Shown here piece by piece: positions 1-40,634 of a stretch of DNA of 40,634 nucleotides (position 1 is the first letter of the stretch; each line of letters starts with the position of its first letter). The translations under genes were made by a program, and so were the position numbers. The notes beneath the pieces were generated by a model. The model did no database searches and was not told the origin of the DNA. It was given only the letters and a program-made list of their open reading frames with translations. Origin of the DNA: a bacterium (GTDB taxonomy: Bacteria > Zhuqueibacterota > Zhuqueibacteria > Oceanimicrobiales > Oceanimicrobiaceae); contig JBBIIG010000037.1 of NCBI GenBank assembly GCA_037446635.1, positions 1-40,634 of the forward strand. Reading direction: 5' to 3'.

Positions 1-1376
1 TGGATCAGCACACCGTTTACCTGCCCGCCGACGATTTTAAATCCTGGAATCAGAGCTTCGAAGGCTACGCCGGCATCGGCATCGGCTTTGAAATCATCCG
101 CGAAAAAATCACCGTCATCTCGATCATCGAGTCCGGGCCAGCGGCTAAAATCGGCATGAGGACCGGCGACAAAATTTTGGAAATCAACGGCGAATCGGTG
201 TTGGGCATCAAACGGGAAGAAGTGGCCGGCAAATTGATGGGCGCGCCGGGCACCACGGTGAATCTGCTGCTGGAACGCGGGCCAGACCAGCGGCTGCGCT
301 TTCAAATCACGCGCGAACGCATTTTGTTGGACAGCATCACCCAGGCGCTGATGATTAAACCCGGCGTGGGCTACATCAAAATCGAGCGCTTCACCGGTTC
401 CTCCGCCAGCGAATTGGAAAACGCATTGAATCGGCTGGAGGCGAACGGAATGAAAAACTTAATTCTCGATTTACGCGGCAACAGCGGCGGTTACTTGAAC
501 GCCGCCATCGAGGTAGCGGACAAGTTCATTCCGGGGGGACACAAAATTCTCACCACCAAAGGCCGCCTCGCCAGCAGTTTTCAAGAATACTACTCCACCT
601 GGGAGGCGACGCACGAGTTGTACCCGATGGCCGTGCTCATCGACCACGGCTCGGCCAGCGCTGCCGAAATCGTCGCCGGCGCCATTCAAGACCTCGACCG
701 CGGGCTGATTGTCGGCAAAACCAGCTTTGGCAAAGGACTCGTGCAAAGCCAGTATCGCTTCCACGACGGCTCGGCGCTGCTGATAACCACCGCCAAATAT
801 TATACCCCCAGCGGACGCGCCATCCAGCGCGACTACTACGAAAAAACCAAAGACGAATATTACCGCGACGCCTACAACGAGGCGCGCAAAATCGACCCCA
901 ACAAAAACGGCCAGCCCTCCCATAAAACCATTTCAGGGCGGCCGGTTTACGGCGGGGGCGGCATCACGCCGGACGTTTGGGTCGAAAGTGAAGACAATAT
1001 TCTCTCGGAAAATTTGCGGCAGGTTTTTTACTCTGACAAACGGCATTTCTATGCTTTTGCCGAAGACGTCATCAAAAAAAATCCCGGCATCAAGAATAAC
1101 GTGACGGATTTCGTCAACAACTTCATCGTTACCGAAAAGGTGTATCAGGATTTTGTCGCCAGCGTCCGCCGAAATGAGCCGTCGTTTTCCGAAATGGATT
1201 TTGCTGCGGACAAAACCGATATCAAATTTCTAATAAAAAGGGAATTGGCCTATTTAATTGGCGGAGCCGAAGCGCGTTTCCGCGTCAACATGACCCGCGA
1301 CAAACAACTCAACCAGGCCATTTTGCATTTGCCCAGCGCCGCTAAACTCCTCACTCTGTCCCATCTCGCCAGATAA
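1..1376 (+). CDS. S41 family carboxyl-terminal processing protease (PDZ + tail-specific protease), 5'-partial
   Basis: Frame is open from nt 3 (DQHTVYLPADD...GIGIGFE), so it extends upstream of the ORF-track start at 156. Motifs LILDLRGNSGG, SASAAEIVAG (catalytic Ser), GKGLVQ (Lys), TAKYYTPSGRAIQR. Confidence 0.93.
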   Translation, partial: DQHTVYLPADDFKSWNQSFEGYAGIGIGFEIIREKITVISIIESGPAAKIGMRTGDKILEINGESVLGIKREEVAGKLMGAPGTTVNLLLERGPDQRLRFQITRERILLDSITQALMIKPGVGYIKIERFTGSSASELENALNRLEANGMKNLILDLRGNSGGYLNAAIEVADKFIPGGHKILTTKGRLASSFQEYYSTWEATHELYPMAVLIDHGSASAAEIVAGAIQDLDRGLIVGKTSFGKGLVQSQYRFHDGSALLITTAKYYTPSGRAIQRDYYEKTKDEYYRDAYNEARKIDPNKNGQPSHKTISGRPVYGGGGITPDVWVESEDNILSENLRQVFYSDKRHFYAFAEDVIKKNPGIKNNVTDFVNNFIVTEKVYQDFVASVRRNEPSFSEMDFAADKTDIKFLIKRELAYLIGGAEARFRVNMTRDKQLNQAILHLPSAAKLLTLSHLAR

Positions 1377-1557
1377 AAAGTTTCCTGCTGAATGATGGGC
1401 TTCAGGCTAATTCTTTTAAAATTTCCTCGGCGCACAACTCCGCCAGCGCCAGAATGGTCCACTGGGGATTCGCCATCGTGCAGTTTCACACGCAGCCCCC
1501 TCCAGTCAATGCCCAATTCCATGAGCCGGTCAAGGCGCCGGGCCATGCCCAGCGCGG

Positions 1558-2037
1558 CTATTTCAATCCCAGAAGAGCGGCGAGATCGATTGCCTTGCAA
1601 GTGGGCACGTCTTTGGCTTCGAGCGCCACGCCGCGCTGCAGCAACAACGCGAACGATTTCAGATCGTCGTCGTCGATGAAAATAAAATCGTTGATGCGCC
1701 GTTTGCCGGGTTGAAAGTGCATGCCGCCAACCACCACCCGGCTCAGTTGCAAACCACGATCGAGCAAACGGATAACCGTTCGCGGGGATGCGACAACAAT
1801 AAAAACTTTTTGGGAATCGAGGGTGGGGCCTTGCAACAACTCCGCAGTTTCCGCCACGGTTAAAATCGACGTTTCATAATCAAGGGCGGCGTCTTTGTAC
1901 AATTGGCATTCCCAGTCGCTGCTGGCGATATCGTCGTCACACAAAATCAGGTGGTCGGGATGAATGACCGGACACCAGCCGGCCACCACCTGGCCGTGAA
2001 TCAGGCGATCATCGATGCGCACCATCTCGATAGCCAT
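1558..2037 (-). CDS. PTS mannose/sorbose-family EIIB component
   Basis: N-terminal RIDDRLIHGQV signature with the phosphoacceptor His. Confidence 0.92.
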   Translation of the reverse strand: MAIEMVRIDDRLIHGQVVAGWCPVIHPDHLILCDDDIASSDWECQLYKDAALDYETSILTVAETAELLQGPTLDSQKVFIVVASPRTVIRLLDRGLQLSRVVVGGMHFQPGKRRINDFIFIDDDDLKSFALLLQRGVALEAKDVPTCKAIDLAALLGLK

Positions 2038-2040
2038 GGT

Positions 2041-2436
2041 TTACTCCCCTGACGGTGGAAGTTGTGAGATGGCGCGCCTGCCGTCTTCGATAAGCACAGC
2101 GGCCAGCTCGTTGAAGTCGAACTTGGTATGTTTGGTGATAAAAGAGAGTAAAATGGAAAGATTGACGCCGGAAATCACCGCTACCTTCTGAAAGTCGCGG
2201 CTGATGCGGGCGGCCACGTTCCAGCAGGTTCCGCCGCGCAGGCAAACCAAAATGAAAAGCCCGTCTTGCAAGTTTTCGCTTTCAATAAGACGGGCGATTT
2301 TTTCGTAGAGTAAATTTGCGGCGACTTGATCGCAATCAAACGCATAAACATTGGGCCATTCGCCGACGATTTTCCGGCTGGCGTCCAACAGCGCCTGCGC
2401 CACCGAGCCGTGGCTTAAAAGTAAACACCCTATCAT
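2041..2436 (-). CDS. PTS mannose/fructose-family EIIA component
   Basis: LLLSHG (phospho-His), GGT and ISGVNL motifs; adjacent to EIIB and hprK. Confidence 0.85.
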   Translation of the reverse strand: MIGCLLLSHGSVAQALLDASRKIVGEWPNVYAFDCDQVAANLLYEKIARLIESENLQDGLFILVCLRGGTCWNVAARISRDFQKVAVISGVNLSILLSFITKHTKFDFNELAAVLIEDGRRAISQLPPSGE

Positions 2437-2445
2437 CGTAGTCGT

Positions 2446-3426
2446 CTATTCAAAATCACGATCCAAATAATAATCCCGATAAACATCGGACGACGATTTG
2501 CGCTGCATTTTTCTGATCAAGCGCTCATTGAATTTTTTCGCCGGATGAACGCCGTAAATTTTGAGGAGCTGATTGAGGGCCACTACTTCTGCAATCACCG
2601 TGATGTTTTTGCCGGGGAAGATCGGCAGTTTGATGAGCGGAATTTCTACTTCCAAAATTTTGGTGGAAGATTCGTCCAGCCCGATGCGCTCGTAGTCGGC
2701 GTCGTCATCCCATTCTTCCAGATGCACCACCACCTCCACTCGCTTCTGCACGCGAATGGCGCGGATGCCAAAGACGCTGTGGACATCGACGATGCCGAGG
2801 CCGCGAATTTCCATGTGGTGCTGCAAAATTTCGCTGGCGGTGCCGATGAGCACGCCCTCGGCTTTGCGGGAAATGTTCACGACATCGTCGGCGACCAGGC
2901 GGTGGCCGCGCTCCACCAAATCGAGGGCGATTTCGCTTTTGCCAATGCCGCTGCGCCCGGTGAAGAGCAGGCCAATGCCATAGACATCCACCAGCGTGCC
3001 ATGCACGGTGACGGTGGGGGCGAATTTGTCGTCCATGTAATCGCTCAAAAGGTGCATGAGGCGCGTGGTTTTGAAGGGGGTGCGAAAAACGCAGATGCCG
3101 CGGGCGTCGGCGCCGCTCACCATTTCCTTCGGCGGCTCGTTGTTTTCCGTAATGATGATGCACGGCAGCTCGAAAGCCAGCACCCGCTCGATGGCGCGTT
3201 TGCGTTCCGCTGCTGACAAGGTTTTCAAATACCCGTGCTCGCTGTTGCCTATGATCTGCACCCGCTGGTAGGTGAAGACTTCCACAAAGCCAGACAAAGC
3301 CAGACCCGGCCGGTGCAGATCGGGTTCGACAATCATGCGCTTGAATCCGCGGTCGCTGTTCAACAACTCCAAACGAAGTTTTTTCTTAAGATCGTTGAAC
3401 AGTTGTTGGACGGTAATGTTATCCAT
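2446..3426 (-). CDS. hprK: HPr(Ser) kinase/phosphorylase
   Basis: HRPGLALSG, Walker A GRSGIGKSE, HRLVADD, MEIRGLGI. Start set at ATG 3426 (MDNITVQQ) to avoid overlap with hpf. Confidence 0.95.
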   Translation of the reverse strand: MDNITVQQLFNDLKKKLRLELLNSDRGFKRMIVEPDLHRPGLALSGFVEVFTYQRVQIIGNSEHGYLKTLSAAERKRAIERVLAFELPCIIITENNEPPKEMVSGADARGICVFRTPFKTTRLMHLLSDYMDDKFAPTVTVHGTLVDVYGIGLLFTGRSGIGKSEIALDLVERGHRLVADDVVNISRKAEGVLIGTASEILQHHMEIRGLGIVDVHSVFGIRAIRVQKRVEVVVHLEEWDDDADYERIGLDESSTKILEVEIPLIKLPIFPGKNITVIAEVVALNQLLKIYGVHPAKKFNERLIRKMQRKSSSDVYRDYYLDRDFE

Positions 3427-3442
3427 GGCAACATAACCGGTG

Positions 3443-3775
3443 TTATTTTTCCGCCGCGCTCGCAATAAGCTCAGCCGGCTTGGTGTTAGCGTGGTCTTTA
3501 AGCTTCTCTTTATATTTCTTTACTTGTCGCTCTAACTTTTCCACGGCTTGGTCGATACTCTTAAAAATATCTTCCGACTTCTCAATGGCCACCAAACGTT
3601 GTCCGTACACTTTAATTGCAATTTCAGCGATCTGAGTAAACTTCTCATAATCAAGAATGATTTCACATTCGATGATGCCATCGTAGTAGCGCTTGAGCCG
3701 ACGCACTTTTTTTTCGCAGTAGTCTTTCAAACGATTGGGAGCTTTGAAATGGCGAGCCGTGAAAGTTATTTGCAT
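3443..3775 (-). CDS. hpf: Ribosome hibernation promoting factor (HPF/RaiA, short form)
   Basis: MQITFTARH start and SIDQAVEKLERQVKKYKEK end; canonical position upstream of hprK. Confidence 0.9.
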   Translation of the reverse strand: MQITFTARHFKAPNRLKDYCEKKVRRLKRYYDGIIECEIILDYEKFTQIAEIAIKVYGQRLVAIEKSEDIFKSIDQAVEKLERQVKKYKEKLKDHANTKPAELIASAAEK

Positions 3776-3814
3776 GGGATCCTCCTTTTGGTTTGTTGGC
3801 GTAATCGTGTCCAG

Positions 3815-4699
3815 TTATTTCTTAGCGCGAGGATGAGCCTGCATATAAATGGCTTTTAATCGTTCTGGGGTTAGATGAGTATAAACCTGCGTGGTCGATA
3901 AACTGGCGTGGCCAAGCATTTCTTTCACGGAGAGCAAATCCGCGCCTTCGTCCAGCAGGTGAGTGGCAAACGAATGCCGCAGCATGTGCGGGTGAGCTTT
4001 CTGCTGATCCGACAGCGGCAGCAAAATCTGCTTGATGCGTTTTTGCACAAACTGTGGAGAAACGCGCTGGCCCTTTTTAGTTATGAACAGGGCGTCGTTG
4101 GATTTGGCCAAAGCGTTCAGATGCTGCTGGCGCGCTTGCAAATAGGCGCGCAAAACCTTGGCCAAGGTTTTGCCTAACGGCGCCAGACGCTGCCGCGAGC
4201 CTTTGCCGGTAATTTTCACCACTTCATTGACGAAATCAACATCGTTGACGTTGACGCCCACCAGCTCCCGCAGCCGCACACCCGTGGAATAAAAAAATTC
4301 GATCATAGCGCGATCGGTCATTCCCGCAAACGTTTCGGCGTCGGTCGCATCAATGCCGGCGAGAATGGTCTCATACTTAAAAAAAGCCGGCAGCCTTTTT
4401 TCTTCCTTTAAGAAAAAAAACGGCTGCGCCAGATTGGCGTCGAGCACCTCACGCACGCACAAGTATTTAAAGAAGCTTCGGAAGCAGGCGAGCTTGCGAT
4501 TGACAGTCGCCGCTTTCAGCCCGCCTTTTGCGAGCATCGCTAAAAATGCGCGCACGGAATTTTTGGAAACCTCCTCGCGTTTCGTGTCGGCCAGAAATTG
4601 CGCGAATTGCCGCAAATCGGTTTCGTTTTTTTCGGAGCGCAGATGCTGTAGAAAATCTTCGATACAGTGCTGAAGCTGGTCCCGCCTAAGCGACTTCAC
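3815..4699 (-). CDS. xerC: Tyrosine recombinase XerC-like; apparent short in-frame deletion in the N-terminal domain
   Basis: Catalytic R (STGVRLREL), K (GKGSRQR), HxxR (HMLRH), H (LGHASL), Y (TQVYTH). topA-xerC synteny. Likely GTG start at 4699, overlapping the topA stop. Confidence 0.85.
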   Translation of the reverse strand: MKSLRRDQLQHCIEDFLQHLRSEKNETDLRQFAQFLADTKREEVSKNSVRAFLAMLAKGGLKAATVNRKLACFRSFFKYLCVREVLDANLAQPFFFLKEEKRLPAFFKYETILAGIDATDAETFAGMTDRAMIEFFYSTGVRLRELVGVNVNDVDFVNEVVKITGKGSRQRLAPLGKTLAKVLRAYLQARQQHLNALAKSNDALFITKKGQRVSPQFVQKRIKQILLPLSDQQKAHPHMLRHSFATHLLDEGADLLSVKEMLGHASLSTTQVYTHLTPERLKAIYMQAHPRAKK

Positions 4700-6923
4700 G
4701 ATAGGTATCCTTGTCTTCTGCTTTAATCTCGGCCTTACAAGCCGGGCAGGAAAGATATTCCCCGCGCGCCTGGCTATAGCGCATCTCAAGGTAAGGGTTG
4801 CCGCAATTGCTGCACGGCACATTGACCGGGCGATTCCAAGTGGCAAACTTGCATTGCGGGTAATTGCTGCAGCCGTAAAAGATTTTGCCCCGCCGCGTGC
4901 GCTTTTCGACGATCATTCCGCCGTCTTCTGGGCAGGCCACGCCAGTCGAGTAGGGCTGAGTATTTTTGCACTCGGGGTAGCCAGAGCAAGCAAGAAATCT
5001 TCCAAAGCGCCCGTGCTTGACGATCATTTTGCGGCCGCATTGCTGGCACACTTGATCGACTTCCTCGGGCGTTTCCAGCGGCTTGGTGTATTTGCAATCC
5101 GGATAGCCGGTACAGGCGATGAACTTGCCGTTGCGGCCCCAGCGAATGATCAACTCGCGGCCGCACTGCGGGCATTTTTCTTTGGTGCCCTCCTGCAGCG
5201 AAACCTTGATTTCATCTTTCTTCAAATGCGCGTCATCAAGAGATTTTTTGAACGATGAATAAAAATCCTGCGCCACCTGCAAAAAATGTTTGGCGCCGGT
5301 TTCAATTTCATCGAGATTCTCTTCCATCGCCGCAGTGAACTTCACATTGAACAACTGCGGAAAGTTCTGCACCAGAATGCGATTGACGGTGCGGCCCAAT
5401 TCGGTGGGGACGAGCTGGCGCTGATTCTTCTCCACATACTTGCGCGTCAAGATGGTGGTGACGATCAAAGCGTAAGTGCTGGGCCGGCCAATGCCCTGCG
5501 CATCCAATTCTTTGATCAGACTGCTTTCGGTGTAGCGCGCCGGCGGCTTGGTGAAGTGCTGCTTCGGCAGCAGTTTCAACAAATCCAAAATATCACCGAC
5601 CGCAATATTTTTGGGGACGCGCATCTCGTCGTCTGCCTCTTCGCTCTCTTCTTTGAAATCTTCGTAAACCTGCAGGTAGCCTCTGAACAGGATGATGCTG
5701 CCGGAGGAGCGAAACAGATAGTTTTCGCCGGCGGCAATATCGATGGTGGTTTGTTCGAGCTGCACCGCCTCCATTTGCGACGCCAGAAAACGATTCCAGA
5801 TCAGCTCGTAAAGCTTGAATTGTTCCGTCGTCAGAAATTTTTTGATTTTCCTGGGCTCGCGCTGCATGGAGGTTGGGCGGATGGCCTCGTGAGCGTCCTG
5901 CGCGCCGGCCTTCACTTTGAAGCGCCGGGGAGCGGCCGGCACATATTCCGCGCCGTAATTGACGGTGATATATTCGCGGGCCTCGTGCAGCGCCTCGTCA
6001 GCGATGCGGGTGGAGTCGGTTCGCATGTAGGTGATCAAACCCACGCTGCCTTCGGCGCCTAACTCGACGCCCTCATAAAGCTGCTGGGCGATCATCATAA
6101 TTTTTTTGGAGGTGTACCCAAGCCGGCTGGCGGCCGCCTGCTGCAAGGTGCTGGTGGTGAACGGCGGCGCCGGATTGCGGCTGACATTTTTCTTTTTGAT
6201 GTCAACCACTTTGAACGTCTGGTGCTTCAGGTCTTCGACAATCTCTTTGGTCCGGCTTTCATTGGGAAGCTCCGGCGCTTTGTCCGCAATTTTGATGAGC
6301 TTTGAAAAGAACGGCTCGGTTTGTTTGCCCTGCAACTCGGCAGTGATGCTCCAGTATTCGACCGGGACAAATTTTTCGATCTCATCTTCGCGTTCGCAGA
6401 TCAAGCGCAGCGCCACCGACTGCACACGGCCGGCGCTCAAGCCTTTATAAACCGTGCTCCAAAGAATCGGGCTGACCTGATATCCCACCAGACGATCGAC
6501 CACCCGCCGCGCCTTTTGCGCCGAAACTTTGTTTTCGTCAATCTCTGTGGGGTGTTCGAGCGCCGATTTGACGGCCTTCTCGGTGATTTCATTGAAAAGA
6601 ACGCGGTGGATGCGATCGTTGTTGGGGCGAATTTCTTCCGCGAGATGATAGGCAATGGCCTCGCCCTCGCGATCGGGGTCGGTAGCGATATAAACACGAT
6701 CGGCGTTTTGCGCCGACTTGCGGAGTTGGCTCAAAATCTTGCCCTTGCCGCGGATGGTGATGTACTCCGGCTCGAAGCTGTCCTCGATGGCCACACCTAA
6801 GCGCTGCTTGGGCAAATCCTTAATGTGCCCAATGGAAGACAGGACCTCGTAGTCCTTTCCTAAAAATTTTCCAATCGTTTTCGTCTTGGTGTTCGACTCA
6901 ACGATGACAAGCGATTTGCTCAT
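4686..6923 (-). CDS. topA: DNA topoisomerase I with C-terminal C4 zinc ribbons
   Basis: LVIVES, ATDPDREGEAI, SAGRVQS, LITYMRTDS, AQDAHEAIRPT and repeated CxxC ribbons. Confidence 0.98.
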   Translation of the reverse strand: MSKSLVIVESNTKTKTIGKFLGKDYEVLSSIGHIKDLPKQRLGVAIEDSFEPEYITIRGKGKILSQLRKSAQNADRVYIATDPDREGEAIAYHLAEEIRPNNDRIHRVLFNEITEKAVKSALEHPTEIDENKVSAQKARRVVDRLVGYQVSPILWSTVYKGLSAGRVQSVALRLICEREDEIEKFVPVEYWSITAELQGKQTEPFFSKLIKIADKAPELPNESRTKEIVEDLKHQTFKVVDIKKKNVSRNPAPPFTTSTLQQAAASRLGYTSKKIMMIAQQLYEGVELGAEGSVGLITYMRTDSTRIADEALHEAREYITVNYGAEYVPAAPRRFKVKAGAQDAHEAIRPTSMQREPRKIKKFLTTEQFKLYELIWNRFLASQMEAVQLEQTTIDIAAGENYLFRSSGSIILFRGYLQVYEDFKEESEEADDEMRVPKNIAVGDILDLLKLLPKQHFTKPPARYTESSLIKELDAQGIGRPSTYALIVTTILTRKYVEKNQRQLVPTELGRTVNRILVQNFPQLFNVKFTAAMEENLDEIETGAKHFLQVAQDFYSSFKKSLDDAHLKKDEIKVSLQEGTKEKCPQCGRELIIRWGRNGKFIACTGYPDCKYTKPLETPEEVDQVCQQCGRKMIVKHGRFGRFLACSGYPECKNTQPYSTGVACPEDGGMIVEKRTRRGKIFYGCSNYPQCKFATWNRPVNVPCSNCGNPYLEMRYSQARGEYLSCPACKAEIKAEDKDTYREVA

Positions 6924-6959
6924 AACGACCGTTGTTTAAACGACAAAGTTTGAAATTGA

Positions 6960-7424
6960 TTAATGGATGATGGGCTGGGTATCGAACATCAGATACGCGC
7001 CGTTGCCAAAACCTTCCGGGTTGAACAACATGGCGGCGACGATGTTTTTGATATCGGAAACGTGGACTTTAGAGACGCCAAGCATCAAAGCACGCTCGAG
7101 CACGAACTCGACGTCCATTTCGTTGATCAGCTCCAGCTCCCTGAGCTGAACGATGTAACCATACGCTTCCGGCGTAATCACCGATTGCTCGATCTCATGC
7201 AAGATGCGAAACGAATTTTTGAATGCCCCCTGGTTCTGAACAATTTCTTCGGTATCGTTTTTTAGCCGGCTCAACAGCCACGAAAACGCCGAGCTGATTT
7301 CCGTCTCGGTGTAGCCTTTTTTCAGTAAATCTTTGGAAAGCAACTCGAGCTTTGCCGGCCGCGCGTCGCTCTTTCTTATTTCGCTCAAAATTAAAATCAG
7401 TATGTCGATGATGCGGTCATTCAT
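6960..7424 (-). CDS. DUF494/Smg-family protein
   Basis: L..KGYTETEISSAFSWL and SFRILHEIE motifs; smg-topA adjacency. Confidence 0.8.
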   Translation of the reverse strand: MNDRIIDILILILSEIRKSDARPAKLELLSKDLLKKGYTETEISSAFSWLLSRLKNDTEEIVQNQGAFKNSFRILHEIEQSVITPEAYGYIVQLRELELINEMDVEFVLERALMLGVSKVHVSDIKNIVAAMLFNPEGFGNGAYLMFDTQPIIH

Positions 7425-7483
7425 TTACACGTCTCCTCTATTTTCGGCCCAAAAGCGCCTCGATTCCTCCGTCCTCGTGTGCT

Positions 7484-7511
7484 AATGTAACATTTTAAGA
7501 TGGAAATGCAA
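7484..7511 (-). promoter_or_regulatory. Candidate sigma70 promoter for the smg-topA-xerC block
   Basis: Minus strand TTGCAT-16 nt-TACATT with a TG extended -10 element, about 60 nt upstream of the DUF494 start. Confidence 0.45.
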
Positions 7512-7540
7512 GTAATATTCCGGTAATTTTATTGGATAAT

Positions 7541-10500
7541 TTAACCCGCGCCATGGCATTTTTTATACTTTTTGCCGCTGCCGCACGGGCAGGGATCGTT
7601 GCGCCCGACTTTCGGACCCACCACTACCGGCCTTTTTTTGACCGCCGGTTGTGAGGCAGATGGGGTCATGGTTTCCGATTGCGGGGCGCCCGCGAAACCC
7701 ATGCCCATCGCCGAGTCGTGCACAGTGGTCATCTGCTGGGGAACGCGCCGGCGCATCATCATCGGCTCCGGCTGCACCTGCGCTTTGAAAATCAACTCCA
7801 CCACCTGCTCGTTGATCAAATCCAACATTTCTGTGAACATGCGGAAGCCTTCGGACTTGTATTCCAGCAGCGGATTTTTCTGCCCGTAGGCCCGCAGCCC
7901 GATTCCCTCCTTCAACTGGTCCATTTCATAGAGATGTTCCCGCCAGCGCACATCTATCGTCTGCAGCATCGCCAGCCGCTCGAGCTGCCGCATCAGTTTT
8001 TCGCCCAACGATTTTTCTTTTTGACGGTACTGGGCTTTGGCGGCGGCGAACAGCCGTTCGAATAATTCCGACTGGCTCATCCCTACTTTTTCATCGTCGC
8101 TAAATGGCAATTCTAAAAGCAGTGTTCGGCGCAAATCCGTTTGCAGCGCTTCCCATTCCCATTCCTCCGAATAGGTCTCCGCATTGGTGTATTGATTGAT
8201 TTTTTTGTCGATGTAATCGCCCATCATTTCGATGATTTCGTCGCGGAGATTTTCGCCCTTGAGAGCGTGAGAACGCCGCGTATAAATTACCTCGCGCTGT
8301 TGATTCATGACGTCGTCGTACTCGAGCAGATGTTTGCGGATATCGAAGTTGTGCGCCTCCACCCGCTTCTGCGCCCGCTCGATGGATTTGGTGACCATGC
8401 GGTGCTGAATAACTTCGCCTTCCTCGACGCCCAGGCGATCCATGATGCCGGCGATGCGGTCGGATTGGAACAGCCGCATCAAATCGTCTTCCAGCGAAAG
8501 ATAAAATCGCGATGAGCCGGGATCGCCCTGGCGGCCGCTGCGGCCGCGCAACTGGCGATCGATGCGCCGCGATTCGTGGCGCTCGGTGCCAATAATGTGC
8601 AAGCCGCAGGGCACGCGCTCGCGGCAATTGAATTCATTGAGATACGGGCACACCTCTTCGTTCAGACGCGGCGCCACCAGTGCGCAATTAGGGTGCTTGA
8701 CGACGCCCGCACCCAACTTGATATCGGTGCCACGGCCCGCCATGTTAGTAGCAATAGTCACCGCGCCGGGCTCGCCGGCGTGCGACACAATTTCTGCCTC
8801 GCGCTGGTGCTGCTTGGCGTTGAGCACCGAGTGGCGAATGCCGGCGCGTTTCAACATACGGCTGAGGGTTTCGGAGACTTCCACCGAAATGGTGCCCACC
8901 AGAACCGGCCGGCGGTTTTTGTTCATCTCGGCAATCTCATCGATGAGGGCTTTGTATTTCTCGCGTTTGGTGCGATAGATTTGATCGTCGTAATCGATGC
9001 GGCGAACCGGCTCGTTGGTGGGGATCACTACCACGTCGAGCTTGTAAATTTGCCAGAACTCCGCGGCCTCGGTTTCGGCGGTGCCGGTCATGCCGGCGAG
9101 CTTGCGGTACAGCCGAAAATAGTTTTGCAGCGTGATGGTGGCGAGGGTTTGGGTTTCGCGCTCAATCTTCACCCCCTCTTTGGCTTCCAGCGCCTGGTGC
9201 AGCCCGTCGCTGTAACGGCGGCCGGGCATCAAGCGGCCGGTGAACTCATCGACAATCAGGACTTTCCCGTCGCTGACAACGTACTCCACGTCTTTTTCAA
9301 ACAGCGAATACGCCCGCAGCAATTGCGAAATGTTGTGCAGCCGCTCGCTTTTTTCGTGATATTCGTTTTGCAGCTTGGTTTTGGCTTCCAGCTTTTGCGG
9401 CTCCGTCAACTCGGAATTGGACTCGATTTCGTGCAGCTTCTCCGACAGATCGGGCAGCACGAACATTTCATGATCGTGCGGCGAAAGGGCATCACGGCCC
9501 ATGTCGGACAGATCGATGGTATGAGCTTTCTCATCGATAGCGTAGTACAGCTCTTCATCGATTTCGTTCATTTTTTTGTCGCGCAGGTAATCGTTCTCCA
9601 CGCGGCGAATAAGTTTCTTCACCCCCACTTCTTGCAGCAGCTTCATGAGTTTTTTGTTTTTAGGCGCGCCGCGCGAGACCTGCAGCAGCTTGATCCCGGC
9701 CTCGTATTCTTTGCCCTCTTCCAAAAGCTTTTCAGCTTCCACCAAAATGCTGTTTACCAGGTTAGTCTGTTTTTTAACTAACTGTTCGACGCGCGGCTTC
9801 ATCTCGTCATATTTGTGGGTAGAGTGATCGACCGGGCCGGAAATAATCAGCGGCGTGCGCGCCTCGTCGATCAGCACCGAGTCCACTTCATCGACGATGG
9901 CATAATGGTGGCCGCGCTGCACTTGATCTTCGAGGCGGATGGCCATGTTGTCGCGCAAGTAATCAAAACCGAATTCGTTATTGGTGCCGTAGGTGATGTC
10001 GGCGGCATAGGCCTTTTTTCGCTGCTCGGGGTTCATGTCGTTTTGAATGTACGCCACCGTCAATCCTAAAAATTTAAAAATCTCGCCCATCCACTCGCAG
10101 TCGCGGCGCGCAAGGTAATCGTTGACCGTGACTAAATGCACGCCCTTGCCGGCAAGCGCATTCAAATAAAGCGGCATAGTCGCGACCAGAGTTTTGCCTT
10201 CACCAGTGGCCATCTCCGCAATTTTGCCCTCGTGCAAAACGATGCCGCCGATGAGCTGCACGTCGTACGGCACCATGTCCCACTGAATTTCTAAATCGCA
10301 CACTTTCCACTTGCGGCCCACCAGCCGCTTGCAGGTTTGTTTGACCACCGCGAAGGCTGCCGGCAAAATTTCGTTCAAAACCTGCTGGATGGTTTCGTGT
10401 TCTTCTTTTTCGAGATTTTTGATTTGCTGGCGCAGGCTGTCGGCATCGACGGGCTCAACTTCCTCCGTCGTCTCGGCGGCGGGCGTGCCATCGTAGCCGT

Positions 10501-10735
10501 TGCCGGAAACCTCATCGTTGTGTAGTAATTGCGTGAGCCGCTTTAACTCTTCGCGAATTTCAGCCGTGGCTTCAGTGATGCGCGCCTTAAATTCTGCTGT
10601 CTTGCGCCGCAGATCGTCATCCGAGAGGCTGTCGAATTGTTCATAAAGCTCGTTTATCTGAGCCACAATGGGCGCGATGCGTTTGATGTCGCGCTCGTGT
10701 TTGCTGCCAAATATTTTGGTAATAAAATTAGCCAT
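7541..10735 (-). CDS. secA: Preprotein translocase subunit SecA (long form)
   Basis: [51 protein letters not shown] and C-terminal SEC-C ([13 protein letters not shown]). Confidence 0.99.
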
Positions 10736-10788
10736 ATCGTTTTTTGAACTGATTCCTTTCTATGCAACAAGTAGGGTGACCAGGTGAA

Positions 10789-11229
10789 TTAGATTAAGCC
10801 CCTACCCCTTTTATTCAACAAGTTGGCGTTTTTGATATCCTGCAGAACACCGTCTAAAATGCCATTGATGAACTGGCCGCTGTTTTCGGTACTGTATTTT
10901 TTGGCGATTTCAATGGCCTCGTCGATGGAAACTTTGGGAGGGATATCTTCAAAATGCAGGAACTCGCAAATGGCGAGCCGCATGATGAGCCGATCGATGA
11001 TCGCTATGCGTTCAAAATCCCAATTCTTCGTTCTCGCAATAACGTATTCATCCAAGCGTTTTTTGTCACGAGCCGTTCTTTCAAACAAGTTGCGAGCGAA
11101 CTCTCTGACTCTGTCGCCTTCCTGGCTCGAGTCAATCATGTCGGCGACAATGGCGTCAATGGGATTGCCCGACAATTCATGCGCATATAATGCTCGCAGG
11201 GCTAACTCCCGGGCAACTCTTCTGCTCAT
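10789..11229 (-). CDS. nusB: Transcription antitermination factor NusB
   Basis: MSRRVARELALRALY, IPPKVSIDEAIEIAKKY, FINGILD. Start set at ATG 11229. Confidence 0.95.
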   Translation of the reverse strand: MSRRVARELALRALYAHELSGNPIDAIVADMIDSSQEGDRVREFARNLFERTARDKKRLDEYVIARTKNWDFERIAIIDRLIMRLAICEFLHFEDIPPKVSIDEAIEIAKKYSTENSGQFINGILDGVLQDIKNANLLNKRGRGLI

Positions 11230-11338
11230 GTAATCTTGCGTCTCTTTCTTACGCTCACTCAATAAAAACTTGAAATCCTCTAAAGCGCTTCTCAGCTTTG
11301 TTAAAAATTCTCTCCATCGTGCAAGTAAGTTCCGATCT

Positions 11339-12262
11339 TCAAACAAATGTCAGCCAACCGTGTTTATCCTCGACCTCTCCGGCAAGTATTCCAAAAAATC
11401 TTTTCTGGAGTTTTTCGGTGATAGGCCCCCGCCGTCCCGTGCCGATGGGGATGCGATCGATGGATTTAATGGGGCTTACTTCCGCGGCGCTGCCGGTGAA
11501 GAACACTTCGTCGGCAATGTATAACAACTCGCGCGGAATAAATATCTCTTCAACCGCGTAACCCAAATCCTTGGCCAGGATCATGACGCTGTCGCGGGTG
11601 ATGCCGTGCAAAATGGAAGCGGAAATCGGCGGCGTGAAAATGCGGCCGTCGCGTATCACAAAAATATTCTCGCCGCTGCCCTCGCTGACAAAGCCGTTGG
11701 CGTCCAACGCAATGCCCTCGACATAGCCATCCGCTTTAGCTTCGAGTTTGATAAGCTGCGAATTCATGTAATTGGCGCCGCTTTTGGAAAGTGCCGGAAA
11801 GGTGTTGGGCCGCATACGCGTCCAAGATGAAACGCGCACATCCACGCCCACGTTGATGGCTTCGTCGCCCAAATACTTGCCCCAATTGACAGCAGCGACG
11901 GCCACTTCCACCGGGGTGTTTTTGGGATCGACCCCCAGGGTGCCATAGCCGCGAAATACCACCGGGCGCAAATACGCTTCTTCCATGTTATTTGCTTTGA
12001 TGACATTAATACAAGCCTGCTCGATGGCTTCTTTTGTAAAAGGAATCGTCATGCGATAAATTTTGGCCGAATCAAACAGACGACGGATATGATCTTTCAA
12101 ACGAAAAATTGCCGGACCTTTCTTGGTCTTGTAACAGCGGAAGCCCTCAAACACCGCCGAGCCATAGTGAATCACGTGGCTCATCACGTGAATCTTGGCA
12201 TCGTGCCAATTGACCAACTCGCCTTTGAACCAGATTTTACCTTTCTCTGGAAATTCAGACAT
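11339..12262 (-). CDS. ilvE: Branched-chain amino acid aminotransferase
   Basis: [19 protein letters not shown] (PLP Lys), [26 protein letters not shown]. Confidence 0.95.
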
Positions 12263-12313
12263 GATGAAATCCTCCGGCTAATAGTGAATAAAAAACGTGT
12301 CTTAACTTAATCA

Positions 12314-13462
12314 TTAAAGCGTCCTTTCCAATAAGCCGCGCGCTATCACCAACCTCTGAATCTCTGATGTTCCTTCATAAATCTCAGTGATCTTGGAATC
12401 ACGCATAAAGCGCTCAACCGGATAGTCCTTTAAATAACCGTAGCCCCCATAAATTTGCACCGCGGTGCTGCTCGCGAAAACGGCCGTCTCGGAGGCGTAC
12501 AGCTTGGCCATGGCCGCTTCGCTGGAAAAATTCTGCTGTTGATCTTTCTTCCAGGCCGCCTGGTAGGTCAGCAGGCGAGCGGCGCTAATGCGCGTTTCCA
12601 TATCTGCCAACATAAATTGGATTGCCTGAAATTTGGCGATGGGTTGGCCAAACTGCACCCGCTCTTTCGAGTATTTAATCGCGGCTTCCAGCGATCCCTG
12701 GGCGATCCCCAAAGCTTGCGCGGCAATTCCAATGCGCCCGCCATCTAATGTTTTCATGGCGATTTTAAAGCCGTCGCCTTCTTTGCCCAACAAATTCTCT
12801 TTGGGTACCCGGCAATCTTCCATTATAATAGAAACCGTATCCGAGCTGCGGATGCCTAATTTTTTTTCTTTCTTGCCGACGGAAAATCCTGGAAATTTTT
12901 TGTCAACGATAAAGGCGCTGATGCCTTTGTGCCCCAGCGCCGGGTTGGTCATCGCCGTCATGATGTAATAATCGGCATACTTGCCGTTGGTGATCCAGTT
13001 TTTGGTGCCGTTCAAAATATAATGATCGTTTTTGAGAACCGCCGTGGTTTTCATCGCTGCGGCATCGGAGCCGGAACTCGGCTCCGATAAACAAAAAGCC
13101 CCCAACTTTTCGCCTTTGGCCAGGGGCGTGAGATATTTCTGTTTCTGAGCTTCCGTCCCATAAGTCTCGATGCCAAAACACACCAGCGAATTGTTGACCG
13201 AACATACGACACCCACCGATGCATCCACTTTGGAAAGCTCTTCGAGGACAATGACGTAGCTGATGGTGTCCATGCCGCCGCCGCCGTATTTGGGATCCAC
13301 CATCATGCCCATGAAACCTAATTCGGCCATTTTTTTAACATGCTGGTGTGGGAATTGTTCCAGACGGTCGCGTTCGGCGGCATCTTTGGCAACTTCGGTC
13401 TCGGCAAACTTACGAGCTGTTTCACGAATCAACTTGTGTTCTTCGCTAAATGTGAAATCCAT
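12314..13462 (-). CDS. Acyl-CoA dehydrogenase (short/branched-chain type)
   Basis: [40 protein letters not shown]. Confidence 0.95.
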
Positions 13463-13484
13463 GTGGTCGCCTCGTGTTGTTTCG

Positions 13485-13513
13485 ATCTTAAAGAAATAAC
13501 GTTACTTTTGCAA
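13485..13513 (-). promoter_or_regulatory. Candidate sigma70 promoter upstream of the acyl-CoA dehydrogenase-ilvE block
   Basis: Minus strand TTGCAA-17 nt-TAAGAT. Confidence 0.5.
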
Positions 13514-13526
13514 GCAAAAAATCCGA

Positions 13527-13592
13527 TGGTCAGTTGTCAGTGGTCACTTGTTCGAAGACTAATTGCATACTGCCAACCGCAAACTGCCACTG
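13527..13592. repeat. Heptamer tandem repeats
   Basis: tggtcag ttgtcag tggtcac ttgttcg, then catactg ccaaccg caaactg ccactg. Confidence 0.6.
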
Positions 13593-14443
13593 TTAAGAAT
13601 AATCATAAAAACCGTGCCCACTCTTCCTGCCCAGCCGGCCGGCCGCCACCATCTTGCGCAGCAGTGGACAGGGACGATATTTGTCATCGCCCAAATTTTG
13701 GTGCAACACTTCCATGATGTGCAGGCACACATCCAGCCCGATGAAATCCGCCAGCGTCAACGGCCCCATCGGATGCGCCATGCCCAATTTCATCACCGTG
13801 TCGATGGCCTCTTTGTCGGCTACGCCTTCCATCAAGCAATAGATTGCTTCGTTGATCATCGGCATGAGCACACGATTGGAAACGAAGCCGGGGTAGTCGT
13901 TCACCGCCACCGGCGTCTTTCCCAATTTTTTGCTCAATGCCATGATTGTATCAAACGTTTCGTCGGAAGTTCCAGTCCACGAATTACTTCGACCAAAGTC
14001 ATCACCGGCACGGGATTGAAAAAGTGCATGCCCACGACTTTATCTGCGCGTTTGGTGGCCGCCGCAATTTCGGTGATGGAGATCGAAGAAGTGTTGGAAG
14101 CGAGAATGGTTTCCGCCGGACAAATCTGATCTAACTTTGCGAAAAGCTCCCTTTTGAGCGCGGCGTCTTCGCTGGCGGCTTCGACTACTAACTGGGAATC
14201 CTGCGCAGTTTCCAGATTTAAACTCGGACTAATTTTTTTCAGGGCGGAATCGGCGTCTTTTTGAGCAATGGTTTGCTTGGCGACTTGACGATCCAGATTT
14301 TTTTTGATGGTCGCCAGCCCGCGATCCAGAAATTCTTGCTTGATATCGATCAAGTTGACATCAAATCCGGCCAGCGCAAACACATGAGCGATGCCGTTGC
14401 CCATCGTGCCCGCGCCAATGACGGTGACAGTTTGAAGGTTCAT
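13593..14443 (-). pseudogene. hbd: 3-hydroxybutyryl-CoA dehydrogenase split by a 1-nt frameshift (pseudogene or sequencing error)
   Basis: N-part: VIGAGTMGNG, ASNTSSI, GMHFFNP. C-part: PGFVSNR, HPMGPL..AD.IGLD. Adding one A at 13970-13971 (GAACT to GAAACT) restores [21 protein letters not shown]. Confidence 0.9.
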
Positions 14444-14538
14444 TTTTTCCATCGTGTCCCTTTGTCTAAGAAAACTATTATGTATCCAATCAACGCGATT
14501 ATACCGACAATTAAGGATACAATTGTTAGTTCGCTCAT
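14440..14538 (-). CDS. 32-aa single-TM hydrophobic peptide (not in the ORF track)
   Basis: MSELTIVSLIVGIIALIGYIIVFLDKGTRWKK. GAGGTG Shine-Dalgarno; ATGA overlaps with both the upstream ORF stop and the hbd start. Confidence 0.7.
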   Translation of the reverse strand: MSELTIVSLIVGIIALIGYIIVFLDKGTRWKK

Positions 14539-14741
14539 TTTTGCACCTCTCTTCCATCAATAATAAAGCCCAGAATCCAAATCAAGATTGCAGCTAAGGT
14601 CCCCATAATGATGCCGATCCAATCCACGAATTCCGGCTTAGCAAAAGGCGTGATCACCAAAATCGTAAACATCACTTTACCGATATCCCAAAACAGCTTT
14701 GCCAGATTTTCTTTCTGCTTATCGTTCCGAATGATTCTCAC
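14535..14741 (-). CDS. Small two-TM membrane protein (DUF6722-like from memory)
   Basis: KQKENLAKLFWDIGK followed by two hydrophobic segments; coupled to both neighbours. Confidence 0.65.
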   Translation of the reverse strand: MRIIRNDKQKENLAKLFWDIGKVMFTILVITPFAKPEFVDWIGIIMGTLAAILIWILGFIIDGREVQK

Positions 14742-15435
14742 TTTTTGCCCGACCTTTCAATTCTGCAAACATCTCTTCCATTGGAATTAACTTTGCTTCT
14801 CCCCTTTCAACCTCATCCACCCTTCGCTTCAATTCTTCAAGCTGTTCATTGCGCTGCTGCGGGCCGCCATAAAAAGTTATCTCATACAGCACGGCATCAA
14901 TCACGTCATACACGGTGAAGGATTTCTTGCCCGCAAAAATTTTCCGGGACCGCGGTTTTCGCCGCATGTATTCTTCGATTATGTATTCGGTGTTCAGCTT
15001 AAGGGGATATTTCTTCAGTTTGTTCAACGGGGTGAAATCGATGGCATAAGCTGTTACCCCATCCTTCGCAGCGTAGCCCCTACCGTGAAGGGCCGGCTGC
15101 TCATTGATTATGTTATCTTCACGATCATAATCAACGTGCCAATAAATTTCGAGGAACTCCATGCCATCGTCTTTTTCTTTCACATAAGGTTTCTGCCACT
15201 CTTCATCGAAAACTTTTAAATCATAATGGCCGAGATGCGACGCGAAAAATTCAGAATACTTTTCTTTCTCCCTCATGATATGATTGAAAAAGGTTTTGAA
15301 GGTAGCGCCTTCTTCAATCTCGAGCGGCTCATTCATAAACGGCAGAAAACTCGGCACCGAGATCTTTTTGCGCTCGTACTCTCTCGAATAGAAAATCTTG
15401 CCGTTCTTTTTTAGGAGAATCATTCGGGCGCTCAC
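14719..15435 (-). CDS. Conserved hypothetical protein (possibly DUF6557-like)
   Basis: 238-aa ORF in operon frame, with YAIDFTPLN and LYEITFYG motifs and a helical charged tail. The start may be the ATG at 15423. Confidence 0.65.
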   Translation of the reverse strand: MSARMILLKKNGKIFYSREYERKKISVPSFLPFMNEPLEIEEGATFKTFFNHIMREKEKYSEFFASHLGHYDLKVFDEEWQKPYVKEKDDGMEFLEIYWHVDYDREDNIINEQPALHGRGYAAKDGVTAYAIDFTPLNKLKKYPLKLNTEYIIEEYMRRKPRSRKIFAGKKSFTVYDVIDAVLYEITFYGGPQQRNEQLEELKRRVDEVERGEAKLIPMEEMFAELKGRAKSENHSER

Positions 15436-15438
15436 CTA

Positions 15439-15720
15439 CTAATATACTTCTTCATGAGTGCCAACAGTCTCCAATAAGATTGCGTCCGTCTTTTGATGCT
15501 TCACAAATTTGAAGATGATTCTCAAGTCATAACCAGCACTACACGCCCATGAGCCTTTGTATTTTCCTTTTAGTTTGTGAGTTTTCAATTGTGGATTAAA
15601 TGCATCTTCCTCAAGCATTTCCAAAGTAGCTCGAATATCTTCAGCAACGCGCGACTCTCGTCGGACTGATTTTTTAGCTGCTCGAACAAAAGCGTGGGAT
15701 CGAATTAGTTGTCTTTTCAA
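15439..15720 (-). CDS. Type II TA toxin, RelE/YafQ family mRNA interferase
   Basis: LKTHKLKG, YDLRIIF and C-terminal VGTHEEVY. Confidence 0.88.
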   Translation of the reverse strand: MKRQLIRSHAFVRAAKKSVRRESRVAEDIRATLEMLEEDAFNPQLKTHKLKGKYKGSWACSAGYDLRIIFKFVKHQKTDAILLETVGTHEEVY

Positions 15721-15932
15721 GAGAGGATTTCTTTCATTATTTCGTCCACGCTTGCCGGCTTACATTTGCCCTCGCGATATTCCTTCTCAGCTTCTTTAAT
15801 GTCTTTTGCGAGTCGGTCTCGTCGGCGTTCAATAGCGCGACGTCGCAGAATTTCAATCAATGTTTCTTGCTCATCAAGTGAGAGTTTTTCAGCAGCTTCC
15901 AAAACATCTCCAAAGGTTGTTGTATTTCCCAT
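15717..15932 (-). CDS. Cognate antitoxin of the YafQ-like toxin
   Basis: Small charged protein overlapping the toxin start, with an EYREGKCKPASVDEIMKEI tail. Confidence 0.78.
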   Translation of the reverse strand: MGNTTTFGDVLEAAEKLSLDEQETLIEILRRRAIERRRDRLAKDIKEAEKEYREGKCKPASVDEIMKEILS

Positions 15933-16043
15933 AAATCACTCCTTCATTTAACGGCTCAAAAAAGGCTAAGCCGATATTCTGCGTGTGGTTTTTCCGCTGA
16001 GCGGATCAGCTTTGCGGATAATCCGTGTGCAGCTTCCTAAGAC

Positions 16044-16072
16044 CTTTACTAAACCATGAAGGTTTAGTAAAG
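16044..16072. repeat. REP-like perfect palindrome (12-bp stem)
   Basis: ctttactaaacc-atgaa-ggtttagtaaag, just downstream of the thiolase stop. Confidence 0.75.
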
Positions 16073-16094
16073 CTGAGTAGGGCATCTGCGTTTG

Positions 16095-17279
16095 CTATCT
16101 CTCCACAATCACCGCGGACGCTTCGCCGCCGCCGATGCACAGCGTCGCCAGTCCCCGTTTTTTGTTGTAGCGCTTCATCGCATACAGCAGCGTCGTCAGC
16201 ACGCGTGCGCCGCTGGCGCCAATGGGATGTCCCAGCGCTACCGCGCCGCCGTGCACATTCATTTTGTTGACATCGATTCCCAATTCTTTTCCCACCGCTA
16301 AATTCACCACTGCAAAAGCCTCGTTGATTTCAAACAGATCGATGTCCTCCAATTTGAGATGTGCTTTGTTGAGAATGCGGCGGATGGCATCGGCCGGCGC
16401 CAGCGTGAACCACTCCGGCGCGCGCGCCGCCGAGGCCTGCGCGACGATCGTGCCCAGCGGCTCGATGCCCAACTTCTGCGCCCGCTCTTTCGACATCACC
16501 ACACATGCCGCGGCGCCGTCATTGATCTTCGAGGCGTTGGCCGCAGTAACCGTGCCGTCTTTCTGGAACGCCGGTTTCAGCGTCGCCATTTTTTCGAAGT
16601 TGGCTTTCTTCGGCTCTTCATCTTCGGAGACGATCAGCGACTCGCCTTTCCTTTGCGGAATCTCGACCGCCACAATCTCATCTTTGAAGTAGCCGTTCTT
16701 TTGCGCCTCCAGCGCGCGCTTGTAGGAAAGCATCGCGAACTCATCCTGCGCCTCGCGGGGGACGTTGCATTCTTTGGCGCACAGCTCCGCGGCGTTGCCC
16801 ATGTGAAAATTGTTGTACACATCCCACAGGCCATCTTTGATCATGCTGTCGATGAGCTCGCCGTGTCCGAGGCGATAGCCGTTGCGGGCTTTGTCCAACA
16901 AATAGGGCGCGTTGGACATGCTCTCCATTCCGCCCGCGACCACAATTTCCGCGTCGCCGACCATGATGGCCTGCGCCGCTAACATCACCGCTTTGAGTCC
17001 GGAGCCGCACACTTTGTTGATGGTCATGCACGGCACGGAGTTGGGGATGCCGGCGCCGAGGGCCGCTTGCCGCGCCGGCGCCTGTCCCACGCCGGCCGCG
17101 AGCACTTCGCCCATAATCACTTCGCTGACGTCTTTTCCAGTTAAGCCCGCGCGCCGCAGCGCCTCTTTGATGGCGATGCTGCCGAGCTGCGGCGCCGTGA
17201 ATGAGCTCAACGCGCCATTGAACGCGCCAATCGGCGTGCGGCAGGCGCTGGCGATGACGACTTCGTTAAATTTTGACAT
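16095..17279 (-). CDS. Acetyl-CoA C-acetyltransferase (thiolase)
   Basis: NKVCGSG, EINEAF, GHPIGASG, LCIGGG. Confidence 0.97.
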   Translation of the reverse strand: MSKFNEVVIASACRTPIGAFNGALSSFTAPQLGSIAIKEALRRAGLTGKDVSEVIMGEVLAAGVGQAPARQAALGAGIPNSVPCMTINKVCGSGLKAVMLAAQAIMVGDAEIVVAGGMESMSNAPYLLDKARNGYRLGHGELIDSMIKDGLWDVYNNFHMGNAAELCAKECNVPREAQDEFAMLSYKRALEAQKNGYFKDEIVAVEIPQRKGESLIVSEDEEPKKANFEKMATLKPAFQKDGTVTAANASKINDGAAACVVMSKERAQKLGIEPLGTIVAQASAARAPEWFTLAPADAIRRILNKAHLKLEDIDLFEINEAFAVVNLAVGKELGIDVNKMNVHGGAVALGHPIGASGARVLTTLLYAMKRYNKKRGLATLCIGGGEASAVIVER

Positions 17280-17312
17280 GGGAAATTCTCCATAAAATTT
17301 TAGGATTATCTG

Positions 17313-17637
17313 CTAATCTGCCGATTTGAGAAGGGCATCGGCTACCCATGAGTCAACCTGCTTACCAGCTTTTTCAGCGGCAAGAATTACCTTGCGATGG
17401 CTGTTCCGGAGATAGTCGGATTGTAAGACGGCCTGAAAATGGTTTTTCCGGCTGCTCGTTTCGTTGAGCACAAAATTCCAAATAATCGTCAATAGAATCA
17501 TGAAATGCGTTTCTTATTTCTTCAACCGACTTCCCCTGAAACGTAATTACATCACGGATGTTGACGACTTCGCCGTGGAAGACGTTGGCTTCCTCATCAA
17601 AATCAATCCGAGCTACATAACCTTTATATTGCATCAT
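17313..17637 (-). pseudogene. hicB: HicB antitoxin, frameshifted in the C-terminal RHH region
   Basis: MQYKGY...DVITFQG...DDYL...PEKPFSG. One extra base at about 17399-17400; removing it gives ...SPEQHRKVILAAEKAGKQVDSWV. Confidence 0.85.
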
Positions 17638-17888
17638 GGTTCTACTCCTGCTTCAATCAAAAAACGGCGCATTGAGATGACTGCGCCTTTGTCAGTTTCT
17701 TTTCTGGGATGCGGGCGATGAAATACTGCACGCACATCGTTAAGAACAATTCGTACTCTCGAACCTCGTCCTTCGCTGATCTCAGCACCGCAAGCGATCA
17801 GCAAACTTTCAATATCGTTCCATAAAATATTGGATCAAACTGGAGTCTCGAAAATTGCTTGTAACGTTTTGCGATGCTTTGATTTCAT
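17634..17888 (-). pseudogene. hicA: HicA toxin with in-frame TGA at codon 18 (not in the ORF track)
   Basis: MKSKHRKTLQAIFETPV*SNILWNDIESLL...EGRGSRVR...FHRPHP. TGA at 17835-17837; ATGA overlap with hicB. Confidence 0.88.
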
Positions 17889-17906
17889 CTAATTGTGCGT
17901 ATTCCC

Positions 17907-17931
17907 GTTTCGACTAGTGCACTCAACCTAC
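17907..17931 (-). repeat. REP-like bulged palindrome beginning GTAG at the HAD stop codon
   Basis: Minus strand GTAG-GTTGAGTGCACTAGTCGAAAC. Confidence 0.45.
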
Positions 17932-18530
17932 TCCATTGAAAACTCAACCAGTCCTTTTTTTACATCGTCCGGGGTGCGAAACAAAATTGCATTCAAACCA
18001 ACTCGCTGCGCTCCGCGAATGTAGTCTTCCCGGTCATCAATAAAAATCGCTTCACTGGGTTTCACGTTGAGCCGCTGCAAAGTTAATTCATAAATTTTTG
18101 CTTCCGGCTTTCTGGTTTTCTCAATGCAAGAGAACGTTGCAACATCGAAAACATCATAATTTTGTGAATTGAAAATTTCCACCGCGGGCAACTCGGTGTT
18201 CGACAGCAAGGCTATCTTATATCCGCGGCTTTTCAAGGTTGTGGCTAATTCAAGCATCTCTGCTTTCGGTGAATAGGCGTGACGAAAGGCCTCTCCCCAA
18301 AGTGAATTTGATTTGGGGATCGCTTTCTTCAAATCAGCGGCCATTGCATTCCACAGCTCGTTTTCTGAAATGTTTCCTTTTTGGAAATCTGCTTCATATT
18401 TTTTGTAAGCGCTGGCAAACTCCGGCTCTTTTACCTGCCAGGCCCGGCTGAGATACGAAAGCATGGGCGGCGCCGGGTCATCAATCAACACGCCGCCCCA
18501 ATCAAAAATGATGGCGCTAATGGTTGGCAT
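17928..18530 (-). CDS. HAD-family phosphatase
   Basis: IIFDWGGVL, LLSNT, RKPEAKIY, FIDD. Confidence 0.92.
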   Translation of the reverse strand: MPTISAIIFDWGGVLIDDPAPPMLSYLSRAWQVKEPEFASAYKKYEADFQKGNISENELWNAMAADLKKAIPKSNSLWGEAFRHAYSPKAEMLELATTLKSRGYKIALLSNTELPAVEIFNSQNYDVFDVATFSCIEKTRKPEAKIYELTLQRLNVKPSEAIFIDDREDYIRGAQRVGLNAILFRTPDDVKKGLVEFSME

Positions 18531-19362
18531 CGACTTTCTCAACGACTAACTTCCCATCCGCCTCCTTCAAATATCCCGCCCGCACCTTCGGCGCGTGTTC
18601 AAAAATCAACAGCCAGTTTTCGTGAAGCGCTTGCTGCAAAACTTTCTCTTTCACTTCCATCGTGGTCTTGGGATAGAGGTCGTACCCCATCACATACGCC
18701 GTTTTCAAATGCGAATCCGTCGGAACGAGATCCGCCAAAAAACACGCGGTACGGCCCTCGGACTGAACTTTTATAATCTGATGATCGCGCGTGTGACCGC
18801 CGGTCACTTGCACCGAAACTCCGGGCACGATTTCACAATCGCCGGCAATGATTTCGAGTTGTCCGCTTGCCTCCAGCGGCTGCCAATTGTGTGGAAAATA
18901 ACTGCCCTTGCTGCGGGGATCGGGATTTTTCGCATATTCCAATTCGCCGCGCTGCACAAAGTAGGTGGCGTTGGAGAAAGTCGGGTGAATTTGTCCGCTT
19001 TCATCTTTCCAGCAATTGCCGCCGGCGTGATCGAAATGCAGATGGGTCAAAATAACTTTGGTGATGTCTTCGGGTTTGAGATCAAAAGCCGCGAGCCCCT
19101 GCAACAGATTGGTTGGTTTTTCGATGCCAAACATGCTGGCAAATTTCTCGTTGTAAATCGTGCCGATGCCGGTATCGACGAGAATGTTCTCCGCCGCAGT
19201 TTTGATCAACAGACAATTTAATCCCAAACGGATGCGATTGAATTCGTCCGGCGGATTGAGTTTCTCCCACAGCACTTTCGGCACCACGCCGAACATGGCG
19301 CCGCCATCAAGGTGGAAAAAGCCGTCGCTGAGGACGAAGAGTTTGAAATCTTCGAAATCCAT
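18517..19362 (-). CDS. MBL-fold metallo-hydrolase (YtnP-like)
   Basis: LDGGAMFGVVPK, THLHFDHAGG, GHT, FEH. Confidence 0.92.
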   Translation of the reverse strand: MDFEDFKLFVLSDGFFHLDGGAMFGVVPKVLWEKLNPPDEFNRIRLGLNCLLIKTAAENILVDTGIGTIYNEKFASMFGIEKPTNLLQGLAAFDLKPEDITKVILTHLHFDHAGGNCWKDESGQIHPTFSNATYFVQRGELEYAKNPDPRSKGSYFPHNWQPLEASGQLEIIAGDCEIVPGVSVQVTGGHTRDHQIIKVQSEGRTACFLADLVPTDSHLKTAYVMGYDLYPKTTMEVKEKVLQQALHENWLLIFEHAPKVRAGYLKEADGKLVVEKVDANH

Positions 19363-19380
19363 GACACCTTTCGGTCAAAA

Positions 19381-19989
19381 CTATTGTTTACGACTAAACC
19401 AGGCTAAGAGGGTCGATTTCAATTCACCAAAGCTCTTATCGCGGCAATTCTTCACGCTGACCGTGGCCGCTAGTTTTGAGTAGATTGCAGAAGATCGTGG
19501 CAGACGAGATTTTTTAAGCACCGCTTCCATAGCTTCCTTAGGATTTATTGGTTTGAAATTAGCATCGCGGTTATACGTTGCGAGTATTGTTTCAAGTTCA
19601 CCCCTGGATACTCCTAAAACTTTGGCCACATTAGTAGAATCCGCCCAAACCCAAACTTCTAGTTCGGGATCCAATACCACAACCTGATTACGCCCGTGCC
19701 AGCCTGATTCATTCAGACGATTCTTTACTTCCTGTCGAAGAATTTGTACAACATCTTGTGAGCCACAACCATCGCGGTCAAACAAGACCAGAGCAAAACG
19801 GTAAAGATGTTGAAATGGTCTCAAAAAATCGTGGCACTTTCTAAAGACTCCGGGATCTCTTTCCGGATGCACAAAAACATCAAATGAAGGCTTAGTAATG
19901 CCAAGTGCGCGTTCTCGCATTAATAATTTCTCAATTGCAGCCTTCATCTGCGTATCTGCAACCAGCACGAGCAAATCTTTCATTTTCAT
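19381..19989 (-). CDS. MAD4-like protein (TOPRIM/DUF4276-like partner of an ATPase)
   Basis: DLLVLVAD, HPERDPG, LFDRDGCG, PELEVWVW, PKEAME resemble MADS Mad4 as recalled; ATGA-coupled to the ATPase. Confidence 0.65.
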   Translation of the reverse strand: MKMKDLLVLVADTQMKAAIEKLLMRERALGITKPSFDVFVHPERDPGVFRKCHDFLRPFQHLYRFALVLFDRDGCGSQDVVQILRQEVKNRLNESGWHGRNQVVVLDPELEVWVWADSTNVAKVLGVSRGELETILATYNRDANFKPINPKEAMEAVLKKSRLPRSSAIYSKLAATVSVKNCRDKSFGELKSTLLAWFSRKQ

Positions 19990-21275
19990 CCTAATACGCC
20001 CGAGGCAAAAAGCACGCTAAGATTAACCTCACCGCGCCAATTTTCCAGCATAGGATGCCGGCTGCCAACAACAATATCCGTCGCTCCGCTGGGAGTCTTG
20101 CCAAAACATAGAATCTGGTCAGGCTGAGCCAGACTGAGAAAGATCGGAGAATGGCTGGCCACTAGCACCTGATGATCGTAAACAGAAGAAAGTGACTGGA
20201 AGACTGCTTCCACCGCTCTTGGATGCAGCCCATTTTCTGGCTCTTCAATCAAATAGATTGCTCCGTCCGATGGTATATAGGCAATCAGTGTCAATGCCAG
20301 CAATCGTAACGTGCCATCAGAAACCAGCCACGACGGAACACGGGTCTTGGTTTGATAGACGACCTCGATGTATAAATGACGATCTTCCGGCCGCTCCTGT
20401 ACCTCGATGGTTTGAATATCGGGTAAGGCAGTTTTAACATGTTCTAGCCATTGTCGGAAACGTCCTGGTTTTTTTTGCAGCTCGCGGATTGCAAGAGGCA
20501 AATTTGATCCATCCGCAACGAAATGCTTAGGCGCCAATGGAGAACACGGCTGTCGCATAGCAAGACTGTTTAAGGCCAAAACCTGTATGCCCTCCATGAG
20601 GAGGCGCTTTGCCCAAGTGGAGATCGGAAATTTTTGTTCATCTTCGGGCAAATTCGCCAGTGAGGATTTCCGGGGACCAAGCCTGAAAAGATTATTCCAT
20701 TCACCGGATTCTGCTTTGAACCAATCGTTGCCCGACTCACTGATCTTATTTACCACCTTCCGCCACCCCGGAGGCGAATGTTTGCGTGGGGCAATTAATA
20801 TGGAATCGACCATTGGAAGCTCGCGAGGAAAAGGCAGGTCCAGCGCAAGCTGGGGATCATTGCTTTCCTCTTTGTGAGAATAACCTTTTTGCACTTGTCC
20901 GTCGGGCTTTAACCAAAAGACTTCATTCAAAAGAGCAGCCTCATCTGTTGAAGAATATCCGATTGCGATCTCATAACGGCATTGTGAGTAAGCGCCATTT
21001 GACCGAGTTGTACATAGTCGATGGGGTATGGATAACTCGATCGCCAATTCGAAGCTGTTTCCGAGTCGGTTCCAAGTCATCTCTTCAAGCGAGCGTGCCC
21101 GCCGGCGAATACTTTCCTCCGGGCCGTGTTTTAGCAAATCACCAACAAAAGAAATGGCATCAAGAAACGTAGTTTTGCCACTTGCATTTGGCCCAATGAG
21201 TAAATTAAACGGAGAAATTTTCTGGCTCAAATACCGCAAAGAGCGATATTTGTGCGCTTCAATAAGGCAAATCAT
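19986..21275 (-). CDS. ABC/AAA_21-type ATPase, MAD3-like
   Basis: Walker A GPNASGKT, SDGTLR signature, Walker B/D-loop LIEEPENGLHP, H-switch ASHSP, C-terminal LFASGVLG. Confidence 0.85.
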   Translation of the reverse strand: MICLIEAHKYRSLRYLSQKISPFNLLIGPNASGKTTFLDAISFVGDLLKHGPEESIRRRARSLEEMTWNRLGNSFELAIELSIPHRLCTTRSNGAYSQCRYEIAIGYSSTDEAALLNEVFWLKPDGQVQKGYSHKEESNDPQLALDLPFPRELPMVDSILIAPRKHSPPGWRKVVNKISESGNDWFKAESGEWNNLFRLGPRKSSLANLPEDEQKFPISTWAKRLLMEGIQVLALNSLAMRQPCSPLAPKHFVADGSNLPLAIRELQKKPGRFRQWLEHVKTALPDIQTIEVQERPEDRHLYIEVVYQTKTRVPSWLVSDGTLRLLALTLIAYIPSDGAIYLIEEPENGLHPRAVEAVFQSLSSVYDHQVLVASHSPIFLSLAQPDQILCFGKTPSGATDIVVGSRHPMLENWRGEVNLSVLFASGVLG

Positions 21276-21290
21276 ATAGATTATCAAACC

Positions 21291-22430
21291 TTAGAATTCT
21301 TTCAACAACTCCCGCGAGATCACCAGCCGCTGAATTTCGGACGTGCCTTCGCCAATCACCGTGAGTTTGGCATCGCGCCAGTAGCGCTCGAGCGGATAAT
21401 CTTTGCAATAGCCGTAGCCGCCCAAAATTTGGATGGCATTTTTGGTGGCGCGCATGGCCATCTCCGAGGCAAAAAGTTTGGCCATGGCGGCTTCTTTGGT
21501 GTAGGGCTTGCCTTGATCGCGCATCTGCGCCACCTCGTGCACCATCAAACGCGCGGCGTAAATTTCCGTGGCCATGTCTGCCAGCATCCACCGAATCGCT
21601 TGAAACTCGCCGATGGGTTGCCCGAAGGCCTCACGTTCTTTAGAGTATGCCGCGGCTTTTTCCATCGCCGCCTGCGCGAGTCCCACTGCCATCGCGCCAA
21701 TGCCGATGCGGCCGCCATCCAGGGTGATCAAGGCTTGCTGGAAACCTTCATTCTCTTTGCCCAACAAATTTTCTTTAGGCACGCGGCAATTATCAATCGA
21801 AATCACCCGCGTATCCGACGCCCGCACGCCTAACTTGTCTTCTTTCTTGCCAACGACAAATCCTTCGAACCCCTTTTCCACGATGAACGCGGAAATGCCG
21901 TGCACGCCCTTTTCTGGCGCGGTCTTCGCAAACACCACAAAATAGTCCGCCACGCCACCATTGGTGACATACGCTTTCGACCCATTCAACACATAATGAT
22001 CGCCCTTCAGCACCGCGGTGGTTTTCGCGGCGCCGGCATCGGAGCCGGAACCGGGCTCGGTAAGACAGAAGCTGCCGAGCGATTTTCCTTTGGCCAGCGG
22101 CACAAGATATTTGCGTTTCTGTTCCTCGGTGCCAAACAAATAAATTGGCGTGGCGCACAGCGAAATATGCGCCGCCACCGTCAAACAAGTGGAACCGCAG
22201 GCTTTGGCAATTTCTTCCAACGCCAGCGCGAGGCTCACGGTATCCATTCCCGCGCCGCCGTATTCCTCCGGAAACGGAATGCCGAGGAGTCCCAGCTCGG
22301 CCATCTTTTTGATGTTCGCCATTGGGAACTCGCCGCTTTCGTCAATCTCCGCTGCGATCGGTTCAATTTCATTTTTGGCAAATTCACGAACCATGTCGCG
22401 CAGCATCATCTGTTCGTCAGTGTAGTTCAT
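21291..22430 (-). CDS. Acyl-CoA dehydrogenase (second paralogue)
   Basis: [32 protein letters not shown]. Confidence 0.95.
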
Positions 22431-22476
22431 AATGTTCCTCGTCTTTCAATCAAAATTTCGAGCTATGAATTTTTGA

Positions 22477-22620
22477 GGAGTAATGGAGTATGGTGAACAC
22501 AGAGCGTTCTTCTTTTCGCTATGCTCTTTGCGCGCCCCTCATTGATCCATTGATCCATTGATCCATTACTCCACTACTCCAGTACCCCACTTCTCCAGTA
22601 CTCCACAACTCCAGCACACC
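22477..22620. repeat. Octamer tandem repeat array with a short inverted arm
   Basis: Ten 8-mers at 22540-22619 (cattgatc x3, cattactc, cactactc, cagtaccc, cacttctc, cagtactc, cacaactc, cagcacac); inverse ggagtaatggagta from 22477. Confidence 0.85.
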
Positions 22621-22625
22621 AAGCG

Positions 22626-23411
22626 TTATTTCCCTTGATACCGCGGCTCGCGTTTCTCCCGGAACGCCTGCAAGCCTTCGCGCCGATCCGCGGTGGGGAT
22701 GATGTTTTGATAACACTCGAACTCCAATTCGAGGCCAGCGGGCAGCGGCTTGTCCATTCCCGCGAGAATGGCGCGTTTGGCGTTGCGCACCGCCAGCGGT
22801 CCGTTTTTCGCGATCGCGCGGGCGATCTCCAAAGCCTTGTTCATCAATTCCGATTCCGGCACCACATAATTCACCGCGCCGTGCTGCAGCGCTTCGTGCG
22901 CCGAAAACAGCCGCGCAGTGGTGATCCACAAAATCGCGTTGCTCGGCCCGATGATTCGGGTGAGCCGCTGCGTGCCGCCGGCGCCCGGCAAAATTGCCAG
23001 CGCGGTTTCGCGCAGCCCCACTTGCGCCGAGTCAACGATGATGCGAATATCCGCCGCCAACGCCACCTCGAAGCCGCCGCCCAGGGCGCTGCCCTGCAAC
23101 GCGGCAATGGTTGGAACAGAAATCTCCGCAATTTTATTCACCGCCACTCCGATATTCCGGACAGTCGGAGCCACCTCCGGCTCCGGCATCTCCATGCGCT
23201 CCTTCAAATCCGCGCCGGCGCAAAAATATTTGCCCGCCGCGGTGATGATCGCAACCCGCACTTTGTTCGAGTTGACGTCCTCCTCGAGCAACTCCGCGGC
23301 CCGACCAAGTTCCGCCACCAACTCGCGGTTCAACGCGTTGACCGGCGGACGGTTGATGGTCAACGTCGCGACGTACTCTTCGATTTTGTAAGTTAGAAAT
23401 TGAAAATTCAT
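22626..23411 (-). CDS. Enoyl-CoA hydratase/crotonase (methylglutaconyl-CoA hydratase-like)
   Basis: FCAGADLKER, ALGGGFEVALAAD, ETALAILPGAGGTQRL. Confidence 0.92.
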   Translation of the reverse strand: MNFQFLTYKIEEYVATLTINRPPVNALNRELVAELGRAAELLEEDVNSNKVRVAIITAAGKYFCAGADLKERMEMPEPEVAPTVRNIGVAVNKIAEISVPTIAALQGSALGGGFEVALAADIRIIVDSAQVGLRETALAILPGAGGTQRLTRIIGPSNAILWITTARLFSAHEALQHGAVNYVVPESELMNKALEIARAIAKNGPLAVRNAKRAILAGMDKPLPAGLELEFECYQNIIPTADRREGLQAFREKREPRYQGK

Positions 23412-25003
23412 TTCTTCTTTTCTTTCGGCTCGTTATTCGAGGAATCGATTTGACTCGCCAGAAAATTTCTTTTGAATGGATGAATATCGCGGATGGAATC
23501 CAGCCCCTCCGGCAGCGGCAGCACGTAGCGAATGGCCTGCACCGTCCCGTCTTTGCGGACCGTGCGCTGCACGTGTTTGCATTTCAACACCGAATGCTCG
23601 ATGTAGATATCATCTTCAATGATGCTGCCGAAAACATACGACGTGCCTTTGATGAACACGTTGTTGCCGATGCGCGTGGGAAAATCATCGCTGCCGGTCA
23701 TGTTGACACTGGAACCGATATGGCAATTTTCACCAATTTCAAGATTGCCTTTGATGATATCCTCTTTGAAAATTTGCGTGCCGCGGCCAATCTTCAGCGT
23801 CTGATTGGGATACGTGGAAAGATGCACGTTCTCACGAATGCGAACGTTCTCCCCTACGATGATTCGCCCCATCAACCGCGCGCCATTAAAAATTTGCACG
23901 CCTTTGCTCAACTCCACATCGCGGCCAATGAACACGCCTTTGCCGATGTAAATATCCAGCGGTCCGTACTTTTTGTCCAACTCAGTGATCCGCTTCACAA
24001 CTTCATCAGCGATAAAAAAATCATTCTGATCTTCGATGGTGACGATGTCTTTGAGCTGCTCGAAAACCCGCCGGCGCGCAAAGCTCTCCATCTCCCGCAA
24101 AACGCTTTTGACATTGAAGCCCAACACCGCGTGATTGTCTTCCGCCGCGGCGGATTTCACCGTCAGCTTATGTTCATTGAAAATGCTGATGAGATCGGTC
24201 AAATAGAGCTCGCCCTGTACGTTGTCGGTTTTCAGCTGTTTGATGTGCTCGTGAATTTTTTTTGCCTTAAATGCATAGATGCCGGTGTTGAATTCCGGAA
24301 TGGCGAGAAGATCGGATTTAGCGAAGGCATAGGTCCGTCCTTTATAAGTCACATGATACGGAAGATCGTCGCGCAGCGCGAGAATATCTTTGTGTTCTTT
24401 GATTTCGATCACCTTGCCAAAATCCGCGCCGGAGCTTTTGCCAGCGACGTCCGCTTTGGGCACGCGCACGATGCGGCCGTAATAATTGTCGCGGGGGTCG
24501 CCGTCAAAGATGCCGGAGAGCACCATCATGTCGCAGTCGTTGCTGAGAAAATCTTCTTTGAACTTTTGCACCACCTCGGCATTGAGCAGCCCCATGTCGC
24601 CGGGGAAAATGTAGATATCCCCTTTGAATTTTTTTTGAATGACTGCCAGCGCCACGCGCACAGCGTCGCCAGTGCCGCGCTGCTCGGCCTGATAAACGAA
24701 CATCTGATGATCGCGCTTGCCGAGGGCATCGGCCACTTCTTTGGCTTTGATACCCACCACAATGACGAGATTGGTGGAAGCAAGTCCTTCGCGCGCGGCG
24801 ATCGCCACGCGCTCCACCGTCGGCACGCCCCAGATTTCATGCAGCATCTTCGAGGTCTCGGACTTGATGCGCTTGCCATGCCCCGCCGCCAAAATGATAG
24901 CAATGCTCTTTTGTGAATAATCCAGCGGCGAGCTTTTTTCTTTTAAATAAGAGGCAACATCAACAGCTAACGTTGGAGCTTCGAGCATACTTGTTTCCTT
25001 CAT
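23408..25003 (-). CDS. GlmU-like nucleotidyltransferase with a divergent left-handed beta-helix domain
   Basis: ILAAGHGKR, QRGTGDAV, YGRIVR, EFNTGIY, NVQGELYLTD; hexapeptide repeats in the C-terminal third. Confidence 0.8.
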   Translation of the reverse strand: MKETSMLEAPTLAVDVASYLKEKSSPLDYSQKSIAIILAAGHGKRIKSETSKMLHEIWGVPTVERVAIAAREGLASTNLVIVVGIKAKEVADALGKRDHQMFVYQAEQRGTGDAVRVALAVIQKKFKGDIYIFPGDMGLLNAEVVQKFKEDFLSNDCDMMVLSGIFDGDPRDNYYGRIVRVPKADVAGKSSGADFGKVIEIKEHKDILALRDDLPYHVTYKGRTYAFAKSDLLAIPEFNTGIYAFKAKKIHEHIKQLKTDNVQGELYLTDLISIFNEHKLTVKSAAAEDNHAVLGFNVKSVLREMESFARRRVFEQLKDIVTIEDQNDFFIADEVVKRITELDKKYGPLDIYIGKGVFIGRDVELSKGVQIFNGARLMGRIIVGENVRIRENVHLSTYPNQTLKIGRGTQIFKEDIIKGNLEIGENCHIGSSVNMTGSDDFPTRIGNNVFIKGTSYVFGSIIEDDIYIEHSVLKCKHVQRTVRKDGTVQAIRYVLPLPEGLDSIRDIHPFKRNFLASQIDSSNNEPKEKKK

Positions 25004-25010
25004 TGCATAT

Positions 25011-25120
25011 TGGATTGGTGGATTAATGGATCAATGGATTAATGTGCTGTAACACTGTGCTTTGCATAAACGAAGCTTTGAGTTACATTCATCCCGTACT
25101 CCATCACTCCAACAATCCCA
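25011..25120. repeat. Octamer inverted tandem repeats
   Basis: tggattgg tggattaa tggatcaa tggattaa ... cccgtact ccatcact ccaacaat. Confidence 0.75.
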
Positions 25121-25149
25121 TTTAAAAATCAATTTACTTCTTATCTGCG

Positions 25150-25503
25150 TTAATCTGTGTTCATCAACGTCCTGATATTAAAATCATCCGGCACGTCGAT
25201 CGCCATCAGCAGCAGCGCCTGACCGTGAGTTTTGCCCTGGGCATCGTTCTTCAAACTTTCGCTGCCGCCGCCGCCCAGCGAATCGTGCAAAATAAAATTG
25301 AGTCCCAACAAATTGGGCAATTCGTAGCGCTCCACTTTGCCTTTCACCATGCCTTTGAAATGCGCCTTCACTTTTTCCGGCGTTACTTCTTTTTTGATGA
25401 TCTCAAACGCCTCTTTATTATAAGCCAGCAGCCCGACGTTTGAGCTGTCGCCTTTGTCGCCGGAACGGGCGTGGGCGATTTGCCGCAGTTGAATTCGTTT
25501 CAT
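25150..25503 (-). CDS. AtuA C-terminal-domain-like small protein
   Basis: IAHARSGDKGD, VERYELPNL, LGGGG..SL..DAQGK; ATG overlaps the atuA stop. Confidence 0.85.
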   Translation of the reverse strand: MKRIQLRQIAHARSGDKGDSSNVGLLAYNKEAFEIIKKEVTPEKVKAHFKGMVKGKVERYELPNLLGLNFILHDSLGGGGSESLKNDAQGKTHGQALLLMAIDVPDDFNIRTLMNTD

Positions 25504-26864
25504 ACTTCTTCCACCGTGACTTTGGTTTGAATCAATTTTTTGTCGATCAGCGCTGGCCAGTACGCCACAATCTCTTGCGGCTTGGGGCGGCCGCCAGCAA
25601 ATCCGGTGACGCCCGGCGGACCGTTGGTCACCAGCGGCGCCAACTCTTTGCCAAAGCGCTCGACTTTCTTTGCATCCGCATCTTTCACGCCGACGCGCAG
25701 CACCACTTCGTTGATTTGCGCGGGCAGCGGATTGATGTCGCCGTGGCAAGAGTTCACTCCCAAAAATTCCGTGCTGGTTTCTTCGTAATTGTAGCCGGCG
25801 GTTTGCAATCGCTGCCAAATGATCTCCGCGCATTTCTGCGCTTTCGCGTAGGCATCCGGGCCGCTGATGGTGAGCGTGCCCGAGGCCTTGTACCCCTTTT
25901 GATAATTGATGGAAACTTTGTAGCTGTCGGTTTTGGGATAGCCTTTGATGCCAAACACTTTCACGCGATCCTTGCCAGCCTGTTCCAATTGAATGGTGGT
26001 GAAATCGATGCGCACGTCCGGCGAGATGTAATTTTTCGGATCGCCCATTTCATAAACGATCTGCTCGGCCACGGTGTCCACCGTCACCATGCCGCCGGTG
26101 CCAGGGTGCTTAGTGACAAAAAAGCTGCCATCGGAATAGGCTTCCGCAATCGGATAGCCGATATTAGCGAAATCCGGCACCTCCCACCAGCGCGTGTAAT
26201 TACCGCCGGTAGCCTGCGCCCCGCACTCGAGAATGTGGCCCGCAACGGTGCCCGCCGCCAGTTTGTCCCACTCATCTTCCTTCCAGCCGAATTCGTAAAT
26301 CATTGGCGCCAGCACAAGCCCGGGATCGGAGACGCGGCCGGTGATGATGATCTGCGCGCCTTGCGCGAGCGCCTCAGCCATCGCAAACGAGGTGATATAA
26401 ACGTTGGCGGAGAGCACTTTGTCTTGGATCGTAGTGAGCGGTTTACCACTCTCCATATTCTTGAGCTCCGCTCCGGCCGTCAATAGCTCCGGAATGCGCG
26501 CCAAAATATCATCCCCCTCGACAATGCCGATCTTCACGCCCTTCAATCCTAATTTGCGCGCCACCTCCAGCACCGCCTCACGGCAGGCTTTGGGATTCAC
26601 TCCGCCGGCGCTGGCAATGACTTTGATGTTCTTCTCCACCAATCGCGGCAGGGTCTCGCGCATCAGATCCACGAAATCGGTGGCGTAGCCTTTTTGCGGA
26701 TCGCGCAGCTTCTGCCGCTGCATGATGGACATGGTGACCTCGGCCAAGTAGTCGAGGGTGATGTAGTGCAGCGGCCCGCCATCAATCAGTTTGATGGGCG
26801 CGTCGATGCTGTCGCCCCAGAAGCCCTGGCCGTTGGCTATCAAAACAGGTTCGCGAGTTTTCAT
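25500..26864 (-). CDS. Acyclic terpene utilisation AtuA-family protein (DUF1446)
   Basis: NGQGFWGD, DYLAEVTM, SANVY, ITGRVSD, AGHILECGAQATGGN, EQIVYEMGDP..Y..PDV. Confidence 0.9.
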   Translation of the reverse strand: MKTREPVLIANGQGFWGDSIDAPIKLIDGGPLHYITLDYLAEVTMSIMQRQKLRDPQKGYATDFVDLMRETLPRLVEKNIKVIASAGGVNPKACREAVLEVARKLGLKGVKIGIVEGDDILARIPELLTAGAELKNMESGKPLTTIQDKVLSANVYITSFAMAEALAQGAQIIITGRVSDPGLVLAPMIYEFGWKEDEWDKLAAGTVAGHILECGAQATGGNYTRWWEVPDFANIGYPIAEAYSDGSFFVTKHPGTGGMVTVDTVAEQIVYEMGDPKNYISPDVRIDFTTIQLEQAGKDRVKVFGIKGYPKTDSYKVSINYQKGYKASGTLTISGPDAYAKAQKCAEIIWQRLQTAGYNYEETSTEFLGVNSCHGDINPLPAQINEVVLRVGVKDADAKKVERFGKELAPLVTNGPPGVTGFAGGRPKPQEIVAYWPALIDKKLIQTKVTVEEV

Positions 26865-26892
26865 TTTCCGATGATCTTTCAAATGGCGACGC

Positions 26893-27000
26893 GGAGTAAT
26901 GGATTAATGGAGTACTGGGGTGCTGGAGCTTTGGAGTAGTGGGGATATCATTGATCCACTAATCCATCAATCCAGTACTCCATCACTCCAATACTCCAAC
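26893..27000. repeat. Octamer inverted tandem repeats forming a long hairpin
   Basis: About six ggagtaat-type units, followed directly by about six complementary ccantact-type units. Confidence 0.85.
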
Positions 27001-27012
27001 AGACATACTCCG

Positions 27013-27255
27013 CTACAATTCTTCAATAGTTTCAAATTGCGCTTTAATGGGAATAGTTTGTTCCTCTTTTATATCCCCGAATCGCTCTGCGAAATTTAAG
27101 ATCGTGAATCCTACAACTTCATCACTCTCAGGCAAGACACGTACTAAAACATCGTCATCGACTTCTCTGGAAGTAGCCTCTTTTGGCGCACCGATCGAGA
27201 TATACAGAACATCCCCTTTTCGATCGTAAAAAACATTCAAGGGTTCTTTTGCCAT
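27013..27255 (-). CDS. DUF2283-family putative antitoxin
   Basis: YDRKGDVLYI, DDVLVR, VVGFTILNF. Confidence 0.82.
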   Translation of the reverse strand: MAKEPLNVFYDRKGDVLYISIGAPKEATSREVDDDVLVRVLPESDEVVGFTILNFAERFGDIKEEQTIPIKAQFETIEEL

Positions 27256-27300
27256 AAGATTTCACCTGCTTTGATTTTGTCTGTAATATAAAGTGGAAAT
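27238..27300 (-). pseudogene. 3' remnant of the gene normally upstream of DUF2283 (putative toxin)
   Basis: Reads YITDKIKAGEILWQKNP* overlapping the DUF2283 start, with no 5' part. Confidence 0.5.
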
Positions 27301-27305
27301 GAATT

Positions 27306-27485
27306 TTATGAATTGTTGATTTTAGCCTTCTCATTCATAACCTCCAACCACCCCTCAATCACCTCTTTGATATTTTCTTGGGCTTCTTCGAAAGTTTTGC
27401 CCTGACTCAAACAACCGGGCAACGCCGGGACTTCAGCGACGAAGTAACCGGATTCATCTTTTTCGATTATGACATTGAACTTCAT
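27306..27485 (-). CDS. HicB/UPF0150-family antitoxin, orphan (59 aa, not in the ORF track)
   Basis: MKFNVIIEKDESGYFVAEVPALPGCLSQGKTFEEAQENIKEVIEGWL; GGAGG Shine-Dalgarno. Confidence 0.88.
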   Translation of the reverse strand: MKFNVIIEKDESGYFVAEVPALPGCLSQGKTFEEAQENIKEVIEGWLEVMNEKAKINNS

Positions 27486-27503
27486 ATTTCCTCCGCAGGA
27501 AGC

Positions 27504-27758
27504 TTATGATTCCTGAAGCAAGGCTCGTTCAACTTCTTTCGGCACTTCGATTAAAACAAAATATTCGGCGGGATACAAGTAATCCTCGCCGCTTTCATCA
27601 ATCACGCGTAAGTCTCCGTTCTTCGCCGCGTCTTCATCGGGTAACACCCGGTAAATTTTGTGCAATTCCAATGAAGCGGAGGTATCGGAATTATTGATAC
27701 AAACCGCAAATTCGCGGCGGGTGTTTTTACCGAATCTTACGGCAAAATCTGTTTTCAC
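27504..27758 (-). CDS. Small conserved hypothetical protein (TA-like downstream partner family)
   Basis: FAVCINN..ASLE..KIY.VLPD and RVIDESGEDYLYP motifs. Confidence 0.7.
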   Translation of the reverse strand: MKTDFAVRFGKNTRREFAVCINNSDTSASLELHKIYRVLPDEDAAKNGDLRVIDESGEDYLYPAEYFVLIEVPKEVERALLQES

Positions 27759-27776
27759 TTCACTTTCAACACTAAT

Positions 27777-28038
27777 TTATGGAAAATATCGATAAATATC
27801 TTTTCGGTGTAAGGCTCTTTCCAAAATCACCACATCATCTTCTGTTTTAATTCCAACCCGATAAGAACCAAAACGAATTTTGTAGTAGTGAGCCCGTCAT
27901 CTGTTCAATTTTGCCACTTTCAAAAATCGATCTCAATTTAGGAAGCTTTTCAAACACAAACTCCTCAATCTCTCCGCGTATCGGAGAAGGGATTTTGGAG
28001 AGGTCTTTAAGAAATCTTTTTCGATAATCAATCTTCAA
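27777..28038 (-). pseudogene. RelE/StbE toxin, frameshifted
   Basis: MKIDYRKRFLKDL...KIEQMTG, then a frame change at about 27891 to HYYKIRFGSYRVGI...RALHRKDIYRYFP*. Confidence 0.88.
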
Positions 28039-28238
28039 TCGGCCTTATCGAGTTTTTTGTAGTACGCTTTGGCCTCTTTCAGACTGAGTCTTTCGTCTCC
28101 CTCATTTTCCCTCATCAGTTGCACCAAAGCGTAATTTTCAAGCACCTCTTCAATTTTCTCAAATGTCTCGATGTCGAGTTGCACCGCAACTTTACGGTTT
28201 TGCTCATCGACAATGTATTTTTTCTCTATCGTGTCCAT
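28035..28238 (-). CDS. Antitoxin upstream of the RelE-like toxin
   Basis: KYIVDEQNRKVAVQLDIETF...LSLKEA; overlaps the toxin start. Confidence 0.8.
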   Translation of the reverse strand: MDTIEKKYIVDEQNRKVAVQLDIETFEKIEEVLENYALVQLMRENEGDERLSLKEAKAYYKKLDKAD

Positions 28239-28268
28239 TTTACTCTCCTAACTTTAGAGATTAAAACT

Positions 28269-28291
28269 CGCAAACCAGAGGTTTGCGTTAC
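28269..28291 (-). repeat. REP-like palindrome with GTAA foot at the carboxyltransferase stop codon
   Basis: Minus strand GTAA-CGCAAACC-TCT-GGTTTGCG (perfect 8-bp stem). Confidence 0.7.
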
Positions 28292-29952
28292 AGCCGCAGC
28301 ACGCCGGTTTTGTACTCCGGAATATCCGGATTATTTTGCGCCATTTCAAGTCCCCAAATCAACGTCTTGCGGGTGTCGCGGGGATCGAGGATGCCGTCGG
28401 TCATCAGGCGGGCGGCGGAGAAATAGGGCGAGGCTTCGCGCTCGTATTTTGCCACCAGTTCGGCGCGGAATTTTTTGCGGGCGTCGTCATCCAAATCCTT
28501 TTTCGTAAGCAGCACCGTGTCCGCGGCGATGCCGCCGTCCATCACCGCCACCCGCGCGGTGGGCCAGGAGAAAATCAGCCGCGGGTCGTAAGCCTTGCCG
28601 CACATGGCGTAGTTGCCGGCGCCAAAGCTGTTGCGAATCACCACCGTGAATTTCGGCACCACCGAGTTCGCCTGCACGTTCACCATTTCCGCGCCGTCTT
28701 TGATGATGCCGGTGTTCTCGGCCATCTTGCCGACCATGAAGCCGGTGACATCGTGCAAAAAAATCAGCGGGATCAGCCGCTCGTTGCAGAGCATAATAAA
28801 ATGCGACGCCTTGTTGGCGGAGTCGCTGTAAATGACGTTGCCCATTTGCACCTGCGGCGGCTGCGGCCGGCCGAGATGATCGGGCGGCATTTGCCGCTGC
28901 ACCGGCCGGCCTTGGTTGGCGACGATGCCCACCGCGAACCCGCCGATGCGCGCGAAGCAGCAAATCAGCGTCGGACCAAAATGCGGTTTGAATTCCTCGA
29001 AGCGGCTGCCATCGACAATGCGGGCGATGATCTCGCGCATCTCGTAGGTGCCGGTCGGCGAGGCCGGCAGAATTCCCAAAATTTCTTCGGGGTCGCACTC
29101 CGGCTCCTCGGCGCGGATGCGATCAAACGGCGCGGTCGCCCGTTTGCCAATCGCCGCCACTTGATCGCGAATCCATTGAAAGGCGTCGTCTTCGCTATCA
29201 AACTGATAATCCGCTACGCCGCTGATGGCGTTGTGCATTTTCGCGCCGCCGAGGGTTTCCATATCTACCACTTGCCCCAATGCGGATTGCACCAAAAACG
29301 GCCCGGCCAAAAACATGCTGGAGTGGTTGGTGATCATCGCGAGGTCGCTGCTCATGCCGGGCAAATAGGCGCCGCCGGCCACGCAAAATCCGAAGACGCA
29401 GGAGATTTGTGGAATGCCCATCGCGGCCATTTTGGCGTTGTTGCGAAATATACGGCCAAAGTGCAACTTGTCGGGAAAAATCTCAGCCTGGCGCTCGAGG
29501 TTCACGCCTGCGGAGTCCACCATGTAAATGATCGGCAAGCGATTGTCCATGGCGATCTCCTGCGCGCGCAGATTTTTTTTGCAGGTCGTCTCCACCCAGG
29601 CGCCGGACTTCACCAGCGGATCGTTGGCCATGATCACCACTTTTTTGCCGGACACCGTCGCCACCGCAATGATCGTTCCCGCTGACGGATATCCGCCGGG
29701 AATCTCGTGATACATATCGTACGCCGCCAGCGCACCGATTTCCAAAATCTCGGTACCCGGGTCAATCACCTTTTGAATTTTTTCCCGCGCCGGATACTTG
29801 CCGCGCTGGCGTAATTTTTCGACCGCCTGCGGATTCACCGCTTTCACTTCTTTTAATTTCAGATTCAGCTCGCTCACTAATCCCAGCATGTAGCTGCGAC
29901 GTTGTTTGTAGTCGTCCGATCTTCGGTTGAGTTGGCTTGGGTATTTTTTCAT
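28288..29952 (-). CDS. Acyl-CoA carboxylase carboxyltransferase subunit (methylcrotonyl/geranyl-CoA carboxylase beta-like)
   Basis: VDSAGVNL, CVAGGAY, FLAGP, LGGAKMH..SGVAD, DVTGFMVG, SFGAGNYAMCG. Confidence 0.93.
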   Translation of the reverse strand: MKKYPSQLNRRSDDYKQRRSYMLGLVSELNLKLKEVKAVNPQAVEKLRQRGKYPAREKIQKVIDPGTEILEIGALAAYDMYHEIPGGYPSAGTIIAVATVSGKKVVIMANDPLVKSGAWVETTCKKNLRAQEIAMDNRLPIIYMVDSAGVNLERQAEIFPDKLHFGRIFRNNAKMAAMGIPQISCVFGFCVAGGAYLPGMSSDLAMITNHSSMFLAGPFLVQSALGQVVDMETLGGAKMHNAISGVADYQFDSEDDAFQWIRDQVAAIGKRATAPFDRIRAEEPECDPEEILGILPASPTGTYEMREIIARIVDGSRFEEFKPHFGPTLICCFARIGGFAVGIVANQGRPVQRQMPPDHLGRPQPPQVQMGNVIYSDSANKASHFIMLCNERLIPLIFLHDVTGFMVGKMAENTGIIKDGAEMVNVQANSVVPKFTVVIRNSFGAGNYAMCGKAYDPRLIFSWPTARVAVMDGGIAADTVLLTKKDLDDDARKKFRAELVAKYEREASPYFSAARLMTDGILDPRDTRKTLIWGLEMAQNNPDIPEYKTGVLRL

Positions 29953-30004
29953 TGACGTGAAATGTGAGATGTTAGAGATGAAATGACAGGGCTAAGGGTG
30001 AAGG

Positions 30005-30110
30005 TGGAGTGATGGAGTAGTGGAGTGTTGGAGTATTGCTAATCCACTAATCCCCCGATCTACGATTCCAAGCTTCAAAACTCCATTACTCCAGTACTCC
30101 ATAACTCCAA
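30005..30110. repeat. Octamer inverted tandem repeats
   Basis: tggagtga tggagtag tggagtgt tggagtat ... ctccatta ctccagta ctccataa. Confidence 0.85.
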
Positions 30111-30142
30111 AGCTGCAACACCTTCGCCTCAACATTAGCCTC

Positions 30143-31843
30143 TCATCGCAAATCCTTAACCCGCAACTGCAGCGATTTTCTTCCTTCCCATTCGTTTTCT
30201 TCGATGACGTACACCATTTGCAGCCCGCGTTCGCCGGAGTTGACACGGTAGGAAAGATCGCCCAAGTTGAAGCCGATGGCATCCATCACAATGCCGTCCT
30301 GCCGGACTTTGAACTTCAAATGGTTTTTGCCCACAATGGTGGGCGTGCCCACCACCTGCAAATCGGTAGAAAGAAACACCGGGCGCATGTTCTGCGGACC
30401 GAACGGCCCCATCATGCGCAGTAATTTCAGGAAATCTCCCTTAAACTCGCTGAAACGCAGCTCGGCATCGATCCACAATTTGGGACTCAAATGTTCGCTC
30501 GTCAACAAGTCATCAGCAACTTGATTGATGGCATCGCGCAGTTTTTGAATTTGCGCGCAAGAAATGGAAAGCCCGGCGGCGTACTTGTGCCCGCCGAATT
30601 CCAGCATACAATCGCGGCATCTATGCAGCGCGTGGTAGATATCGAATCCCGGAATGCTGCGCGCGGAACCACGGCCGCGGCCGGCCTCGGTGGCGATCAG
30701 CACCGTGGGGCGATAATATTTTTCGGCGATGCGCGACGCGACAATGCCAATCACGCCGGGGTGCCAGCCCTCCTTTTCCAACACTAAAACTTTTTGAGTT
30801 TTGAGATCAAATTGCGTTTCAACGATTTCCACCGCCTCCAAAAATGTTTCTTCATCGATGTTGCGGCGGATGCGATTTTCTGATTCGAGGATGGCGGCAA
30901 TATTCTTGGCCTGCTGCTCATCAGTGGTGGTTAACAAACGCACGGCGCGACCAGCGTCGCCAAGCCGGCCCACGGCGTTGATGCGCGGCGCAATCACAAA
31001 CACCACGTGGCCGGTACCGAGCTCTTCATCATGATTAATTCCGGCCACGGCCATTAGCGCGCGCAGTCCCGGATTGGAGGTTTGCTTCAGCCGCTGCAAA
31101 CCGAACTTGACAAAGACGCGATTTTCATCCACCAGCGGCACAATGTCGGCCGAGCTGCCAATGGCCGCCAACTCCAGTGCATTGAGAAAAATTGCCTCCT
31201 CTAAATTGAAACGTGATTGCAGCGCCTGAATCAATTTGAAAGCCACCCCTACGCCGGACAACTCTTTGAAGGGATAGCGGCATCCCAGCTTCTTGGGGTT
31301 GAGAATGGCCACAGCCGGGGGCAATTCGGCGGCGGGTTGGTGGTGATCGCAAACGATGAAATCGATCCCCAACTGCTGCGCTAACGCTATCTCCGCATTG
31401 GCGGTAATGCCGCAATCAACCGAAATGATGAGTGGGTAACCCTGTTGATGCGCGTAACGAATACCCGGCGCCGAGACGCCATACCCTTCCAGCAGGCGAT
31501 CGGGAACGTAAAAATCCACCGGGTGGCCGAGATACTGGAAGAAGCGTAGCAGCATCGCAGTGGCAGTAGTGCCGTCCACGTCGTAGTCGCCGTAGATCAA
31601 AATTTTCTCTTTTTTGGAAATAGCTCTTTCGATACGTTGCACCGCTTCGCGCATTTCTGTCATCAAAAAAGGATCATGCAGATTGGCGAGGTTGGGCTTG
31701 AAAAACTCGCGGGCGGCTTCGATGTCCTCAATGCCGCGATTCAAAAGAATGCGCGCCAGAACCGGTGAAGAGTTGAGTTGTTGGGCAAACTGGCTGATTT
31801 TTTCGGGAGAATGATTGTTGATTAACTGCCAGTTTAATTCCAT
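30143..31843 (-). CDS. recJ: Single-stranded DNA exonuclease RecJ
   Basis: YGDYDVDG, SVDCG, CDHH, PRINAVGR, RGSARS, FGGH. Confidence 0.97.
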   Translation of the reverse strand: MELNWQLINNHSPEKISQFAQQLNSSPVLARILLNRGIEDIEAAREFFKPNLANLHDPFLMTEMREAVQRIERAISKKEKILIYGDYDVDGTTATAMLLRFFQYLGHPVDFYVPDRLLEGYGVSAPGIRYAHQQGYPLIISVDCGITANAEIALAQQLGIDFIVCDHHQPAAELPPAVAILNPKKLGCRYPFKELSGVGVAFKLIQALQSRFNLEEAIFLNALELAAIGSSADIVPLVDENRVFVKFGLQRLKQTSNPGLRALMAVAGINHDEELGTGHVVFVIAPRINAVGRLGDAGRAVRLLTTTDEQQAKNIAAILESENRIRRNIDEETFLEAVEIVETQFDLKTQKVLVLEKEGWHPGVIGIVASRIAEKYYRPTVLIATEAGRGRGSARSIPGFDIYHALHRCRDCMLEFGGHKYAAGLSISCAQIQKLRDAINQVADDLLTSEHLSPKLWIDAELRFSEFKGDFLKLLRMMGPFGPQNMRPVFLSTDLQVVGTPTIVGKNHLKFKVRQDGIVMDAIGFNLGDLSYRVNSGERGLQMVYVIEENEWEGRKSLQLRVKDLR

Positions 31844-32032
31844 TTAGTTGTCCTTCTGAATCAATAAATGACAATTGACCATTCACCATTCACAATTTGC
31901 CGTTTTGCGAAACAGGATGAATTTTGAATTGTCAGCGCGCCCCCTCCCGGCAAAATTCCAAACCCGCCTACCGGAGATCATGGGGGCAGGAAGGCGGAAT
32001 TTGGGGAAAGAAGAATTTGTCTCAAAAAATCC

Positions 32033-32125
32033 AAAGTAGCCCGATAAGCCGAATTCTGTCTTCCCCGCCTGCGTCGGGCAAGCCCGAACAGTCGGGGGAG
32101 GCGACCATTTATCTGGGGCTCGCTG
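32033..32125 (-). ncRNA. rnpB: RNase P RNA, 3' fragment only (3' side of P18, J18/2, P19, and 3' strands of P4/P1)
   Basis: Minus strand CCCAGATAAATGGTCGCC-[P19 hairpin]-ACAGAATTCGGCTTATC matches the conserved 3' core of bacterial rnpB. I did not find the 5' GAGGAAAGTCC motif upstream. Confidence 0.85.
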
Positions 32126-32153
32126 CCGGCGGCGGATTTTGGGGATGATTCGA

Positions 32154-32309
32154 TCAGGTGGGATCTTCATCAACCAGTCCTTTGCATCTTTTCCTTTTCG
32201 CAAGCTTGTTACAGATATTTCCTTTGTTGCCGGAATGATTTATTTTTTTACGCGGGACGCCCAGTGTGCGCAGCAAAGCTTTGTCTGGGTCACATTCGAC
32301 AAATATCAT
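32154..32309 (-). pseudogene. Truncated TOPRIM-like partner of the upstream ATPase (51 aa, not in the ORF track)
   Basis: MIFVECDPDKALL...HSGNKG...GLVDEDPT*, with TOPRIM-like E and DxD; ATGA-coupled to the ATPase. Confidence 0.7.
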
Positions 32310-33283
32310 CCTTCCCCCAGAAAGCGATCCAGGTTGAAAAATACGCTCGCGTCAAGATCGAGGACGGCGGGCATCTCTTCTTCAGTTAGCGCCTTGATTT
32401 TAGTTTGATAATTTTTGAAGTAGGTAATGAAAATTCCAATCTCCGCTTTTGGAGTTTTCTCCAAAACCGAGAGAAGAAAATAGGGATTGTGAGTAGAAAT
32501 AAAATACTGGTTAGAGCCGTCGAGTGCAATTCTCTCAGCTAAGAATTTGGCATAATAGGGGAAGGCGTGGGCTTCCGGTTCTTCAAAAATGAGGATCGAA
32601 TCTTTGTTGGTTTCAATGGCCAAAAAATGAAAGACCACTCGTTGCAGGGTATCCGAAACCAGGGAATAAGGGTAAGAAATAATAACATCCTCAATTTGCT
32701 TCTGAACTTCGATTTTGTGCTCCTGAGGCTTCAAAACCAGTTTGAGTCCGTACTCGCTGAATAAGCCCGCAACAAATTTTCTAATCTCTTTCTTGGTGAG
32801 AAGAATTTGCAATAGGTTATCTCCGGTGATCGGCAAAAGAAAATCCGATTCTGGCCGGCCAAAAGTATTCAAAATTGCAAATCGGTACAGTTTAAAAGAT
32901 GACAAAACTAAAGGCCCATGACTTGTTCTTGACATCACATTTCCATTATAATCCAAATTGATTTCACTTTTGTTCTTTCCGGCACTGTCTTCGAAACTTG
33001 TTTTAAAACTGCCGCTTTCAAATTTTACATTAAAAGAAAAATTATCAGCAATAATTTCTATTCTTTCGGACACCTCCTGATCATAAAAGAGGTTGCCCAA
33101 GTTTTCAAATCGAATCACGTCTTTGAAGTTTTCATTCACGTAGGGCAAAGAAAAAATTCCAACTGCCTCCAACAAGTTCGATTTGCCAACATTGGGTTTG
33201 CCGATGAATAAATTGATCCGTTTGCAGTTTAGTTTCAACTGCTTGATCGATTTGAAATTTTTTATCGTGAGCGTTTTTATCAT
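32306..33283 (-). CDS. ABC/AAA_15-21-type ATPase
   Basis: IKNFKSI, Walker A GKPNVGKS, Walker B ILIFEEPE, STHNP. Start set at ATG 33283. Confidence 0.88.
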   Translation of the reverse strand: MIKTLTIKNFKSIKQLKLNCKRINLFIGKPNVGKSNLLEAVGIFSLPYVNENFKDVIRFENLGNLFYDQEVSERIEIIADNFSFNVKFESGSFKTSFEDSAGKNKSEINLDYNGNVMSRTSHGPLVLSSFKLYRFAILNTFGRPESDFLLPITGDNLLQILLTKKEIRKFVAGLFSEYGLKLVLKPQEHKIEVQKQIEDVIISYPYSLVSDTLQRVVFHFLAIETNKDSILIFEEPEAHAFPYYAKFLAERIALDGSNQYFISTHNPYFLLSVLEKTPKAEIGIFITYFKNYQTKIKALTEEEMPAVLDLDASVFFNLDRFLGEG

Positions 33284-33296
33284 GAAATTGCTTGTT

Positions 33297-33329
33297 AAAA
33301 TTCCGGGGCCTTTAAGACCCCGGAGTTTT
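33297..33329. repeat. REP-like palindrome spanning the stop of the upstream small ORF
   Basis: aaaattccgggg-N9-ccccggagtttt (12-bp stem, one mismatch). Confidence 0.7.
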
Positions 33330-33539
33330 GTCAATTCCCTTCAGCCTTCCGGCAACTTTGGCCAGAGCTTGCTGCCGCGCTTCCTCGCGGGTAGGGCCTT
33401 CGCCGCGGGCAATGGTGGCGCCCGGATCCTGATTTTCTACGTGACAGAAAAACCGCGCGCCAATTTGATAGGTGACGATGCGCACCGGCGCGCCGTTGAC
33501 CGCGCTGGTTTCCTGCTGGAAATTTTCCGCGCGCAGCAT
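33312..33539 (-). CDS. Small hypothetical protein downstream of the sulfurtransferase
   Basis: MLRAENF...DPGATIARGEGPTREEA; starts 2 nt after the sulfurtransferase stop. Confidence 0.65.
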   Translation of the reverse strand: MLRAENFQQETSAVNGAPVRIVTYQIGARFFCHVENQDPGATIARGEGPTREEARQQALAKVAGRLKGIDKTPGS

Positions 33540-33541
33540 GG

Positions 33542-34393
33542 CTAAGCACCTGCGCCTGTTTCCACCGGCGCAGCGACGAGATTGCCCCACTCGGTCCACG
33601 AGCCATCATAATTGCGAACGTTCGGGTAGCCGAGCAAATACTTCAACACGAACCAGCTGTGGCTGGAGCGCTCGCCGATGCGGCAATAGGCGATGATATC
33701 CTTTTTTTCGGTGACGCCCTTGCTTTCATACAACGCTTTCAATTCATCATAACTTTTGAAGGTGCCATCCTCGCGGCAAGCCTGCGCCCAGGGGATATTC
33801 TTGGCGCCGGGGATGTGTCCGCCGCGCTGGCAGGTTTCTGGCAGTCCCGGCGGCGAAAGAATTTTGCCGGTAAATTCGTCTGCGGAACGCACGTCCACGA
33901 GCACTGTTTTTTTAAGCTTGTAGCTTTTTTGTACATCGGGTAAAAAGGCGCGCAAGCTTTTATCCGCTGCTTTGGCAACGTAGTTGGCGCGTCTGGGGGT
34001 GGGAATCTCGGTGCTTAAGGGCCGCCCCTCGGCCAGCCATTTTTTGCGGCCGCCGTCCATGATGCGCACGTCTTTGTGGCGGTAAATTTTGAGTTGCCAG
34101 AATGCCCACGCCGCAAACCAATTGTTGTTGTCGCCATAGAGGATGATGGTGGTATCATTGGAGATGCCGCTGTCGCTCAGCAGCTTTTCCAGATCGGCTT
34201 TTTTGATGATGTCACGGCGCACGGTATCGCACAACTGGGTTTGCCAGTTCCAGCCGATGGCGCCGGGCACGTGGCCCTCCTCGTAGGCTTTGGTATCGAC
34301 ATCCACTTCTACAATCGCCAACCCGCGATCGTTTTTGTGAGCATCCACCCAGTCGGTGGAAACCAGCACTTCCGGATGCGCATAGTTTGACAT
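33542..34393 (-). CDS. Tandem-rhodanese thiosulfate sulfurtransferase (CysA/SseA-like)
   Basis: GHVPGA, GHIPGA, active-site YCRIGERS, NYDGSWTEW. Confidence 0.95.
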   Translation of the reverse strand: MSNYAHPEVLVSTDWVDAHKNDRGLAIVEVDVDTKAYEEGHVPGAIGWNWQTQLCDTVRRDIIKKADLEKLLSDSGISNDTTIILYGDNNNWFAAWAFWQLKIYRHKDVRIMDGGRKKWLAEGRPLSTEIPTPRRANYVAKAADKSLRAFLPDVQKSYKLKKTVLVDVRSADEFTGKILSPPGLPETCQRGGHIPGAKNIPWAQACREDGTFKSYDELKALYESKGVTEKKDIIAYCRIGERSSHSWFVLKYLLGYPNVRNYDGSWTEWGNLVAAPVETGAGA

Positions 34394-34508
34394 GGTTTGG
34401 CCCTCCGCTTAAATTTTAACCATTAAAGTCACGCTACCGTGTTTAAATTAACTTGTCTCTGTGAACTTCCAGTTTCACTGGCAAAATTAATCAAATCCAA
34501 AGAAAAAA

Positions 34509-36257
34509 TCAAATCCGGGCCTGGTAGGTATAAAGCTGATAATATCGTCCTTCTTTTTTTATCAACTCCTCGTGGCTGCCGCGTTCGGCAATTTGCCCGT
34601 CTTCAATGACGAGAATCTGATCGGCGCGACGGATGGTGCTGAGGCGATGGGCGATGACAAACGTGGTGCGGCCTTTCATCAAGCGCTGCAAACTTTCTTG
34701 AATGTACATTTCACTTTCGGTGTCGAGGTTCGAGGTGGCTTCGTCGAGAATGAGGATTTTGGGATTAGCCAAAAGCGCGCGGGCGATGGCCACCCGCTGG
34801 CGCTGGCCGCCGGAAAGCTTCACGCCGCGCTCGCCGATGAGCGTGTCAAGTCCGTCGGGGAAACGGTCGGTGAACTCCTTCACGTGAGCCGCGCGGGCGG
34901 CTTCCAGCAATTCCGCTTCGCTGGCGTCGGGCTTCCCAAAAAGTATATTTTCGCGAATCGTGCCCTCGAAAAGAAAATCGTCTTGCAGCACCACCCCCAG
35001 CCGGCTGCGGTAACTATCGAGCGTGACTTTTGAGAGATCTTTTCCATCAATTTTGATGACGCCGCTGATCGGCTTTAAAAACGTGGCGGCGAGTCCGGCG
35101 ATAGTGGTTTTGCCGGAGCCGGAGGTGCCCACCAGTGCGGTCATGCTGCCGGCGGGCGCTTTAAAACTGATATTTTTCAAAACTTCATTTCCCGGCTCAT
35201 AGGAAAATGAAATCTCCTCAAACTCGACGTCACCTTTTATACTGTTAAGTTGAATCGTTCGCAGCGCGTCGTCGGTTTCACGCGGCGAGTTCAAAATTTC
35301 CTCGGTGCGATCGAGTCCCGCAAACGCTTCCGTGATCTGGCTGCCGATGTTGCTCATCTGCACGATGGGCGCGATCATGAATCCGAGATAAAGTGTGAAC
35401 GCAAAAAAATCGCCGATGGTCATCTTGCCTTTGATGATCAACGAGCCGCCGACGCCCATGATGCCCACGCTGGCGATGCCCAAAAGCAGCGTCGCTGCGC
35501 TGGTGACGAAACTGGTGGTTAGCAGCGACTTTCGCACATTCTTGAACAGGCGCTCAACGCCGCTTTCAAAAACCTTGATTTCATACGACTCGGCGTTGAA
35601 GCCTTTGATGACGCGAATGCCGCCGAGGGACTCGGTAAGCCGGCCGGTAACTTCCGCGTTGATTTTTCCCCGTTCGCGGAAAATCGGGCGGATGTATGAA
35701 AAGGCTTTGAGGGAGATCAGTCCGAAGATGGCCAGCGGCACTAACGTGTACAGCGTCATCAGCGGGTTGATTTTAATCAGCAGAAAAAACGCCACGATTG
35801 CGGTGAGTACGCCGCCGAAAAGCTGAACCAATCCCGTGCCGACGAGATTGCGCACGCCCTCGACGTCGGTCATGATGCGGGAGACCAGTTCGCCGGACTT
35901 GGTGTTGTCGAAAAATCGCACCGGCAAATAAATGATATGCCGCTGCACCTGCGCCCGCAGCACGGAGATCAAATGCTGCGCCTCGACGCTGAGCAGTTGC
36001 GTGAGAAAAAACGAGCTGACAGCTTGAACCGTGATTGCAGCGCCGACCGCAATCAACAACCATTTGAGCAAATTCAAATTCGATTTGGCGATGACTTCGT
36101 CAATCAGATATTTGCTTGAGCCGGGAAGCACCAGTCCCGACAAACGATTGATGACGATCAGCACCAGTCCGAGCAGCAAAAGATTTCGCCTCGGCCAAAT
36201 GATGTTTTTGAAGGCGTAACGGACGGTGGCGAGAGAGGGTTTGGGTTTTTTGTTCAT
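34509..36257 (-). CDS. ABC exporter, fused permease/ATPase (MsbA/multidrug-like)
   Basis: Multi-TM N-terminal domain; GTSGSGKT, LSGGQRQR, ILILDEATS, IAHRLST. Confidence 0.95.
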   Translation of the reverse strand: MNKKPKPSLATVRYAFKNIIWPRRNLLLLGLVLIVINRLSGLVLPGSSKYLIDEVIAKSNLNLLKWLLIAVGAAITVQAVSSFFLTQLLSVEAQHLISVLRAQVQRHIIYLPVRFFDNTKSGELVSRIMTDVEGVRNLVGTGLVQLFGGVLTAIVAFFLLIKINPLMTLYTLVPLAIFGLISLKAFSYIRPIFRERGKINAEVTGRLTESLGGIRVIKGFNAESYEIKVFESGVERLFKNVRKSLLTTSFVTSAATLLLGIASVGIMGVGGSLIIKGKMTIGDFFAFTLYLGFMIAPIVQMSNIGSQITEAFAGLDRTEEILNSPRETDDALRTIQLNSIKGDVEFEEISFSYEPGNEVLKNISFKAPAGSMTALVGTSGSGKTTIAGLAATFLKPISGVIKIDGKDLSKVTLDSYRSRLGVVLQDDFLFEGTIRENILFGKPDASEAELLEAARAAHVKEFTDRFPDGLDTLIGERGVKLSGGQRQRVAIARALLANPKILILDEATSNLDTESEMYIQESLQRLMKGRTTFVIAHRLSTIRRADQILVIEDGQIAERGSHEELIKKEGRYYQLYTYQARI

Positions 36258-36325
36258 GGGTGAGAAATATAAGGCTCTTTAGTTCAAATTCACAAATCTT
36301 TTGGGAGAGACCTTTCCTCAGATGC

Positions 36326-36375
36326 TGGATTAATGGATTAATGGATCGATGGAGTTTATTTTCCATCAATCCATC
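36326..36375. repeat. Octamer inverted tandem repeats (short)
   Basis: tggattaa tggattaa tggatcga tgga ... tccatcaa tccatca. Confidence 0.7.
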
Positions 36376-36443
36376 AGCTTCGTAAACAGCTAAACAGTAC
36401 GTATCGCGGAAGTTGCTGCCTCAAAACTCGTGAGCGTGCAAAG

Positions 36444-39400
36444 TCAGAACGCCTGCTCAAACCCAAACACCCAGCGAAACCGCACGGCATTTTCATCCGG
36501 CAGCGGGCGATTCACCCAGATGGGAAAATCGAGGCGCAGGGTGGTGTTGCGGCCGCCGGTAAAAATGGTGTACCAATCATCGGGCAGAACGTTCTCGAAG
36601 CGCAGCCCGAAGCCGGCGTCCGCAAAAAGCTTGTGGCTGAAATCGAGAAATTCCATCGTGGCCACGTCAGCAAAGATGGCCAGACTAGGTTTGCCTAAAA
36701 TGATGCGCATCGTTTTACCCAATAAATCTGACGCGAGGTTTTTCCGCAGCTCGCCATTGACCGCAAGCATCTGATCGCCAAAAATCGGCTGGTTGTAATA
36801 CCCGCGCAGGGTGCCGCCACCGGGCAAATGATAGTGCAGTTCCTCCGGCAGCGCGCCGTCGCTGCGCAGATAAAATTTTTGAAACCGCTCGCGAGGATTG
36901 GCGCCATCCAAAAACAGCAGGTCTTGAATGAAAGCGTCATCGGAGCTGAAAATTTTGCCGGCAAAAAATCGCAGAAAAACTCCTTCGTCATTTTTAGGAA
37001 ACCACACTTTCAACTCCGCAAACCCGGAATGGTAGCTGACGTCGCTGCCCCAGTCTTCATCAACCAAATCCAAACCCAGTGTAATATTGGTAAACCACGC
37101 CAGTCCTCTTGGATTCACGCCGTAACGAAAATAGAGATTGTTCACGTCGCCGCGTTCCCAGGTGGCCAAAGCAATGTCATTTTTTTGATCGAACTCGCGC
37201 CGTACGTAGCGCTCGCCATCTTTTATGAGTTTGGAATGATTGAAGCCAACGATGATCTGATGCAGCGGCGGATGTGCCAAATACTTTCTTTTCAGCAGCG
37301 TGAGATGGGCATCGATCTCAAATCGCCCCTCCATTTTCTGGGCGCTGAAGGCGCCGCGCACGCCCGGCCCCAGCGGTGCAATGGGATTAGAATAGCTGAA
37401 GCGCGCGTCCAACTCCCGCGACTCGGTTCCGAACCATACGCCGAAATAAGCGTTGCGCGTCGTGCCGTAATAACTTTTGAGTCGTCCGCCGATCCGCAGC
37501 TTGTCAACTTCATTAAACCAAAAACTCGGGCGATAGGTGATGACGTAGGCATCGCGGGGATAGTAACTCATGTTGGGGTATTCAAACAAAAAACGAAATC
37601 TTAGGGGATCTTGATTCCAGCGCGACTTGTCGAGAATCGCGTCGCGCGGATCGAGAATCACCTTTGCCGGCTTGCCGGTGGTTTGAAACGCCACCGTCCC
37701 GATCTCGCCCTTGCCATCCCAGCGCTGAACCAGGCTGTCGCCGGTTTGGGTGATTAACAAAACTTCCACCGGGATGATGCCGCGGTCGCGGCGCTGAACT
37801 TCCACTTTGGTTTCCCAACCCTCCGCGGTTTGCCGTTTGCTGACGCGGTCCAAAGAATAATCAACGTTGACCGAATCGTGCAGCCACTGCTTGAAGAACC
37901 AATCCAATTTCTGGCCGCTAACGTCTTCGCACACCTGTCGGAAGCGCGCCTCGTTGACGTGCTTGAACGCCCAGCGCTTGAAATACTCCCGGCAAATTTT
38001 TTCAAACGTGGAGTCGCCGACCACGTATTTGAGCATATCGTAAAAGAACGAGCCTTTGTCATACGCATTTCGGCGATACGAAATGCTTTCGTTGAAACGA
38101 TACGCGGGCCGCGACATCGGTTCATTGTTCCCGGAAGTGAGATACGCCAGCAGCTGGTTTTGATTCTCTTCGCGGCGGGTGAGCCGCGGACGCCGGCGCT
38201 GCAGCCAGTTGGCGTGCTGCAGCTCAGCCTCACTATCCCACCCCTGCTGGCCGTAGCGCGTCTCCATGTACCAGCGGGTTTGAAAGGTGGTGAAGCCTTC
38301 GTCCAGCCACGCTTCCTTCCATTCGTTGTTGGCGAGAATGCCATAAAAATAGATGTGACCGACTTCGTGCAAAACCAGACCTTCGCTTTCACGGGCGTTC
38401 ATCACCAACATCGGATATTCCATTCCACCACTTAGCAAACCGTGTGCGATGGTGAGCTGCGGATACGGGTAGCGCCCAAATTTTTCCGAGAGCCAGGCCA
38501 GCGCCCGGGCGCCGTGCCTGGCCGCGGTTTTGCTCCAGCGGTTTTTGGCGTACGAGCGATACAGCACGTGAATTGGGATGCCGTCCCATTCTCCGCGCTC
38601 GTATAAAAAGTCTGGACTGGTCACCCAGGCGAAATCGTGCACGTTTTCTGCGTGAAAAGTCACCGTGCGAATCTTGCCATCCTTCGCATCTTCGGCGACG
38701 GTTTTCTGAATTTTCTTGAAGGTTTCCTGCCACTGCGCATCCGAAAGCGAAGTGTCAACGTTCACGCGCTCCCAGCCGGGGTCGCCGGCGGACACCACAC
38801 CGGTTGCACCCACCACGTACTCGTGCGGCACGTTGATGGTGACGTCGAACGTGCCAAACTCGCCGTAAAATTCGCCGGTCAAATGGAAGGGCTCGGCGTT
38901 CCAGCCGGTGTCATCATAAACGCAAACTTTGGGATACCACTGGGCGAAGTCGTACTGAAAGCCGCGGTAGCCGGCGCGCTCCTGAAATTTGCGGACTTTT
39001 AAATAGAACGAAAGCTCGACCGTCAGCTCGCCGCCCGGCGGCAGCGGCTCCGGGAGGCTGGCTTCGAGAATGGTGTCGTTGATTTGAAATGCCGTCACCG
39101 ATTTTTCGGTGGAATCGTGGCTCAAAATGCGGAAGGACTCAATGTTGAGATAGCCGGCGTCATCGGGATTCGCCAGCAATTTGCGATACTCGCGCCGCGC
39201 CTCTCGCGCTTTGATGGTTTCGTTGCTGCGAAAGGCGTTGGGATAGAGATGGAGATAAAATTTGTGCAGGGTGTCCGGCGAGTTGTTTTTGTAAACGATT
39301 TTTTCTTCGCCACTCAGGGCGTGCTCAATGGGGATGAGGGTGATGTCCATCGTGTAATGAACGAACTGCTGCCAGTAGGGCGGTTCGGAGGCGTGTGATT

Positions 39401-39467
39401 GTGAGATAAAAAGAAAAATGAACAGCAGCGATCTGCGCAAGCGGGTTCCCTCCGGATTGCAACTCAA
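36444..39467 (-). CDS. M1-family zinc aminopeptidase with a C-terminal Omp85-like beta-barrel
   Basis: Signal-like N-terminus, YWQQ, GGMEY, HEVGH-x18-E (WLDEG); C-terminal GGGTLRGY, NGELR, FAD, GFGLRF, RLDFP and terminal Phe. Confidence 0.88.
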   Translation of the reverse strand: MSCNPEGTRLRRSLLFIFLFISQSHASEPPYWQQFVHYTMDITLIPIEHALSGEEKIVYKNNSPDTLHKFYLHLYPNAFRSNETIKAREARREYRKLLANPDDAGYLNIESFRILSHDSTEKSVTAFQINDTILEASLPEPLPPGGELTVELSFYLKVRKFQERAGYRGFQYDFAQWYPKVCVYDDTGWNAEPFHLTGEFYGEFGTFDVTINVPHEYVVGATGVVSAGDPGWERVNVDTSLSDAQWQETFKKIQKTVAEDAKDGKIRTVTFHAENVHDFAWVTSPDFLYERGEWDGIPIHVLYRSYAKNRWSKTAARHGARALAWLSEKFGRYPYPQLTIAHGLLSGGMEYPMLVMNARESEGLVLHEVGHIYFYGILANNEWKEAWLDEGFTTFQTRWYMETRYGQQGWDSEAELQHANWLQRRRPRLTRREENQNQLLAYLTSGNNEPMSRPAYRFNESISYRRNAYDKGSFFYDMLKYVVGDSTFEKICREYFKRWAFKHVNEARFRQVCEDVSGQKLDWFFKQWLHDSVNVDYSLDRVSKRQTAEGWETKVEVQRRDRGIIPVEVLLITQTGDSLVQRWDGKGEIGTVAFQTTGKPAKVILDPRDAILDKSRWNQDPLRFRFLFEYPNMSYYPRDAYVITYRPSFWFNEVDKLRIGGRLKSYYGTTRNAYFGVWFGTESRELDARFSYSNPIAPLGPGVRGAFSAQKMEGRFEIDAHLTLLKRKYLAHPPLHQIIVGFNHSKLIKDGERYVRREFDQKNDIALATWERGDVNNLYFRYGVNPRGLAWFTNITLGLDLVDEDWGSDVSYHSGFAELKVWFPKNDEGVFLRFFAGKIFSSDDAFIQDLLFLDGANPRERFQKFYLRSDGALPEELHYHLPGGGTLRGYYNQPIFGDQMLAVNGELRKNLASDLLGKTMRIILGKPSLAIFADVATMEFLDFSHKLFADAGFGLRFENVLPDDWYTIFTGGRNTTLRLDFPIWVNRPLPDENAVRFRWVFGFEQAF

Positions 39468-39515
39468 AGAGTTATTTTCAGGCGAACTTAAAAAATTATG
39501 GGAAGAGATGCAACA

Positions 39516-39543
39516 CCCTGCGAAGACTCAAGCCTTCACAAGG
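39516..39543. repeat. REP-like imperfect palindrome after the DUF192 stop
   Basis: ccctgcgaag-N8-cttcacaagg. Confidence 0.5.
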
Positions 39544-39549
39544 TTTTTT

Positions 39550-40014
39550 TCAAAACTTCACTTGCGCGCCCACTTTTATTCCCTGTTTCTCGAACCAACC
39601 GGCGTTCACTTCCAATGCGTAAAGCGCGGGAGCTGCCGATATATAATTAATGGTTTCATCCAGCGGCGCCATGCGCTGGATGTCCACGATGACGCCGGCC
39701 TCGTCAATGAACGCGATGTCCAGCGGGATGAAGGTATTACGCATCCAAAACGAGAGAATGTGTTTCTGGGGAAAAACGAACAGCATGCCCTGGTCTTCCG
39801 GCAAACTTTCGCGGAACATTAATCCCAGACGGGAGGCTTCCAGCGTCTGAGCAATCTCCACTTTTAGCGGCGCCCCGTTGATGTGGATAGTGTGAAGCCC
39901 GGGCGGCTGACGCTCGCTTTCGGCGTGATTGGCGGGCTCGGATTTTGGGCCGCATGCCCCAAGCGCCAGCCATCCACCGATAAAAATGAGGTTGATAAAT
40001 TTGTTGGAATTCAT
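39550..40014 (-). CDS. DUF192-family lipoprotein
   Basis: Lipobox-like LGAC, GLMFRE, GMLFVF, FWMRNTFIPLDIAFI, ALEVNAG. Start set at ATG 40014. Confidence 0.9.
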   Translation of the reverse strand: MNSNKFINLIFIGGWLALGACGPKSEPANHAESERQPPGLHTIHINGAPLKVEIAQTLEASRLGLMFRESLPEDQGMLFVFPQKHILSFWMRNTFIPLDIAFIDEAGVIVDIQRMAPLDETINYISAAPALYALEVNAGWFEKQGIKVGAQVKF

Positions 40015-40078
40015 CGAAAAAATATTTAAAATCCAACCCAATATAAGCTTTAAAATTAGAATTTCAACCCAGGCATTC

Positions 40079-40634
40079 ATGATTTTGCAGACGTACCTCT
40101 CGCCGCGATTTTTTCTGCCGCTCATTCTCTTGCTACTTGCTGGTGCGGTCCGAGGCGAGCAACCTTCCGCAGACAATTTCACGATCCACGAAGTAACACC
40201 GCGCACAATTATATTTTCCCTTAACCCGTTTGATCTAAATTTATCCTCCCTACAAATCGAAGATCAAACTTTCATGCGCGTGTCGGTCCGCAATTTTGGC
40301 GAGACCAGCGAACCCGGTTTGCCGGCGCTGCCCACCGCCGCGGCCATCATCAAACTGCCGGCCAGCGCCGCGGTTTCGGTACGAATTCTCGAAAGCTCGT
40401 TTGAAGACATTCCGCAAATTGAACCGCTGCCGGCGCCGGCCATTTCTGAAGATTTACAAAAAAATGTGGTGCTGTATTCGTTTAAAAAAGATGGCGCCTT
40501 TTACACCAGCGACGCCTTCTGGCCCGGCGAGCTCGCCCTCTTCGCCGGCGAAGGCAAACTCCGCGGCCAGCGAGTGGGACGCATTCAGGTGCAGCCGGTG
40601 CAGTACAATCCGGCACGGATAACCTTGCGGGTGT
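40079..40634 (+). CDS. Secreted protein with a C25 (gingipain) propeptide-like domain, 3'-partial (not in the ORF track)
   Basis: Open frame from ATG 40079 to the window end: signal peptide, EPGLPALP, KLRGQRVGRIQVQPVQYNP. Confidence 0.75.
   Translation, partial: MILQTYLSPRFFLPLILLLLAGAVRGEQPSADNFTIHEVTPRTIIFSLNPFDLNLSSLQIEDQTFMRVSVRNFGETSEPGLPALPTAAAIIKLPASAAVSVRILESSFEDIPQIEPLPAPAISEDLQKNVVLYSFKKDGAFYTSDAFWPGELALFAGEGKLRGQRVGRIQVQPVQYNPARITLRV

Follow-up and report, generated by a model that had tools for sequence, protein, structure and literature searches.

Islands placed in RNA genes by an integrase leave a restored gene together with a displaced 3' fragment of that gene. Tyrosine integrases are said, after Williams in 2002, to make islands and prophages at the 3' ends of tRNA and tmRNA genes. 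A different kind of event, insertion with long target duplication, was reportedly described for the first time by the group of Furuta et al., in Helicobacter pylori. In the accessible text of their 2010 study (PMC2853133), restriction-modification units are inserted with a long target duplication, most such cases being found in naturally competent species, and a cycle of release and re-entry is proposed for these units, the release having no experimental evidence there. A further RNA target of integrases, ffs (4.5S RNA), is given in the accessible part of PMC12540744. The other described processes considered here, again from the accessible parts of the papers, are a DNA duplication associated with inversion in H. 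pylori (PMC4671568), homology-facilitated illegitimate recombination (PMC3240628) and transformation-induced merodiploidy (PMC3784515).

The stretch analysed here (the window, 40,634 nt) is contig C37 of a draft genome, G000, which comprises 110 contigs and 4.64 Mb and is 97% complete; the coordinates of its features are given in Table 1. As had been predicted from the sequence, the window holds an rnpB 3' end with an intact extended P19 hairpin upstream of recJ: the fragment matches contig C69 (17727-17837) at 96.4% over 112 columns, and its P19 is identical to that of the full gene. The block of exact identity measures 94 bp (window 32117 to 32024, C69 17744-17837), and the four differences (three substitutions and one extra base) all lie within the 5' 18 columns. 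The original prediction had the fragment end at about 32125; the fragment is real, but its limit was misplaced, similarity reaching 32135.

With the covariance model RF00010 (gathering score 100), the expected match to 32033-32125 was obtained, although weakly (32029-32191, 15.6 bits, E 0.03); the aligned part takes in the final conserved block, the region of P19 and, of P4 and P1, the 3' strands. No match in the whole window reached the gathering score, and the same search bore out the absence of a 5' part of rnpB from the window. At the level of the whole genome, a complete class A rnpB was found at C69:17418-17832, with 270.9 bits, the only other matches being two of 8-9.6 bits with E above 1. 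The fragment is the duplicated 3' end of this intact gene. For a functional class A RNase P RNA, the whole model exceeds the gathering score in the C69 copy and stays below it in the fragment; the fragment contains none of the 5' three quarters of the RNA, and we predict that it has no function as RNase P. The long P19 has the same sequence in both copies and forms a hairpin when the 3' part of the full gene is folded, whereas the fragment folded by itself adopts a different structure. Concerning P18, the C69 gene (L001:1808-1828) has a C-A mismatch, with the A common to both G000 copies, where the metagenome locus L143 has a C-G pair.

The neighbourhood of rnpB was compared in the best 30 of 37 full-length matches outside G000. 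The synteny of rnpB and recJ, a check suggested at the outset, held throughout: recJ lies 3' of rnpB in 30 of these 30 loci, and a zinc-ribbon gene precedes rnpB in 29, the exception being a truncated locus. Between the rnpB end motif and recJ there are 40-197 nt in the 29 loci that have the motif, and 202 nt in G000. A second ancestral order is proposed from a single genome of the same genus, G001, in which the rhodanese gene, a 95-aa orf and an amidohydrolase gene stand side by side and the ATPase and its partner are missing. No rhodanese gene was found within 1.5 kb of the amidohydrolase gene in the loci of five other genomes of the family, so that this adjacency would be a genus-level one. 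In G000, C69 reads zinc-ribbon gene, rnpB, BrnT, CopG-type antitoxin, half gene, amidohydrolase, and the window reads rhodanese, orf, AAA ATPase, half gene, rnpB end, recJ. In G000 as assembled, the downstream halves of the two ancestral loci have been exchanged.

Table 1. Features around the rnpB 3'-end copy (window positions unless a contig is named)
Feature	Position	Strand	Remarks
recJ	30143..31843	-	ancestral downstream neighbour of rnpB
Spacer between rnpB end and recJ	31844..32023	-	strong hairpin and short heptamer repeat; on the long side for the family but still in the range of relatives
rnpB 3'-end copy	32024..32135	-	from within P18; takes in P19, the 3' strands of P4 and P1, and a short T run
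Spacer, 18 nt	32136..32153	-	probable right-hand end of the cassette now on C69
Antitoxin last bases and stop (32156-32154)	32154..32158	-	would complete the C69 antitoxin, joined at base 18313
Breakpoint CA dinucleotide	32159..32160	-	repeated at C69:18314-18315; net 2-bp duplication
TOPRIM-like gene, first 50 codons to DEDP motif	32161..32309	-	partner of the ATPase, about 150 aa
TOPRIM-like gene, remainder	C69:18314-18610		one frameshift
OLD/AriA-like AAA ATPase (AAA_15, AAA_21)	32306..33283	-	about 40% G+C
Orf, 95 aa	33312..33599	-	directly before the amidohydrolase gene in G001
Rhodanese-type sulfurtransferase	33542..34393	-	left flank of the second ancestral locus

The heptamer-type repeat upstream of recJ (31858-31900) has many look-alikes in the genome. 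Promoter-like sites numbered 6 vs. 2.4 expected, none of them informative, and terminator-like sites were at chance level.

A direct switch from the rnpB fragment to a TOPRIM-like pseudogene had been proposed. The gene does adjoin the fragment, but a stop codon (32156-32154) and the 18-nt spacer (32153-32136) intervene; likewise, the gene is disrupted, but mere decay does not describe it, since the frame is open over codons 1-50 and the other half is located on C69. Among the best 80 of the 87 loci fetched with the ATPase, the window half was matched in 39, the C69 half in 48 and both in 37, and loci matching both halves carry them as one single gene of about 150 residues. Codon 50, at the DEDP motif, is the last of the window half, and the C69 half starts one or two codons further on; joining window position 32161 to C69 position 18314 yields a three-residue spacing between DEDP and QP, as in 26 of 30 homologs. 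Judged by sequence, the two halves are one gene that has been physically cut, beyond decay. As for the label, E5, D47 and D49 are invariant in 27 homologs, and we take the glutamate near the N-terminus (E5) and the DxD (D47/D49) to be TOPRIM motifs, by which the name appears to be backed. Searches of the gene against Pfam, PADLOC and the PDB gave no match, or none meaningful; its Atlas features resemble those of DUF4276 clusters, and a plasmid search with its C-terminal half found none. Another AAA ATPase with a partner, HEC-01/mad3-mad4-like according to PADLOC, was seen in an acyl-CoA operon of the window (19381-21287). Elsewhere in the window (13593-14560), a 3-hydroxyacyl-CoA dehydrogenase is read in two overlapping frames of 208 aa (NAD-binding) and 116 aa, which suggests a frameshift.

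On C69, a BrnT toxin gene (PF04365) stands 3' of rnpB and is followed by a CopG antitoxin gene (PF12441). This arrangement, a BrnT gene and then a ribbon-helix-helix antitoxin gene, is that of a BrnT-type type II toxin-antitoxin pair. Of the two genes, the toxin gene loses its reading frame beyond about codon 67, and the stop of the antitoxin is missing on C69. If C69 18313 is joined to window position 32158, a stop comes immediately after antitoxin codon 80, and the 80-residue product ends 5 residues past the W..RL motif, as do 92 of the 117 homologs with this motif (120 listed). Undoing the swap restores both the TOPRIM-like frame and the 80-residue antitoxin, with two identical bases (CA) left over; since the joins are complementary and CA remains, both junctions are attributed to one reciprocal event with a net duplication of 2 bp. 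The order then becomes rnpB, toxin, antitoxin, stop, 18-nt spacer, rnpB end, recJ, with a cassette that would measure about 0.5 kb.

A comparable arrangement in cis was found in a metagenome scan for the rnpB end of the family, which returned five loci, three of them near-identical. In L143, the closest of the five to G000 (84% identity for RecJ and 78% for the zinc-ribbon protein), the order is rnpB, a HepT-like gene, a nucleotidyltransferase gene, a 33-bp rnpB end and recJ (reverse strand, about 2320-3040), the rnpB end starting three bases past the nucleotidyltransferase stop. This cis example is one of five, on one contig; the remaining four loci have an empty site. As both the cargo and the fragment length of L143 differ from those of G000, the two are regarded as separate insertions without a common boundary. 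The long P19 of both G000 copies is missing in G001 and L143, and its species-specific sequence was not found in the metagenome contigs searched, from which near-identical records may be missing.

A 15-mer of the rnpB end occurred at least once in 148 of 167 genomes of the phylum and twice in two of them. The second copy in G037 was rejected as a chance match inside a phage-tail-like gene; the site (L136, G037:C111) belongs to a phage-tail-like cluster that by eye resembles a contractile injection system. Within the phylum, a duplicated rnpB end therefore appears to be rare, with one true case among the 148 genomes carrying the motif. A 21-mer at the P1 end was present as one copy in each of 44 other genomes out of 125, two of these 44 matches being off the rnpB position found with the 15-mer; the phylum tallies include as single-copy rows two unpublished genomes, G158 and G162, from which no other result is drawn.

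Gene ends duplicated next to small cassettes are not confined to rnpB. A census was made in G000 of 3289 ORFs of at least 130 codons, with partial copies of 40-500 bp located 0.2-6 kb away. Copies of 3' ends were found 13 times downstream and twice upstream of the gene, copies of 5' ends eight times upstream and once downstream, while mid-gene copies showed no bias (15 vs. 14); no gene-end copy was on the opposite strand. Once two paralog ends are removed, 11 truncated 3' copies remain at 10 protein genes, as direct repeats in cis; the genes include hemB, mdh, gdh and purine nucleoside phosphorylase (names by eye from sequence). In a Pfam search of 45 of the 147 candidate frames from these regions, families of toxin-antitoxin type were found between gene and 3' copy at 8 of the 10 genes, namely ParE, BrnT/BrnA, TumE, AbiEii-like, DUF433/DUF5615, DUF4160/DUF2442 and DUF2283; the DUF pairs (DUF433/DUF5615 and DUF4160/DUF2442) are presumably toxin-antitoxin-like. 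No recombinase gene was found inside these cassettes. Fragment lengths vary, from 53 to 335 bp at the ten protein genes and 112 vs. 33 bp at rnpB (G000 and L143), which is unlike a fixed att site. In two of the copies, many differences fall, by eye, at multiples of three, as would be expected of two working alleles and not of decay.

The cassette sites are on contigs C1, C3, C4, C8, C11, C13, C28, C29, C46 and C61 (tandem cassettes at C46:25697-26493 and C3:77867-78812, for instance), and the 5'-end cases on C5, C9, C34 and C50, with two stacked rounds in C13 and C5. Small toxin-antitoxin-like genes also stand between metabolic genes of the window at 14719-15720 and 27013-27758 (addiction-module, RelE-like by eye, DUF2283). 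On separate contigs, C60:20444-20732 and C80:17326-17614 share a 289-bp copy (98.6%) of the 3' end of a long gene; the copy adjoins small toxin-antitoxin-like genes and may be another split or a large insertion. Finally, an orphan 186-bp 3' end of yqeY is present on C103 (L160:4626-4815), between a truncated subtilisin-like gene (by eye) and a truncated NAD-binding gene in opposite orientation, the full yqeY with its ancestral neighbours being on C101; with this end so far from its gene, ectopic insertion does occur in G000.

We favour, with somewhat better than even confidence, an integrase-free insertion of the cassette at rnpB with target duplication, followed by an inversion that cut the TOPRIM-like gene. 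First, a BrnT/CopG cassette of about 0.5 kb, linked to a copy of the rnpB end, would have recombined into rnpB to give rnpB-cassette-rnpB end-recJ. The route was probably RecA-type recombination with DNA that would have come from a close relative, because the long P19 is common to both copies and lacking in G001 and L143; uptake is a candidate, the genome having one comEC gene. Second, a reciprocal non-homologous exchange would have fused the TOPRIM-like gene, from codon 51 on, to the last antitoxin codon and duplicated 2 bp. This exchange is most simply an inversion, since directly oriented sites would split a circular chromosome, and two breaks repaired by Ku-type end joining are a candidate cause, one Ku gene being present. 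The swap itself is there in the assembly; what brought it about we infer. GC skew, weak here and confounded with gene strand, seems discordant on one flank in a small sample and is no guide for or against an inversion.

Compared with the units in the accessible text of PMC2853133, the rnpB case shares a small selfish unit, long direct repeats of variable length, no mobility gene and an empty site in relatives, and comEC is present in G000, most of the published cases being in naturally competent species. The duplications of 112 bp in G000 and 33 bp in L143 both exceed the 30 bp used there; the insert, about 0.5 kb when the swap is undone and presumably so in its original state, is far within 20 kb and holds no other mobile element; and rnpB and recJ, 40-197 nt apart, form the empty site in G001 and in 28 further loci. 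As far as that text goes, the differences are the cargo, a toxin-antitoxin pair (HepT-like and nucleotidyltransferase genes in L143) in place of restriction-modification genes, and the target, the 3' end of rnpB. Direct repeats in cis, also part of that definition, flank the insert in L143 and in the 11 copies at 10 protein genes, whereas in G000 they lie on two contigs, the unit having been split by the exchange. The rnpB case is a variant of insertion with long target duplication and not a member, because its cargo is of toxin-antitoxin type and its repeats no longer flank the cassette. In the literature searched, outside which most subscription journals lie, nothing relevant was found on rnpB as an insertion target.

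As in the accessible account of duplication and inversion in H. pylori (PMC4671568), a duplicated segment stands at both ends of the presumed inversion; unlike there, the duplication is best read as predating the exchange, given the cis example of L143, and the breakpoints are outside the repeat. The events of PMC3240628 and PMC3784515 resemble the first step in being integrase-free, anchored by homology and dependent on uptake, with a possible duplication, and are candidate routes for it; toxin-antitoxin cassettes at gene ends were not seen in the accessible portions of these two papers.

It is possible, though we hold it doubtful, that the locus is a fossil of release and re-entry, in which a circle of one rnpB end and one toxin-antitoxin pair was excised via its flanking repeats and went in again at another site, duplicating 2 bp. 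In a fuller form, which we consider rather unlikely, such a circle entered the TOPRIM-like gene with its 2-bp duplication, and homologous recombination between the rnpB ends then inverted the DNA. Exactly the two observed junctions would result, the duplicated CA would be easily understood as a target duplication, recombination across the repeat would account for the perfect identity over 94 bp, and an ectopic orphan gene end is known at C103. Yet it takes one step more than insertion at rnpB followed by inversion, and for a circle with about 110 bp of rnpB, return to rnpB should be much more frequent than entry at a non-homologous site.

The 94-bp run, longer than the longest in the 11 tandem copies (about 50 bp, by eye), would agree with a recent recombination event between the repeats, and also with a cross-join by the assembler. 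Under the latter, which we judge unlikely, the cassette and the rnpB end would sit inside the TOPRIM-like gene, the true genome would have rnpB beside recJ, and the swap of flanks would be an artefact at the 94-bp repeat; uncrossing does restore both ancestral orders, and the copies are on separate contigs of a 110-contig draft, with no read or independent contig bridging either junction among two sequencing runs and the metagenome contigs. The reads of these two runs, which contain 0.15 of the words searched for, are over 30000-36500 short low-depth pieces from a related strain, the nearest of which covers 31520-32041 and then stops. The ends of the window contig have no link to other contigs, and C69 overlaps at its end with the beginning of C97. 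Against a cross-join, the assembly passes 18 exact repeats longer than 94 bp (of 34 interior repeats of at least 70 bp), and a 114-bp repeat between contigs, a single control, was resolved in the ancestral order rpsU-yqeY-cvpA-mutS2, cvpA following yqeY in G000 and in 11 of 13 relatives. Moreover, a cross-join would leave the fragment and the cut gene as real features and would not do away with the need for an illegitimate insertion.

Very unlikely, in our estimation, is an attR scar of an rnpB-targeting element whose integrase has since been lost. The original prediction had offered an att scar or a rearrangement: a duplicated 3' end beside the ancestral neighbour recJ is indeed present, while an integrase element targeting rnpB is not supported. 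Likewise, the full copy sharing a 3' block, which it had proposed to seek genome-wide, was found, but with no recombinase at either the window or the C69 junction. The geometry is that of tRNA and tmRNA islands, with the essential RNA gene intact and a displaced 3' fragment next to the former neighbour. It departs from them in having no integrase within or beside the insert (97% complete draft), in a crossover point that is not fixed (112 vs. 33 bp, two cases only), and in a cargo of just about 0.5-0.65 kb whose footprint recurs at ten protein genes. Three tyrosine recombinases were found in G000: a XerC-like gene in the window beside topA, 27 kb from the junction, a XerD-like gene on C1 (by eye) and an intact integron integrase near a contig end on C9 (L156:1267-2301, TIGR02249, 485.7 bits). 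The last was set aside because the spacer has, by eye, no likeness to attC; no match to a serine recombinase was found in the genome. Integrases are also absent from the L143 insert and the other cassettes, the 5' boundaries of the two rnpB cases differ, an attP search of viral contigs with the exact family pattern of the rnpB end gave no match, and the reciprocally cut gene would go unexplained. As for an RNase P RNA split into two pieces, or a gene decaying because HARP has replaced it, both raised initially and favoured by nothing more than the intact sequence of the fragment, they have practically no probability left and are ruled out by the complete rnpB (270.9 bits) with no lone 5' piece in the genome, the presence of rnpA and the lack of any match to the HARP family PF08745 in G000, the same search being positive in 4 of 14 control genomes. 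Only with C69 as a contaminant would this verdict change, at a genome contamination of 0.3% and with the zinc-ribbon-rnpB order of the family on C69.

The feature is real and is best read as a cassette that was inserted without an integrase, at an unusual target, and was split by a single, one-off rearrangement. RNase P biology is unaffected by the fragment, and orphan rnpB 3' ends call for a whole-genome search before a split RNA or a HARP replacement is claimed. For the lineage, rnpB emerges as a possible site at which toxin-antitoxin cassettes land without an integrase, seen in two members that differ both in cargo and in the length of the duplication, and the same footprint is found in one genome at ten protein genes. 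The base-exact reciprocal junctions would be a record of cassettes turning into breakpoints of chromosome rearrangement. If the circle reading were true, the toxin-antitoxin pairs of this lineage would be mobile units travelling on borrowed gene ends, for whose mobility host recombination would suffice and which their own toxin would guard against loss.
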